Source: an uncultured Gammaproteobacteria bacterium (GTDB lineage Bacteria > Patescibacteriota > Patescibacteriia > UBA11705 > JABHMO01). Taken from it: DNA of 64,000 nucleotides. Of this stretch, positions 1-64,000 are shown piece after piece. Where the stretch lies: the NCBI GenBank assembly GCA_964590105.1, contig CAZPYM010000001.1, positions 366,172 through 430,171 on the forward strand, written 5' to 3'. Each line of letters starts with the position of its first letter. Position 1 is the stretch's first letter. The notes beneath the pieces are model-generated. The model made no database searches. It saw only the letters and a list, made by a program, of their open reading frames with translations, and was not told the DNA's origin. The position numbers and the translations under genes are program-made.

Positions 1-1375
1 GTTCAAATTCAGAAATTTTTTCCACTCGCACCTGATCCAGCAAACCATTGATAACTGCAAAATTAATTATTACTTGCTTTTCGACTGACACCGGCTGATA
101 CTGCCCTTGTTTCAATATTTCAGTGATTCTTTTTCCTCTTTCCAGCTGTTTTTTTGTTGTTTCATCCAGATCAGACCCAAACTGGGCAAAAGCAGCCAAT
201 TCGCGATATTGCGCCACTTCCAATCGTAATTTTCCGGAAACTTTTTTCATTGCTTTGATCTGCGCTTTTGAACCGACGCGGGAAACAGACAGCCCCACAT
301 TTACCGCAGGCCTAATTCCCTGATAAAACAAATCGCTTTCCAAATATATTTGTCCATCGGTAATAGAAATCACATTGGTCGGGATATAGGCTGAGATATC
401 GCCCGCCTGGGTTTCAATAATAGGCAGGGCGGTAATTGATCCGCCGCCAAAATCTTCATTAAGTTTTGCTGAACGTTCCAATAAACGCGAATGCAAATAA
501 AACACATCGCCAGGAAAAGCTTCGCGTCCTGGCGGACGGCGCAACAAAAGGGATATTTCACGATAAGCAACAGCGTGCTTTGACAAATCATCATAAACAA
601 TCAGTACGTCCTTGCCCTGATCCATAAAATATTCTCCCATGGAACAACCTGCAAAAGGCGCAACAAAACTTAATGCCGTAGGCATAGATGCTCCGGCCAG
701 GACGATAATGGTATGCTCCATGGCGCCTGCCTGCTCGAGAATAGCCACGATTTTGGCAATCTTTGATTCTTTTTGCCCGATTGCCACATAAATACAAATC
801 AGATTCTGCCCCTTTTGATTGATAATCGTATCAAGAGCAATGGCTGTTTTGCCGGTTTGCCGATCGCCAATAATAAGCTCACGCTGGCCGCGACCAATCG
901 GAATCATTGAGTCAATGGCCTTGATCCCAGTTTGCACCGGCTGATGAACTGATTTTCTAGTAATAACTCCAGGCGCTATTTTTTCAATTGGATAAAATTT
1001 ATCTTCCACAATCTTGCCCTTACCGTCCAATTCATTACCCAATGGATCAACCACCCGACCGATCAAGTTTTCTCCCACAGGCACTTGTAATATCCGTCCG
1101 GTGCTTTTGACCACATCGCCTTCTTTTACTTTTACCCAGTCGCCGAGTATCATCACTCCGACAAAATCTTCTTCTAAATTAAGCGCTACGCCAAAAACAT
1201 TATTGCCAAAATCAAGCATTTCCGCAGACATAACCTCTGACAAGCCTATCACTTTGGCAATGCCATCACCGACCTCAATAACGCGGCCGATTTTTTCCAC
1301 TGCCACGTCTTCTTCAAAATTTGCGATTTGCTTTTTTAAAGCTTCAATCACGTAATCTTTTCTAACTTTAGTCAT
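1..1375 (-). CDS. atpA: F0F1 ATP synthase alpha subunit, 3' end runs past the window edge
   Basis: My own minus-strand translation from ATG at 1375 is continuous to position 1 (MTKVRKDY...GDRQTGKT...ITDGQIYLE...). It carries the Walker A motif and alpha-subunit signature. The ORF track misses it only because no stop falls inside the window. Confidence 0.9.
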
Positions 1376-1405
1376 AATTTTATATTGTCTTATTTGTCAT
1401 TTAGT

Positions 1406-1951
1406 TTATTCAATTTCCTCAATTTTTTTCTTCAATCTGGCAATTTTTCCGAACAAGCTGCCTTCAATAACCGTATCTTTGATTTTTAGTCTGAGCCCAC
1501 CCAAAATTTTTTCATTTACCACATTTTTCAGAACCACTTCCCCTTTTAATTTTTCTTTTACCAGCGCCGCTATTTTTTCTTCTTGTTCCGGCGACAGAGG
1601 AATGGCTGATTCCACTATTACTTCTGCCAATTGCCTGTTATTTAAATTTAATTTTTTTGCTTGTAATATAATCTCGCTCAAATAATTTAGTTTCCCAGCG
1701 CGAATAAGCATCAAAATAACATTATAAGTGCGCTGACTGATAAAATCTTTAAAAATATCAACTAACGCAGCAGATTTTTTTTTCAGAGCCACTTGTTTGT
1801 CCAATAAAAAAGTTTTCAAATCCAAATGAAGATTGATTTTCTCATCAACATCAGTCAAATCCGCGATTAATTCATCAAAACACCCGCATTCCTGGCCTAT
1901 TTCAACCAGAGACCCTGCGTAATGTTTTGTTCTGGCAATTTTCATAAACAA
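1406..1951 (-). CDS. atpH: ATP synthase delta (OSCP) subunit
   Basis: The 181-aa ORF sits between atpF and atpA and has an OSCP-like helical N-terminus. Confidence 0.8.
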   Translation of the reverse strand: MFMKIARTKHYAGSLVEIGQECGCFDELIADLTDVDEKINLHLDLKTFLLDKQVALKKKSAALVDIFKDFISQRTYNVILMLIRAGKLNYLSEIILQAKKLNLNNRQLAEVIVESAIPLSPEQEEKIAALVKEKLKGEVVLKNVVNEKILGGLRLKIKDTVIEGSLFGKIARLKKKIEEIE

Positions 1952-2467
1952 TTATTTTGTAAATTCCGCGTTGCGCAAATCATCAATTGTTTCATCTATC
2001 AGTTTCCTGTGAGTTTTTTCATCAATATTCCCGCCGGCAATCCGACCCAAAGCGAGCGCCACCAGGCCGCCAAGTTCATCTTTTACGTCGCGCACCATGA
2101 GCTCCCTTTCGGCGCGAATTTGCCTTTCAGCGTCATGCAATATTTTTTCAGTTTCTTTATTGGACTTTTCCAGTTTTTGCCGCCGCACATCTTCTGCTTC
2201 TTTTTCCGCTTTGTTGATCAGCGCTTGCGCTTCTTTTCTGCCCTTTTTAACTTCCTTTTCTTTGTCCTTCTTGATCTGCTCCATGGCAATTTCAATTTTT
2301 TCCGCATTAGCAATACTTGCTTTTATTTTATCTTCACGCTCTTTCATTATTTTCATCAGCGGCTTCATGGCAAAGAGCCAGAGTACCCCAAGCACAATAG
2401 TAAAATTTACTGCTTGAGCAATTAAAAGTTTCCAATCAATGTAAAATGTTTTAATTAAATCATCCAT
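1952..2467 (-). CDS. atpF: ATP synthase F0 subunit b
   Basis: An N-terminal TM helix is followed by a long charged E/K/A-rich helix, at the expected operon position. Confidence 0.85.
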   Translation of the reverse strand: MDDLIKTFYIDWKLLIAQAVNFTIVLGVLWLFAMKPLMKIMKEREDKIKASIANAEKIEIAMEQIKKDKEKEVKKGRKEAQALINKAEKEAEDVRRQKLEKSNKETEKILHDAERQIRAERELMVRDVKDELGGLVALALGRIAGGNIDEKTHRKLIDETIDDLRNAEFTK

Positions 2468-2581
2468 ATGTATTAGTTAAAAGTTAAAAGTTGAAAGTTA
2501 AAAGCGGAAAACAATTACGGACAAAACTAATTCAAATAACATTCTCTGGCCTGCTCCGGCAAACGGAGCAGAGACAAAATA

Positions 2582-2800
<219 letters not shown>

Positions 2801-2884
2801 TCACACGGCTTTCGAATCGACTGGAAAATTTATTTTTAAAGTCGTTCTTGTCCGTTGATTATATTATATATTAATTAAAATAAC

Positions 2885-3778
2885 TTAATGAGCTTCCTCA
2901 GACATGGCAATGGTAAAATAAACCAAAGCCAGCATGGCAAAAATTAACGCCTGGACAGCGCCGACAATAATTTCCAAAAACATGAATGGGATTGGCAATC
3001 CGAAGGCAAATATTACGGCGATTGAAGACAACAAGACTTCGCCGGCAAAAATATTTCCGAACAAACGAAAAGACAATGATGCCACTTTTGCAACTTCGCC
3101 AATAATTTCCACCAAACCGACAAAAAATTTAATTGGGTTAACAATAATAATACTCGGCTCTTTCCGAATTCTGAAGGGAATCTGCCAGAGCGCTTTTAGA
3201 TTAATAAATTTATTAAAATATTTCCAGCCGCCAACAACCACAATACCCAAAATATTTGCCCCGATAACCGCAATCAATGACAGAGCCAAGGTTGTATTTA
3301 GATCTGCCGTGCCGCCGCGGAAATATGGTACGAACACTGAATGGCCGGAAATATTTTCAATAAAACCGATCGAGCCAATGCCCGGCAAAAGCCCCAGCCA
3401 GTTATTCAACAAAATGAAAACAAAAAACGTAAAAACAATAGGGAAAATTCTAAATGATTTCTTTTTATCATTAGTTACTGAATTACACAAGCTAACGCCA
3501 CCCTCAACAATAAGCTCAAAAATATTCTGGATGCCTTTTGGAATTTTTTTTAATTTAGCCCGCAGCACAATTGAAATCAATGCGATTATCAAAACAACAA
3601 TCCAGGTATTCATGAGCGAATTGGTAATGGGAAAATTTTTGTAATGCCAGATTGCTTCTGCACCAAGCGAAATTTCATGTTCCGCGTGGCCAGTTGGCCC
3701 TGTCGTCAAAGCTGAACCTCTCTCCGGCAAAATACCAGTTCCGGCGCCTTCGATTGTATTTTCACTATTAACCGACAT
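2885..3778 (-). CDS. atpB: ATP synthase F0 subunit a
   Basis: A polytopic membrane protein with the conserved Arg-containing helix (LSFRLFGNIFAGE). Confidence 0.9.
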   Translation of the reverse strand: MSVNSENTIEGAGTGILPERGSALTTGPTGHAEHEISLGAEAIWHYKNFPITNSLMNTWIVVLIIALISIVLRAKLKKIPKGIQNIFELIVEGGVSLCNSVTNDKKKSFRIFPIVFTFFVFILLNNWLGLLPGIGSIGFIENISGHSVFVPYFRGGTADLNTTLALSLIAVIGANILGIVVVGGWKYFNKFINLKALWQIPFRIRKEPSIIIVNPIKFFVGLVEIIGEVAKVASLSFRLFGNIFAGEVLLSSIAVIFAFGLPIPFMFLEIIVGAVQALIFAMLALVYFTIAMSEEAH

Positions 3779-3781
3779 ATT

Positions 3782-4045
3782 TTAAGATTTTTTTTCTTTA
3801 TTCGCCTTGTCAATTTTTTTCATTGCCGCCGCGGTCTGCTTGATCAACCCGAACATTGTAACGGCAAATGCAAGTCCGACGCAAAGCAAAATAAAAAAAG
3901 GCTCACGATCATATCTATCGTCGAGCCAGCGTCCGATAAACAAAGCAAGCAAGATCGGGAAAACAATCCAAGCTGATATCTGGGCGAACAGGGAAATTGC
4001 CGGCTGCCACCACGGTTCAATATGCTTATTTTTCTCTAATGTCAT
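3782..4045 (-). CDS. AtpZ/AtpI-like small membrane protein of the ATP synthase operon
   Basis: The 87-aa two-TM protein lies immediately upstream of atpB in the operon. Confidence 0.55.
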   Translation of the reverse strand: MTLEKNKHIEPWWQPAISLFAQISAWIVFPILLALFIGRWLDDRYDREPFFILLCVGLAFAVTMFGLIKQTAAAMKKIDKANKEKKS

Positions 4046-4144
4046 AGTTTAAAATCACCTTAATACTACCATGAACGCAAAATAATTTCAATCATTTTCT
4101 GTGTATAAGCCACTCCCCCCGAAACATTTTTATTGGCCAATCGA

Positions 4145-4996
4145 TCAAACCAATTGAAAAAGTTTTCTTGCGTTTTTATCCAACTTTTCTACTGCTATGT
4201 CAAATGCAAAGTTCTTCACCTCCGCTATTTTCTTTACCACAAATTCAACAAAAGCCGGCTCATTGCGCTTGCCTCGATTTGGCACCGGGGTCAGATAAGG
4301 ACAATCTGTCTCTGAAACGATTCGATCAAGTGGAACTCCTTCCAAGCTTTGCTCAACCAGGCCGGTCTTATCAAAAGTAATGAGTCCATTGAATCCGATA
4401 TAAAAACCAAGCTCAATAAATTTTTCAACTAATTCCGGACCACCAAGATAACAATGCATCACGCCCCTTTTGTTCGGCATGTTTTTCTGAAGAATTTCCA
4501 GCATTTGAAAATATGCATTAGTCACATTTTGCTTATCGCCACGGCAGTGAATAATCATCGGTAAATCGAGTTCATTGGCCAGATCAATCTGCCGGGTAAA
4601 AACACTTTTTTGCAATTTAATTACTTCCTCTCTATCGTCCCCTACTTCAATATGATAAAAGTCCAGTCCGGTTTCGCCGATCGCCACAATCCGCGAACTG
4701 GATTTTCCCAGCTCTAAATATTTTCCATAATCAAACTCCTCGGCGCGGGAAATAAATTCAACATTTTCGTTTTTATCAACTTCCAGACAGATTCCTTTTT
4801 GCTTCAAATGAATCGGGTGCAGACCGATTGCCGCATAAGAATTGAATTTTTCCGCCATTTTAACGGCCCTCGCGCTGGTCGAGTATTGCGAACCAACATT
4901 AATCATGACGACGCCCTTTTCCAGCGCGCGCGCCATCACCTCGTCTGCATCATCTTTATAAGCATTAAAATTTACGTGAGCGTGAGTATCGAACAT
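4145..4996 (-). CDS. tatD: TatD-family metal-dependent hydrolase/DNase
   Basis: The N-terminus MFDTHAHVNF and overall TIM-barrel TatD pattern are present. Confidence 0.85.
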   Translation of the reverse strand: MFDTHAHVNFNAYKDDADEVMARALEKGVVMINVGSQYSTSARAVKMAEKFNSYAAIGLHPIHLKQKGICLEVDKNENVEFISRAEEFDYGKYLELGKSSSRIVAIGETGLDFYHIEVGDDREEVIKLQKSVFTRQIDLANELDLPMIIHCRGDKQNVTNAYFQMLEILQKNMPNKRGVMHCYLGGPELVEKFIELGFYIGFNGLITFDKTGLVEQSLEGVPLDRIVSETDCPYLTPVPNRGKRNEPAFVEFVVKKIAEVKNFAFDIAVEKLDKNARKLFQLV

Positions 4997-5028
4997 AATA
5001 AATAGTGAGCAGTAAGGATCGCTTAACC

Positions 5029-6546
5029 CTACTTTCTTAAAAATAACGGCTCCCCTTTTTTAACCTTAGTACCGGTCGTAATCTTACCAACTTGAATAGA
5101 TTCTTTATATGAACAATCTGCCTCACCAAGTCGTTTTAAAATTTCAGTGGAAGCTTCAGGCAAAATCGGTTTTACCAGCCAGCCCAAATGCCTTAGGATT
5201 TCTAACAAATTATATATCACCTGATCAAGTTCTTGTTGTTTTCCTTCTTTTGCCAGACTCCATGGTTTTGTTTCGTCAATATAGCCGTCGCACCAACGGA
5301 TCGCTTCCCAAATTTCCTTTAAATTTTCAAATACTTTATATTCCGCAAAACCTTTATCAATTTTTTTCCACAACTTTGCCAAATCTAATTCGGCCTTGAA
5401 TTTTTTATCCGGCACTTTGGACTCGCAATATTTTTCAGCCATGCTCAAAACTCGGCTTACCAAATTACCCAACCCATTGGCGAGATCTGAATTGTATTTA
5501 ATTGGAAATTCTTCAACTTTTACATCGCCATCCTGTCCAAAAATAAATTGAGAAATCACCAGGTAACGGGCGGCATCAGTTCCAAACTGTTCAACCAAAT
5601 CATTTGGATCAATCACATTGCCCAAAGTTTTGCTCATTTTTTTGCCATCAAGCGTGAAGTAGCCGTGCACAAACAAATCTTTTGGCAATGTAATTTCCGC
5701 AGCCAGGAGCATTGCCGGCCAAATAATGCAGTGAAATTTCAAAATATCTTTTGCCAACAAATGAACGTCAGCCGGCCAAAATTTTTTGAACTTTTCACCG
5801 TCTGGGAATCCAAGCGCGGAAATATAATTAATCAGCGCGTCAACCCAGACATAAGTTGTCTGACTTTTATCAAAAGGCAATGGAATCCCCCATTCAACAT
5901 TCGCCCGGCTAAAGGCAACGTCCTCGAGTCCCTGCTTGATAAAACTTAAAACCTCATGCTTTTTATCAGCCGGCAAAATCCTGATTTCGTCTGATTCAAT
6001 TTTTTGTTTCAGAATTTTGGAATAAGCAGACAAACGAAAGTACCAATTTTCTTCTGATAATTTTTGCGGCTCTTTATTGTGATCAGGGCATTTGCCGTCA
6101 ATTAGATCTTCTTCTTTTTTATACGATTCACAACCAACACAGTAGAGCCCTTCATAGATCCCCCTAAATATAACATCTTCGCCCGCTGAAGTTTTCGCTG
6201 ATTTTAATTTGGTTAAAACTTCCCGGACAACCTTTACATGCCGATCCTCTGTCGTGCGAATAAAGTCATCATTACTAATATTCAGTTTATCCCAAGCCGC
6301 CCTGAACTCAGCCGAAACATCATCGCAAAATTGTTGGGGCGATTTGTTTTGCTTTTCAGCCGACTGCGCCACCTTGGCTCCATGCTCGTCAGTCCCAGTC
6401 AAAAACCAAACATTGTCGTTCCCTAATTTAAAACGATAATAACGCGCCAGCACATCAGCGATAATCGTAGTGTAGGCATGCCCAATATGCGGCCGGTCAT
6501 TAACATAATAAATCGGCGTTGTGATATAAAATTTTTTCATAAACAT
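5029..6546 (-). CDS. metG: methionyl-tRNA synthetase
   Basis: The HIGH-like motif (PYYVNDRPHIGHAYT) and KMSKS motif (KMSKTLGNVIDP) are both present. Confidence 0.9.
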   Translation of the reverse strand: MFMKKFYITTPIYYVNDRPHIGHAYTTIIADVLARYYRFKLGNDNVWFLTGTDEHGAKVAQSAEKQNKSPQQFCDDVSAEFRAAWDKLNISNDDFIRTTEDRHVKVVREVLTKLKSAKTSAGEDVIFRGIYEGLYCVGCESYKKEEDLIDGKCPDHNKEPQKLSEENWYFRLSAYSKILKQKIESDEIRILPADKKHEVLSFIKQGLEDVAFSRANVEWGIPLPFDKSQTTYVWVDALINYISALGFPDGEKFKKFWPADVHLLAKDILKFHCIIWPAMLLAAEITLPKDLFVHGYFTLDGKKMSKTLGNVIDPNDLVEQFGTDAARYLVISQFIFGQDGDVKVEEFPIKYNSDLANGLGNLVSRVLSMAEKYCESKVPDKKFKAELDLAKLWKKIDKGFAEYKVFENLKEIWEAIRWCDGYIDETKPWSLAKEGKQQELDQVIYNLLEILRHLGWLVKPILPEASTEILKRLGEADCSYKESIQVGKITTGTKVKKGEPLFLRK

Positions 6547-6567
6547 TATTAGTGAATAAGCGGCTGA

Positions 6568-7215
6568 CTATTTTGCAGAAACAATAACAACGAATTCGCC
6601 CTTGAACATTTTTTTTACTTGTTCAAAAACTTCGCTGATATTTCCTCGATAAATCGTTTCGAATTTTTTAGTAAGTTCCCGACCAACTACAACTTTTCTA
6701 TTCTCGTCAAGATAATCTTTCAATTGCTCCAATGTTTTCAAAATTCGATGCGGCGATTCATAAAAACAAATTGTGACTTTGGAATCTCTGATTGATTCCA
6801 TGATTTTTGTGCGCCCCTTGTGGGGCATGAAGCCCATAAATAAAAACTTGTCCGTTGGCAAGCCGGAAACGCTGAGCGCCGTGGCAATTGCGGACGGGCC
6901 AGGAATCGGCACGACTTCAATTCCCAAATTGACAGCCGCTTCAACCAATTTTCCGCCCGGATCAGAAATACCTGGCGTGCCGGCGTCAGAAACATAGGCA
7001 ATATTTTCAAATTGGGATAACATTGCTTTTATTTTTTCATCAGAAGAATGCTGGTGCAGGCTGATTAATTTTTTTTCAATGCCAAAATGATCAGTCAATT
7101 GTCTGGTATGCCTTGTATCTTCGCAAAGTATAACATCAACGCTTTTGAGTATTTCAAGAGCGCGCAGTGTTATGTCCTGCAAATTACCGATTGGAGTAGC
7201 AACAATATAGAGCAT
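6568..7215 (-). CDS. rsmI: 16S rRNA (cytidine1402-2'-O)-methyltransferase
   Basis: The N-terminus MLYIVATPIGNLQDIT..LCEDTR matches the tetrapyrrole-methylase fold of RsmI. Confidence 0.85.
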   Translation of the reverse strand: MLYIVATPIGNLQDITLRALEILKSVDVILCEDTRHTRQLTDHFGIEKKLISLHQHSSDEKIKAMLSQFENIAYVSDAGTPGISDPGGKLVEAAVNLGIEVVPIPGPSAIATALSVSGLPTDKFLFMGFMPHKGRTKIMESIRDSKVTICFYESPHRILKTLEQLKDYLDENRKVVVGRELTKKFETIYRGNISEVFEQVKKMFKGEFVVIVSAK

Positions 7216-7467
7216 ATGGGAAAAAATAAAAAATTAATAAATTAAAAACAATAAACAATAAACCGTTTTTCGTGATTTCTTGACTTGATTATAGCAAACT
7301 GCCGAATTCTGTCTATATTTAGAAAATTGAATCATCTATTATTTCAATTCATTATGTGTGATAATTTTACGATAAAATTGGCTACAGGACCGGTTAATCG
7401 TGCGTAAAGCCGTTCTGTAACAACACAGGTCGAATATTTTTTTGTAATTTTACACAACCAACACCTA

Positions 7468-7496
7468 TTGACAAACTTATTAATATCTGCTATAAT
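7468..7496 (+). promoter_or_regulatory. consensus sigma70-type promoter (TTGACA-17-TATAAT)
   Basis: TTGACA lies at 7468-7473, followed by a 17-nt spacer and TATAAT at 7491-7496. Both hexamers are perfect. Confidence 0.6.
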
Positions 7497-7502
7497 ACCT
7501 TT

Positions 7503-7960
7503 TCAGTTGATTTTTTCTTTGACCGAAAAGGAGGTGACAGTGCACTGGCCGTAGCGTTTCAAAAACCGATAGACAATGTCAACATTCGCGGGCGAGCCCA
7601 CCACGGCCGGGCGAGTCCAATGAGCGGCGCCAGAGGAGGTGATCGGAGTGCGCTACACTTCCGGTTTTCCCTAGCACAGTGAAAGCGGGTTCGCAAGAGC
7701 CCAAATTCTCCACGATTTTTTACTTCCTGTAATCGTGCAGAAGATGCAAAGAGGCCCCTACCCGGCTACGGCGCGGGAGGACAGGAAGCTCTGCTTCGCC
7801 ATATGAACGGGATTCGGCGAACAGAGTATGAACTCGAACTCGCAACACGGAGGTTCCGGTGTACACATCCGGTTTTGATTAACTACCCGGAATTCATTTT
7901 CCGGGCCCAACTACCCCGCCCCCCCCTACCACGACTGGCAGATCAGGGGGGCTTTTTTTA
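7503..7960 (+). ncRNA. structured ncRNA, candidate RNase P RNA (rnpB-like, possibly reduced)
   Basis: This is a GC-rich, ORF-free stretch inside an AT-rich genome, flanked by a perfect promoter and an intrinsic terminator. It contains a GNRA hairpin GGGUUC-GCAA-GAGCCC (7687-7702). GUGAAAG..GCAAGAGCCC..AAAUUCUCCAC resembles the conserved RNase P A-type string GUGAAAGGGUGCGGUAAGAGCGCACC...AAACUCCACC. The 5' AAAACCG (7562-7568) can pair with the 3' CCGGUUUU (7869-7876), as in P4, with ACACAU preceding the 3' strand. Two AAGGAGGUGA(UC) stretches complementary to the 16S 3' tail lie at 7528-7537 and 7633-7644. Confidence 0.45.
7918..7960 (+). terminator. intrinsic terminator
   Basis: A C8 run pairs with a G6 run (7919-7926 / 7946-7951) and is followed by T8 (7953-7960). 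Confidence 0.7.
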
Positions 7961-7994
7961 TAATAAAGATTACTGATTTATCCACAACAACTCT

Positions 7995-8023
7995 TGCCTT
8001 GATAATTTAAAATTATTATAATA
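7995..8023 (+). promoter_or_regulatory. sigma70-like promoter (TTGCCT-17-TATAAT) with a DnaA box just upstream (7979-7987)
   Basis: TTGCCT at 7995-8000, a 17-nt spacer and TATAAT at 8018-8023. TTATCCACA sits at 7979-7987. Confidence 0.45.
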
Positions 8024-8029
8024 AAAACA

Positions 8030-8325
8030 CGTTCTCAAAATGGAGAAGGACGTAGGGACTCGGACCACGAAACTTAGGAGGGACATGGAAAAATTCGGCT
8101 GATACAATCAGAACGAGTAAACGGGACCGAAAAGTCTCACAACTGCGAAGTATCCTAAAAGGACGGCCATGCCCGTCGCGCAGCACAATCCAAAAGGCAC
8201 CGCGCTAGATCGCGTTCTCACCTCGGAGGGAGGCACTGACAATAATGGGCAAACCAGCCCAAAGTCAACTCCTTAATAGTAAGGTGGCAGAGAACAGATC
8301 AACACAGCCGGTGCATTTTTTTGTA
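8030..8325 (+). ncRNA. second GC-rich ORF-free transcript (unclassified structured RNA or long structured leader of the methyltransferase gene)
   Basis: About 290 nt of elevated G+C with no ORF, local hairpins (for example GACGG-CCAUGC-CCGUC) and a T7 run at 8316-8323. I could not match it to SRP RNA, tmRNA or 6S RNA by eye. Confidence 0.3.
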
Positions 8326-8389
8326 ACAAAATACATCCGCGGCCAATCATCATCTTTTAAAAATTGATTGTTACTGCTACAATCTTATT

Positions 8390-9262
8390 ATGCCATCAAC
8401 GAGAAACAAAACTATTTCGATTACTCCGGATGAATTCAAACGCTTTGATATTTTTTATTTACCAAAAAAAACAAGCCTACCCGACCCCAAACATTTACTT
8501 AATAAAATTTATCTGGGCAACGCGCTCAAAGAAATGAAAAAACTGCCAAGCAACTCCTGTGATCTGATTCTCACTGATCCGCCCTACACTATTCGCAAAA
8601 ACTTTGGCGCCGGCACTGTTGCAGTTCAAAAAAAAGAATTTACTAAATGGTGCAAATGCTGGCTTGAACAATGCGCTCGTTTATTAAAGCCAACAGGTTC
8701 AATTTATATTTGTATTAATTGGGAAGCGTCATCAATAATTGAATCAATCCTACGAAAGCGCTTCATCATCAGAAATAGAATTACCTGGAAGCGCGACAAG
8801 GGACGTGGCGCGAAAAAAAATTGGAAAAACAACATGGAAGACATCTGGTTTGCCACTAAATCCGATAATTATACCTTTAATCTGGATGACGTTAAAGTTG
8901 AGAAATCTGTCATTGCGCCTTATGTTGATGAAAAAGGAAAGCCAAAAGACTGGCAGGAGATTAACGGCAGGAAAGTTCGTTTCACTCACCCTTCCAATAT
9001 CTGGACAGATTTAACCGTTCCCTTCTGGTCAATGCCGGAAAACACTGAACATCCGACGCAAAAACCGGAAAAACTCGTTGAAAGAATTATTCTGGCCAGC
9101 TCCAGCAAAGGCGATCTTGTTTTCGATCCATTTATGGGTTCCGGGACCACTGCTGTTGTAGCCAAAAGACTTAAACGAAACTATTTGGGATTTGAAATTG
9201 AAAAAATGTATTATATTCTCTCGCAAAAAAGATTAAACCAAAAGAAAAAGCAGAACCTGTGA
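8390..9262 (+). CDS. DNA methyltransferase, beta-class N6-adenine/N4-cytosine (DPPY motif)
   Basis: Motif IV (LILTDPPYT) precedes motif I (FDPFMGSGTTAV). No restriction endonuclease gene is adjacent. Confidence 0.85.
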   Translation: MPSTRNKTISITPDEFKRFDIFYLPKKTSLPDPKHLLNKIYLGNALKEMKKLPSNSCDLILTDPPYTIRKNFGAGTVAVQKKEFTKWCKCWLEQCARLLKPTGSIYICINWEASSIIESILRKRFIIRNRITWKRDKGRGAKKNWKNNMEDIWFATKSDNYTFNLDDVKVEKSVIAPYVDEKGKPKDWQEINGRKVRFTHPSNIWTDLTVPFWSMPENTEHPTQKPEKLVERIILASSSKGDLVFDPFMGSGTTAVVAKRLKRNYLGFEIEKMYYILSQKRLNQKKKQNL

Positions 9263-9281
9263 GATCCTGCTTTCTAATAAT

Positions 9282-9527
9282 CTAGAGTTCAAAATAATCC
9301 TCATCGTTCATGATTGCCTTCATTCTTTTCTTCCGCCTGGAAAACTCTTTAAAGATCTGTCCAAATGAAAAAACGCTCTTGATTCCCCCACCAACACAAA
9401 GCACCACAATGAACCGAACCATTTCAATATACAGCGGCAGACAAACGATCCACCACGACCACACAATTATTCCGGCCAGTTTCAAGATCAGCATCAATAC
9501 AAACGCCACGACAAGAGCAGTTCCCAT
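9282..9527 (-). CDS. hypothetical small membrane protein
   Basis: 81 aa with two hydrophobic helices. Confidence 0.4.
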   Translation of the reverse strand: MGTALVVAFVLMLILKLAGIIVWSWWIVCLPLYIEMVRFIVVLCVGGGIKSVFSFGQIFKEFSRRKKRMKAIMNDEDYFEL

Positions 9528-9679
9528 TCGCCCCTCCTATGGTTGATTCTGCGAAGGAAAAATAAGAATAACATATATAAAAACAATTGTCAACCTGCAA
9601 GAAAACCAACCATATAGATTATTTTCCCTTGCCCGATTATAATAAATTTGTTAAACTAAATCGACAGTAATAAATCATT

Positions 9680-10270
9680 ATGCAAAAATTGGTCATTGCC
9701 TCTCATAATCCAGGCAAAGTCAATGAATTCAAAAAATTTATGGCTGATTGGCCGTACGAAATTGTTGGACTGGATGATCTTGGAATTATTGATAATGTTG
9801 AAGAGACAGGAAATACTTTTGCAGAAAACGCATTAATTAAAGCTAAATTTTTTCACGAGCTGACCGACCTGCCTACGCTTTCCGATGACGACGGATTTGA
9901 AATAGACGCGCTTGAAGGCGAACCGGGAGTAAAAAGCCGCCGCTGGAAAGGCTATGAAATGTCAGACCAGGAAATGATTGATTACGCGCTTGAAAAGCTC
10001 CAAAATGTTCCGGCTGAAAAACGAACAGCAAGATTAAAAGCTGTTGTCTGTTTAATCTTGCCAAACAAAGATCCTATTTTCGCAGAAGCGGCAATTGAAG
10101 GAATCATCACCAAAAGACAAGAAGCTCTGATAATTAAAGGCTATCCATTTCGTTCAATAATGATAATTCCAAAATTCAATAAACTGTTCGCGCACCTAAC
10201 TGACGATGAACATAAACAATTGAGCCACAGATTACTCGCCTTGAACAAACTGAAAAACCAGTTAAAATAG
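9680..10270 (+). CDS. rdgB: non-canonical purine NTP pyrophosphatase (Ham1/RdgB family)
   Basis: The N-terminus IASHNPGKVNEF and ...SRRW motif are present. Confidence 0.85.
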   Translation: MQKLVIASHNPGKVNEFKKFMADWPYEIVGLDDLGIIDNVEETGNTFAENALIKAKFFHELTDLPTLSDDDGFEIDALEGEPGVKSRRWKGYEMSDQEMIDYALEKLQNVPAEKRTARLKAVVCLILPNKDPIFAEAAIEGIITKRQEALIIKGYPFRSIMIIPKFNKLFAHLTDDEHKQLSHRLLALNKLKNQLK

Positions 10271-10279
10271 GAGGTCTAA

Positions 10280-10738
10280 GTGAGAGGAAACGACAGAATA
10301 GAACTTGTTCGGAAAAAAGACGAAACAATAACGCTCAGCCGCTGGGAAAAAATCATAACTTGGTTCAGCATTCTACTTTTTCAAAAAATCCTTAAGTGGG
10401 AAAATCCTAACAACAAAGCAAAAAGGATCCGGGCTAAAGTTGCCGCCTGGAACGATAAGAAAAAAGGAACATGCGTTGAATGCGACCAACAAGGGTTGAA
10501 AACTTGCCAGTATATTGATCCGAGGAAGAGCTACTATGAATGTCCTGCTTGCGGCCACCGCCAATATCACGACAACAGCAAAGATCTATATACCGAAATA
10601 CTAAGAAACCGGATAAAAGGTAACGGACTTCAACTCCGATACGCATTTCTAAAACCAGCCGAACTGGCTGTCATCCTGCTGATAATGATACTCGGTCTGA
10701 TAGGTCTCCTTTGTTGGATTACAATCACGACCAGCTAA
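10280..10738 (+). CDS. hypothetical zinc-ribbon protein with C-terminal TM helix
   Basis: Paired CxxC motifs (CVECD..CPACGH) are followed by a hydrophobic C-terminus. Confidence 0.5.
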   Translation: MRGNDRIELVRKKDETITLSRWEKIITWFSILLFQKILKWENPNNKAKRIRAKVAAWNDKKKGTCVECDQQGLKTCQYIDPRKSYYECPACGHRQYHDNSKDLYTEILRNRIKGNGLQLRYAFLKPAELAVILLIMILGLIGLLCWITITTS

Positions 10739-10744
10739 CTTCAC

Positions 10745-10775
10745 AACAAAAAGAGCCCTCATCGGCTCTTTTTTA
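10745..10775. terminator. bidirectional hairpin terminator between convergent genes
   Basis: AAAAGAGCC-CTCAT-CGGCTCTTTTTT. Confidence 0.5.
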
Positions 10776-10787
10776 TTTTAATTAATT

Positions 10788-11303
10788 TTATTGGCCGGCC
10801 TTGACGTCTCCAACAGCATTTTCTACTTTTTCCTTAATTTCCTGAACATCTTCATAAGTTTCCTTGGCTTTTTCATATCCCTGCTGAACATCTTCTACTG
10901 TCTCTTTGGCTTGTTGATACTTGTCTTGCAAATCCGCTGCGTTTTGTTTTGTTTGTTCCAGCAATTGCTCACCTTGTTCAATCCCTTTTTTGGTTTCTTC
11001 AACTCCCTGAGGCAAAACTTTTTCAATTTTTTGTTTTTTGTCGTAATAATCCTTGATCAGATCGTCTTTGATATTTACGATAAAATAATAAATCAAATAA
11101 CCGGCTAAAATCAAAATCAAGATTACAAAAACGCAACAATATTTTTTCATGGCGCTTTTCCTGTGATCGCGCTCGTCTTCTTCCCGATACGGCGCCCGCC
11201 TTTGCTGCAAAGCGGACAACCGGTCTTTTTTTTCTTCAATATATTCCTGATTCAAGCGGGCGTATTCTTGTTCGCGCTTGAATTGTTCACTGGAATGTTT
11301 CAT
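10788..11303 (-). CDS. hypothetical coiled-coil membrane protein
   Basis: One TM helix is flanked by charged E/K/Q-rich coiled-coil segments. Confidence 0.5.
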   Translation of the reverse strand: MKHSSEQFKREQEYARLNQEYIEEKKDRLSALQQRRAPYREEDERDHRKSAMKKYCCVFVILILILAGYLIYYFIVNIKDDLIKDYYDKKQKIEKVLPQGVEETKKGIEQGEQLLEQTKQNAADLQDKYQQAKETVEDVQQGYEKAKETYEDVQEIKEKVENAVGDVKAGQ

Positions 11304-11312
11304 AACGAAAAT

Positions 11313-11888
11313 TTACTTGTCGCGAATACTTAGATCATAAACAATCTGTTCGGCCTTTTGCAATGACTTTTTCGCTTGATCAAACTTGGTGCGCAGATAG
11401 CCGCCATGATTGTACTGCATTAATTCGTGAATAATACTGTCAATCACTGCCGCGGACGCTTTGACCTCCTTGATATTACCCTTGGTTGTCCAGATGACCA
11501 TCATGCGCAAAATTTCGCCGGTCAAATCTGACAATCCTCCAATATATTCATCCGGCAACACAAAAAATTCCTTGATCCCATCGATTCTCTTGCCATCAAT
11601 AAAATCACTGAATAACTTTGCTTCGACAAACTCTTCAACCGCCGCTTTCCAGGCTCCTTCAGTGCGAAGTTTGCCGTCTTTGCTGAAACGTGTTTCTAAA
11701 CTTATTAACCCTTTTTTTGATTCAGCAATTTTTTCCTCGGCTTCTTTTTTTCCATCTCTTTGCAAAGCAAAAATCGCCTGCTTGGCCAATTGCTGGGCAG
11801 TTGAACTTTCACTGATAATTTTTCGCCTAGCAATGTCATATTCGGTCTGACCCTGCAAAACGCTTTGCCAAAATTTTTTGTTTAACAT
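11313..11888 (-). CDS. translin-family protein (probable)
   Basis: EYIGGLSDLTGEILRMMV resembles the translin signature (…DLTGELMR…), from memory. Confidence 0.5.
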   Translation of the reverse strand: MLNKKFWQSVLQGQTEYDIARRKIISESSTAQQLAKQAIFALQRDGKKEAEEKIAESKKGLISLETRFSKDGKLRTEGAWKAAVEEFVEAKLFSDFIDGKRIDGIKEFFVLPDEYIGGLSDLTGEILRMMVIWTTKGNIKEVKASAAVIDSIIHELMQYNHGGYLRTKFDQAKKSLQKAEQIVYDLSIRDK

Positions 11889-12002
11889 ATTAAAGGAAAT
11901 TAGAAAATGGAAATTAGAGACTAGGGTTGCTGGCTATAATTTAGACCATTCTAATTTAACCCCAATTTCAGGTTTCTAGTTTCCAGTTTTAGCTAATTAA
12001 TT

Positions 12003-12998
12003 TTACTTTAAATATTTTTGTTTATTCAAAACATGCTCGTCATAATTTTCGCTAAAAATAATATCGCCGTCAGGCGTATTTAAAAAATACCAATACTCAG
12101 TATCTTCCGGATATAAAACAGCTTTTATTGATTCAATGCTTGGATTACTGATAGGCCCAGGCGGCAAACCTGGATATTTATAAGTATTATAAGGATTATC
12201 AACTTTGATATCCTCACTGCTTGGCGCTGCCTGCCCTTTTTGCGTTACATAATTTACAGTGGCGTCGCTCTGCAAAGCCATGCCGATTTTTAATCTTTTC
12301 AAAAATATATCAGCTACTTTTCGGCGGTTTTCATAACCAAACATTTCTCTCTCAACAATACTGGCCAAAGTTACCACTTCAAAAATTGATCTTCCCTGTT
12401 TTTTCGCTTCTTTGCGGAATTCATCAGTCAGCTTGTTGTCAAAATTAGCCAGCATTTTGTCAACAATTACCGCAACGCTTGTCTGCTCATAAATGCGGTA
12501 GGTATCAGGATACAAATAACCTTCAAGTGAGGCTTTCTTGGGCCGATCAATTAAAAACAAAAATGTTTTTTCACTGTATTTATTGCCGTAATCAAGAAAA
12601 TCTCCCGGCTGGATCAAGTTTTGTTTTGCTAAATAATCGTCCATTTGTTCTCCGGTCCAGCCTTCCAAAAGGGTAATATTTATTTCCTTGTTTGAATTCT
12701 GAGCATTGGTGAGAGCCACGATCAACTCTTTGATACTCATGCTGGTTTTCAAATCATAAACACCATCGACAAACTTGGTTTTATTTCCAGAAGCGGCAAC
12801 ATAAACCTTGAACCAAAAAGGTTTTTCCAAAAATCCCTGGGCAACCAAATTATCCGTGATCAATCGCACACCTTCTCCCTTTTTTATTTCAAATTCCTTG
12901 TCGCCAAATTGGTTTGGATTTTGACTATTTATTTGATTATAAAAATATATAGTAAAAATCACCAACAGTATTAATATGCCTAACAATATTTTTTTCAT
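12003..12998 (-). CDS. mltG: endolytic murein transglycosylase MltG (YceG family)
   Basis: An N-terminal TM helix and the C-terminal YceG motif NPYNTYKYPGLPPGPISNPS. Confidence 0.85.
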   Translation of the reverse strand: MKKILLGILILLVIFTIYFYNQINSQNPNQFGDKEFEIKKGEGVRLITDNLVAQGFLEKPFWFKVYVAASGNKTKFVDGVYDLKTSMSIKELIVALTNAQNSNKEINITLLEGWTGEQMDDYLAKQNLIQPGDFLDYGNKYSEKTFLFLIDRPKKASLEGYLYPDTYRIYEQTSVAVIVDKMLANFDNKLTDEFRKEAKKQGRSIFEVVTLASIVEREMFGYENRRKVADIFLKRLKIGMALQSDATVNYVTQKGQAAPSSEDIKVDNPYNTYKYPGLPPGPISNPSIESIKAVLYPEDTEYWYFLNTPDGDIIFSENYDEHVLNKQKYLK

Positions 12999-13001
12999 AA
13001 T

Positions 13002-13655
13002 TTACTTTTGTTCTTTATTCACCTTGCCCTGCGGCGGCAGTTTTTTCTTTAATATTTTTGTAAGCACAAACGGGGCGATTGTAAATATTAGAAATAACAC
13101 AATAAAAAATTCCAATCCGCTGATAAGACCTCTTAAATAATGCAGAGAATTTCCAAAGAAAAATCCAAGAAGCAAATAAAAAGCCGCCCAGATCAAAACT
13201 CCAATTATATCGGAAATAATAAATTTTTTTTCTTTTTCACCGGCCGCGCCCATATAAAACGGCACAAATGCACGAGTCGGTCCGATAAACCTGCCGACAA
13301 TGATGCTAAGAGTTCCCTTATCGAGCAAAAATCCCCCGGCTTCCGGCACATATAAATATTTAAATATGCTCTTTTGTCCAATCTTTAAATCCAGACCTTT
13401 TCTTTTGCCAAGATAATAACTGGCAATGTCACCAACCAGAGCGCCCAGTACCGCCGCGCAAAAAGCCAACCAAAAATTAAACTGGCCGATATATGACAGA
13501 AAACCAATTAATACAATGATGATTGTTCCGGGAAAAATAATTCCAATAAATGCAAATGCCTCCAAAAACGCAAACAAAAAAATTGCTTCATATCCTCTAA
13601 GCGGAAAATATTCCCAGCAATAGCTGATACTGGCCAGAATCTGATCTATGCTCAT
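13002..13655 (-). CDS. DedA/SNARE-associated family membrane protein
   Basis: The polytopic topology matches the DedA motif pattern. Confidence 0.75.
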   Translation of the reverse strand: MSIDQILASISYCWEYFPLRGYEAIFLFAFLEAFAFIGIIFPGTIIIVLIGFLSYIGQFNFWLAFCAAVLGALVGDIASYYLGKRKGLDLKIGQKSIFKYLYVPEAGGFLLDKGTLSIIVGRFIGPTRAFVPFYMGAAGEKEKKFIISDIIGVLIWAAFYLLLGFFFGNSLHYLRGLISGLEFFIVLFLIFTIAPFVLTKILKKKLPPQGKVNKEQK

Positions 13656-13656
13656 A

Positions 13657-14742
13657 TTAAATATACTTGTTTTTATTTTGTTGTTTTAATTTTTCCACGA
13701 TTTTCTTTACTTTTTGCGCTTTGCCCTTCGGACAGACAAGCAAAACATCTTCCGTTTCAATAATAGCCAGATCCTCCAGTTCAACTGCGGCGATAAGCTT
13801 TTTGCCGGAACCGTAGACCAGACAATTTGAACAGTCGCTCGAAATGAAATTTTCAGCATTAATCACATTGCCATTCTTGTCGCCTTCGACTTTTTGGGAA
13901 TCATACAAAACATCAAATGTCCCCACATCGCTCCAGCCAAAATCGTCTTTAATAATAAGCACCTGGCTTGGATTAATTTTTTCCGTAATGGCAAAATCGA
14001 AAGAAATTTTTTCCAGCAATCCATATTCCCGGGACACCCGATCAAAATCTTTGTGCTGGAAAGCCTCCACAATATTATTTAGAATTGCATAATGCGCCGG
14101 ACTATTAACGGCAAAAGCTTCAAGTATTTTGGCCGGCGTCCACATATAATAACCAGCGTGCCATAAATAACTTCCCTGCTGTAAATATTGTTTAGCTGTG
14201 TCAAAATCCGGTTTTTCTTTGTGCCCCAAAAATTCAAATACTTCAACTCCATTGCTGGATTCAAATTTCTTGCCTATGCGCGTATAGCCGAGCGCAGTAC
14301 TGGGAAAAGTCGGGTAAACAGCGATGTCCAGCATTTTTCCTGTTTGAACAATCAGCTCTCCTGCGCGTTTTATCATTTTTATAAATTTATCCACTTCGCC
14401 GATATAGTGGTCCGAAGGAACAAAAGCAATCGGCTCATCTCGAAATTGCTCGATCAAATACGCGGCCGCCAGCCCCATGGCCGGAGCAGTATCTCTTTTC
14501 TCCGGTTCGATAATATAATTGCTATCAGCAATATCGGGAACCAAATTTTTGGCCTGTGCCAGCAACTTGTTATTTAAAACAACATAAATATCGCTCAAAC
14601 TAAAATCAGCCCGAAATCTATCGACTGTTTGCTCAAACAATGTTTTCTGCCCGAATATTTTGGCAAATTGTTTTGGGTTGTTTTCACGGCTAAGCGGCCA
14701 CAATCTGGTTCCGCCGCCGCCGGCTAAAACTATTATTTTCAT
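13657..14742 (-). CDS. mannose-1-phosphate guanylyltransferase-like nucleotidyltransferase
   Basis: The N-terminus MKIIVLAGGGGTRLWPLS is a sugar-nucleotidyltransferase motif. Confidence 0.8.
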   Translation of the reverse strand: MKIIVLAGGGGTRLWPLSRENNPKQFAKIFGQKTLFEQTVDRFRADFSLSDIYVVLNNKLLAQAKNLVPDIADSNYIIEPEKRDTAPAMGLAAAYLIEQFRDEPIAFVPSDHYIGEVDKFIKMIKRAGELIVQTGKMLDIAVYPTFPSTALGYTRIGKKFESSNGVEVFEFLGHKEKPDFDTAKQYLQQGSYLWHAGYYMWTPAKILEAFAVNSPAHYAILNNIVEAFQHKDFDRVSREYGLLEKISFDFAITEKINPSQVLIIKDDFGWSDVGTFDVLYDSQKVEGDKNGNVINAENFISSDCSNCLVYGSGKKLIAAVELEDLAIIETEDVLLVCPKGKAQKVKKIVEKLKQQNKNKYI

Positions 14743-14780
14743 ATGCTACAACCTTAATCTATACGGCTAAAAAAATCAAC

Positions 14781-15620
14781 TCAGCGCCAAAGCATAAGAA
14801 TTATCAAAATTAATGCCAAACAAATTCTGTACCAGCCAAAGACATTTAATTTGTGATGCTCCAGAAATTTTAAAAAATACTTTATTGCCAAAAATCCAAC
14901 CAGCCAGGAACTGACAAAGCCGACTATAAAAACCAGAATTTCAGATGCTGGCAAAGCTTCCCAATCAACATCCATTAATTTAAAAATTCCGGCGCCCAGG
15001 ATCACGGGAATACTAATTAAGAAAGAAAAACGCGCCGCTTCCCTACGCTTTAATTTTGTACTCATTCCTGCTACAATGGTTATGCCGGAACGCGATAACC
15101 CCGGAATTAAGGCTAAGGCTTGAGCAAAGCCAATATACAGAGCGCGGCCGATTCCCATGCCTGAAAAATGCCTGCTATTGTCTTTTGAATATTTTTCCAC
15201 CAGAAACAATAGTCCCGCGCCGATAATAAGCGTAAAAACAACCGTCCAAATATTTCGGAAAAAATCATCAATTGTTTGTTCAAATAAAATCCCGATTATT
15301 GCGGCCGGCACGGTTGCGTAAATAATAAGCATCACTTCGCTCAAATCTGCTTTATTGACTTTCCTCCCAGGAATAAAAATTTCCAAAATAGCCACCAGGT
15401 ACCGCAAAATTTCTACGCGAAAATATATTACCACTGCAAAAAGAGTTCCCAAATGAAGCGCCACATCAAAAGTCAGACTGTCGCTGATATTTGACTGCCA
15501 GATCTCATGCAAAACAACAAGATGTCCCGAACTGGAAACAGGGACAAACTCTGTAATTCCCTGGACAATACCCAAAATTAACGAATAAATATATGTCATA
15601 CCAATTGATACTTGTGCCAA
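14781..15620 (-). CDS. uppP: undecaprenyl-diphosphatase
   Basis: GIVQGITEFVPVSSSGHL is a BacA/UppP signature. Confidence 0.9.
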   Translation of the reverse strand: MAQVSIGMTYIYSLILGIVQGITEFVPVSSSGHLVVLHEIWQSNISDSLTFDVALHLGTLFAVVIYFRVEILRYLVAILEIFIPGRKVNKADLSEVMLIIYATVPAAIIGILFEQTIDDFFRNIWTVVFTLIIGAGLLFLVEKYSKDNSRHFSGMGIGRALYIGFAQALALIPGLSRSGITIVAGMSTKLKRREAARFSFLISIPVILGAGIFKLMDVDWEALPASEILVFIVGFVSSWLVGFLAIKYFLKFLEHHKLNVFGWYRICLALILIILMLWR

Positions 15621-16021
15621 TCGCAGCCGCTATCCTCGCTCAAATTATCAAAATGATAATCAACGGGATAAAAGACCAGTTTAGCTGGGGTGATTTAAAT
15701 AGTTACGGAGGAATGCCATCATCGCATGCCGCTCTGGTAACGTCCCTGTTTGCCATGATCGGTTATTTCGAAGGTTGGGATAGCGCGAGCGCGGCCATTG
15801 CCCTCATTCTCGCAATCATTGTTCTGCGCGACGCCGGCGGCTTTCGGCTGGTTCTAGGCAGACATGCAAAAGAATTAAACCAACTGATTCACGGCCTCGC
15901 AGCGACGAATTCATACAAATATCCACACCTGGATGAAAGGCTTGGTCACACGCCGCTTGAATTGTTTTTTGGAGCTTTAACTGGTGTTGCCGTTAGCGTG
16001 CTATTTATACTGTTTTTTTAA
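15593..16021 (+). CDS. divergent PAP2-family (acid phosphatase/haloperoxidase-related) membrane protein
   Basis: GGMPSSHAA and LRDAGGFR motifs are present. Confidence 0.7.
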   Translation: MSYQLILVPIAAAILAQIIKMIINGIKDQFSWGDLNSYGGMPSSHAALVTSLFAMIGYFEGWDSASAAIALILAIIVLRDAGGFRLVLGRHAKELNQLIHGLAATNSYKYPHLDERLGHTPLELFFGALTGVAVSVLFILFF

Positions 16022-16884
16022 GATTGGCATTTCGGACAATAGCTGGATGTTCGTCCGGAAATTTTAATTTTTTCAATCTGTTTCCCACACTTCTTGCATA
16101 TTTCGCCATGGCGTCCATAAACTTTTAAAACTTTTTGATATTTTCCCTCTGCGCCATCGCTGTTAAGATAGGTGCTAACCGAAGTCCCCTGATATTTGAT
16201 GGCTTTGGTTAGCACTTTTTTAATATTTAAATATAATTTTGTTTTTTTAACACGCGATAAATCTTTTGACCGGCGATCTGGACGCACACCGGAATAAAAA
16301 CACACTTCATCCGTATAAATATTTCCCAGGCCAGCAATTAAATTTTGTTCCAATAAAATACTTTTTATTTTTTTATTTTTATTTTTTTCCAATAAATCAT
16401 TAAAATATGCCTGACTAAATTCTTTGTCAAAAGGCTCCGGACCAAATTCGGCAAATTCTTTTTCAATGTCCTGATTTTTTATTAATTTTAAATAGCCGAA
16501 TTTCCGCACATCATTGTAATACAACTGAGCTCCGTCTGTGAATTGGAAAATGACTCGCGCAAATCTGTCAGGCTGGTTTTCATGTCCTTTTATTGGATGG
16601 CCGCCGGTCAGCGCTTTGCCCTTTTTGGGATAATAAACAAGCTGGCCGGTCATTTTCAGATGAACAAGTATACTGTAATCAAAATTTAATTCAAAAACCA
16701 ATATTTTTGCTCGTCTTTTTACCCGAGTAAATTTTTTTCCATTTAAAAACCGAAGAAACTTCCCCGCGGACGGGGAAATTTTCTTTTTAAAGCTCGGCTC
16801 TATCCAAATTGCTCTGATTTTTTTCCCAGGCACTTTCCCGGCTAAGCCAATTTTGATTGTTTCAACTTCAGGCAGCTCTGGCAT
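16018..16884 (-). CDS. mutM: formamidopyrimidine-DNA glycosylase
   Basis: The MPELPEVET N-terminus and a C-terminal zinc finger (CKKCG...CPKCQ). Confidence 0.9.
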   Translation of the reverse strand: MPELPEVETIKIGLAGKVPGKKIRAIWIEPSFKKKISPSAGKFLRFLNGKKFTRVKRRAKILVFELNFDYSILVHLKMTGQLVYYPKKGKALTGGHPIKGHENQPDRFARVIFQFTDGAQLYYNDVRKFGYLKLIKNQDIEKEFAEFGPEPFDKEFSQAYFNDLLEKNKNKKIKSILLEQNLIAGLGNIYTDEVCFYSGVRPDRRSKDLSRVKKTKLYLNIKKVLTKAIKYQGTSVSTYLNSDGAEGKYQKVLKVYGRHGEICKKCGKQIEKIKISGRTSSYCPKCQS

Positions 16885-16926
16885 TCTTGAATCAAACTAT
16901 TTGATTAGTCTTTTCTCTTGATAAAC

Positions 16927-18510
16927 TCAAACTAAGGATTTGCCGCTCATATCTTCAGGCGCGTCTATTCCCAATATTTTTAAAATAGTCGGCGCCACAT
17001 CTGAAAGCAATCCTATTGGCTGGACTAAACTCAAATCATTGCCAACCAACTGCACGTCTTCGATTATTTTACCTTCAAATTCATTTCCAACTACAATAAA
17101 AGGAACCGGATTGGTGCTGTGTTCCTTGTCTCTTTCGCCGGTTTGCAAATTTACCAGTTCCTCAGCATTGCCATGGTCAGCCACTATCAAGGCCAATCCA
17201 TTTTTTGACAAAATCAAATCCACCACTTCGCCCAAATATTTATCAATCGTTTCAATCGCCTGCACTGTTTCTTTTATTTCACCTGTATGTCCGACCATAT
17301 CGGGATTGGCATAGTTCAGAATTATAAAATCATGCTTTTCTTTCAAAATTTCTTTAATAAGTGCATCGGTTACCTTTCGGGCGGACATGGCCGGCGTTTC
17401 AGCGTATGAAGCGACTTTTGGCGATGGAATTACAATTCTGTCTTCTCCCTCGTAAGGCTCTTCCACTCCGCCGCTAAAAAAGAATGTGACATGCGCGTAT
17501 TTTTCCGTTTCAGCGATATGAAGTTGTCTGCGCCCTTTTTCACTTAAAACTTTTGAAAGTGAGGTGCGAACAGATTCTTTTGGAAAGACAATTTTAACGG
17601 GCAATTCTTTTTCAAATTCGGTCATAGTTACGAAAAATAAATTTTGCAATTTTTCTTCACGATGAAATTTATCAAATTCATTCAGCACAAAAGCGTGGGT
17701 TATTTCCCTAGCGCGATCAGCCCGAAAATTAAAAAAAATTACTGCGTCATTTGACTGAATAGTGGCCACCGGTGAATTTTCTTTACCAATCACGACCGGC
17801 ACAAACTCTTCGTCATAAACTTTTGTTTTGTATGAAGCATCTACCGCCTCACCCGCTGATTTAAAGTATTCTTCACTCTTGCCGTCCACCAGAGTGCGGT
17901 AGGATTTTTCTACTCTTTCCCAACGATTATCCCTATCCATTGTGTACATACGGCCATGAAGCGACGCGATTTCTCCGACTCCAATTTTTTTAATTTTTGC
18001 TTCCAGCTCGTCTACAAAAAGCTTGCCACTATTGTACGGCGAATCTCGCCCGTCAAGAATCGCATGAATATAAACCTCGTCCACTTTTTCTTTCTTGGCC
18101 AATTCCAAAAGCGCGTAGCAATGATTTATCATGCTATGAACCTTTCCTTCGCTGGTTAATCCAAGTAAATGCAGTTTTGAATTATGTTTCTTGACATGTT
18201 CAAGCGCTTCCAACAATACTTTGTTTTGCGAAAACGATCCGTCTTCAATCGCCTTGTCAATACGGGGTAAATTCTGATAAAAAACTTTACCAACGCCTAG
18301 ATTTAAATGGCCGACTTCCGAGTTCCCCATCTCGCCCCACGACAAACCGACCGCTTCACCGGAAGCCAACAGCGTCATAGCCGGATAGCCTGCCACATAT
18401 TTAATAAAGTTTGGCGTTTTGGCAAGAGTTACTCCGTTTCCCTCAGAAGCAGGAGCAATCCCCCAGCCGTCTAACACGATTAAAATTACCGGTTTTGGTA
18501 TTTTTTTCAT
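16927..18510 (-). CDS. gpmI: 2,3-bisphosphoglycerate-independent phosphoglycerate mutase
   Basis: The N-terminus ILIVLDGWGIAP and the C-terminal IVADHGNAE metal-binding motif. Confidence 0.9.
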   Translation of the reverse strand: MKKIPKPVILIVLDGWGIAPASEGNGVTLAKTPNFIKYVAGYPAMTLLASGEAVGLSWGEMGNSEVGHLNLGVGKVFYQNLPRIDKAIEDGSFSQNKVLLEALEHVKKHNSKLHLLGLTSEGKVHSMINHCYALLELAKKEKVDEVYIHAILDGRDSPYNSGKLFVDELEAKIKKIGVGEIASLHGRMYTMDRDNRWERVEKSYRTLVDGKSEEYFKSAGEAVDASYKTKVYDEEFVPVVIGKENSPVATIQSNDAVIFFNFRADRAREITHAFVLNEFDKFHREEKLQNLFFVTMTEFEKELPVKIVFPKESVRTSLSKVLSEKGRRQLHIAETEKYAHVTFFFSGGVEEPYEGEDRIVIPSPKVASYAETPAMSARKVTDALIKEILKEKHDFIILNYANPDMVGHTGEIKETVQAIETIDKYLGEVVDLILSKNGLALIVADHGNAEELVNLQTGERDKEHSTNPVPFIVVGNEFEGKIIEDVQLVGNDLSLVQPIGLLSDVAPTILKILGIDAPEDMSGKSLV

Positions 18511-18514
18511 ATTT

Positions 18515-20059
18515 TTATTTTATTAAACTTTTACTAATTATTTTTGGAATTTTTTTATATCCGAAAACATCATAGATCGTCGGCGCAATATTGGCCAAGA
18601 TTCCTTTTTGCAATTTAATACCGCGGAATTCATCTCCAACTAAAATAAACGGGACCGAATTATTTGTGTGAGCAGTCCAAATCTCATTAGTTTCAAGATC
18701 AATCATTTTTTCGGCATTACCATGATCCGCAGTAATGATTATAACACCATTTTTCTTTAACACTAAATTACCGAGCTCTTTCACGCAATTATCAACATGC
18801 TCTATCGCCTCAATTACCGCCTTCAGGTTACCAGTATGCCCCACCATGTCGGGATTGGCAAAATTAATTGCCATAAAATCATATTGATCTTTTTCAAGCG
18901 CTTTTTCCACGTGTCGCGCGATTTTATAAACACTCATTTCCGGAACTGAAGCATAACTCTTTACCCGAGGAGAAGCAACACGAAATCTTTCCTCGCCATT
19001 AACCGGATTCGCTGATCCACCATTTATAAAATATGTAATATGAGCATATTTTTCTGTTTCAGCAATGTAGAGCTGGCGCTTATCCTTTAACATAATCGGC
19101 AAAGTATCTCGAAGATCTGCCGAAGGATAAGCAGTAATGATATGATCCAAGTCAGGCCCAAAATCAGTCAGCGCGCAAAATAAAATATTATTGTAAACCT
19201 TACTCCGGCGAAAAGCGCCAGGGTTCTTTTTATTAAACTCTTTTTGCACAAAACATTTAGCGAGTTGGCGCGCGCGATCAGATCGAGCATTAAAAAAGAT
19301 AATTCCATCTTTTTCGTTAATCCTTGTTTTTGAAGCTTGTTTCTTACTGTTGCTTATTACTGAAGGCTCAATAAATTCATCAGTTACTTTTTGATTGTAA
19401 CTATGCACAATCGCATCGCGATAATCGCGGAACTGCTGACCACGGCCAACTGAAAATAAATCATAAGCCTTCTGCGTCCTTGTCCAGTTTTTTCCCCTAT
19501 CCATGGCAAAAAATCTACCTATCAATGAAACAATAGTCGCTTTGCCATAAACATTTTTCAATACTTCGTCAACAATTTTCAGCGCATGAAATTGCGGCGA
19601 GTCGCGGCCATCAGTAAAGAGATGCAAATATATTTGTCTCAAACCACTGCCATAAGCCAGGTCAACCAAGGCATATAAATGATCAAGCGATGAATGCGGA
19701 CTTTCACCATCAGAAACCAGCCCTATGAGATGCAGGGATGAATGATTTTTTGTAACAAACTCGATTGTTTCATTCAAGGCCAAATTTTTTTTGAATCGTC
19801 CATTGAAAATATCTTCTGAAATAACAACCGCGTCGTCTTTTACAATTCTGCCCGCGCCTATATTGATATGACCGGCTTCTGAATTGCCGACATAATGCGC
19901 CGGCAGGCCAGCAGCTGTGCCCGAAGCCTCCAGTTGAGTATGAGGGTATTTGTCCCATAGTTTATCAAATGCCGGTTTTTTTGCTAATTCAATAGCATTG
20001 CCCCGACTTTTCGGCGCAATTCCCCATCCGTCTAGGATTAATAAAATCACAGGGCCCAT
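18515..20059 (-). CDS. second iPGM-family paralogue (cofactor-independent phosphoglycerate mutase-like)
   Basis: ILLILDGWGIAP...ITADHGNAE. It is adjacent to gpmI, in the same orientation, and divergent in sequence. Confidence 0.85.
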   Translation of the reverse strand: MGPVILLILDGWGIAPKSRGNAIELAKKPAFDKLWDKYPHTQLEASGTAAGLPAHYVGNSEAGHINIGAGRIVKDDAVVISEDIFNGRFKKNLALNETIEFVTKNHSSLHLIGLVSDGESPHSSLDHLYALVDLAYGSGLRQIYLHLFTDGRDSPQFHALKIVDEVLKNVYGKATIVSLIGRFFAMDRGKNWTRTQKAYDLFSVGRGQQFRDYRDAIVHSYNQKVTDEFIEPSVISNSKKQASKTRINEKDGIIFFNARSDRARQLAKCFVQKEFNKKNPGAFRRSKVYNNILFCALTDFGPDLDHIITAYPSADLRDTLPIMLKDKRQLYIAETEKYAHITYFINGGSANPVNGEERFRVASPRVKSYASVPEMSVYKIARHVEKALEKDQYDFMAINFANPDMVGHTGNLKAVIEAIEHVDNCVKELGNLVLKKNGVIIITADHGNAEKMIDLETNEIWTAHTNNSVPFILVGDEFRGIKLQKGILANIAPTIYDVFGYKKIPKIISKSLIK

Positions 20060-20068
20060 AGAACAATC

Positions 20069-20314
20069 TTACATTTGTGTATCAAATCCAGCCATGGTAT
20101 TAATAAAAGCTTCTTCAATCTGTTCTGCAGCTTTTGGATTTGTCTTTTTCAATTCATCAATCGCCTTTTGTCTTGCAATTTCTGATGCTTCCAAAGCTTG
20201 TTTCAGTATAGTGATTTTTTCCATCACCACGGTTTTAGCTTTTTCAACTAAAGCTTCTAACGTAATCCCCTCTTTTTTTTCAACTGTTCTTGGTACTTCC
20301 ATCGCTGTATTCAT
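20069..20314 (-). CDS. hypothetical small helical protein
   Basis: An 81-aa ORF with an E/K/A-rich helix. Confidence 0.35.
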   Translation of the reverse strand: MNTAMEVPRTVEKKEGITLEALVEKAKTVVMEKITILKQALEASEIARQKAIDELKKTNPKAAEQIEEAFINTMAGFDTQM

Positions 20315-20335
20315 ATTTTTATAAAAACTTATTAA

Positions 20336-21595
20336 TTATTTTAAGTCTAACTCAATCGCCATTAAGCGATTATACTTAGCGACTCGCTCTGATCGAGACA
20401 AAGATCCGGTTTTGATAAAATCAGCGTTCACAGCCACAGCCAAGTCAGCAATGAATGTGTCACAGGTTTCACCTGAACGATGTGAAACGCTTACTTTATA
20501 TTTGTTTTTCTTGGCTAGATAAATCGCATTTATTGTTTCAGTCAAACTACCGATCTGATTTAGCTTAATTAAAATTCCATTGGCAACTCCAGTATCAATT
20601 CCCTTTTGCAATCGTTCAACATTTGTAACAAACAGATCATCGCCAATCAAAACTGTTTGTCCACCAAGAAATCCGGTCAGCTTCATCCAGTTGTGCCAAT
20701 CATCTTCATGCAAAGGATCTTCCAGCGAAATAATCGGGTATTTTTTTAACCACTTGTCAAGAGTTTTAATTACCTGATCAGGCGAAATTTTTTTCTTTCC
20801 GCTTTTGTCATTCATTGAATAATCACCGGACTTTTCATCAAAATATTCTGACAAAGCCAAATCCGACGCCAGAAATGCGTCCTTGCCCGGCTTGTAACCC
20901 GCCTTTACAATTGCTTTCATGATAAATTCAAAAGCTTGTTCATTCGATTTTAAGTCCGGAGCAAAGCCGCCTTCGTCGCCGACTAATGTTTGAAACCCAG
21001 CTTCTTTTAATAATTTTTTTAGAGCGTGAAAAACTTCAGCGCCAATCTGAATTCTTTTGGCCATAGTCGGGGCGCTAGGTACGACCATAAACTCCTGCAC
21101 CGTTATAGAATTATCAGCATGCTTGCCGCCATTAATAATATTCATTGTTGGCAAAGGCATTTTCCAACCTTTTTCCGCAAGCTTGTAAGTTTTTCGAATG
21201 TACTTGTATAATGGCAGCTTGCTTGTCAAAGCGCCGGCCCTAGCAGAGGCCAGTGAAACCGCAAGTATCGCATTGGCGCCGAGCTTTGATTTATTCGGCG
21301 TGCCGTCAAGCTTGATCATTAATTCATCCAGTTTTATTTGCTCTGTAACATTCCGGCCTTTTAATAATGTCGCGATTTTCTTATTTACATTATTTACAGC
21401 TTTCAAAACTCCCTTGCCGCCATACCTTTTCTTATCGCCATCTCGAAGCTCCAGAGCTTCATGAATCCCGGTTGAAGCGCCTGACGGAACTGAAGCAGTG
21501 GCTTTAATTCCATTGATTAATTCGACCGTTGCCTGAATCGTTGGATTGCCGCGCGAATCTAATATCTCGCGTGCAGTTATTTTTTTTATTTTCAT
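20336..21595 (-). CDS. eno: enolase
   Basis: REILDSRGNPT...SHRSGETCD are enolase signatures. Confidence 0.95.
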   Translation of the reverse strand: MKIKKITAREILDSRGNPTIQATVELINGIKATASVPSGASTGIHEALELRDGDKKRYGGKGVLKAVNNVNKKIATLLKGRNVTEQIKLDELMIKLDGTPNKSKLGANAILAVSLASARAGALTSKLPLYKYIRKTYKLAEKGWKMPLPTMNIINGGKHADNSITVQEFMVVPSAPTMAKRIQIGAEVFHALKKLLKEAGFQTLVGDEGGFAPDLKSNEQAFEFIMKAIVKAGYKPGKDAFLASDLALSEYFDEKSGDYSMNDKSGKKKISPDQVIKTLDKWLKKYPIISLEDPLHEDDWHNWMKLTGFLGGQTVLIGDDLFVTNVERLQKGIDTGVANGILIKLNQIGSLTETINAIYLAKKNKYKVSVSHRSGETCDTFIADLAVAVNADFIKTGSLSRSERVAKYNRLMAIELDLK

Positions 21596-21675
21596 ATTGT
21601 TACAGATTTCCAGATTTAATTACAGATTATACAGATCTATTAAATCAATATATCAGTAATAATCCGTAATCAGTA

Positions 21676-22473
21676 CTATAAAATTTCGTACACAATAGTT
21701 ACATTTACTTGTATTTCATTTTCACCGGTCTGAATTTCCGGAGCAACGCTCTTTTCTGCCGATCCGCCCATCCCGCTGTCAAGTCCGAAATACAAAGAAC
21801 GTGGAGCCTCCCCGCCTGACTCCGTAAAAGACACTACCTTGCCCAATTTCACGCCCAGCTGATTAGCCAAAGTTTTTGCTTTTTCCTGGGCGCTTTTTAT
21901 AGCTTGCTCACGAGCCTGATCCTTCAAACCATCCTCGTTGTCAACTTTAAAGTTCAATCCGCCCACTTGATTTGCACCTTTTTCGCCGGCAACCGTAACA
22001 ATATCACTCACCTGTTTCGTGTCACGTATTTTTATGTCAAGATTTTGGGAGATTGTATAGCCGATAATATTATTTTTTCCATTTTGCCAATCGTACTTAG
22101 GATAAATATTATAATTGCTTGTTTTAATATCTTTTTCTGCCACGCCTTTTTCTTTTATCGCTTTTGTGACGGCATTCATTTTTTCAGTGTTTTCTTTTTG
22201 CGCTGTCGCTACGGTTTTCGCTTCAGTTGTCAATCCCACTTGAATTTCGGCAATATCCGGCACTGCAAAAACTTTTCCTTCGCCGTCAACAGAAATGAGA
22301 TTTGTCGTTTGCGCTGATTTCCCAATGTAATCATATTCTTTCCACGAATTCCTCGCTTCAAGAATCAAGAACCCTGCCAAACAAATTATCAAAACAATCT
22401 TAAAAACACCAAAAATCAAATGCTTTTTGTGACCGCAAAAGCGACCTGCTTCACTGTTTTGTTCCTGCATCAT
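21676..22473 (-). CDS. SIMPL/DUF541 (YggE-like) secreted protein
   Basis: An N-terminal TM anchor is followed by a SIMPL-like domain. Confidence 0.65.
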   Translation of the reverse strand: MMQEQNSEAGRFCGHKKHLIFGVFKIVLIICLAGFLILEARNSWKEYDYIGKSAQTTNLISVDGEGKVFAVPDIAEIQVGLTTEAKTVATAQKENTEKMNAVTKAIKEKGVAEKDIKTSNYNIYPKYDWQNGKNNIIGYTISQNLDIKIRDTKQVSDIVTVAGEKGANQVGGLNFKVDNEDGLKDQAREQAIKSAQEKAKTLANQLGVKLGKVVSFTESGGEAPRSLYFGLDSGMGGSAEKSVAPEIQTGENEIQVNVTIVYEIL

Positions 22474-22485
22474 AAAATTATTTTA

Positions 22486-23655
22486 TTATTTTAATGCTTT
22501 AATTCCGAGCATTGATCTGCCTTCTAAAAATTCCAGCATAGCGCTGCCGCCGGTGGAAATAAAATCATAATATCTTCCCATTTTTGACATATGAATTGCC
22601 ATTAATGTTTCTCCGCCGCCGGCAATTCCGAGCGCCCGGCCGGAAGCTCGCGCGCCAATCAACTTTGCGAGAGCCAGGGTTCCATGGCTAAATTTTGGAA
22701 TTTCAAACAATCCAAGTGGCCCAGCCCAAACAATTGTTTTAGCTGACCGAATATACAGGGAATAGAGCTTGATTGTTTCCGGGCCGATGTCTAATACCTG
22801 TTCTTCTGCGCCGCAGATTTTCTTTTGCTGGCCAATTTTTTCAACTCTTGCTTTTTGCCTCTTCTTGTCTGCAACAACGACATCAATCGGCAAAATCAAT
22901 TTTTTTGACTGCAAGAGCCGCTTGGCCCTTGCTATTTCGCCCGGCTCAACAAGTGAACCGCCTACATCATATCCTTTTGCCGCGAGAAATGTATTGGCCA
23001 GCCCGCCTCCCAACATTACTTTCTTATAAATCTTTAAAAAATTTTTAATCACCAAAATTTTTGTTTCCACTTTTGCGCCACCGATCAAAGCCACCGCCGG
23101 TTTTTTCGGTTTTAAAGCCTGGCTCAAAAATTTAACTTCATTTTCAAAATTCAACCCTGCATAACTAGGCAGCAATTTTGTTATTCCAACGGTTGAAGCG
23201 TTTTCCCTGTGCGAAGTGGCGAACGCTTCATTAACAAAAACATCGCCCATTTTTGAAAGTATCCTAGCCAGAGCCGGCTTGTTGTCATCTTCGCGCTTGT
23301 CAAAACGGATATTTTCAAGCACAACAACATCAACTTTTGGCAATGTCATTTTACCGATGGTTAAAGGTTTTGTGAAGAATTTAATACTTGCTCCTTTTAA
23401 TTTTTTTCTCAAAACTCGATAAACCGGCTCCAAGCTTAAACTTTTGACGCGCTTTCCCTCCGGCCGGCCAAAATGAGAAAGCAAAACAATTTTACATTTT
23501 TGTTTCAGTAGATATTTGATTGTCGGCAGGGCGCGCTCAATTTTATAATCATCAATCACTTTGCCGTTTTTCACGGGAACATTAAAATCAACCCGCAAAA
23601 CAACGCGTTTGTTTTTCAAATCCGCACTTTTTATTGTCGCGATTTTATTTTTCAT
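22486..23655 (-). CDS. pgk: phosphoglycerate kinase (true start probably the internal Met MKNKIATIK; the ORF extends to 23694)
   Basis: RVDFNVP..., the C-terminal ISTGGGA-like motif and the hinge motifs are present. Confidence 0.9.
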   Translation of the reverse strand: MKNKIATIKSADLKNKRVVLRVDFNVPVKNGKVIDDYKIERALPTIKYLLKQKCKIVLLSHFGRPEGKRVKSLSLEPVYRVLRKKLKGASIKFFTKPLTIGKMTLPKVDVVVLENIRFDKREDDNKPALARILSKMGDVFVNEAFATSHRENASTVGITKLLPSYAGLNFENEVKFLSQALKPKKPAVALIGGAKVETKILVIKNFLKIYKKVMLGGGLANTFLAAKGYDVGGSLVEPGEIARAKRLLQSKKLILPIDVVVADKKRQKARVEKIGQQKKICGAEEQVLDIGPETIKLYSLYIRSAKTIVWAGPLGLFEIPKFSHGTLALAKLIGARASGRALGIAGGGETLMAIHMSKMGRYYDFISTGGSAMLEFLEGRSMLGIKALK

Positions 23656-23905
23656 CGCCGGAAATGGAAACCAACTTCCAATCATAGCCGTCAACGCGAT
23701 TGATAATTATTTCCGCGCCATCAGCCAAGGTGTCCTTATTTAACATTTTTAGATTAAACTCTAAATTTTCCCCTGAAATATCCGCTCCGTGCTCTATCAC
23801 TGAACCCAAATCAATTACAATCTTTTTAACCTGCTTGAGATTGTTTTTGTTTGCTTGTTCAACTACCAGCTTGTGGATTTTATCGGCAACGTGAAGGTCA
23901 TGCAT
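23645..23905 (-). CDS. HypA-like N-domain protein lacking the C-terminal zinc finger
   Basis: It starts MHDL (HypA starts MHE) and shows the HypA N-domain hydrophobic pattern. It is 86 aa with no CxxC...CxxC, and sits immediately 3' of the hydrogenase large-subunit gene. Confidence 0.45.
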   Translation of the reverse strand: MHDLHVADKIHKLVVEQANKNNLKQVKKIVIDLGSVIEHGADISGENLEFNLKMLNKDTLADGAEIIINRVDGYDWKLVSISGDEK

Positions 23906-23906
23906 A

Positions 23907-25169
23907 CTAGTGGGTCGCGCAACTGATACAAGGATCGTAAGCGCGAATTAGAGTTTTAATTAAATCCTTTTGTTTCTTGTCCGAAAATTTTTTGATTTGC
24001 GGCAATAATTCTTCCAAATCTTTTTCCAGATTAGCCAAAAACATTGCGGTCGGAGTAATTACGTTGCAGTGTAAAATAGTGCCTTGCTTGTCCAATTCAT
24101 ATTCGTGATACAAAAGACCGCGCGGCGCTTCCATCACCGCGTATCCCTTGCCAGGGTTTGGCAGAAACTTGATCAAAAGTTTTTTCCTGGCAACCCTATT
24201 GTAACTCTCAAAATCTTTTTCAATTTGTTCAATGCAATGAATAATCTCCACCACCTGAGCCAGAATATTGTAAAACGAATTATAGCACGGTAATTTAATT
24301 TTTAATTTATTCCAGGCTTTCTTTGCTTCCGGATTCAGCTGAACAAAATTATTATTCACACGCGCCAAAGCGCCAGCCATGAATGCTCGCCCTAAATGCT
24401 GAGTACGCTTAACTTTTTCATAAGGCAAAACAATTTCGCGAACATCGCGCAAGAATGTTTCCGCGCTATCATAACTGTCATTGTCGGAAAAATATATTTT
24501 GCCATCATAAACCGCATATTCTTTATTCGATTTGAGGCTGACATAGTTTGTCGGGCGCTCAAACACCGGTAATTTATGTTTAATAATAAACTCAAAAAGC
24601 CCAATAGTTTTTTTTAACATTTCTGATTTTTGCGCCAATAATTCATTCATCTCACTGGCATCCGGCGCGACATTAAAACCGCCAATAACGCTATTAATCG
24701 GATGCACTGTGCGCCCGCCCAAGACGCGGGCCAATTGCACCCCCCACCCGCGGACTTCCAGCGCAATTTTTGATTCTTTTGGAAATTTATTTATCAAATT
24801 GAAATTATTGGAAACGCCTACAATGTCCGGAAAGGAGAAAAAATAAGCATGCACTGCATGGCTGTGAATTATTTGTGCGCATTCCATCATTTTCCGAAGT
24901 AAAATAATTTCCGGCGTAACCCGAATATTCAGTGCCTGCTCCATTGCTTTGATGGAAGTTAAATTGTGAACAATCGGACACACTCCGCAGATTCTGGAAG
25001 TGATTACCGGCGCTTCATAATATTTTCGGCCAAGCAAAATCCCCTCAATCAAGCGCGCGCCCTCCACTGTTTCTATCCGCGCCTGCGCAAAATCATTGTT
25101 CAGCATGGCACCGATAAAGCTTAAGTGGCCTTCGGTTTTTGCAATGTGGCCAATTTGAATAGTTTTCAT
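23907..25169 (-). CDS. [NiFe]-hydrogenase large (alpha) subunit, group 3b-like
   Basis: An N-terminal RICGVCP nickel-binding motif and a C-terminal DPCISCATH motif. Confidence 0.85.
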   Translation of the reverse strand: MKTIQIGHIAKTEGHLSFIGAMLNNDFAQARIETVEGARLIEGILLGRKYYEAPVITSRICGVCPIVHNLTSIKAMEQALNIRVTPEIILLRKMMECAQIIHSHAVHAYFFSFPDIVGVSNNFNLINKFPKESKIALEVRGWGVQLARVLGGRTVHPINSVIGGFNVAPDASEMNELLAQKSEMLKKTIGLFEFIIKHKLPVFERPTNYVSLKSNKEYAVYDGKIYFSDNDSYDSAETFLRDVREIVLPYEKVKRTQHLGRAFMAGALARVNNNFVQLNPEAKKAWNKLKIKLPCYNSFYNILAQVVEIIHCIEQIEKDFESYNRVARKKLLIKFLPNPGKGYAVMEAPRGLLYHEYELDKQGTILHCNVITPTAMFLANLEKDLEELLPQIKKFSDKKQKDLIKTLIRAYDPCISCATH

Positions 25170-25173
25170 AAAT

Positions 25174-25611
25174 TTAAATCCTATAAATCACATTATCATT
25201 ATAATTATCAATCATTTTTTTTGATGCCGGATAAATATTCAATGGCAGTTCGCTTAAATCAAACCATTTCCATTGTGTAATTTCATCCGGCTCTAAAACT
25301 CTTGCTTCTCCCTCAAAATCTGTACACAAAAAACCAATTGTTGTAAAATGCGCATCCGGAACTATCTCATCTGTTATACTGAGTAATTTTAATGAATTAA
25401 CCTTAATACCGGTTTCTTCCATAAGCTCTTTATTTACATTTTCAACTAAAGTTAAGCCAAAATCTGCTTTGCCCCCGGGAAAAGTCCAAGTTCCCTCTCC
25501 ATGCAATTCTGAAGAAGCTTTTTCAGGATCATCATGTCTTTTGCCCAACAAAACCTTATTTTCTATAAGCAACATAATCCCTACGCCGGCTCTTACATAT
25601 TTTTTTTGCAT
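25174..25611 (-). CDS. NUDIX hydrolase
   Basis: The Nudix box GGKADFGLTLVENVNKELMEETG is present. Confidence 0.8.
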   Translation of the reverse strand: MQKKYVRAGVGIMLLIENKVLLGKRHDDPEKASSELHGEGTWTFPGGKADFGLTLVENVNKELMEETGIKVNSLKLLSITDEIVPDAHFTTIGFLCTDFEGEARVLEPDEITQWKWFDLSELPLNIYPASKKMIDNYNDNVIYRI

Positions 25612-25616
25612 ATTTT

Positions 25617-26363
25617 TTACTTATTGATCAATTCTTTCACCCCAAAAACCTCAAAATACTTAGTAATTTCCTTGTCTGAATATTTTTCTCTTAATTTTTT
25701 TATTAAATTGCTGACTTCCGCGTCTTCAACCAAGCCGCGGCATCCCCAGCAGCCTTGTTTTGACTTCAAACAAATAGCGCCGCAACCACCCTGGGTAATT
25801 GGCCCCAAGCAAACTTGGCCTTTTTGCAAAACACACTCCCTTCCCTGAATTTGACATTCATAACAAACAGGATTTTGCGTTATGGCCGGAGCTTTGCCAA
25901 TTAACAGCTGATAAACAAAATCATAAAATTCTTGGCCGGTAATTGGGCAGCCTGGCACAGAAAAATCAACTTTTACATAGGCGCTAAGCGGCTTGACATC
26001 AATATTTTCGATTCCCTCTTTTCCCTGATAAACATAATTATGAATCTTTTTCGTGTCATGATATTGCTTCATGTGGTAAATCCCGCCCATATGCGCGCAA
26101 GATCCGATTGAAATCAAGTACTGAGAGTTTTTTCGCGCTCGTTGCAAAACACTGATATCTTCACTGGTCAGAGGACTACCTTCAACAAAAGCAATGGCGT
26201 ATCTTTCGTCATCTGAATGAGCGGCTTCTTCAAACAAACGGAAATTAACCACTTCAATTTTTTTCGTCAGTTGTAGCAATTTCCCGGGCAAATCCAAAAT
26301 CGCCATACAGCATCCTTCGCAGGCGGTCAGGGGAATAATCGCGATTTTGATTTTATCAGCCAT
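25617..26363 (-). CDS. [NiFe]-hydrogenase small (delta) subunit
   Basis: The N-terminal CEGCC motif, further Cys clusters, and its position within the hydrogenase operon. Confidence 0.8.
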   Translation of the reverse strand: MADKIKIAIIPLTACEGCCMAILDLPGKLLQLTKKIEVVNFRLFEEAAHSDDERYAIAFVEGSPLTSEDISVLQRARKNSQYLISIGSCAHMGGIYHMKQYHDTKKIHNYVYQGKEGIENIDVKPLSAYVKVDFSVPGCPITGQEFYDFVYQLLIGKAPAITQNPVCYECQIQGRECVLQKGQVCLGPITQGGCGAICLKSKQGCWGCRGLVEDAEVSNLIKKLREKYSDKEITKYFEVFGVKELINK

Positions 26364-26365
26364 AG

Positions 26366-26836
26366 TTATTTTAATTTTTCTAAAAGCATTTTCAATTCTT
26401 CCGGCCTTTCTGAAATAAAAAAATATGCGCGTTTTTCCTTTTTAAATTTAATTTTTAGCCCCTTACCGCCTCTCGGCGTGTAGCCGATAGTTTTGTCCCG
26501 GCCATAACGAATACCATAGCCAAGATAATTTGAAAATTTATATTCGCTAATTTCAATCTTTTCTATATTGCCCAGATAAAACTTTTTTTTAAAATAACCA
26601 AAACCCAAAATTATTTGATTTTCAGTGACAGTAATTACCAGTTCTCTAAAAGAAATCAGAACAACTACGCTAAGTAACAGAACAATCCCAAGAATGATTT
26701 TTGCCGGCATGGTCAAAGGAACCGCCTTTGAAGTAAATTGAGAAACTAAGGCCGTCAGAAAAATCAAGCAGGAAACCAAAAGCATAACAAAAACAAACAC
26801 ATACGCGGGGACTTTCTCCTGATATTGAATATTCAT
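26366..26836 (-). CDS. hypothetical membrane protein with bacterial PH-like domain
   Basis: Two N-terminal TM helices are followed by a soluble domain resembling YdbT/bPH_2. Confidence 0.45.
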   Translation of the reverse strand: MNIQYQEKVPAYVFVFVMLLVSCLIFLTALVSQFTSKAVPLTMPAKIILGIVLLLSVVVLISFRELVITVTENQIILGFGYFKKKFYLGNIEKIEISEYKFSNYLGYGIRYGRDKTIGYTPRGGKGLKIKFKKEKRAYFFISERPEELKMLLEKLK

Positions 26837-27630
26837 AAGTACTTATTTTTACTTAAAAACTCATAATTAAACACCGGACCATCCTTACAAACGTACTTTG
26901 TGCCAATGGCGCAGTGCTGACAAACACCGAGCCCGCAATGCATTCTTTTTTCCAAAGAAAAATAAATATTTTCCGGCTTAACTTTTTTTACCAGTAATTC
27001 TTTGACCACGTATTTATACATCACTTCCGGCCCGCAAATAAAAACCAACGCGTCATTCAATAACTTTTTCTTTTTAATTAAATCCGTGACAAATCCTTTT
27101 TGCGAAGAAAAGCCGGGCATTGTTTCTTTTTCCAATATTAAATTAAAATCATGCTTATTTTTTATCTTTGAATATTCTTTTTTAAAAACCAGGGAATCTT
27201 GAGTAGCGCAGCCAAATAATATCTGGAGCTTAATGTCTTTTCTGCTTTTATTTTCTTCATAAACGCTTCGGAGAGGAATAAAACCGCAGCCGCCGCCAAT
27301 TAAAATTAAACTTTTATTGACCAACGGAAACCCATTGCCAAACGGTCCGCGCACATAGACTGTTTCACCTTGTTTTAATCTGTTAAGTTTAACAGTCAAT
27401 TCACCCACTTCGCGGATAGTCAAGCTAAAAGACTTGGCCGCTTCTTTGGGGTTTGAAGAAATTGAAATCGGGCATTCGCCAAATCCTGGCAAGCCGATCA
27501 TCATGAATTGGCCAGCCAGAAATTGAAATTTTTCCTGGTTTTTTATTTGCAAACGCAAAGTCCGGGTAATCGGATTTTCATTGATTACCTTGATGACTCG
27601 CGCGGGTTTTAATTCAAAAAAATTCTTCAT
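26833..27630 (-). CDS. hydrogenase gamma subunit (FAD/NAD(P)-binding oxidoreductase, HydG-like)
   Basis: Ferredoxin-NADP reductase-like fold motifs and a C-terminal Cys cluster (CGLGVCQHC). Confidence 0.8.
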   Translation of the reverse strand: MKNFFELKPARVIKVINENPITRTLRLQIKNQEKFQFLAGQFMMIGLPGFGECPISISSNPKEAAKSFSLTIREVGELTVKLNRLKQGETVYVRGPFGNGFPLVNKSLILIGGGCGFIPLRSVYEENKSRKDIKLQILFGCATQDSLVFKKEYSKIKNKHDFNLILEKETMPGFSSQKGFVTDLIKKKKLLNDALVFICGPEVMYKYVVKELLVKKVKPENIYFSLEKRMHCGLGVCQHCAIGTKYVCKDGPVFNYEFLSKNKYL

Positions 27631-28595
27631 GATTTTTCCTTTTTCAAACGCTGAATATTTTTTGCAATATCAATTCCCACCGGACAAACGCGGACACAGC
27701 GTCCGCAACCAACACAACCGTAATAATTATATTCGTCAGGAATACGGACAAACTTGTGAGTATACCAAAAATATAATTTCTTTTTGACTGAATCCAAATC
27801 TTTGTGGCCGCCGGCGACTTTGGAAAACTCCGGATAAAAACAGTTGCCCCACTGCCGGACTTTTTTTACATTTGCAAATTCAGCTTTATCTTTTTCATCA
27901 AAACAAAAACAAGTCGGGCAAACAATCGAACATTTGCCGCAGGCCAGGCATGTCTGTGCCAATTCATCCCAAATCGGGTCTTCTGCGCTTTGTTCAATGG
28001 CCAGCCTTTTGGCCGCAATCACCGGATTGACTCCTTTTTGCGGAATAATTCCGGCAAATTCAATATTTTCATAATCAGTAATTCCATTTTCTTCCAGAAG
28101 TTGCTGGCCTTTTTCTGAACCGGAAAATGCCAGAAAATTACCGTCTTTTTGCTTCTCTATAAAAACATCAAAAATTAAATGTTCCAAAATATTTTCTTCA
28201 TAGCTCAAGTGCTGTGCCTTATATCTGCGATAATCCGCTTCCAGCCCACCGGTGTAGCCGCAAACAAAAATATTCTGCCGGCGCCGCTGAAAATAAATAT
28301 CTTTTTCAAAAACCTGTTCAAACAAAGTCAAAGCCTGCAAATCCAGAACATTCATACCCCAGACAAACGTTTTATTTTCATTTTCAAAAATCGCCTTATT
28401 GTTTTCAAACAATGTTTCACTGGCCGGCAGAAAAATATTTTTGAATGAGTTAACAGGCATGTCGCCCGACCAGTCAATCTGTCGCTGATCCTCGATTGGC
28501 AAAACCTTAACTTGACCATCCTGCCGCGATGGAGCATAAAACAAACCCGTGCCAATTAATTTGGCTAAAAACTTGTCCACTGTCGCCTGATTCAT
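27627..28595 (-). CDS. hydrogenase beta subunit (4Fe-4S protein, HydB-like)
   Basis: Ferredoxin motifs CLACGKCSIVCP and CVGCGRCVRVCP. Confidence 0.8.
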   Translation of the reverse strand: MNQATVDKFLAKLIGTGLFYAPSRQDGQVKVLPIEDQRQIDWSGDMPVNSFKNIFLPASETLFENNKAIFENENKTFVWGMNVLDLQALTLFEQVFEKDIYFQRRRQNIFVCGYTGGLEADYRRYKAQHLSYEENILEHLIFDVFIEKQKDGNFLAFSGSEKGQQLLEENGITDYENIEFAGIIPQKGVNPVIAAKRLAIEQSAEDPIWDELAQTCLACGKCSIVCPTCFCFDEKDKAEFANVKKVRQWGNCFYPEFSKVAGGHKDLDSVKKKLYFWYTHKFVRIPDEYNYYGCVGCGRCVRVCPVGIDIAKNIQRLKKEKS

Positions 28596-28785
28596 ATAAT
28601 GGAATTATAGCAAATTATGCTTATAAACAAAAGAGACCAACTGTGAATTAGTTGATCCCCTCCTGGGCCAAGCTATTTTTGGGCTTTTTTCGCCTTTTTC
28701 TTTGGCTTGGCTTTTGCTTTACAACAGCAACCGCACATAAAATTATTCTTATTTATCTTTTGCAATAAAATTATAACATAACCAA

Positions 28786-29997
28786 TCAATCTCGCAACCT
28801 AAAACCTCCGACCTTTTTCCGAAGTTTATTGAGTTTTAACAAAAATGCCGGTTTGACTGTTAATTCTCCATAACGATCGTTTATTTTATCAAGAAACGGA
28901 ATCAGTTCGGTCCTTTTGCGATCAGCTAACCAAAGCGGCAACTGGCAAAAACCGGCATCCTGCAAATTGCTCACCTGAATGCCAACCAGGCGCACTGCCC
29001 GCGCCAACCTGAACTTGCTTATTTTTGCTTCGCCAAACTGGAAGAAGACGGCGCTGTCATTAAGATGGCGGGCAAAAGTCTGGCGCGCTCCGGCGTGAGT
29101 AAAATCAGCATACCGCCAATAAATCACAACCGTCCTGCCGGTCAATTTCAAACGCCGCAATTCGCGGCCGACTTTTTCGCACAAATGAAGCAAGACCACC
29201 AAGATTTCTTGCTTGTCAAAAGTATTTCGAGGCAAAGTATATGACCGGCCGACTGATTTCACGGCCGTCTCGATAAAATATGGGGTAACCGGCGAATCAT
29301 CCAGTCCCCGCGCCATATTATACAATTTCTGACCGCAAAAACTTCCAAATATTTGCTGAAGCAAAACAAGCGGTTGTTCTCTCAATTTAATCACGCTATC
29401 AATGCCCAAAGAAAGCAAATGTTTTTCCAGCCGGCGCCCGATACCACAAAAATCAGTTAGCTTTGAATAATTCAAAACTTCTAACTGATTCTGTTCATTA
29501 ATCAAAAAAAGCCCATCCGGCTTATTTATATCAGAGGCTAATTTAGCCAGCAATTTATTTCCCGCGATACCAACGGAGGCGGTAACAACTTCGCCGAGCT
29601 CGCGCACAATTTCAATTTTTATTTTTTTTGCCCGGCTAACGGCCTCTGCTTCAGTCTTCACATAGCCGGTCATGTCCAAAAATGCTTCGTCAATGCTGAA
29701 AACTTCCACTGCTTCAGTGTATTTTTTTAATATGACGATCAGCCGACGGCTGATATTCTCATACTTGGCGCCGTCCGGCTCAACAAAAATTATTGCGGGA
29801 TAAATTTTTTTTGCTTCAAATGGCAGCATTCCAGTTTTGATTCCGAGCTTCTTTGCCTCCCGAGATGAAGCAACAATCACCGAACGCGACCCTTGTTTTC
29901 CGCAAACAACTATTGGCCGGCCGCGCAAACTCTGGCAGGCTTGCTGCTCACAGCTGGCAAAAAAAGAATCCATATCAACATGGAAAATAACGCGCAT
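28786..29997 (-). CDS. dinB: DNA polymerase IV (Y-family translesion polymerase)
   Basis: The N-terminus MRVIFHVDMDSFFASCE is a Y-family signature. Confidence 0.9.
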   Translation of the reverse strand: MRVIFHVDMDSFFASCEQQACQSLRGRPIVVCGKQGSRSVIVASSREAKKLGIKTGMLPFEAKKIYPAIIFVEPDGAKYENISRRLIVILKKYTEAVEVFSIDEAFLDMTGYVKTEAEAVSRAKKIKIEIVRELGEVVTASVGIAGNKLLAKLASDINKPDGLFLINEQNQLEVLNYSKLTDFCGIGRRLEKHLLSLGIDSVIKLREQPLVLLQQIFGSFCGQKLYNMARGLDDSPVTPYFIETAVKSVGRSYTLPRNTFDKQEILVVLLHLCEKVGRELRRLKLTGRTVVIYWRYADFTHAGARQTFARHLNDSAVFFQFGEAKISKFRLARAVRLVGIQVSNLQDAGFCQLPLWLADRKRTELIPFLDKINDRYGELTVKPAFLLKLNKLRKKVGGFRLRD

Positions 29998-30054
29998 AAA
30001 ACTCTAAATTTAAAATTTCCCAATTTATTAAATCCAAATAGCGCTATTTAGAGT

Positions 30055-30300
30055 TTAAGTATAGTATGCTTCTTCCAAAACCCATCGGCTGCTCTCCGTA
30101 TAAAAACAAAGTTTAAAACTGTCTTCGCCCGCGCTGACAGAAAAAAAATAACATTTGTCATGGCCGATTCGCTCACTGTGAACCAAATTAACCTTATTGA
30201 TTGAGTATTTTTTATTATCCCAACTAAAAGACAAAGGAAGAACCTTGCCCTTCATAAATGCAACTAAAACCTCAACTTGTTGGTTAATTGTTTCGAGCAT
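30055..30300 (-). CDS. hypothetical protein
   Basis: An 81-aa ORF with no recognisable motif. Confidence 0.35.
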   Translation of the reverse strand: MLETINQQVEVLVAFMKGKVLPLSFSWDNKKYSINKVNLVHSERIGHDKCYFFSVSAGEDSFKLCFYTESSRWVLEEAYYT

Positions 30301-30656
30301 ATATTCTGAAAAGCAACACTAATCCATTAATCTTCTTAAAAATTTTAGAATTGATTGTTTAATCTCCTCTGTTTCCATAATTAGATTTTGATTTTAATAA
30401 TTAATTCCGGAGTAAGGGGAATAAAAGTACTTTTCATATTATTGCGGACACACAAATCAACAAGCAGATTTTTTATACGTTAAATCCGCAGGGGATCCGT
30501 GAAAGTCGCATTATTAAACGTAAATAGTTAGGTCTTCCCAAAGACCACGAAGATTTCTGAATAATTTTTTGAGTTTTCTTTTGCTCATATGCTTTTCCTT
30601 GGCGAAAGGGTTAAATATCCATGCTTATTAAATATTCAACCCCGCCGCCTTATTAA

Positions 30657-38554: not shown

Positions 38555-39829
38555 TTACAGCCAGTCGGCTTCCTGCCGCACCAATAATTCTTCAGCCCGT
38601 TCCGGCTCACGCATCAGAGCCTTGACCAACCGCTCCATTCTGGCGCCTTGCGATCCCTTGACCAGGATTAGGTCTCCCGGCTTTATTATATCATTGATTT
38701 TTTCCGCCGCCATCTGTGAATTTTCAAACTCAATAATTTTGTCTCTCGTTAAACCGCCGGCTTCAGCACCCTCGGCTGTTTTCGTTCGATGCTTTCCAAC
38801 GCAAATAAGCAGGCTGACTCCGTCTTCCGCCGCCTTTTTCCCGAGCAGATAATGCGCCTCATCAGTATACTCACCAAGTTCCAGCATGTCACCCAGAATC
38901 GCCGCTTTCCGCGCCACTTGAGCAATATTTAATTTTTGCAAAGTTTCAATCGCCGCCTCAACCGCCCGCGGAGAAGAATTGTAAGTGTCGTCTATAATCA
39001 ATGTTTCCCTTCCTTGAATAAGATTCATGCGGCCTTTTGGCGCTTTGTAATTTTTCAATCCCTCGGAAATTTCTATCAAATTCATGCCAAGTCCGATACC
39101 GACCGCGGCCGCAATTAGAGCGGAATTAATCTGATGAGCGCCGACCACGCCCGGCAAAAAAACCGGCACCGCGCTGCCGCTGTAAACGATCTTAAACTTT
39201 ATTCCGGCCAGATCAAGTCCTGCGCCGTGATAAAGCATATCAATCGCCCGCACATTTGCCGCTTCATTATATCCAAAAAATATTACGCGCGCCTTTGTTC
39301 TCTTGTGCATTTCCATTACCAAAGGGTCGTCGCAATTTAGAACCGCCAGTTTGTCTTTTGACAAATGCGTTACTATTTTTTGTTTTTCGCGCGCAATGTT
39401 TTCAACTGTCTTAAATGCTTCCAAATGAGCCGGCCCAATTCTTGTTACTACGCTAATATCGCAGGGAAATAATTTAACCAGATATTCAATATCGCCAGGC
39501 TTGTCAGCTCCCATTTCCAAAACTAATAGTTCAGGATATTCCTTATCTTTAATTAATATCAATTTTAATGCCTGAAAGAACGCCAAACCCCACTTTATTG
39601 GCGATCGACCGCCGCTTTCAACGCCGATGACTGTCAGTGGAACGCCGATTTCGTTATTATAATTTTTTATATTTTTTCGAACATTGAATTTATTTTTTAA
39701 AACAGCAAAAATTGCTTCTTTGGCGGAAGTTTTTCCCATTGAGCCGGTAATGCCTATAATTTTCGGCTGATATTTTCGAATAATGGCCCGGGCAAATATT
39801 GCCAGTATTTTCTCTAAAAGCTGTTTCAT
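38555..39829 (-). CDS. murF: UDP-N-acetylmuramoyl-tripeptide--D-alanyl-D-alanine ligase
   Basis: The Mur ligase P-loop GITGSMGKTS and the domain pattern. Confidence 0.85.
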   Translation of the reverse strand: MKQLLEKILAIFARAIIRKYQPKIIGITGSMGKTSAKEAIFAVLKNKFNVRKNIKNYNNEIGVPLTVIGVESGGRSPIKWGLAFFQALKLILIKDKEYPELLVLEMGADKPGDIEYLVKLFPCDISVVTRIGPAHLEAFKTVENIAREKQKIVTHLSKDKLAVLNCDDPLVMEMHKRTKARVIFFGYNEAANVRAIDMLYHGAGLDLAGIKFKIVYSGSAVPVFLPGVVGAHQINSALIAAAVGIGLGMNLIEISEGLKNYKAPKGRMNLIQGRETLIIDDTYNSSPRAVEAAIETLQKLNIAQVARKAAILGDMLELGEYTDEAHYLLGKKAAEDGVSLLICVGKHRTKTAEGAEAGGLTRDKIIEFENSQMAAEKINDIIKPGDLILVKGSQGARMERLVKALMREPERAEELLVRQEADWL

Positions 39830-39885
39830 GTTTCGTAATTATAGCAATTCAGGGGTCAAAGGTCAAGAAATATATAAAATACTGC

Positions 39886-40015
39886 ACTAATATTACACAA
39901 ATATTACACCAATATTTGTTTTTAATATTCGTTCCAATATTTATTCAATATTTGTTCTAATATCTGTGCAATATTCGTTAAATATTTGTTCCAATATTCG
40001 TTCCAATATTTATCC
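39886..40015. repeat. tandem array of about 10 units of a ~12-bp AATATT-centred repeat (cc-AATATT-cGTT)
   Basis: Direct reading: ctAATATTacac aAATATTacac cAATATTtgtt ttAATATTcgtt ccAATATTtatt cAATATTtgtt ctAATATctgtg cAATATTcgtt aAATATTtgtt ccAATATTcgtt ccAATATTtatcc. Confidence 0.75.
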
Positions 40016-40024
40016 AACATCCCT

Positions 40025-41950
40025 TTACTTCACTTCCGGCGGTACTTCGTAATAGTCAAGAATAAATTTGGCAATCTTGCTGAAAATGGGCGCCGTAGAA
40101 TCAGCGGCAAAACTGACTGCGGATGGATTATCCAGCCTAATGACCATGGCAAATTTTGGTTTGTTAAACGGAACAAATCCGGCAAAAGTATGAATAGTTT
40201 TATCGCCATATCCACCTTTTTCCAAGTCAGGGACTTGCGCGGTTCCGGTTTTGCCGGCAACCAAATAGCCTTTAACCGCGGCTTTTTTCGCATGGCCGGA
40301 ATTAACAACAGATACCATCATACTACCTAAAAGTTTCGCAGTTTGCGCAGATATCACCTGACCCGATACAATCGGGCTAGTTTTCATTATTATTTTTCCC
40401 TCATTATCAATAATAGAATCCACGATATATGGTTTAACCAACTTTCCTTCATTAGCGATAGCGGCAAAGGCGCGCACCAGTTGTAACGACGTAACAGTAA
40501 TCCCCTGGCCAAAAGACGCGGTGGCTAAATAAATTTCATTCGAATCATTTAATGAACTTATATTGCCCTCGCTTTCATGGCACAAATCAAAATCTGTTTT
40601 TTTGCCGAAGCCAAAACCTTCCATATATCTTTTGAACTCGCTAAGCCCTACTTGGCGGGCGGCAAATACAGCACCGGTATTTAATGACTTTTCCAAAACC
40701 TGTGTCATGGTTTGCCAGCCATTGGCTTTTAAATCGGAATTTTTTATTGAATATCCTGAAATAATCAACTCGCCGGTATCTTGATAGCCGGTGAATGGAT
40801 CAACTTTGCCGGTGTCAAGCGCCGCCGCCATGGTGATCGGCTTCATTACTGAACCAGGCTCGTAACTGTTGCTGATGGCCAGATTATTAAAAATATTAAT
40901 TTCTTCCACCTTATTATATTCATTCGGATCATAATCAGGCGAAACACACATGGCAATAATGGCGCCGGTGCTTGTATCCATGGCAATAAGACTTCCATTC
41001 TCAGCGCCAAACTGAACAACATATTTGTTCAGTTGATCGCAAGCAAAATATTGCACGGATTTTTCAATGGTCAGCACCAGATCGTGACCATCTTCCGCCT
41101 TGCGAAAATCTCTGCCGGCGACCGCTATCCAGCGGCCAAAATTATCCAGCTCTGAACGCAAAAAACCAGAATCTCCAGCCAGATCCTTGTCATAACAGCC
41201 CTCTATACCATAATAACCTTTTAGCATGTTGTTTTCCGCTTGCTTGCCGACAAAACCAATCACCTGACTGCCGATGTTTTTTTCCGGATAATAACGACTT
41301 AATTCTTTGGTCCAGGATATGCCTTCTAAATTATATTGTTTTATTTTTTCTATTTGTTCCTCGCTAACCAAATGTTTCAGCGGTTCATAAGGATCATCTT
41401 TCTTGTTTAATTTAAGCAACCAATTTTCAATCAGCGCCGCGCCCTGCTCTTCGGATTCAATGGCAACGTTTTTTTCAACCTCATTTTCAGGCTCGCTTAC
41501 AATTTGATCTGCATTTTCTAAATCAACATTTTTCTTGTCATCTTTTTCATCCTTTACTTCAAACACTTCCTTCAAAACCTGCATTACCGCCGCTATGTCC
41601 TGAATGTCTTTTGGCACCGCATAGAGCAAATACATGCTTTTGTTAGTTGCCACAGGATACAACTGCTGTTCTCCGTCAACTGATTGACCTTTCGTGTCCT
41701 GTTCATAAATCGTGCCTCGATTTGGATATAGTTGCTTAAAAATTTCATGCTGCCCGGAAGCAATCGCCAGATAAGACGGATGTTCGATTATTTGCAACTT
41801 GACCAATCGGGATATTATCGCTAAACCAAAAAGCGCAAAAAAAATCATCAAAAGAGCCAGCCGGTAATCGCGCCTGTGCTGATGTGTCTGGCCATAAACG
41901 CCGGGATAAAATTTTTCTTTTCTTTTTTTCTTTATCAATATCGCAGTCAT
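40025..41950 (-). CDS. penicillin-binding protein 2 / FtsI-type peptidoglycan D,D-transpeptidase
   Basis: An N-terminal TM helix and dimerisation domain are followed by a transpeptidase domain (KTGTAQV KTG motif). Confidence 0.85.
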   Translation of the reverse strand: MTAILIKKKRKEKFYPGVYGQTHQHRRDYRLALLMIFFALFGLAIISRLVKLQIIEHPSYLAIASGQHEIFKQLYPNRGTIYEQDTKGQSVDGEQQLYPVATNKSMYLLYAVPKDIQDIAAVMQVLKEVFEVKDEKDDKKNVDLENADQIVSEPENEVEKNVAIESEEQGAALIENWLLKLNKKDDPYEPLKHLVSEEQIEKIKQYNLEGISWTKELSRYYPEKNIGSQVIGFVGKQAENNMLKGYYGIEGCYDKDLAGDSGFLRSELDNFGRWIAVAGRDFRKAEDGHDLVLTIEKSVQYFACDQLNKYVVQFGAENGSLIAMDTSTGAIIAMCVSPDYDPNEYNKVEEINIFNNLAISNSYEPGSVMKPITMAAALDTGKVDPFTGYQDTGELIISGYSIKNSDLKANGWQTMTQVLEKSLNTGAVFAARQVGLSEFKRYMEGFGFGKKTDFDLCHESEGNISSLNDSNEIYLATASFGQGITVTSLQLVRAFAAIANEGKLVKPYIVDSIIDNEGKIIMKTSPIVSGQVISAQTAKLLGSMMVSVVNSGHAKKAAVKGYLVAGKTGTAQVPDLEKGGYGDKTIHTFAGFVPFNKPKFAMVIRLDNPSAVSFAADSTAPIFSKIAKFILDYYEVPPEVK

Positions 41951-42031
41951 AATATACTTTCATTATACCAAAATCACTTGCGGAAAAAAAGCAGGCCGCT
42001 TTCCCGCCACCCGCTGAATATAAAACAAAAC

Positions 42032-42802
42032 TTAAGCTTTATTTTCTCTGTCCTTGCTGATATATTTTGTAAACCCTTCAACCGCGCGCAGAACCTCCAG
42101 AGGCAAAGCAAAGATAACTGTATTTGACTGGTCGGAACTCAAATCATTGATTGACTGCAAGGTTCTAAGGTGCAGAGCTCCGTCGGCGGAGGACAACATT
42201 TTCGCGGCTTTGGCCATGTTTTCCGCGGCCGCCACCTCTCCCTCGGCTTTAATAATCACCGCCCGGCGTTCGCGCTCCGCTTCCGCCTGCTTGGCAATGG
42301 TACGCTCCATATTCTCGGGCAATGACACATCTTTCAATTCAACATTTTCAACTTTGATTCCCCACGGATCAGTGGCCTTGTCCACAATAGTTTTAATTTT
42401 TTCAGAAATTTTTTCTCGCTGACTTAGAAGTTCATCCAGCTCAACCTCGCCGACCACGTTGCGCATAGTTGTCTGGGCCAACTGAGAAACCGCGTAAAAA
42501 AAGTTTTCAACTTCAAGAATGGCTTTTGAAGCGTCCGACACTTTGTAATAAATAACCGCGTTCACCCCGACTGAAATATTATCCTTGGTAATCGCCTTTT
42601 GGTCAGGCACGTCCACTGCTTTGACGCGCATGTCCACTTTAGTCATCCCCTGAAAAACCGGGAGAACAATGCGCCAGCCGGAATTTTTCACTCCGGTAAA
42701 TCGCCCCATGGTAAACATCACGCCGCGCTGATAAGCGTTTACCTGGCGCAGACTGATAATTATAATAAAAACTATCACTCCGATTACATAAAAAAGATCC
42801 AT
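42032..42802 (-). CDS. SPFH/band-7 (stomatin/prohibitin-like) membrane protein
   Basis: An N-terminal TM helix and an SPFH domain with a C-terminal AEAERE-type coiled coil. Confidence 0.85.
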   Translation of the reverse strand: MDLFYVIGVIVFIIIISLRQVNAYQRGVMFTMGRFTGVKNSGWRIVLPVFQGMTKVDMRVKAVDVPDQKAITKDNISVGVNAVIYYKVSDASKAILEVENFFYAVSQLAQTTMRNVVGEVELDELLSQREKISEKIKTIVDKATDPWGIKVENVELKDVSLPENMERTIAKQAEAERERRAVIIKAEGEVAAAENMAKAAKMLSSADGALHLRTLQSINDLSSDQSNTVIFALPLEVLRAVEGFTKYISKDRENKA

Positions 42803-42809
42803 AAATTTT

Positions 42810-43892
42810 TTAGTTATTATTTATTGTTCCTAATTCTTGTTTTAAATTTTCCAATTGTTTTTCCAATTCTGCAGGATCCATATTTTGTATTTGCTTTAAT
42901 TGATCTTCAATGCTGATTGTTTCATCTCCGGGGGCGTCAATTGAAGGCAAGGTTTTTTCAAGTTGCGGCAGAAAAATATCCGCCATGTTGAATTCGCGCA
43001 CATTTCCAGGTTTACTGATACTGACTTTATTATTAAAATCCGTTAATTCAAGAGCAATATCATAATGCAGAGCATCACTTCCTGCCTCAGCCTGAGTGGC
43101 GACTTCCAGCCGGCGCAAATACCAATCGTTTTGGCCGACCCAGACTTGTCCTTCCAGCTTGCTCCAGTCTTCCAAATTTTTTTCCAGCTCGCCAATCTCC
43201 AGTTCAGTCAGCTTTCTCTCTTCCATAATTTCAGCTGTTTCCTGAAAAAATTTCCTTACTTCGCTTTTATTAATTTTCACTTTGTAATGATGAACTGTTA
43301 TGTTGTCTAACATGTCAATACCATTATCAGAGATTACTTCAAAAAAATCTGTCTTAGCCACCAGCTTTTGGATTTTTTTCTTTTTGGCTTCATCAAGGCC
43401 TGATTTTTCATCTGCCCCAAGTTGATTGCCAAGACCAAACGCCCCAAAATCAAATTTATACCAATTATCTTTTAAATTAGACAAGTCAGCTGCTTTGACC
43501 TTTGGAACCTGCGTCAATCGAAAGTAAAGAGTAGCATCCTTATAAATAAGATCACCGAGAAACTCGAGTGACGTATCCTGAAGCTTATATTTTGCTGATC
43601 CAGCTAGTTGATACTGCAAATCCTTAGTTAAATCAATTGGTCCACTTAAATCTACAAGAATTGAGCCCGGCAACATCTTTGCTTCTTCAAAATTCAGGGT
43701 TGTCAATTGAGGAAACTGGCCAAAAGCTCCCAACTTCAAAGACAAATCAAATGTCTGCGCTTCGGCCATCGCGCTCATCATTTTTTGTAACACTTTTTCC
43801 GGCTTTGCCGCGCAAGCGCTCACAGCCAGCAAAATTATCGTTGCCATTAAAATTGTCCCCCCTAATTTGATTGATCGCTTCATAAACAGCAA
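42810..43892 (-). CDS. hypothetical lipoprotein
   Basis: Signal peptide with a lipobox (LLAVSAC). Confidence 0.5.
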   Translation of the reverse strand: MLFMKRSIKLGGTILMATIILLAVSACAAKPEKVLQKMMSAMAEAQTFDLSLKLGAFGQFPQLTTLNFEEAKMLPGSILVDLSGPIDLTKDLQYQLAGSAKYKLQDTSLEFLGDLIYKDATLYFRLTQVPKVKAADLSNLKDNWYKFDFGAFGLGNQLGADEKSGLDEAKKKKIQKLVAKTDFFEVISDNGIDMLDNITVHHYKVKINKSEVRKFFQETAEIMEERKLTELEIGELEKNLEDWSKLEGQVWVGQNDWYLRRLEVATQAEAGSDALHYDIALELTDFNNKVSISKPGNVREFNMADIFLPQLEKTLPSIDAPGDETISIEDQLKQIQNMDPAELEKQLENLKQELGTINNN

Positions 43893-43905
43893 ATTATTAA
43901 TTTAA

Positions 43906-44226
43906 TTATAAATCCAAACTGGCCTTGACCCAATCCTCCTGCAGGTCGTCCCATTTGAATATTTTTAAATTCTGAACAAACTCTGTGTCTGAATAATCAT
44001 ACTGCACCGCCATATCAGAACCGGCCCGCCTGGAATAAACGGTTTTTTTGTCCAGAACGCGCGGAGTCGTGGTTCTAACCATTTTAATTCTGCCAATCGG
44101 TGAACTGAAAATAACTGTTTCTATTTTACTTCTTTCAATTTCCAGATCTTCTGCTGTTGTTTGCTCTTCAATTGTAAATTTTTCTTTGACTTTAAGTAAA
44201 ATGTCCTGCCATTTGTCGTCATTCAT
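43906..44226 (-). CDS. hypothetical protein
   Basis: 106-aa ORF. Confidence 0.4.
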   Translation of the reverse strand: MNDDKWQDILLKVKEKFTIEEQTTAEDLEIERSKIETVIFSSPIGRIKMVRTTTPRVLDKKTVYSRRAGSDMAVQYDYSDTEFVQNLKIFKWDDLQEDWVKASLDL

Positions 44227-44400
44227 ATTTTCTAAAATTAAGTCGGCAATCGTGAGTAGAGATGCAAAGTCTTGCGTCCGTACTGTAAGTAGGGAGTAGG
44301 CTACCCTAATTTCAAATTTCTAGTTTCTGATTTCCAGTATACCAAAATCATCAAATTTAGCAAATTAAAAAAACGCCCTGCTGTGGCAGAGCATTTCTGT

Positions 44401-44778
44401 TCATTTTATTTTCTTTTTCTTCATCATTACCGTCGCAGCAGGCAAAACATCCTTTTCTAGCCGATGCAGCGCTCTTGAAGCGTCTCGGAAACCGCTGAAC
44501 CGAAAACGCTTGGCTACTTTTTTCACCAAAGTCATTTTATTGGAGGTTACACTTCTTGGTAAATTCTCAATATACTGACAAAGTTCAGCCGGATTCGGCC
44601 AAGAATCCAGCCAATGAGCCTTGGCCGCGCAGGCAACGATTGCGTCCGTATATTTCTGTTTCTGATCGCGTTCTTGTTTTTTCGGAACTTTCAAGAACTT
44701 TGCCACTTGCTTTCTGAAAACCATTAGCAGAACTGCAACCGACCCTGCGACAACGAGCAAAATCATTTCAGTGGGCAT
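44401..44778 (-). CDS. hypothetical protein with N-terminal TM helix
   Basis: 125-aa ORF. Confidence 0.4.
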   Translation of the reverse strand: MPTEMILLVVAGSVAVLLMVFRKQVAKFLKVPKKQERDQKQKYTDAIVACAAKAHWLDSWPNPAELCQYIENLPRSVTSNKMTLVKKVAKRFRFSGFRDASRALHRLEKDVLPAATVMMKKKKIK

Positions 44779-44779
44779 T

Positions 44780-45076
44780 TTAGCCTCCTCTTTTTTGCGA
44801 TAGTAAATGATTTAACTGACAACGATTATTAATCGGGCAAGCACAGTCATTTCCGCCAATTCCAAGCAGATCGCCGCAAAGTTCCAGGTCTACAGGATCA
44901 CAATACCTATCTGCGTGATGCGCAGGGCCACGGCCATGAGCGCAAAGCTGAAATAGCTGAACGATACGACGAATGGATCTTTGGTAAGGTACAATTTGCG
45001 TATTTGCGAACGATATGTGCAGAGCATCAACATCATATAAATCACTGCTGGCAATGTGCTCATGATTTCTTCCCAT
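44780..45076 (-). CDS. hypothetical Cys-rich protein (locally GC-richer)
   Basis: A 98-aa ORF of uncertain reality. Confidence 0.25.
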   Translation of the reverse strand: MGRNHEHIASSDLYDVDALHISFANTQIVPYQRSIRRIVQLFQLCAHGRGPAHHADRYCDPVDLELCGDLLGIGGNDCACPINNRCQLNHLLSQKRGG

Positions 45077-45158
45077 TTCCTTGATATTTTAATTTACATT
45101 AATATATACGTTTTGTCAACGATAACTTTTATTTGAAGCCCATTGTACGGACAGAGTA

Positions 45159-46325
45159 TTACTCCAATGTGCCCCTTATTTTTTCCATTAAACTAAGATA
45201 AAATTCCAGATTATTCAAAGACGCCAGGCGCTGTGCCAACGGGTCCTCGACGCTGAATATGTGACGAAGATATGCGCGGGAATAGTTTCGCAGTTCAGGA
45301 AATTTGCTGTCAGAATTAATTGGCGTTAAATCAAATTTAAATTCTTCATTTCGGATATTTATTGTTTTATAAAACTCGCGACTGTTTTCCAGCAGTTCAA
45401 GGAGATTTTTTCCGCCGCTGAAAAATTCAGGATTCCAATAAAACAACCGGCCATGGCGAGCTTCGCGAGTCGGGATGACACAGTCAAACATATCAATGCC
45501 ACGGCGAACAGCTTCAACAATCTGATGAGGATAGCCAACTCCCATTAAATAACGGGGTTTGTCTGCCGGCAATTTTTCACAAAGATAATCAAGAACTGAA
45601 CACATTTGTTGCTCAGTTTCCCCGACTGACAAACCGCCGACCGCATAGCCGTCAAAACCGATTTTTATTAAATCTGAAGCGCTTTTTTCGCGCAAATCTT
45701 GTTCCAGCCCTCCCTGCACTATTCCAAACAATAAAGGTTTATTTGGTTGATTGAGTTGATTAACTTGATTAACTTGGTTAACTGAGTTCATTCCATCAAA
45801 CTGCTTACGAAAAAAAGATTTACATCGCCGGGCCCAGGTCGTAGTTACTTCAACTGATTTTTCCAAATACTCGCGTTCAGCCGGCAATTTCACGCACTCG
45901 TCCAGCACCATCATGATATCAGAACCAATATTCATTTGAATCTCAATTGATTTTTCCGGCGACAAAAAATATTCCCGGCCGTCAATATGAGAATTAAAAG
46001 TAACGCCGTCAATTTTCAACCTGCGGATATGCGCCAAAGAAAAAACTTGAAACCCGCCGGAATCAGTCAGAATCGGCTTGTCCCAATCCATAAAACTGTG
46101 CAGGCCGCCAAGTTTTTTTATTTCTTCGGAACCTGGCCGCAACATCAGATGATAGGTATTTCCAAGGATAATATCAGGCCCGAGTAACCTAATTTCCTCT
46201 GCGCTAATAGTTTTGATCGCACCCTTGGTGGCTATCGGCATGAAGCAGGGAGTTCTGATTTCGCCTTTCCGCGTTTTTAAAATCCCAAGACGGGCTGATT
46301 TTTTATTGTTTTTCACTTCAAACAT
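45159..46325 (-). CDS. tgt: queuine tRNA-ribosyltransferase with an in-frame VNQ-repeat insertion
   Basis: TPCFMPIATKG..., DSGGFQ and the zinc subdomain are present. An insertion MNSVNQVNQVNQLNQPNK is encoded by TTGATT/TTAACT repeats at about 45725-45790. Confidence 0.9.
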   Translation of the reverse strand: MFEVKNNKKSARLGILKTRKGEIRTPCFMPIATKGAIKTISAEEIRLLGPDIILGNTYHLMLRPGSEEIKKLGGLHSFMDWDKPILTDSGGFQVFSLAHIRRLKIDGVTFNSHIDGREYFLSPEKSIEIQMNIGSDIMMVLDECVKLPAEREYLEKSVEVTTTWARRCKSFFRKQFDGMNSVNQVNQVNQLNQPNKPLLFGIVQGGLEQDLREKSASDLIKIGFDGYAVGGLSVGETEQQMCSVLDYLCEKLPADKPRYLMGVGYPHQIVEAVRRGIDMFDCVIPTREARHGRLFYWNPEFFSGGKNLLELLENSREFYKTINIRNEEFKFDLTPINSDSKFPELRNYSRAYLRHIFSVEDPLAQRLASLNNLEFYLSLMEKIRGTLE

Positions 46326-46466
46326 AATTTCTTTGTTATCTCAACTTCATGCCAATAGTACTATAGAATCAATCTTTTTTCAATATTAAAAACAGCCACC
46401 CTCCGGTAGCTCATTTTAATCCTGTTATCTAATTCGCGTCATTCGCGTGGCCTCATATTCGCGTTA

Positions 46467-46814
46467 CTATTTCCTCGCTACCACTTGTCCGACTGTGTCA
46501 TAATAAGTAATTTCATCAACCGGTTCCATTCCCAACTGTTCAATCTTTTGCGACAAATCTGTCATTGATCTCATGTCAACGGCCTGCAACTGTAATTTTT
46601 CATTCTCATATTGCACATCAGAAATTTGTTTTTCCAAATCTCTCATATAAAATCCCTTAGCCGAAATATAATTGACTTCAAAAAGATAAATGGCCACCGA
46701 AGCGACAATCACTGTCCCAAGAAAGAAAAACATTATTGGTTTTGAGAATTTACGCAGTTTCATTTTTGTATTGCCAATATTTTCCTGCTTAGTGGTGTGA
46801 AGATATTTTGTCAT
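46467..46814 (-). CDS. FtsL/DivIC-like cell-division protein
   Basis: A single TM helix plus a coiled coil, lying between rsmH and the rest of the dcw genes. Confidence 0.55.
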   Translation of the reverse strand: MTKYLHTTKQENIGNTKMKLRKFSKPIMFFFLGTVIVASVAIYLFEVNYISAKGFYMRDLEKQISDVQYENEKLQLQAVDMRSMTDLSQKIEQLGMEPVDEITYYDTVGQVVARK

Positions 46815-46822
46815 AAATATTA

Positions 46823-47767
46823 TTAAATTTTTTCCGCGACCCGCAGTTTCGCGGATCTAGAACGAAAGTTCTCCGCAATTTCTTCTAATGTTGGTATTAT
46901 TGGCTTTTTAGTTAATACTTTTATTTCCGCTTCGTGCTCGCAGCGGCAAACCGGAAGTTCAATCGGACAAATGCACCCTTTGCTTTTTTCTTTGAAAAAC
47001 TGCTTTACTATTTTATCTTCAAGTGAATGAAAAGAAATTACTCCTATCTTAGTGCCAGGACCTGCAATTTCAAAAATGTCTTGCAGAACTGACTTGATAT
47101 TGGCCAGCTCATGATTGACCTCCATTCTCAATGCCTGAAAAGTTTTTGTTGCCGGATGAATCCTCGTTTTCCGCGCCGGCACGCACTTTACCAGGATGCC
47201 GACCAGATCAAGCGTGGTTAAAATTTTTTGTTTCTGACGCCGAGCAACAATATTTCTAGCGATCCTCCCGGCAAATTGTTCTTCTGCGTTTTCTATGAGC
47301 AATTGTTTGATTTTTTCTTCCGGCCAGAGATTTATAATTTGTTCTGCTGTTAATTCATTTTCTTCCGTTGAATAGCGCATGTCTAGCGGTTCATTAACCT
47401 GGAAAGAAAATCCACGTCCTGAATCTTGCAACTGATCTGAAGATAAGCCAAGATCAAGAAGGACGCCGTGTATCGGAAAAAATTCTTTTTCATAAGCAAT
47501 TTGTTTTACTTCGATATATGACGCGTTGATTAATGTACAGCGATTCTTGAAGCGCGAAAGTCTTTGTTTCGCTGTTTTAACCGCTTGCGAATCCCAGTCA
47601 ATTCCGAGCAACTTACCCGATGGGCCGGTTAGCTCAAGTATTGCTTCCGCGTGCCCACCGCCACCAAGCGTACAGTCGATAAAATTCTGATCTTTTTGCG
47701 GGTTTAAAAATCTGAGCACTTCACGGATTAGAACTGGCTTGTGTTGCGTCATGACGTCTTTTACCAA
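46823..47767 (-). CDS. rsmH: 16S rRNA (cytosine1402-N4)-methyltransferase
   Basis: HKPVL, DCTLGGGGH and its position downstream of mraZ. Confidence 0.9.
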   Translation of the reverse strand: MVKDVMTQHKPVLIREVLRFLNPQKDQNFIDCTLGGGGHAEAILELTGPSGKLLGIDWDSQAVKTAKQRLSRFKNRCTLINASYIEVKQIAYEKEFFPIHGVLLDLGLSSDQLQDSGRGFSFQVNEPLDMRYSTEENELTAEQIINLWPEEKIKQLLIENAEEQFAGRIARNIVARRQKQKILTTLDLVGILVKCVPARKTRIHPATKTFQALRMEVNHELANIKSVLQDIFEIAGPGTKIGVISFHSLEDKIVKQFFKEKSKGCICPIELPVCRCEHEAEIKVLTKKPIIPTLEEIAENFRSRSAKLRVAEKI

Positions 47768-47886
47768 ATAAAGATTAGTTCTAGAACTCTTAATAAATGT
47801 TTGAACATATTTTTGTTTTTATTTTTCTATTTATATTTACATTTGTAATTGCCGCTTTATTGTAATTTGCTTGTGATTTGTGATTT

Positions 47887-48318
47887 TTATATTCCCAGTT
47901 CCCCCAATTGCTCGGCAATTTCGTTACCATCTTTTTCAGTTTTATTTTTATATAAATTCCATTTGTCTTCATCCCAAATTTCCAATCGATTGAATAACCC
48001 GGCAATGACAACTCTTTTTTTAATACTTGAATACTCTCGTAAATAATCAGGCAGCATTATCCGGCCCTGCGAATCCAGTTTTACATCCATGGCTCCGGCC
48101 AACATAAGTCTGGAAAAAGCCCGGCTATTGGCCTGGCTTGTTGGTAAAGACGCTAATTTTTTGGCGTAAACCGTCCACTCTGTTTTTGTATATACAAAAA
48201 GGCAGTTATCAAGCCCGCGGGTAACAACGCTGCCGGATTTTAAAGCGCTCCTAAACTTGGCCGGAATAGCTAACCGACCCTTGTCATCCACTGAATAATT
48301 GTATTGTCCGATAAACAT
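47887..48318 (-). CDS. mraZ: transcriptional regulator MraZ
   Basis: Duplicated DxxxR motifs (VDDKGRLAIPAKFR, LDSQGRIMLP). Confidence 0.9.
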   Translation of the reverse strand: MFIGQYNYSVDDKGRLAIPAKFRSALKSGSVVTRGLDNCLFVYTKTEWTVYAKKLASLPTSQANSRAFSRLMLAGAMDVKLDSQGRIMLPDYLREYSSIKKRVVIAGLFNRLEIWDEDKWNLYKNKTEKDGNEIAEQLGELGI

Positions 48319-48403
48319 AGGGTACGGATGTACAGATTGAAGCTATTAATTTTCAGTAGCGAATCTGTATGTCTATAAGATAACAAAAGAAAAGCGTTAA
48401 GAA

Positions 48404-48589
48404 TTATCCACAATTCCCCACTTTTCTTCACTCTGCCTACATTATACCCCACAACAACACAGAGAACAACACTTTGGTTGTGGATAAAGTATTGGCTAAA
48501 ATTGAATTATTTTTCTAAAATCAACTACCCTGCCTAATTAACCGCTATGATGTGATAATTAAATCATCACCTTTTCATGCTGTGGATAA
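48404..48589. promoter_or_regulatory. cluster of three perfect DnaA boxes
   Basis: TTATCCACA at 48404-48412, and TGTGGATAA at 48479-48487 and 48581-48589, in AT-rich DNA between mraZ and the 814-aa gene. Confidence 0.6.
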
Positions 48590-48697
48590 CTTAAATAAAA
48601 CAAACAACCTATTTACTCGATTGACAAAGCAACGCCAATTATATAAGATTAATCATCAAGAACTAATGAACATTGACAACAAAACGGAGGTTCTCCC

Positions 48698-51142
48698 ATG
48701 GAAATAAAAACCGCCGATAAAATGGGAATGGAAGCGGTCCAAGACATTGTTAAGGACAAATCCGTCGCCCGCAGAATCTTCGCCCTGCTTGGCAGTGGGA
48801 TCAAAGTCAGCGAAGGCGCGATCGAGCTCATGATTAGAGAATCGGTTGAACAGGCCGTCATGCGGTCACTGCTTTTTCATCCCGGCCTAAAACAGGCCGG
48901 AGCCAGGCTTGATCAAGCCGCATTGGAAAAACTGCTGTGTGAGGTCATCAAAGAAAATTTCAAACGCAAATTTAAAAGCCGCGGCCTGACCGATCGGTCG
49001 CCGCTGGACCAGATCACGCGCGAGCTGGGGCTTTGCCTGGAACTCGCGGTGCAGGAAGACGCCAGGGAAGATACCTGCGAAGAATTAGCTGTCACAGAAG
49101 ACGGCGTTATTGACGCCCAATTTGAGGATGAGGCTGACGATCTGATTGATTTTGTCACCATTGCCCTTCAGGATGAGCTTGACGCGTCAAAAGGCGCGCT
49201 CATGGTTGTTCGCCAAGAACGCGGAATTTTATCCGCCAAGGGTCCTGCGAACATTTTTTCCTTACCGCAAGTGGCGGAAAGATTACAAGCCGGCTTGCTG
49301 GAAGAAGCGGAAAAATGGGGACGAGTACTTTTCACTCTGCCCATGATTGCCGACCCTGATGAATTCGAGGACAAGATTCGGTCTCTGAATCCAGCCATGC
49401 AGGCTCCAAATATTCAGCCTCAATTTATCAGCCAGACAACGATTGGATTTGGCAATCGACCGGCCAGATCCAGGAAAGTGATCGCCGAGGTATTGCGCGA
49501 CCACTTAAATCCCCGGCTAATGGAAAGTATTGCTCTTGTCTGTGATCCAGAAAAACCCGAGGAGCTGCAAACCGAAGCAATTAATTTGCTCATCGGTTAC
49601 CTGCAACGATTGGAACATTCAATTGAAATAACGTTAACCGCTATTTCGCTTGTAAAAATCATGGAGGAAAGCAACAAGCCTCGGGTAAGACAATATGTTT
49701 TTCAAAAACTTGGTGAAAATATTGTCACCATCCGGGCTAAGCTGCCGAACTTTTTTCAAAACAGCCGTATTTTACCAATGCTCAAAGGTCTTCTGCTTAC
49801 AGACACAAAAACATTCAAAGCTCCGGTCTGCCAATTCTTGCGGAGTTTCAACCAAGGACAGGGAGAACAAAGCCCTGTTGCCGCGGCGATTCGGGAAGAC
49901 CTGGAAATCACCACCGACCCAAAAGTGGTGGCGATTTACCTGGGCCTTCTGCACGAATTTGAAACTGATGCCAAATGCAGAAGTCAGCTGGAACGACAAA
50001 GATGGGAACTCTTTTTCACCTATGGCAACACCGAGGCAGAACTGGCGGAGGAATTTCTGTCAGATGTCAGAGCGGCCATGCCGTCATCACTTAGCACCCC
50101 GCTTGCCTGCTTTAACGAATGGGAAGAAGTAAAACAATTGCGCCTGATCGCGGTTCTTGATCGCGAATTTGAACTGGCCCTGGCTCATTCACCAAAAGAC
50201 ACGAAAACTGCCAAAAAGATTGCCCTATTCTTTGCCGTAACAATCAGAGATTGCCGAGAGGCGGTCCGCATCCAGATACTCAAAACAAAAAGCACTCTGG
50301 CTGGAGTTTTCGAAGCTGACTACAACAATGCCTTCTGGCTGCCCCTCGGATCCCGGCTGATTGAACTGCTTGCGGACGCTGAATTTGAAGCGAATTTCAT
50401 TATCGCAGGACATGTTCACCTGGCGAATTTCGCCGCGCTCGTGGTTGGCTTGACCAATCCTGCGGCCAAAAAACAACTCTTGACAGTGGCTGAGAAAAAA
50501 GTCAAGGCAATTCAGACCGGCAGCCAAAGTCTAAATGAACAAACCGACAATGTCAGAGAAGCGATTTCCCTGCTGCTCTCAGAAACAGCAGGGGTGATCC
50601 AGGAAGCCAAAAGAATATCAGAAGCAGAAAAGTATTTCCACTGCTACATCAGCATGATGCGATCCGCGTTGCTGACCAAGGCACTTTTCCACCAGCATGT
50701 GCTGGAATTGGCCAGAGCAATCAAGGACAAGCCACGGCTCAAACCGTTGCTCATAAACGCCTATTCTGATTTCAGCCGCAGCCGCCTGCAAAGTCGCGAG
50801 TTGGCAGAATTTCTGCTCGACATTTTTTTGCAGGCAGTCCGAGACAATAGCCCGAAGCCTTCTTCCAGCGACGGTAAATATGAACAGTTGAGCGATATTT
50901 GCAATGACGCGCTCGAAGGCCTGGTTGCCTTGTCCTTGTCAGTTTTTCTGTCCAAGGGACAATGCCAGGCAATCATTCGAGTTTTCAAGATGCACTGTGA
51001 CAAGCGTCCCCAGATCATGACCCAATTCAGGATGGTTGACGGGATTGGAGTAAAACCCCAGCCGGTGCCTGATCCTTTCAAAGAAGCGCTGACAGTGACG
51101 CTCGCGAGAATTGATCCGTCAGCTGACCCTGACATGCTTTAG
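48698..51142 (+). CDS. hypothetical GC-rich 814-aa alpha-helical repeat protein
   Basis: A long ORF with a GGAGG RBS. Its helical-repeat (HEAT/ARM-like) character is inferred from periodic L/A/E-rich segments. G+C is visibly higher than host genes. Confidence 0.6.
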   Translation: MEIKTADKMGMEAVQDIVKDKSVARRIFALLGSGIKVSEGAIELMIRESVEQAVMRSLLFHPGLKQAGARLDQAALEKLLCEVIKENFKRKFKSRGLTDRSPLDQITRELGLCLELAVQEDAREDTCEELAVTEDGVIDAQFEDEADDLIDFVTIALQDELDASKGALMVVRQERGILSAKGPANIFSLPQVAERLQAGLLEEAEKWGRVLFTLPMIADPDEFEDKIRSLNPAMQAPNIQPQFISQTTIGFGNRPARSRKVIAEVLRDHLNPRLMESIALVCDPEKPEELQTEAINLLIGYLQRLEHSIEITLTAISLVKIMEESNKPRVRQYVFQKLGENIVTIRAKLPNFFQNSRILPMLKGLLLTDTKTFKAPVCQFLRSFNQGQGEQSPVAAAIREDLEITTDPKVVAIYLGLLHEFETDAKCRSQLERQRWELFFTYGNTEAELAEEFLSDVRAAMPSSLSTPLACFNEWEEVKQLRLIAVLDREFELALAHSPKDTKTAKKIALFFAVTIRDCREAVRIQILKTKSTLAGVFEADYNNAFWLPLGSRLIELLADAEFEANFIIAGHVHLANFAALVVGLTNPAAKKQLLTVAEKKVKAIQTGSQSLNEQTDNVREAISLLLSETAGVIQEAKRISEAEKYFHCYISMMRSALLTKALFHQHVLELARAIKDKPRLKPLLINAYSDFSRSRLQSRELAEFLLDIFLQAVRDNSPKPSSSDGKYEQLSDICNDALEGLVALSLSVFLSKGQCQAIIRVFKMHCDKRPQIMTQFRMVDGIGVKPQPVPDPFKEALTVTLARIDPSADPDML

Positions 51143-51281
51143 AAACACAAACCCACGTTTGATTCATTCAACGCGGGTTTTATTTTTTAAGTAAAATCGT
51201 GAATATTAATAATATAACTCCAAATCGAAAAAAAAAGAGCGACCTGATGGTAGCTCTGATGATTGGATGTATGAACTGAAT

Positions 51282-51533
51282 TTATTCAGCTGATTTCTGA
51301 ATCGGCATGCTACCGAACAGTTTTGCAAAGAACTGTTTGATTTTGCCGGGCGGCGGAAAAGTGCTCAGCGCGGCCTGTCTGGCTTTTCCACAGCCCTCGC
51401 AAAAATCCGCGCTCGGGTACAAAGACGTATCGCACCAGTTACAGCGTGGTAGAAAAGTCATCTCTACACCACAGGCTGTGCAATACTTTCCACTTGAAAC
51501 ACGATGGCAATTCGGACATTCACGCATTTTCAC
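51282..51533 (-). CDS. hypothetical double zinc-ribbon protein (GC-richer)
   Basis: CPNCH...CTACG...CNWCD...CEGCG. Confidence 0.5.
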   Translation of the reverse strand: MKMRECPNCHRVSSGKYCTACGVEMTFLPRCNWCDTSLYPSADFCEGCGKARQAALSTFPPPGKIKQFFAKLFGSMPIQKSAE

Positions 51534-51632
51534 TCCTCCTTTATTAAGGCTGTACGCAAACGTTCACATATCAGGATAGTAATATATCAAACATTTGTCA
51601 AGCCGGCGGCGATGATAGCGCTTTGATTTATT

Positions 51633-51710
51633 GGTTGACTAGTTGATTTATTAACCGAAAAACATTTGCTTCAATCAACTAATAAACTAATAAACCAATC
51701 AACTAACCAA
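51633..51710. repeat. imperfect inverted repeat built from AATCAAC-type units
   Basis: TTGGTTGACTAGTTGATTTATT ... AATAAACCAATCAACTAACCAA. Confidence 0.4.
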
Positions 51711-52155
51711 TATTCGGCTCGCCGCCATAAATCGGCTTAACAAATCGCGATGTTCTTTTGAGTTTAAGTTGAATTATTTCTTGCCAAATTTTTTTTATTC
51801 GAACTACTTCCGACAATTCATCCCACTCTTTTTTTAATTTTACGCCGGCAACGGGAATATTCCAGGCAAAGGACAGCGCGTTGGCAGTGGCGATGCCAAT
51901 CCGCAGGGCTGAAAATTGTCCGGGCCCCTGTACCACAAAAATAGCATTTATATTCCTTCCTCGCTTTTTTGATTTTCCCTGACCTGAGCCTGTCGAAGGT
52001 TTGTTTTCTTGATTTCCTACCAAAGCCTCGATTGTTTTTAACAATAATTCCGATTGCCTATATGGCTTATTTACAATTTTAAACTTCTCAATCTGCTTAT
52101 TGCCGATTGCCACTGAAAACTGCGAATTGTACGGAGTGGAAATTAATAATTTCAT
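51703..52155 (-). CDS. tsaB: tRNA threonylcarbamoyladenosine biosynthesis protein TsaB-like (ORF extends to 52260; likely start MKLLIS)
   Basis: IFVVQGPGQFSALRIGIATANALSF resembles the TsaB/YeaZ GPGSFTGLRIG motif. Confidence 0.7.
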   Translation of the reverse strand: MKLLISTPYNSQFSVAIGNKQIEKFKIVNKPYRQSELLLKTIEALVGNQENKPSTGSGQGKSKKRGRNINAIFVVQGPGQFSALRIGIATANALSFAWNIPVAGVKLKKEWDELSEVVRIKKIWQEIIQLKLKRTSRFVKPIYGGEPNIG

Positions 52156-52252
52156 ATTTATTTGTATTTTTTTTATTTGTCCCCGTCCCTCGCGAGGAGC
52201 AAGGTATAATTTCCGCCCTATTGTTTGTAATTTGTGATTTGTATTTTGTAAT

Positions 52253-53644
52253 TTACTCATGAATTATCACCGGCGTGCCAATAGGCGTCCAGTCATACAA
52301 AGTTTTTGCCGGCCCGACGCCCAACCGCACACAGCCATGAGAAACAGGGTTGCCCAAATGGTTTTGTCCTTCTTTGTACCCACTCGGCCATTCCGGCAAT
52401 TCATGTATGCCGTAGCTCGGCTTAAATGACATCCACCACGGCATGAATAAAGCGTATGTTTTGGAATAAGCGCGCGGATTTTTTTGCCAAATCTTGAATT
52501 CCCCGTACGGCGTAGGCATGCTTTTCTTACCGCTCGAAATTTGAAATTCATTCACCTGCCTGCCGTTTTGGTAATACCTCAACTTTTGCTCGGACACATC
52601 GATATCAATATACTTGTATAAATAACTATTACCACTCGGATTAATTTGTTGTGGCAGGGTAATTAATTCCATTTTCCCATCGCCATCAAAATCGCCGTAA
52701 TCAACATTTACGCCGCCTCGAAAATTTTTGTCATAACTAAAAAATGCCGGGTTCTTTATTAGCGTTCCGAATGAATCAAAAAAACGCACATGCGGCCCGC
52801 CACTAAAACCGGCGCCCGTCACGATAATAGTTTGTCCATTGTTTTTTACTACTGAAAAATTAACGCCGCCCTCAAAATTTTTGGCATAAGCCAGAAATTC
52901 TTTGATAGCGGAACCGTCGCGCCGCAAAATTTTTATTTTCGGCTCATTGCCGGAGCCGAATCCAACAATAATTTCTTCTGTTCCGTCAGCTCCGAGATCA
53001 ATAGCCGCGACCTTTACCGGTTCAAAATTGTTTTCAAGAGTAATAGTAATTGAGTCACCTTTTTGATTGCCAAAACGATCGAAAAATTTAATTTGCGCAT
53101 TTTCTCCATCTATAACGCTGATAATAATTTCTTTGAAACCATCGCCGTCGACATCGCCGGTCGCGATTTCAAGCCCTGCCCGATAGTCTTTGTCAGCCGC
53201 CCAAAAGCCCTTGGAAAAAAGCGGATTACCTTCATCGTTAAAAATTCTAATCTGCGGCCCGCCGCCGGCGCCTGGCGCGGTAATCAGCTCCTCATGACCG
53301 TCATTGTCCAGATCAGCGGCGGTCAATGAGATTTCACCGGTAAAGCCCTGAGCGTATGGAAACCATGAATTTTGCAAATCTCCATTATTATTATAAATTC
53401 TAATTTCCGGACGCTCCTGATTGCCATAGCTTACTGCCAGTTCTTTTTTCGCGTCAGCGCCGAAATCAATCATTTTAAATCTCATTGAGCCAGAAAAATT
53501 TTCGGGAATCACCGAGAGCTCCTGCAGAACATTCAAGTCGTCACTAAAAACGAGCAAATCGTTTTCCTCGGCCGCCATTACTTTTCCCGCAAATAAAAAA
53601 ACAGCTCCGAAAAGCAAAAGTAAAACAAAAGGTTTAAACTTCAT
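52253..53644 (-). CDS. secreted FG-GAP/VCBS-repeat protein with C-terminal YkuD L,D-transpeptidase domain
   Basis: A signal peptide, repeated DxDxDG motifs (DLDNDGHEE, DVDGDGFKE, DFDGDGKME) and a C-terminal SHGCVRL catalytic motif. Confidence 0.75.
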   Translation of the reverse strand: MKFKPFVLLLLFGAVFLFAGKVMAAEENDLLVFSDDLNVLQELSVIPENFSGSMRFKMIDFGADAKKELAVSYGNQERPEIRIYNNNGDLQNSWFPYAQGFTGEISLTAADLDNDGHEELITAPGAGGGPQIRIFNDEGNPLFSKGFWAADKDYRAGLEIATGDVDGDGFKEIIISVIDGENAQIKFFDRFGNQKGDSITITLENNFEPVKVAAIDLGADGTEEIIVGFGSGNEPKIKILRRDGSAIKEFLAYAKNFEGGVNFSVVKNNGQTIIVTGAGFSGGPHVRFFDSFGTLIKNPAFFSYDKNFRGGVNVDYGDFDGDGKMELITLPQQINPSGNSYLYKYIDIDVSEQKLRYYQNGRQVNEFQISSGKKSMPTPYGEFKIWQKNPRAYSKTYALFMPWWMSFKPSYGIHELPEWPSGYKEGQNHLGNPVSHGCVRLGVGPAKTLYDWTPIGTPVIIHE

Positions 53645-54224
53645 TTTTCAATATTTCATTAAGCGCGGAAGGTAATTCTAATATCCCGTCACTGCCACTA
53701 AAGTGGCCTTTATTATTTTCTACAATTATTTTTGCCTCCAATTTGTCAGCGAATAATTCTTTCTGGCTAACCGGAACAAAGGAATCATCGTCAGAAAAAA
53801 TCGCTGTAAATCGTTCCGCTCGGGTTTTTACTTTATTAAAATCAATCGGCGTTTCCATCCATGGGCGGGCAATGGCTACTGATTCTTCGCCTTCTTCGGC
53901 AATCGTCGCCTGATCAAGCTCCATCCATGGCGCGACCAAAACTGCGCCGCCAACTTTTTGCTCCGGCGCAAACTTTTCCAAATAACGCAATATCGCCTGA
54001 CAGCCAATACTATGACCAACAAAAAAAGTGCCTAAATCCGGCACGCCGACTATTTTTTTCAAAAAATTAACCCACTCTTCAATACGTGGCTTTTCTGAAT
54101 TCGGCATGGACGGCAAAACAACAGCAATCCCCTCTTTTTCCAATTCGGTTTTCAGCCATGGAAACCATCCTTCTTCCGGATAGCCACCCCAGCCGTGAAT
54201 AATAAAAACTTTGAAAACTTTCAT
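53634..54224 (-). CDS. alpha/beta serine hydrolase (RBBP9/YdeN-like)
   Basis: The IIHGWGG motif and a GHSIG nucleophile elbow. Confidence 0.7.
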   Translation of the reverse strand: MKVFKVFIIHGWGGYPEEGWFPWLKTELEKEGIAVVLPSMPNSEKPRIEEWVNFLKKIVGVPDLGTFFVGHSIGCQAILRYLEKFAPEQKVGGAVLVAPWMELDQATIAEEGEESVAIARPWMETPIDFNKVKTRAERFTAIFSDDDSFVPVSQKELFADKLEAKIIVENNKGHFSGSDGILELPSALNEILKNEV

Positions 54225-54227
54225 AGA

Positions 54228-54857
54228 TTATTCTATAATGCCAAATTGATCCGGTTTATTTCGCTCTTTGGCCAGTTTGTCAAGCACAACGATATTGTTT
54301 TCATTTTCCAAAATATCGAGCAGAAAGCGGTCTGAAATATCTTTTCTCAATTGATATTCCGCCTCGTCCATGATTGTAAACTTGATCGATCGCCCCATCT
54401 CATGCTCAAATTTTTTCATTCCCTCAACTGCTTTTTCTTTGTCCAGCTCGCCAACAATCATAATGTCAGTTAGCGCCTTTTCGTCTTCAACAAAACTGCC
54501 ACCAAATGAGATATATTGGATATCGCCCAATCGCTTTATTCTTTCTATTAGTTTTTTTTCCAGCAAAATCTTGCCCTTGGCAAACAAATTGATCAAATCC
54601 CGATGAAATAAATTTTTTGAATTCAAATAATAAAACTTTTTTGCGTTCAAACTTTTTTCCACTTCCGGCTTTACCTTGGACTCGCAAACGCAGATGAGTT
54701 TGAGTGTTACCAAATTTTCCAATTCCCGACGCACGGAATTGAGAAGGCAATCTGTCAAGCGCGTGATTTCTCTAACAAAAAATCGTTTTTCTGGATTATC
54801 CAGAAAAAGCCGAATTAATTTCACCCTAGTTTTTGAACCAAATAATTGTTCAAACAT
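54228..54857 (-). CDS. hypothetical winged-helix DNA-binding protein
   Basis: An N-terminal wHTH-like segment (RVKLIRLFLDNPEKRFFVREITRLT). Confidence 0.45.
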   Translation of the reverse strand: MFEQLFGSKTRVKLIRLFLDNPEKRFFVREITRLTDCLLNSVRRELENLVTLKLICVCESKVKPEVEKSLNAKKFYYLNSKNLFHRDLINLFAKGKILLEKKLIERIKRLGDIQYISFGGSFVEDEKALTDIMIVGELDKEKAVEGMKKFEHEMGRSIKFTIMDEAEYQLRKDISDRFLLDILENENNIVVLDKLAKERNKPDQFGIIE

Positions 54858-55032
54858 AAATTTCCGCCGCTATTGTCAATTCTCGACTAAAATGTTCTTA
54901 TAAATTTGATTATTGTTTTACAAATATAGTATAATATAGATACTCTAATACAGTCAAATACAGACTGGCTTGGGAAATAGCTCTAAATCACTACTTTTAG
55001 TCCTAATCCTCCCAATATAGAATCGCTTACAT

Positions 55033-57261
55033 ATGGATAATAACCACGACATCTCAATTGAAGAAATCTACATTCCAGCCAAGAACGACAAGGAAACTTA
55101 CCTTTGCGAAGATTTTATTGTTTATCCGGAAGGCAAAGAAAAAAACGGCGGCTATCTAATGGGAATCATCGAAATCCGGGCGACTGCGGTGGCTGAAAGC
55201 GAAAAGATTATCCAAACAATTATCAATACTCTCAAGGATAATTACTATGATCAGATAAACAGCTCCCCTGATCCAAAAAAGCTAAACCTTGAAACGGTTT
55301 TCGAATACGCTCTGCAAAAAACAAATTCCGCTTTGGTGGAAATGATCCAGATCGGCCATATCAACTTAGTCTTGGAAAATCTCAATTACTTGATCGCCGT
55401 AGCCAAACCAAATCTCCAAAACCGGGATATTGATTTTACTTTTGCCCACCAGGGATTGATAAGCGTATATTTGCTTCACAAAACCAAACAAAACAACTAC
55501 AAAGTCATTGACGTCGTCGGTAATACGCCGCGCTCCCGAGAAGATCAAAACGATAAAATTAAAATCTTCTCCTCCACCCTCTCCGGCAAAGTATCCCACC
55601 GCGACGCGCTATATATTTGTTCAGAAATTTTTGGCAATTACATCCCCGCTCACAAAGTAAACAAAATTCTTTCAACCAATGATCTCTCGACCAGCGTTGA
55701 TTATTTCAAAAACCTGATCAATAACGTAAAAAACAATTCTCATCTCACCTACTGCGCGCTCTTTATGAAAATGGAAGAAAAACGTAGCCTGTCCGAAGAG
55801 CCAATATCACAAAAATCCATTAATAATCTCATTTCGACAACTGAAAAAACTGAAAAATATTTGACCCCCACTTTTGCCCTAAATATCCGAGACCTAATTC
55901 GCCGGGCCTTTTCAGGAATGAAAAGCAGAGAAAAAGCAACCCAGAGATTGCAAAGCCCTGACGGACAAAAAAGGGTTTCTTTCGGGATCCTCAAATATAT
56001 TTTCAATATTTTTAAAATCATCTTTATCTTCATCGGAAAAACATTCAGCAAAATATTTGCCATTATCACAGGCAAGCAAAAGCTCCACCTTCTTCCCTTG
56101 AAAAAAACACTGGCCATTCCGAAAACAATAATTTCCAGATCAGCCGGAGGACTAAAATCCCTGCATAAAATCAATAAAACTATTTTAGCATCTTTGTTAG
56201 TTTTAGTGATTCTTCTAGTTTCTGGGATCTTTTGGGTTCGGCATCGAGAACAAACCAAACAGGAACAAACTGCCTATGCGGCTCAAGTGCAAGTGATCAA
56301 AGAACTTATAAACAATGCTCAAGTAAATTTAATCTATAAAAACGAAGAGCAAAGTCTGGCTCTGATCAAAGAAGCAGAAGAAAAAACAAGTTATCTACCT
56401 CAAGCCAGCGCCAGCCGGCAGGCAAATTATCTTGAATTACAAAATCAGGCCAGCGCCATAAAAAATAAATTATTGCATGTTGAAAATGTAGTTCCTCAAT
56501 TGATTACCGAGGTTGGCGCGAACGAAACGCCGGTTCAATTAACAAAAATATCAAAAATCGGCGATAAACTATACGTTAATGCCAAAGACGCTGATTTGTA
56601 CGAAGTCGCATTAGGAGACAAAAGCGTAAATTTATTTGCTCACTCGCAGGCCGGCGACCTGGCAACAACTATTCAGGACGACAAAAATTTGATGTTTATT
56701 ACCAATCAAAGCAAATTGATACAGTTAAATGCTACTGATAAATCATTTTCCACCAAGTCAATCAACTGGCCAAACAGCGCCGAAATCAAAGCCGCCATTC
56801 TCTACAATAGCAAAATATACGCCCTCGACACTGTAAATCAGCAAATTGCCAAATACCAGGCCAGTGGCGACAACTACGGCAGTCCGCAAAATTGGATTAA
56901 AGACAAAAAAGACGCTGATCTTTCAGACGGCGCCAGCTTGGCTATTGACGGCAATATCTATGTCCTGACAAAAAAAGGCAAAATTTATAAATTCTACACC
57001 GGTAAACTGGAAGATTTTGAAGCTCGAACAATCGAGCCCGCCTTGACTGAAGCTCAAAAAATTTACGCTTCAGCCGATCTTCCCTACCTATATATCTCCG
57101 AGGCCGGCGGCAAACGCATTATTTTCCTAAATAAGGACGGCAGTTTATCAAAACAATATTTATTTGATACGCTGGACAGCGCAATCAGCGATTTTACTGT
57201 GAGCGGCGATCAAATCTATATGGTTTCCGGCAATAAAGTTTACAGCGCAACAATTCAATAA
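55033..57261 (+). CDS. hypothetical 742-aa membrane protein (cytoplasmic N-domain, central TM helix, extracytoplasmic beta-rich C-domain)
   Basis: A TM segment ILASLLVLVILLVSGIFWV lies mid-protein. The N-domain is possibly PP2C/SpoIIE-like (a weak impression only). Confidence 0.5.
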   Translation: MDNNHDISIEEIYIPAKNDKETYLCEDFIVYPEGKEKNGGYLMGIIEIRATAVAESEKIIQTIINTLKDNYYDQINSSPDPKKLNLETVFEYALQKTNSALVEMIQIGHINLVLENLNYLIAVAKPNLQNRDIDFTFAHQGLISVYLLHKTKQNNYKVIDVVGNTPRSREDQNDKIKIFSSTLSGKVSHRDALYICSEIFGNYIPAHKVNKILSTNDLSTSVDYFKNLINNVKNNSHLTYCALFMKMEEKRSLSEEPISQKSINNLISTTEKTEKYLTPTFALNIRDLIRRAFSGMKSREKATQRLQSPDGQKRVSFGILKYIFNIFKIIFIFIGKTFSKIFAIITGKQKLHLLPLKKTLAIPKTIISRSAGGLKSLHKINKTILASLLVLVILLVSGIFWVRHREQTKQEQTAYAAQVQVIKELINNAQVNLIYKNEEQSLALIKEAEEKTSYLPQASASRQANYLELQNQASAIKNKLLHVENVVPQLITEVGANETPVQLTKISKIGDKLYVNAKDADLYEVALGDKSVNLFAHSQAGDLATTIQDDKNLMFITNQSKLIQLNATDKSFSTKSINWPNSAEIKAAILYNSKIYALDTVNQQIAKYQASGDNYGSPQNWIKDKKDADLSDGASLAIDGNIYVLTKKGKIYKFYTGKLEDFEARTIEPALTEAQKIYASADLPYLYISEAGGKRIIFLNKDGSLSKQYLFDTLDSAISDFTVSGDQIYMVSGNKVYSATIQ

Positions 57262-57317
57262 ATCAAACCAACAAAAAATCCCACCTGATTAAGAGCGGGA
57301 TTTTTTATTTTGAAATT

Positions 57318-57767
57318 TTACTTCAAGTTTACTGATGCTCCGGCGTCCTGTAATTTCTTGCGCATTACTTCAGCTTCTTCTTTTTTCACGCCTTCTTTTA
57401 GAACTTTTGGAGCTCCGTCTACTAAATCCTTGGCTTCTTTCAAACCGAGTCCGGTTATTTCCTTAACAACTTTGATAACCGCGATTTTATTTTCACCAAC
57501 GCCGGCCAATTCAACGTCAAATTCTGTTTTTTCTTCAACCGGAGCAGCTGCGCCAGCACCCGGCATTGCCATGGCCATCATTGGAGCGGCCGCGCTAACA
57601 CCGAATTTATCTTCCAAGATTTTGACTAGGTCAGCCAAATCCATAACTGACATTTTTTCAATTTCTCCGACTAATGATTGAAACTTTGCCGGAACTTCTA
57701 CTTGTTTTTTTTCTTGCTTTGCTTCTGTAGCTTCCGCTACTGGAGCAGTAGTTTGTTCATCTGCCAT
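57318..57767 (-). CDS. rplL: ribosomal protein L7/L12 (with N-terminal extension)
   Basis: [24 protein letters not shown]...[16 protein letters not shown]. Confidence 0.9.
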
Positions 57768-57774
57768 ATTGTAG

Positions 57775-57865
57775 TTTATTAGTTTATTGGTTTATTTGTT
57801 AATAGAATTGCCAGTTTTCAATTACCCAGGCAATCAACGAATCAACAAATCAACCAGTCAACCAT
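57775..57865. repeat. rplJ-rplL spacer with TTTATT/AATCAAC tandem repeats forming a long imperfect inverted repeat around a TTGCCAG...CCAGGCAA hairpin
   Basis: gtttattagtttattggtttatttgtt ... caatcaacgaatcaacaaatcaaccagtcaacc. Confidence 0.4.
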
Positions 57866-57866
57866 A

Positions 57867-58388
57867 TTATTTAGTTTCTTTTATTGCATTTAACACATTT
57901 ACTAATCCACGCAAGTTGCCAGCCAGCACATTAACAAAACCAGTAATTGGCGCCTTGATCGAACCAACGATCTTGGCGTAGAGTTCTAATTTGCTTGGCA
58001 ACTCTGAAAGTCTTGTTACTTCTTCCAATGAAATCAAGGAGCCTTCCAATAATCCGCCGGTAAAAGCCACTTGTTCATGAGTTTTGGCAAATTCTTTTAA
58101 TATCTTGGCCGGAGCGACCTCGTCATCAATACTAATCGCGATGGCTAAACTTCCAAGCATTGACTTGACATTAGAATCATTCAAACCGATTTCCTGTAAA
58201 GCTAAATCCAATAAAGTTTTTTTCACCGCAATAAATTCAACATTTTGTTCTCGGCATTTTTGTCTTAATTCCTGACTAGCATTCACAGTCAATCCTTCTT
58301 GATTGGCAATAACCACTGATTTGGCTTGCTTTATCTTGTCAACCAACCCGCTGACTATTTGCTCTTTGAGCTTTTTTGTCTTTGGCAT
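57867..58388 (-). CDS. rplJ: ribosomal protein L10
   Basis: The L10 family pattern, located upstream of rplL. Confidence 0.9.
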   Translation of the reverse strand: MPKTKKLKEQIVSGLVDKIKQAKSVVIANQEGLTVNASQELRQKCREQNVEFIAVKKTLLDLALQEIGLNDSNVKSMLGSLAIAISIDDEVAPAKILKEFAKTHEQVAFTGGLLEGSLISLEEVTRLSELPSKLELYAKIVGSIKAPITGFVNVLAGNLRGLVNVLNAIKETK

Positions 58389-58632
58389 ATTATTTTGTTA
58401 AAAATGATTAAATAAAAATTTCGCGCCCACAGACACGAAATCACCACCGGTTAATCAAATTAACCAAATGAATTTTTCCTGGGCGAGATTTATGCACTTC
58501 TGGCAACTACCTATTACAGGCCAAAATGCAACCCGCTGTCTGTGGAATTTTATTGTTATAGATATTATAACGAAAAAACATTGCGCCGTCAAGCCTTGCT
58601 GTTTAACTAAATTTAGACAAAGAAACAAGCCG

Positions 58633-59313
58633 CTAACTAATCGTTGTGCCAATGAAATCCTCACCGCGCAAAAAACGCTCAAAATTGTCTAAATCCCGGC
58701 CATGTATTACAACTACCTTTAGCCCGATTTCCTCGGCCAGAGCGCAAGCCAGAGGGTCAAGCGGCAGCTTGGCGCCCGGGAGCCATTCGTTGCCAATGAT
58801 TGCTTTTAGCTCCTGCCAATTCATTTTTTCAAACTTTTTGGCCTCTGGAAATTTATTTGGATCTTTGTCATAAACATGGCTGACATTGGTCAGGACAACC
58901 ATCGAATCAACTTGCTGATTTTTCGCCAGAACAGTAGCAACATAATCCGTAGAATTACCAGGCTTCCAGCCGCCGCCAATAATAATTTTTTTATCAGTTT
59001 CCGGCAGTTCATTCGGACTTAAAAATATATTTTGGCAGGCAATATCGCCCAACGCTGTTCGCAAAAAAGTTGCATTGAGTCTAGTGGCTTGAATTCCCAG
59101 CCAATCAAGCTCCTCCCGCTGAATATCAGAGCGAACCGAAAGCGCCCGCTGATTGTACTCGCGGCAAATCGCGCCGCCGCCAATCACAATGAAAAATTGA
59201 CAACCGTTCTGAACATGTTTATTCAAAACTCGGCATAATTTTTGTAAAAATCCCGGCTGAAATTTTTCCGGGGCGACTATTGAACCGCCAAGATCAAGCA
59301 CAAATTTTTTCAT
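58633..59313 (-). CDS. pyrH: UMP kinase (amino-acid kinase family, archaeal-type)
   Basis: LDLGGSIV...FIVIGGG... Confidence 0.75.
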   Translation of the reverse strand: MKKFVLDLGGSIVAPEKFQPGFLQKLCRVLNKHVQNGCQFFIVIGGGAICREYNQRALSVRSDIQREELDWLGIQATRLNATFLRTALGDIACQNIFLSPNELPETDKKIIIGGGWKPGNSTDYVATVLAKNQQVDSMVVLTNVSHVYDKDPNKFPEAKKFEKMNWQELKAIIGNEWLPGAKLPLDPLACALAEEIGLKVVVIHGRDLDNFERFLRGEDFIGTTIS

Positions 59314-59322
59314 ATGCTCAAA

Positions 59323-60459
59323 TTATATTAATAATTTTCTCAACTTTTCCGCTTGTTTGGCCCAATGAAAACGTAGATTCACTCTATTCCTGCCGCGCTC
59401 GCCCAGTTCCTGCGCGCGCTTTTCATTTCGAAAAAGCGAAATAACCGCCTGCGCGATCTCATTTACGCTCATAGGATCCACCAAAAGCCCGGTCACATTG
59501 TGTTCCACCGCTTCCACTGCGCCGCCGCTGCGTCCGGCAATCGCCGGCTTGGCATAACAATTTGCTTCCAAATACACAATACCAAACCCTTCAATATCGC
59601 CGTCATCAAGTCTGCGACTCGGCATGATAAAAACATCGGCCAAACAATAAAAATATGGGAGCTCAGAATCAAGCACATCAGTAAAAAATAAAACTCGATC
59701 TTGCAAACTATTTTTTTCAACCAATTGTTTCAGCTTCTTATAATTTTCCCCATTACCTACAATAAGATAAACCACGCTTGGAACTTGTCGTAAAATATTT
59801 GGCAGAGCTTCAATCACTTTGTCATGTCCTTTTCTTTCGACCAATCGACCAACCGTCAAAAGCACTTTTTTGTTTTGCAAATTATATTTTTGGCGTAATT
59901 CTTCAATTCTTTCCTGGTTGATATTTTGACAACTGGCGCTGGGACACGGATAAATAATATTGGCTTCAGGACAGTCAGAATATTTCTCTGCCAATAAACC
60001 CTGAGTGTAGGCGCTATTGGCAATAATTTTGTCCGCATTTTTCAAAATTGTTTTTGATAATCTTTTTTTTCTTTTACTGGCCCCAGAATAAGCCACGTCC
60101 AGTCCATGAACTGAAACCAAATAAGGTATGCCCAGGAACTTCTTAATTACATAAGTAACGGTGCCGACAGGCAGCAAATGAGCAACAATTATTTTTTTAA
60201 TTTTTTCGCTCCTGACAACTTTATAGGCGTGATACAGCAAGGGCAGCCATTTGGGCCATACCCAGCGGCTATTTGAAAGAAAATTTTTCCGATAAATTAA
60301 ATAATTTTGCTTTATATCAAAATCAAGGGAATTGTCATATTCTGGTGCCAGCACCACCAAACTGTCGCTTGGCAGATAGCGGCATAAGTTTGCCCAATAG
60401 TTTGCCACTCCGCCAAACATCGGGGGAAAATCAATTGTTATGAGAAGTGTCCTTTGCAT
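59323..60459 (-). CDS. glycosyltransferase family 4
   Basis: The C-terminal EGFGIVYLEA...GG motif (GT4 EX7E-like). Confidence 0.8.
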   Translation of the reverse strand: MQRTLLITIDFPPMFGGVANYWANLCRYLPSDSLVVLAPEYDNSLDFDIKQNYLIYRKNFLSNSRWVWPKWLPLLYHAYKVVRSEKIKKIIVAHLLPVGTVTYVIKKFLGIPYLVSVHGLDVAYSGASKRKKRLSKTILKNADKIIANSAYTQGLLAEKYSDCPEANIIYPCPSASCQNINQERIEELRQKYNLQNKKVLLTVGRLVERKGHDKVIEALPNILRQVPSVVYLIVGNGENYKKLKQLVEKNSLQDRVLFFTDVLDSELPYFYCLADVFIMPSRRLDDGDIEGFGIVYLEANCYAKPAIAGRSGGAVEAVEHNVTGLLVDPMSVNEIAQAVISLFRNEKRAQELGERGRNRVNLRFHWAKQAEKLRKLLI

Positions 60460-60473
60460 ATAACATCAACTAT

Positions 60474-61205
60474 CTAAATCATACTTATAAAACCGAGCAT
60501 TCCGCCCCGGCAAAACTCTTTTTCCCGGCGAAAAGAATAAAATCTGCCGTTACAGCAAGTGCATTCATTTGAACACTCTATATTTTTATCCAAAATGCCG
60601 GCACTTGTCAACTGGTAGCTGACTATTTTTCCCAAATTAATGCTATTTTTTTCTCCCTCTTTTCTCACTGCTTCGGGAAAATTAGAAAATTTGTCAGCAA
60701 CATCTTTTTTTACTTCAAAGCAACATTGCCGAATATGCGGCCCGATTTCAATATTAATATTTGCGGGGACTGAACCAAGCTGTTTCATCTTTTTAACTAG
60801 TTCAACCGCAACCCCGCTCACTACTCCGCGCCAGCCGGCGTGCGCTATGCCAATAACATTTGCGACAGAATCATAAGCAAATATCGGCAGACAGTCAGCG
60901 GTTTCAATTCCAATAATTATATCTTTTTTTTGACAAACAATTCCATCTACGCCCACCAGCCAATCTTTTTTCAGCGCGCCCTGCCCGCAATGCTCCTGAT
61001 TCACAATAAATATTTTATTGGAATGAACTTGCTCGGGCATAATCAGTTTTTCCAGATCCAAATTCATCTGACTGAAAAATTTCCGCCTGTTGGTAAGAAC
61101 ATTTTCTCCCGGCCATTTGAACGACAAGTTGCAGCATTGTTTGCAGGAAAATCCCGCCCGGATATTTTTTAAAAATTGCGGGAAAATATTAACAATATCA
61201 AACAT
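60474..61205 (-). CDS. pgeF: peptidoglycan editing factor PgeF / YfiH (DUF152) family
   Basis: ADCLPIF...HAGWRG. Confidence 0.8.
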   Translation of the reverse strand: MFDIVNIFPQFLKNIRAGFSCKQCCNLSFKWPGENVLTNRRKFFSQMNLDLEKLIMPEQVHSNKIFIVNQEHCGQGALKKDWLVGVDGIVCQKKDIIIGIETADCLPIFAYDSVANVIGIAHAGWRGVVSGVAVELVKKMKQLGSVPANINIEIGPHIRQCCFEVKKDVADKFSNFPEAVRKEGEKNSINLGKIVSYQLTSAGILDKNIECSNECTCCNGRFYSFRREKEFCRGGMLGFISMI

Positions 61206-62640
61206 TTTTTTTAAGTAACACTTTGTAAAAATATTTTATGTCCTGCGCCGTAACGCCGCGAATCAACAAAACCATTCCGATATAAGTAATTGCGCCGATC
61301 AAAATCAAAATTGTAAAATGCAAATAAGGAATAAAATAATAAATCACCGCCGCCATTACGAGCGCGCTAATCAGCGACTTAACTGCCACAATAATCAGCT
61401 TGACTTTGCTGTATGGAATAATACCCTTCGCCACAATTAAGCTGGCAAAAAATAAGGTCGCGTGACTGCAGAGGAAAGCAATGCTAGCGCCATTAAAACT
61501 ATAACGAGGAATCAAATAAACATTCAAAGCAATATTTACCAGCATGATCGAACCGACTAAAACCATATTTGTTACTTGTTTATTGCAGCCATTTAGCAGA
61601 GAACCCAAAGGAAAGTTCAGGAAAACGAAAATCAACCCGGCCATTAATATCTGTAATGGCAGAACCGCCGGCAAATATTCCGAACCATAGAAAAATAAAA
61701 TTATCGGATGCGCCAAAGTCGCAACGCCAAAAGAAATGGGAACCACTATTACCGCCAAAAACTTCATCACTCGGTCAAAAGTTGATTTTAACTGCGCCTT
61801 GTCATGCAAAAAATGATGGCTGAAAGCCGGAAATATTGCCGCGGAGAGAGCCGCAGGAATGAACTGCAAGGCAAAAGGGATTTTCATAGCTACACTATAC
61901 CAACCGACAGCTCTGTCCCCCACCATCTTTGACAACATTACCGTATCAATATATCCATAAACCCGACTGAATATCGCGATTAAAGCAAACGGGATAGAAA
62001 TCGCGAACAAAAATTTCACAACCTGTTTATCGATAGCCAGAGAAAAGCGCACCTGAAGAATCCGCCACACACAGACAGCGGCAAAAATCATGCTAAAAGC
62101 GCTGGCGCAGACAAAAGGCAACATCAGCCAGGGCAAAGATAATTTCGACATTAAAACAAATAATCCCACCCCCACAATAATTACTTGATTTATGGCAATG
62201 CTTACTGACTCCCATTTTAAATTTCTATATCCTCTGAATACACTCCAAAAAGTATTGGCAAACTGGTCAAAAATCATAGGAATGCCGGCCAGATAAACCA
62301 AAAGCTTGGTCAGCGACGGATAGCCGAGCAGATTGATAACCACCACAACGACCGCATAAACAACAAAAGTTGCCAAAAGCTTGACAACCATTATTGACGA
62401 CAAATAAGTTTTTGATTTTTCATGAAACTTTGCCGACTCGCGAATCAGGGCCTGATTTAACCCAAGATCAATAAATACTGAAAACAAAGTGGCAAATGAA
62501 ATGGCAAAAGTGTACTTTCCCAAATCCTCAACGCCGATGAATCGCGCCACCAGGACAAAATAAAAAAACGACAATATTTTCTGCCAAATATATGAAGTCG
62601 TCAAATAAGTCGTGTTTCTGGTAACAGTTTCACCTTGCAT
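61198..62640 (-). CDS. MOP-superfamily polysaccharide/lipid-linked oligosaccharide flippase (Wzx/MurJ-like)
   Basis: A 480-aa protein with about 12-14 TM helices and Wzx-like N-terminal motifs. Confidence 0.7.
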   Translation of the reverse strand: MQGETVTRNTTYLTTSYIWQKILSFFYFVLVARFIGVEDLGKYTFAISFATLFSVFIDLGLNQALIRESAKFHEKSKTYLSSIMVVKLLATFVVYAVVVVVINLLGYPSLTKLLVYLAGIPMIFDQFANTFWSVFRGYRNLKWESVSIAINQVIIVGVGLFVLMSKLSLPWLMLPFVCASAFSMIFAAVCVWRILQVRFSLAIDKQVVKFLFAISIPFALIAIFSRVYGYIDTVMLSKMVGDRAVGWYSVAMKIPFALQFIPAALSAAIFPAFSHHFLHDKAQLKSTFDRVMKFLAVIVVPISFGVATLAHPIILFFYGSEYLPAVLPLQILMAGLIFVFLNFPLGSLLNGCNKQVTNMVLVGSIMLVNIALNVYLIPRYSFNGASIAFLCSHATLFFASLIVAKGIIPYSKVKLIIVAVKSLISALVMAAVIYYFIPYLHFTILILIGAITYIGMVLLIRGVTAQDIKYFYKVLLKKNV

Positions 62641-62699
62641 AATGCAGTCTTATTATAGCAAAGCCAAGACAGTTTTTCAACTTAAAGTTATTGATTTAT

Positions 62700-62760
62700 G
62701 CCCGCCCTCTGGGTTGGGCGAGGGTAAGGGCGGCCCGCGCGAAGCGAGGCGCCGCCTTCA
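62700..62760. other. short GC-rich palindromic element
   Basis: GCCCGCCCTC..GAGGGTAAGGGCGGC..CCGCGCGAAGCGAGGCGCCGCC, in otherwise AT-rich DNA. Confidence 0.3.
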
Positions 62761-62769
62761 TTTCTAGAC

Positions 62770-62799
62770 AAAAAAACCTCCATATCTGGAGGCCTTTTT
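62770..62799. terminator. bidirectional intrinsic terminator downstream of rpsI
   Basis: AAAAAAA-CCTCCA-TATC-TGGAGG-CC-TTTTT. Confidence 0.6.
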
Positions 62800-62818
62800 G
62801 TATATTTTATATATTAAA

Positions 62819-63373
62819 TTAACGTTTTTTCCATTGCGGAGCTTTTCTCGCTCTCTTTAAACCCGGTTTTTTTCTTTCCTTTTTGCGAGAATCTCGAGTC
62901 AGATAGCCTGCCTTTTTCAATGGCTTTTTGAAATTTGGATTGAGCAAAAGCAATGCCCTTGAAATGCCATGGCGCACTGCCTCAGCCTGAGACATACTGC
63001 CGCCGCCGATGACTTTCACTGTTATATCAAGTTTAGCCACCTGGCCGACAACTTTTAACGGGCTAAGTAGCCTGTCCTGCAAATCAAGAGTCGGAAAGTA
63101 ATTATTTGCCTGTTTATCATTTACAATTATTTCACCAGTTCCCTTTTTATAAACACGCACCTGAGCAATGGCGGTTTTTCTTCTGCCAACGCCATACAAA
63201 TATTCAGCCTTTTTCGTGCTAGTCGCATTTTCATCTTCAACTTTTGACAATGTTTCCATCGGTTCGACTTTTTCTTTGACCACCTTTTTGGGCGCGATCT
63301 TTTTGGGCGCCTTTTTTATTTCCTTGCTCGTCTTTTTTGCGCTAGTGATTGTTTTCTTTTTTGCTTCAGCCAT
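62819..63373 (-). CDS. rpsI: ribosomal protein S9 with Lys-rich N-terminal extension
   Basis: GRRKTAIAQV...GGG...QA.AVRHGI..AL... Confidence 0.9.
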   Translation of the reverse strand: MAEAKKKTITSAKKTSKEIKKAPKKIAPKKVVKEKVEPMETLSKVEDENATSTKKAEYLYGVGRRKTAIAQVRVYKKGTGEIIVNDKQANNYFPTLDLQDRLLSPLKVVGQVAKLDITVKVIGGGSMSQAEAVRHGISRALLLLNPNFKKPLKKAGYLTRDSRKKERKKPGLKRARKAPQWKKR

Positions 63374-63375
63374 AT

Positions 63376-63732
63376 TTATTTGGTTCTGACAAATTTTAAT
63401 CTCTTAATCATGCTGGCTCTCAACTTATTATTCGGCAACATGTGATAAACAGCGTTCCGCAAGACAAACTTCGGATCGTTTTTTAATTTGAACTTGACAA
63501 GCTCAGTCTTGAGTCCGCCTGGGTACCCGGAATGATGGTGATATTTTTTTTGCTTCAGTTTATTGCCCGAAAATGTCACTTTGTCGAAATTGGTTACTTC
63601 AACAATGTCTCCTTCGTCAACATTGGGTTTGAAACTTACTTTGTGCTTGCCGCGCAATAAAACAGCAATCTCAGTAGCGAGTCTGCCTACGATTCTGCCA
63701 TCGGCGTTAATTTTGTGAACATTTCTAATCAT
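63376..63732 (-). CDS. rplM: ribosomal protein L13
   Basis: The L13 family pattern, located upstream of rpsI. Confidence 0.85.
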   Translation of the reverse strand: MIRNVHKINADGRIVGRLATEIAVLLRGKHKVSFKPNVDEGDIVEVTNFDKVTFSGNKLKQKKYHHHSGYPGGLKTELVKFKLKNDPKFVLRNAVYHMLPNNKLRASMIKRLKFVRTK

Positions 63733-63735
63733 ATT

Positions 63736-64000
63736 TTAAACAAATTCAATTATTGCCATTGTCGCGTCATCACCCTTTCTGTTTGCCAACTTAATGATCC
63801 GAGTATAGCCGCCTTTGCGTTCCTTGTATTTTGGCCCCAATTCATTCAGTAATTTGGCAACCGCCTTTTCATCATAAAAATATTTCAATAATTGCCGGCG
63901 TACAGCTAAACTATTTTCTTGGCTCTTGGTAATAAATTTCTCCACGACTGATTTGACTGCTTTGGCCCGCAAATGAGTGGTTTTCATTTTTCCCTTCAAA
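63736..64000 (-). CDS. rplQ: ribosomal protein L17, C-terminal part (N-terminus beyond the window edge)
   Basis: ...ERKGGYTRIIKLANRKGDDATMAIIEFV matches the L17 C-terminus. Confidence 0.85.
   Translation of the reverse strand, partial: LKGKMKTTHLRAKAVKSVVEKFITKSQENSLAVRRQLLKYFYDEKAVAKLLNELGPKYKERKGGYTRIIKLANRKGDDATMAIIEFV

Follow-up and report, generated by a model that had tools for sequence, protein, structure and literature searches.

A rare, GC-rich alpha-solenoid gene in an accessory slot beside mraZ of a Patescibacterium, with possible allele import from a GC-richer relative

The 814-aa open reading frame analyzed here is best explained, with a probability of roughly 0.55, as a genuine solenoid gene of a rare Patescibacteria family that occupies an accessory slot beside mraZ, has received its allele from a GC-richer relative and plays a scaffold or adaptor role. 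The product would be a cytoplasmic HEAT/ARM-like alpha-solenoid, expressed from a transcription unit of its own. In most members the gene would occupy a fixed slot at the dcw head, with mraZ transcribed divergently on one side and a TsaB-like gene coming next on the other, and the locus would be accessory and fast-evolving, present or absent among close relatives and with a tree at odds with that of its neighbours. Its GC-richness in a 40%-GC genome would stem from allele import at this same slot, with a related lineage of higher GC as the donor. The donor-like lineage is probably the same one that shows excess similarity in the MVP gene, and what would link the two genes is their shared history rather than any demonstrated function. 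The zinc-ribbon gene (81 aa) on the 3' side would form a separate, strain-specific transcription unit.

The window is the whole stretch of DNA analyzed, 64,000 nt of CAZPYM010000001.1 (GCA_964590105.1), forward-strand positions 366,172-430,171. Features of the 814-aa gene and its surroundings are as follows:

48319..48697, no strand: divergent control region common to mraZ and the 814-aa gene, with GTGGG repeats, the mraZ -10 box and TGTGGATAA boxes
48621..48649, plus strand: promoter-like site of the 814-aa gene (TTGACA, 17 nt, TAAGAT), from a pattern scan
48666..48679, plus strand: conserved leader motif of the 814-aa gene, ATGAACATTGACAA, between the promoter-like site and the RBS
48686..48690, plus strand: RBS of the 814-aa gene (GGAGG), 7 nt 5' of the ATG
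48698..51142, plus strand: 814-aa alpha-solenoid gene (ORF; full-length orthologues, AF2 model, Foldseek)
51149..51188, plus strand: terminator of the 814-aa gene, a hairpin with a trailing U-run (-12.8 kcal/mol; z of -3.3 relative to shuffles)

The promoter-like site, the RBS, the terminator and full-length conservation in 14 clusters identify the 814-aa ORF as a genuine, independently transcribed gene. Sites equivalent to its promoter-like site (TTGACA/T plus TAAxxT) were seen by eye upstream of the orthologues at loci L001, L007 and L008. The leader motif, whose core in relatives is CATTAACAA, is present in the window, L001, L007 and L011, and variants occur in L014 and L020; the motif was not found in the spacers of L019 and L021, two genomes in which the slot is empty. 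An N-terminus of the form M-x-I-K-T-A is kept across the orthologues. The terminator was not listed by a simple pattern scan. The original prediction had pointed out that the gene lies on the plus strand, and this location is indeed rare (about 6 of the 60 genes in the window); no paralogy was found with the other plus-strand gene, which encodes 742 aa.

An exhaustive HMMER search of 1.84 billion representatives yielded 14 clusters for the family, and the closest PBP orthologues of the locus come from Ca. Kuenenbacteria and Ca. Falkowbacteria. The family is therefore very rare, unannotated and restricted to Patescibacteria of the Falkowbacteria/Kuenenbacteria type. Single-sequence and profile searches, relatives included, gave zero matches in Pfam, NCBIfam, PADLOC, PHROGs and PDB sequences, in agreement with the initial remark that the protein carries no recognisable motif. 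Likewise, Pfam profiles of HEAT/ARM or related repeats found no match at E <= 0.01 in any of the 14 members. A macro domain considered in the 240-aa N-terminal extension of a distant member (P0131) was discarded, as it found no PDB or Pfam support at E <= 10.

Structure prediction, proposed from the outset for this protein, was informative. With two sequences as input, an early AF2 model was of low quality (pLDDT 58), and the model used here was derived from a 14-sequence alignment (pLDDT 84.5, pTM 0.60). It depicts a long alpha-solenoid with HEAT/ARM-like helical hairpins at residues ~190-770 (about 34 helices), preceded by a small alpha/beta domain (residues ~1-120 plus a strand at 153-157) and an acidic disordered loop (residues 123-150), and followed by a C-terminal beta-hairpin and helix bearing a conserved PDPFK motif. 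The expected all-alpha architecture is thus predicted from residue ~190 onwards but not in the N-terminal domain. All 47 PDB matches found by Foldseek at E <= 1e-3 are HEAT/ARM solenoids; the best of them (PP2A-A, karyopherins, CAND1 and CAP-G) have E values of 8.5e-5 to 1e-3, with TM-scores of 0.2-0.4 that are low and generic. The few invariant residues of the family are polar and hydrophobic positions scattered on the superhelix, including a basic RPxRSRKVIAEV stretch, and no catalytic signature was detected. As judged from the predicted fold only, the protein most likely serves as a scaffold or adaptor that binds other proteins and has no enzymatic role.

The zinc-ribbon gene is convergent with the 814-aa gene and has the following features:

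51228..51257, minus strand: terminator of the zinc-ribbon gene, a hairpin followed by a U-run (-13.8 kcal/mol, z -3.7)
51282..51527 (51533 if the start is GTG), minus strand: double zinc-ribbon gene, with four CxxC pairs and a sub-threshold DZR match
51573..51601, minus strand: promoter-like site of the zinc-ribbon gene (TTGACA, 17 nt, TATCCT), from a pattern scan

Translation yields 83 aa from the GTG at 51533 or 81 aa from the ATG at 51527. The ATG, which is the start chosen by public gene callers, is the likelier one, and an AGGAGG RBS was seen by eye 7 nt upstream of it. The description of this protein as a 4xCxxC double zinc ribbon holds: its pairs lie at residues 6/9, 18/21, 31/34 and 45/48 (CPNC, CTAC, CNWC and CEGC), and it matches Pfam DZR close to threshold (E 8.9e-6, 26.2 bits, short of the gathering cut-off of 27.3). 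The protein forms a singleton cluster found on 6 contigs, and the gene was not found at the orthologous loci L001, L007, L008, L011, L014 and L020. The gene is a passenger specific to this strain, not a conserved partner of the 814-aa gene.

Both ORFs had been singled out as atypically GC-rich, and comparison with 57 host genes (GC 0.402 +/- 0.031, GC3 0.398 +/- 0.047) agrees: GC is 0.495 (z 3.0) and GC3 0.531 (z 2.8) in the 814-aa gene, and 0.492 (z 2.9) and 0.488 (z 1.9) in the zinc-ribbon gene. The neighbouring MVP island is also real. Its MVP-like gene (33153-35879) has Pfam matches to MVP_shoulder (5.8e-22) and Vault_3 (1.3e-10), with GC 0.517 (z 3.7) and GC3 0.573 (z 3.7). Clustering of the two islands by composition is borne out in part: the MVP gene ranks first and the 814-aa gene second for GC3 among 60 genes, but the RSCU distance between them (0.429) is like that between the 814-aa gene and the host (0.426), and no common codon signature beyond GC was found. 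Inside the 814-aa gene, GC3 is 0.42-0.63 per 100-codon window along its whole length, the rise ends at the ORF boundaries, and no mosaic structure was seen.

The same slot between mraZ and tsaB is occupied in seven lineages, namely the window and six others (L001, L007, L008, L011/L012, L014 and L020), with protein identities of 27-53%. In this arrangement the gene diverges from mraZ, which heads the dcw cluster, and a TsaB-like gene comes after it. The slot is empty, with gene order unchanged, in L015/L019 and L021. One of the occupied lineages, L014, was found with the 742-aa neighbour as an anchor, and strict back-translated patterns in a scan of GTDB genomes missed it. The two most distant family members (L010 and L013) do not adjoin mraZ, and one distant member lies ~4 kb downstream of ftsK.

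The history of the gene departs from that of its neighbours. The 814-aa protein of the window is 53% identical to that of the SRR22387951 lineage (L001), as opposed to 27-32% for relatives that are as close to the window in their flanking genes, or only somewhat less close. Identity is 29-40% in 20 of 21 lineage pairs; the exception is the window-L001 pair (56%), which lies 16-26 points over all other pairs at similar backbone distance, and the flanking genes give no such outlier. For backbone genes, L020 is nearer to the window than the SRR22387951 sister lineage in 9 of 11 cases and tied in 1; despite this, its 814-aa protein is 32% identical to that of the window, compared with 53% for the sister lineage. 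The 814-aa gene tree groups the window with L001 (NJ bootstrap 100%), in conflict with an NJ backbone tree that groups L001 with L014 (82%) and the window with L020 and L021 (56%); the latter tree comprises four genes and 978 columns and has moderate support, and uneven rates could mimic transfer. The evolutionary rate of the 814-aa gene is about double that of its neighbours.

The SRR22387951 lineage is also the GC-richer one: GC is 0.47 for the L001 locus, 0.48 on average for neighbour genes, 0.525 for its 814-aa orthologue and 0.593 for its MVP. In addition, MVP identity is 71% between the window and L005 (SRR22387951 lineage) but 43% between the window and L018, at equal backbone similarity. 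Because one GC-richer relative carries copies of both the 814-aa gene and MVP that resemble those of the window unusually closely, the proposal that they share a foreign source is partly supported, with a related, GC-richer Patescibacterium as the source. Among the marks of a horizontal island, atypical composition and tree conflict (with four backbone genes) were found and mobility signatures were not: the flanks contain no tRNA, integrase or flanking repeats, and the sole tRNA of the window (38008-38082) is near MVP. A phage, plasmid or viral origin was rejected, as no such relatives turned up. Occupation of the same slot in seven lineages and the lack of mobility signatures show that the 814-aa gene was not inserted recently from an alien source.

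These data also bear on a purely vertical history, in which a clade-ancestral gene was lost in L019 and L021, evolved at very uneven rates and has an intrinsic GC3 bias. Retention of the slot in seven lineages and the missing mobility signatures are what vertical descent would produce, GC3 exceeds that of neighbours in 5 of 7 syntenic lineages, and an A/L/E/R-rich protein composition pushes up GC1 and GC2. The tree conflict and the outlying window-L001 identity speak against it, however, and the GC3 offset, which is +0.08 to +0.17 in L001, L007, L008 and L011, is missing in L014 and negative in L020. Moreover, highly expressed host genes (L10, L7/L12 and enolase) are not GC3-rich, so that expression-linked codon bias is unlikely. 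We regard vertical descent throughout as rather unlikely, though it keeps an appreciable chance. Possible sources of bias under such descent are GC-biased gene conversion, if the locus is prone to recombination, and amino-acid or codon constraints. As a separate observation, one import event in the lineage of the window would leave the GC3 excess in L001, L007, L008 and L011 unexplained, and an intrinsic or recombination-linked bias may contribute to the GC3 of the family.

A different question is whether the gene works with its neighbours. A division or cell-envelope scaffold would act with the dcw machinery (MraZ/RsmH/FtsL/FtsI/MurF) and be co-regulated through the divergent control region. 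The persistence of divergence from mraZ at 27-53% identity would fit such a role, as would the distant member near ftsK and the contents of the common spacer, which holds MraZ-type GTGGG repeats with 10-bp spacing (48404-48435) and conserved TGTGGATAA boxes at 48404, 48479 and 48581. MraZ operators have been described in work on E. coli and Mollicutes. Against this role, the TGTGGATAA boxes are retained upstream of mraZ in L021, whose slot is empty, and thus belong to mraZ, not to the 814-aa gene; the idea that these DnaA-box-like sequences regulate the latter was rejected on the same grounds. Furthermore, the gene is dispensable in L019 and L021, where the dcw cluster is identical, it has a promoter-like site and leader motif of its own, and distant members lie in unrelated contexts. 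We consider a division scaffold improbable. This reading concerns function and is compatible with either evolutionary scenario.

Quick evolution, patchy presence, an incongruent tree and a variable gene on the 3' side (the zinc-ribbon gene in the window, an unrelated 99-aa ORF in L001, none in L008 and L011) might suggest a rapidly evolving accessory gene for anti-phage defence or episymbiont-host interaction. We consider this very unlikely: PADLOC gave no match for the 814-aa protein and noise only for the other proteins tested, PADLOC and PHROGs were empty for every family member tested, the sequence shows no sign of an effector-like domain, a signal peptide or a transmembrane segment, and the gene is a single-gene unit outside any defence island.

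A functional link to MVP had also been raised, and it is not supported. In that reading the solenoid would be a lineage-specific partner of the MVP shell (a scaffold, cargo adaptor or lumenal protein) acquired together with MVP. Eukaryotic vaults contain the large accessory proteins PARP4 and TEP1 (10.64898/2026.05.01.722283), the window genome and the SRR22387951 lineage both carry both genes, these are the top GC3 outliers, and both show excess similarity between the same two genomes. However, when co-occurrence was checked over the sequenced loci, L020 proved to carry the family gene but to lack MVP, both at the conserved helicase-HD/orf96-lexA site and throughout 22 kb of sequence, and no MVP was found near the family gene in L007, L008, L010, L011, L013 and L014, whose available flanks range from a few kb to 10 kb. 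The two genes are adjacent at no locus, and in the window they are 12.8 kb apart; those intervening housekeeping genes for which both relatives allowed a comparison lack the anomalous history. MVP-like proteins form >1,800 clusters in many phyla, against 14 for the solenoid family; no regulatory cis-motif common to both genes was found, and Pfam and PDB-sequence searches revealed no likeness to PARP4/TEP1 domains. We regard a vault accessory as highly improbable. Very little credence is given to a two-gene module that moves among related Patescibacteria by homologous replacement at fixed slots, with the solenoid as internal scaffold or cargo adaptor of a vault-like particle, which, if true, would make the solenoid the first candidate partner of a prokaryotic vault.

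Several shared signals were considered and rejected. For an SOS link of the neighbouring lexA and dinB with MVP and the 814-aa gene, GAAC-N7-GAAC boxes were confined to the lexA promoter and position 7819, and the Cheo-type box gave one match, which is chance level. A 'TGAACA' leader common to the 814-aa gene and a small ORF upstream of MVP occurs in 3 of 67 genes (~1.4 expected) and is not conserved in L005 or L018.

Taken alone, the finding is modest, as unannotated alpha-solenoid proteins are common. A rare clade-restricted family whose fold is predicted with confidence and whose slot beside mraZ is fixed is nonetheless a concrete candidate for work on division and accessory functions in Patescibacteria. 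The case also illustrates that a 'GC island' can arise by allele exchange at a conserved slot between related lineages that differ in GC, and not as a classical mobile island. The tempting link between the 814-aa gene and the vault is removed as unsupported, and the MVP gene stays the more interesting object.

Comparison with known systems places these proteins as follows. The sole likeness of the 814-aa protein to PARP4 (vPARP) and TEP1 is that they are large proteins in MVP-encoding genomes; unlike them, it has no PARP, MINT, TROVE, NACHT, WD40 or TIR-like domain and is not co-distributed with MVP. The zinc-ribbon protein resembles Pfam DZR (PF12773) in its four CxxC pairs arranged as two ribbons, with the full profile (positions 1-45) aligned, and differs from DZR proteins in scoring 26.2 bits (below 27.3), in standing alone as a mini-protein that carries a 30-aa tail and in having no orthologue in related loci. 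We know of no dcw-associated protein like the 814-aa solenoid that has been described. In common with genes divergent from mraZ at the dcw head, the 814-aa gene is fixed beside the mraZ promoter/operator with its MraZ-type direct repeats; it is dispensable in close relatives, where its slot is empty. Finally, the protein departs from HEAT/ARM scaffolds (PP2A A subunit, importin-beta/karyopherins, CAND1 and CAP-G) in lacking a HEAT/ARM Pfam match, in TM-scores of only 0.2-0.4, in carrying at its N-terminus an additional alpha/beta domain that includes an acidic disordered loop and in its bacterial (Patescibacteria) origin, and it shares with them the predicted stacked-hairpin superhelix devoid of a catalytic motif.

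The genome of the window has a GC content of about 40%, and nearly all genes in the window lie on the minus strand. The original prediction singled out two ORFs, a long one on the plus strand and a small convergent one 3' of it, as GC-rich and possibly tied by a common foreign source or by function to a major-vault-protein (MVP)-like gene elsewhere in the window. Both ORFs were confirmed, and their atypical composition was borne out when 57 host genes (GC 0.402 ± 0.031, GC3 0.398 ± 0.047) were used as a reference.

Composition of the GC-rich genes, with z scores relative to the 57 host genes
48698-51142, plus strand: gene for an 814-aa helical-repeat protein, beside mraZ; GC 0.495 (z 3.0), GC3 0.531 (z 2.8)
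51282-51533, minus strand: zinc-ribbon gene; GC 0.492 (z 2.9), GC3 0.488 (z 1.9)
33153-35879, minus strand: MVP-like gene; GC 0.517 (z 3.7), GC3 0.573 (z 3.7)

The MVP-like gene and the 814-aa gene hold the top two places when 60 genes are ranked by GC3. GC is raised evenly over the entire 814-aa gene, stopping at the ORF limits. Of the two islands, which were expected to cluster together, the GC shift is common to both, but codon usage does not otherwise cluster: the RSCU distance is 0.429 between MVP and the 814-aa gene and 0.426 between the latter and the host pool.

A word-index search with the 814-aa protein returned a single relative (53% identity), and when 1.84 billion representatives were searched exhaustively with HMMER, a family of 14 clusters in all emerged; no relative was found in the phages, plasmids and viral contigs searched. 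The gene occupies the same slot in seven lineages (27-53% identity): the window and the related loci L001, L007, L008, L011/L012, L014 and L020, with L007 and L020 covered on the mraZ side only. In this slot the gene is divergent from mraZ, the head of the mraZ-rsmH-ftsL cluster, and precedes a TsaB-like gene. In two relatives whose gene order is the same (L015/L019 and L021), the slot is empty, ~190-260 bp long and free of any gene remnant, and the two most distant family members, L010 and L013, are located outside the slot. The neighbouring PBP has its nearest orthologues under the names Ca. Kuenenbacteria and Ca. Falkowbacteria; Patescibacteria is the title of one related genome in GTDB. 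L015/L019 (CAZMEQ010000003.1) is titled 'uncultured Gammaproteobacteria' and is probably mislabelled, as gene order and protein identities match this Patescibacteria clade.

Other peculiarities of these loci were detected. A 742-aa protein (55033-57261, plus strand), not related to the 814-aa protein, lacks a Pfam domain and is kept in L001, L008, L014 and L015 at 37-60% identity; hence, it is another clade-specific unknown. The ftsL-tgt interval of L007 (1722-7465) contains four tandem paralogues of ~475 aa each that other lineages lack; a Pfam scan of one of them (6041-7465) was empty. At a contig end of L008, upstream of tgt, positions 470-1160 reach ~60% GC in a genome otherwise of ~43%, with no MVP match.

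Because the slot is conserved, the 814-aa gene is not a recent alien insertion. Its history, however, appears to be unlike that of the flanking genes. Over 21 lineage pairs, identity of the 814-aa protein is 29-40%, save for the window-L001 pair (56%), which pairwise identities of flanking genes do not set apart. Of the 11 backbone genes compared, 9 place the window nearer to L020 than to the L001/L005 lineage (SRR22387951) and one is a tie; examples of the former are MraZ (92% vs 71%) and LexA (89% vs 84%), yet identity to the window's 814-aa protein is 32% in L020 and 53% in L001. Neighbour-joining of the 814-aa gene groups the window with L001 (bootstrap 100%) and L011 with L014 (86%), while a small backbone tree of four genes, with moderate support only, groups L001 with L014 (82%) and the window with L020 and L021 (56%). 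The window MVP is 71% identical to that of L005 and 43% to that of L018, though the L018 backbone is equally close (LexA 85%, MurF 72%). The L001/L005 lineage is richer in GC (locus 0.47-0.48, 814-aa orthologue 0.525, MVP 0.593). The simplest reading of these sequence comparisons is that alleles of both genes would have been imported from a GC-richer relative such as the L001/L005 lineage and then partly ameliorated. The effect may be reinforced by a locus-specific bias, for instance one tied to recombination, since the family gene also exceeds its neighbours in GC3 in L001, L007, L008 and L011 (+0.08 to +0.17), albeit not in L014 or L020. The common foreign source once proposed is thus retained as an atypical history shared by the 814-aa gene and MVP, visible in their excess similarity to the L001/L005 lineage, but not as a recent insertion. 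Strong constraint or, alternatively, a tract of local recombination may account for the high MraZ identity between the window (47887-48318) and L020 (1896-2327), where adjoining RsmH and TGT show 66-71%.

Matches to MVP_shoulder (5.8e-22) and Vault_3 (1.3e-10) make the identification of MVP secure. Full-length copies are also found in L005 (3905-6454) and L018 (10001-12916), syntenic beside orf96-lexA at 43-71% identity, and in all three loci MVP is the highest GC3 outlier (+0.17 to +0.25); the corresponding position in L019 and in L020 lacks it. Among PBP-anchored loci spanning both slots, the two genes are jointly present in the window and in the SRR22387951 lineage (two contigs) and jointly absent in L019 and L021; L020 carries the 814-aa gene without MVP. 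Housekeeping genes between both loci, where comparable with both relatives, show no anomalous similarity; MVP-like proteins are much commoner than the 814-aa family; and the candidate regulatory motifs tested as common to both genes did not hold up. For these reasons, a functional link to MVP appears unsupported. The original observation stands, and its interpretation holds in part, for a common atypical history and not for a functional link. MVP-like proteins are known in Cyanobacteria, Myxococcales and Cytophagales (10.1101/872010); our literature search found no paper that treats MVP together with Patescibacteria.

A GC-rich 139-aa ORF immediately upstream of MVP (36073-36491, minus strand), overlooked by a simple longest-ORF pass, has no family match, and its relatives are confined to the MVP-bearing loci L005 and L018 (43-56% identity). 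A tRNA-Glu(CTC) lies 2 kb off MVP (38008-38082, minus strand). Within 36643-37856, related loci lack an orthologue of the methyltransferase (37032-37856), while the sole match of orf114, in L020, is weak (34%). At this position relatives have a helicase, joined in three of the four loci by an HD protein; therefore, this flank of the MVP locus is rearranged.

Judging from sequence signals, the 814-aa gene and the zinc-ribbon gene each appear to be stand-alone transcription units.

Signals of the 814-aa gene
48621-48649, plus strand: promoter-like site, TTGACA, 17 nt, TAAGAT
7 nt upstream of the ATG: RBS, GGAGG
51149-51188: terminator, hairpin and U-run, z -3.3

A leader motif (core CATTAACAA) directly 5' of this RBS is specific to occupied slots. 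For the zinc-ribbon gene, a separate promoter-like site, a terminator (z -3.7) and an AGGAGG RBS ahead of the start codon (ATG, 51527) are present. Its product has four CxxC pairs, and the alignment spans the entire Pfam DZR profile at 26.2 bits, slightly below the 27.3-bit cut-off. The gene is confined to the window strain, its place being taken by an unrelated 99-aa ORF in L001 and by nothing in L008 and L011. The GC-rich segment is accompanied by neither a tRNA nor an integrase, matches no Rfam RNA family and has no meaningful repeats at its flanks. At 51623-51698, immediately 3' of the tsaB stop, an AT-rich inverted repeat of 26 nt (85% complementary) precedes the zinc-ribbon promoter.

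Beside the mraZ -10 box, three GTG(G/A)(G/A) repeats with 10-bp spacing (48404-48435) are conserved across lineages and look like a MraZ operator. The mraZ spacer also holds conserved TGTGGATAA boxes, of which the window has 5 in total vs 0.53 expected. Five perfect DnaA-box-consensus 9-mers (TTATCCACA), with 0.53 expected, are located at 7978, 32356, 48404, 48479 and 48581, the last three within the mraZ spacer. Copies upstream of mraZ are kept in L001, L008, L011 and L014, and also in L021, where the slot is empty. Retention in L021 assigns the TGTGGATAA boxes, on sequence grounds, to mraZ. GC skew indicates no origin of replication within the window. GTTC-N7-GTTC and GAAC-N7-GAAC direct repeats flank the lexA promoter (32295-32343), an arrangement in the alphaproteobacterial style of LexA boxes; a third copy (7819-7833) lies in a 1.1-kb ORF-free stretch (7216-8389) that also bears a DnaA-type box.

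The 814-aa protein represents a new, rare alpha-solenoid family. Neither the protein nor its relatives have matches in Pfam, NCBIfam, PADLOC, PHROGs or PDB sequences. An AlphaFold2 model (14-sequence alignment; pLDDT 84.5, pTM 0.60) predicts the following regions.

N-terminus: small alpha/beta domain
Residues 123-150: acidic disordered loop
Residues 190-770: solenoid of ~34 helices
C-terminus: short beta-hairpin and helix

One distant family member, P0131, is extended at the N-terminus by ~240 aa (residues 1-240; L010 3057-3780), and a domain search of this extension was empty; a macro-domain identity was tested and found unsupported.

Invariant residues are scarce in the family and form no catalytic pattern. 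From its fold, the protein would be a non-enzymatic binding scaffold. Foldseek comparison of the model with the PDB retrieved HEAT/ARM scaffolds only (E 8.5e-5 to 1e-3, TM 0.2-0.4); such matches define the fold class rather than a specific relative, and they include the PP2A A subunit, karyopherins, CAND1 and CAP-G.
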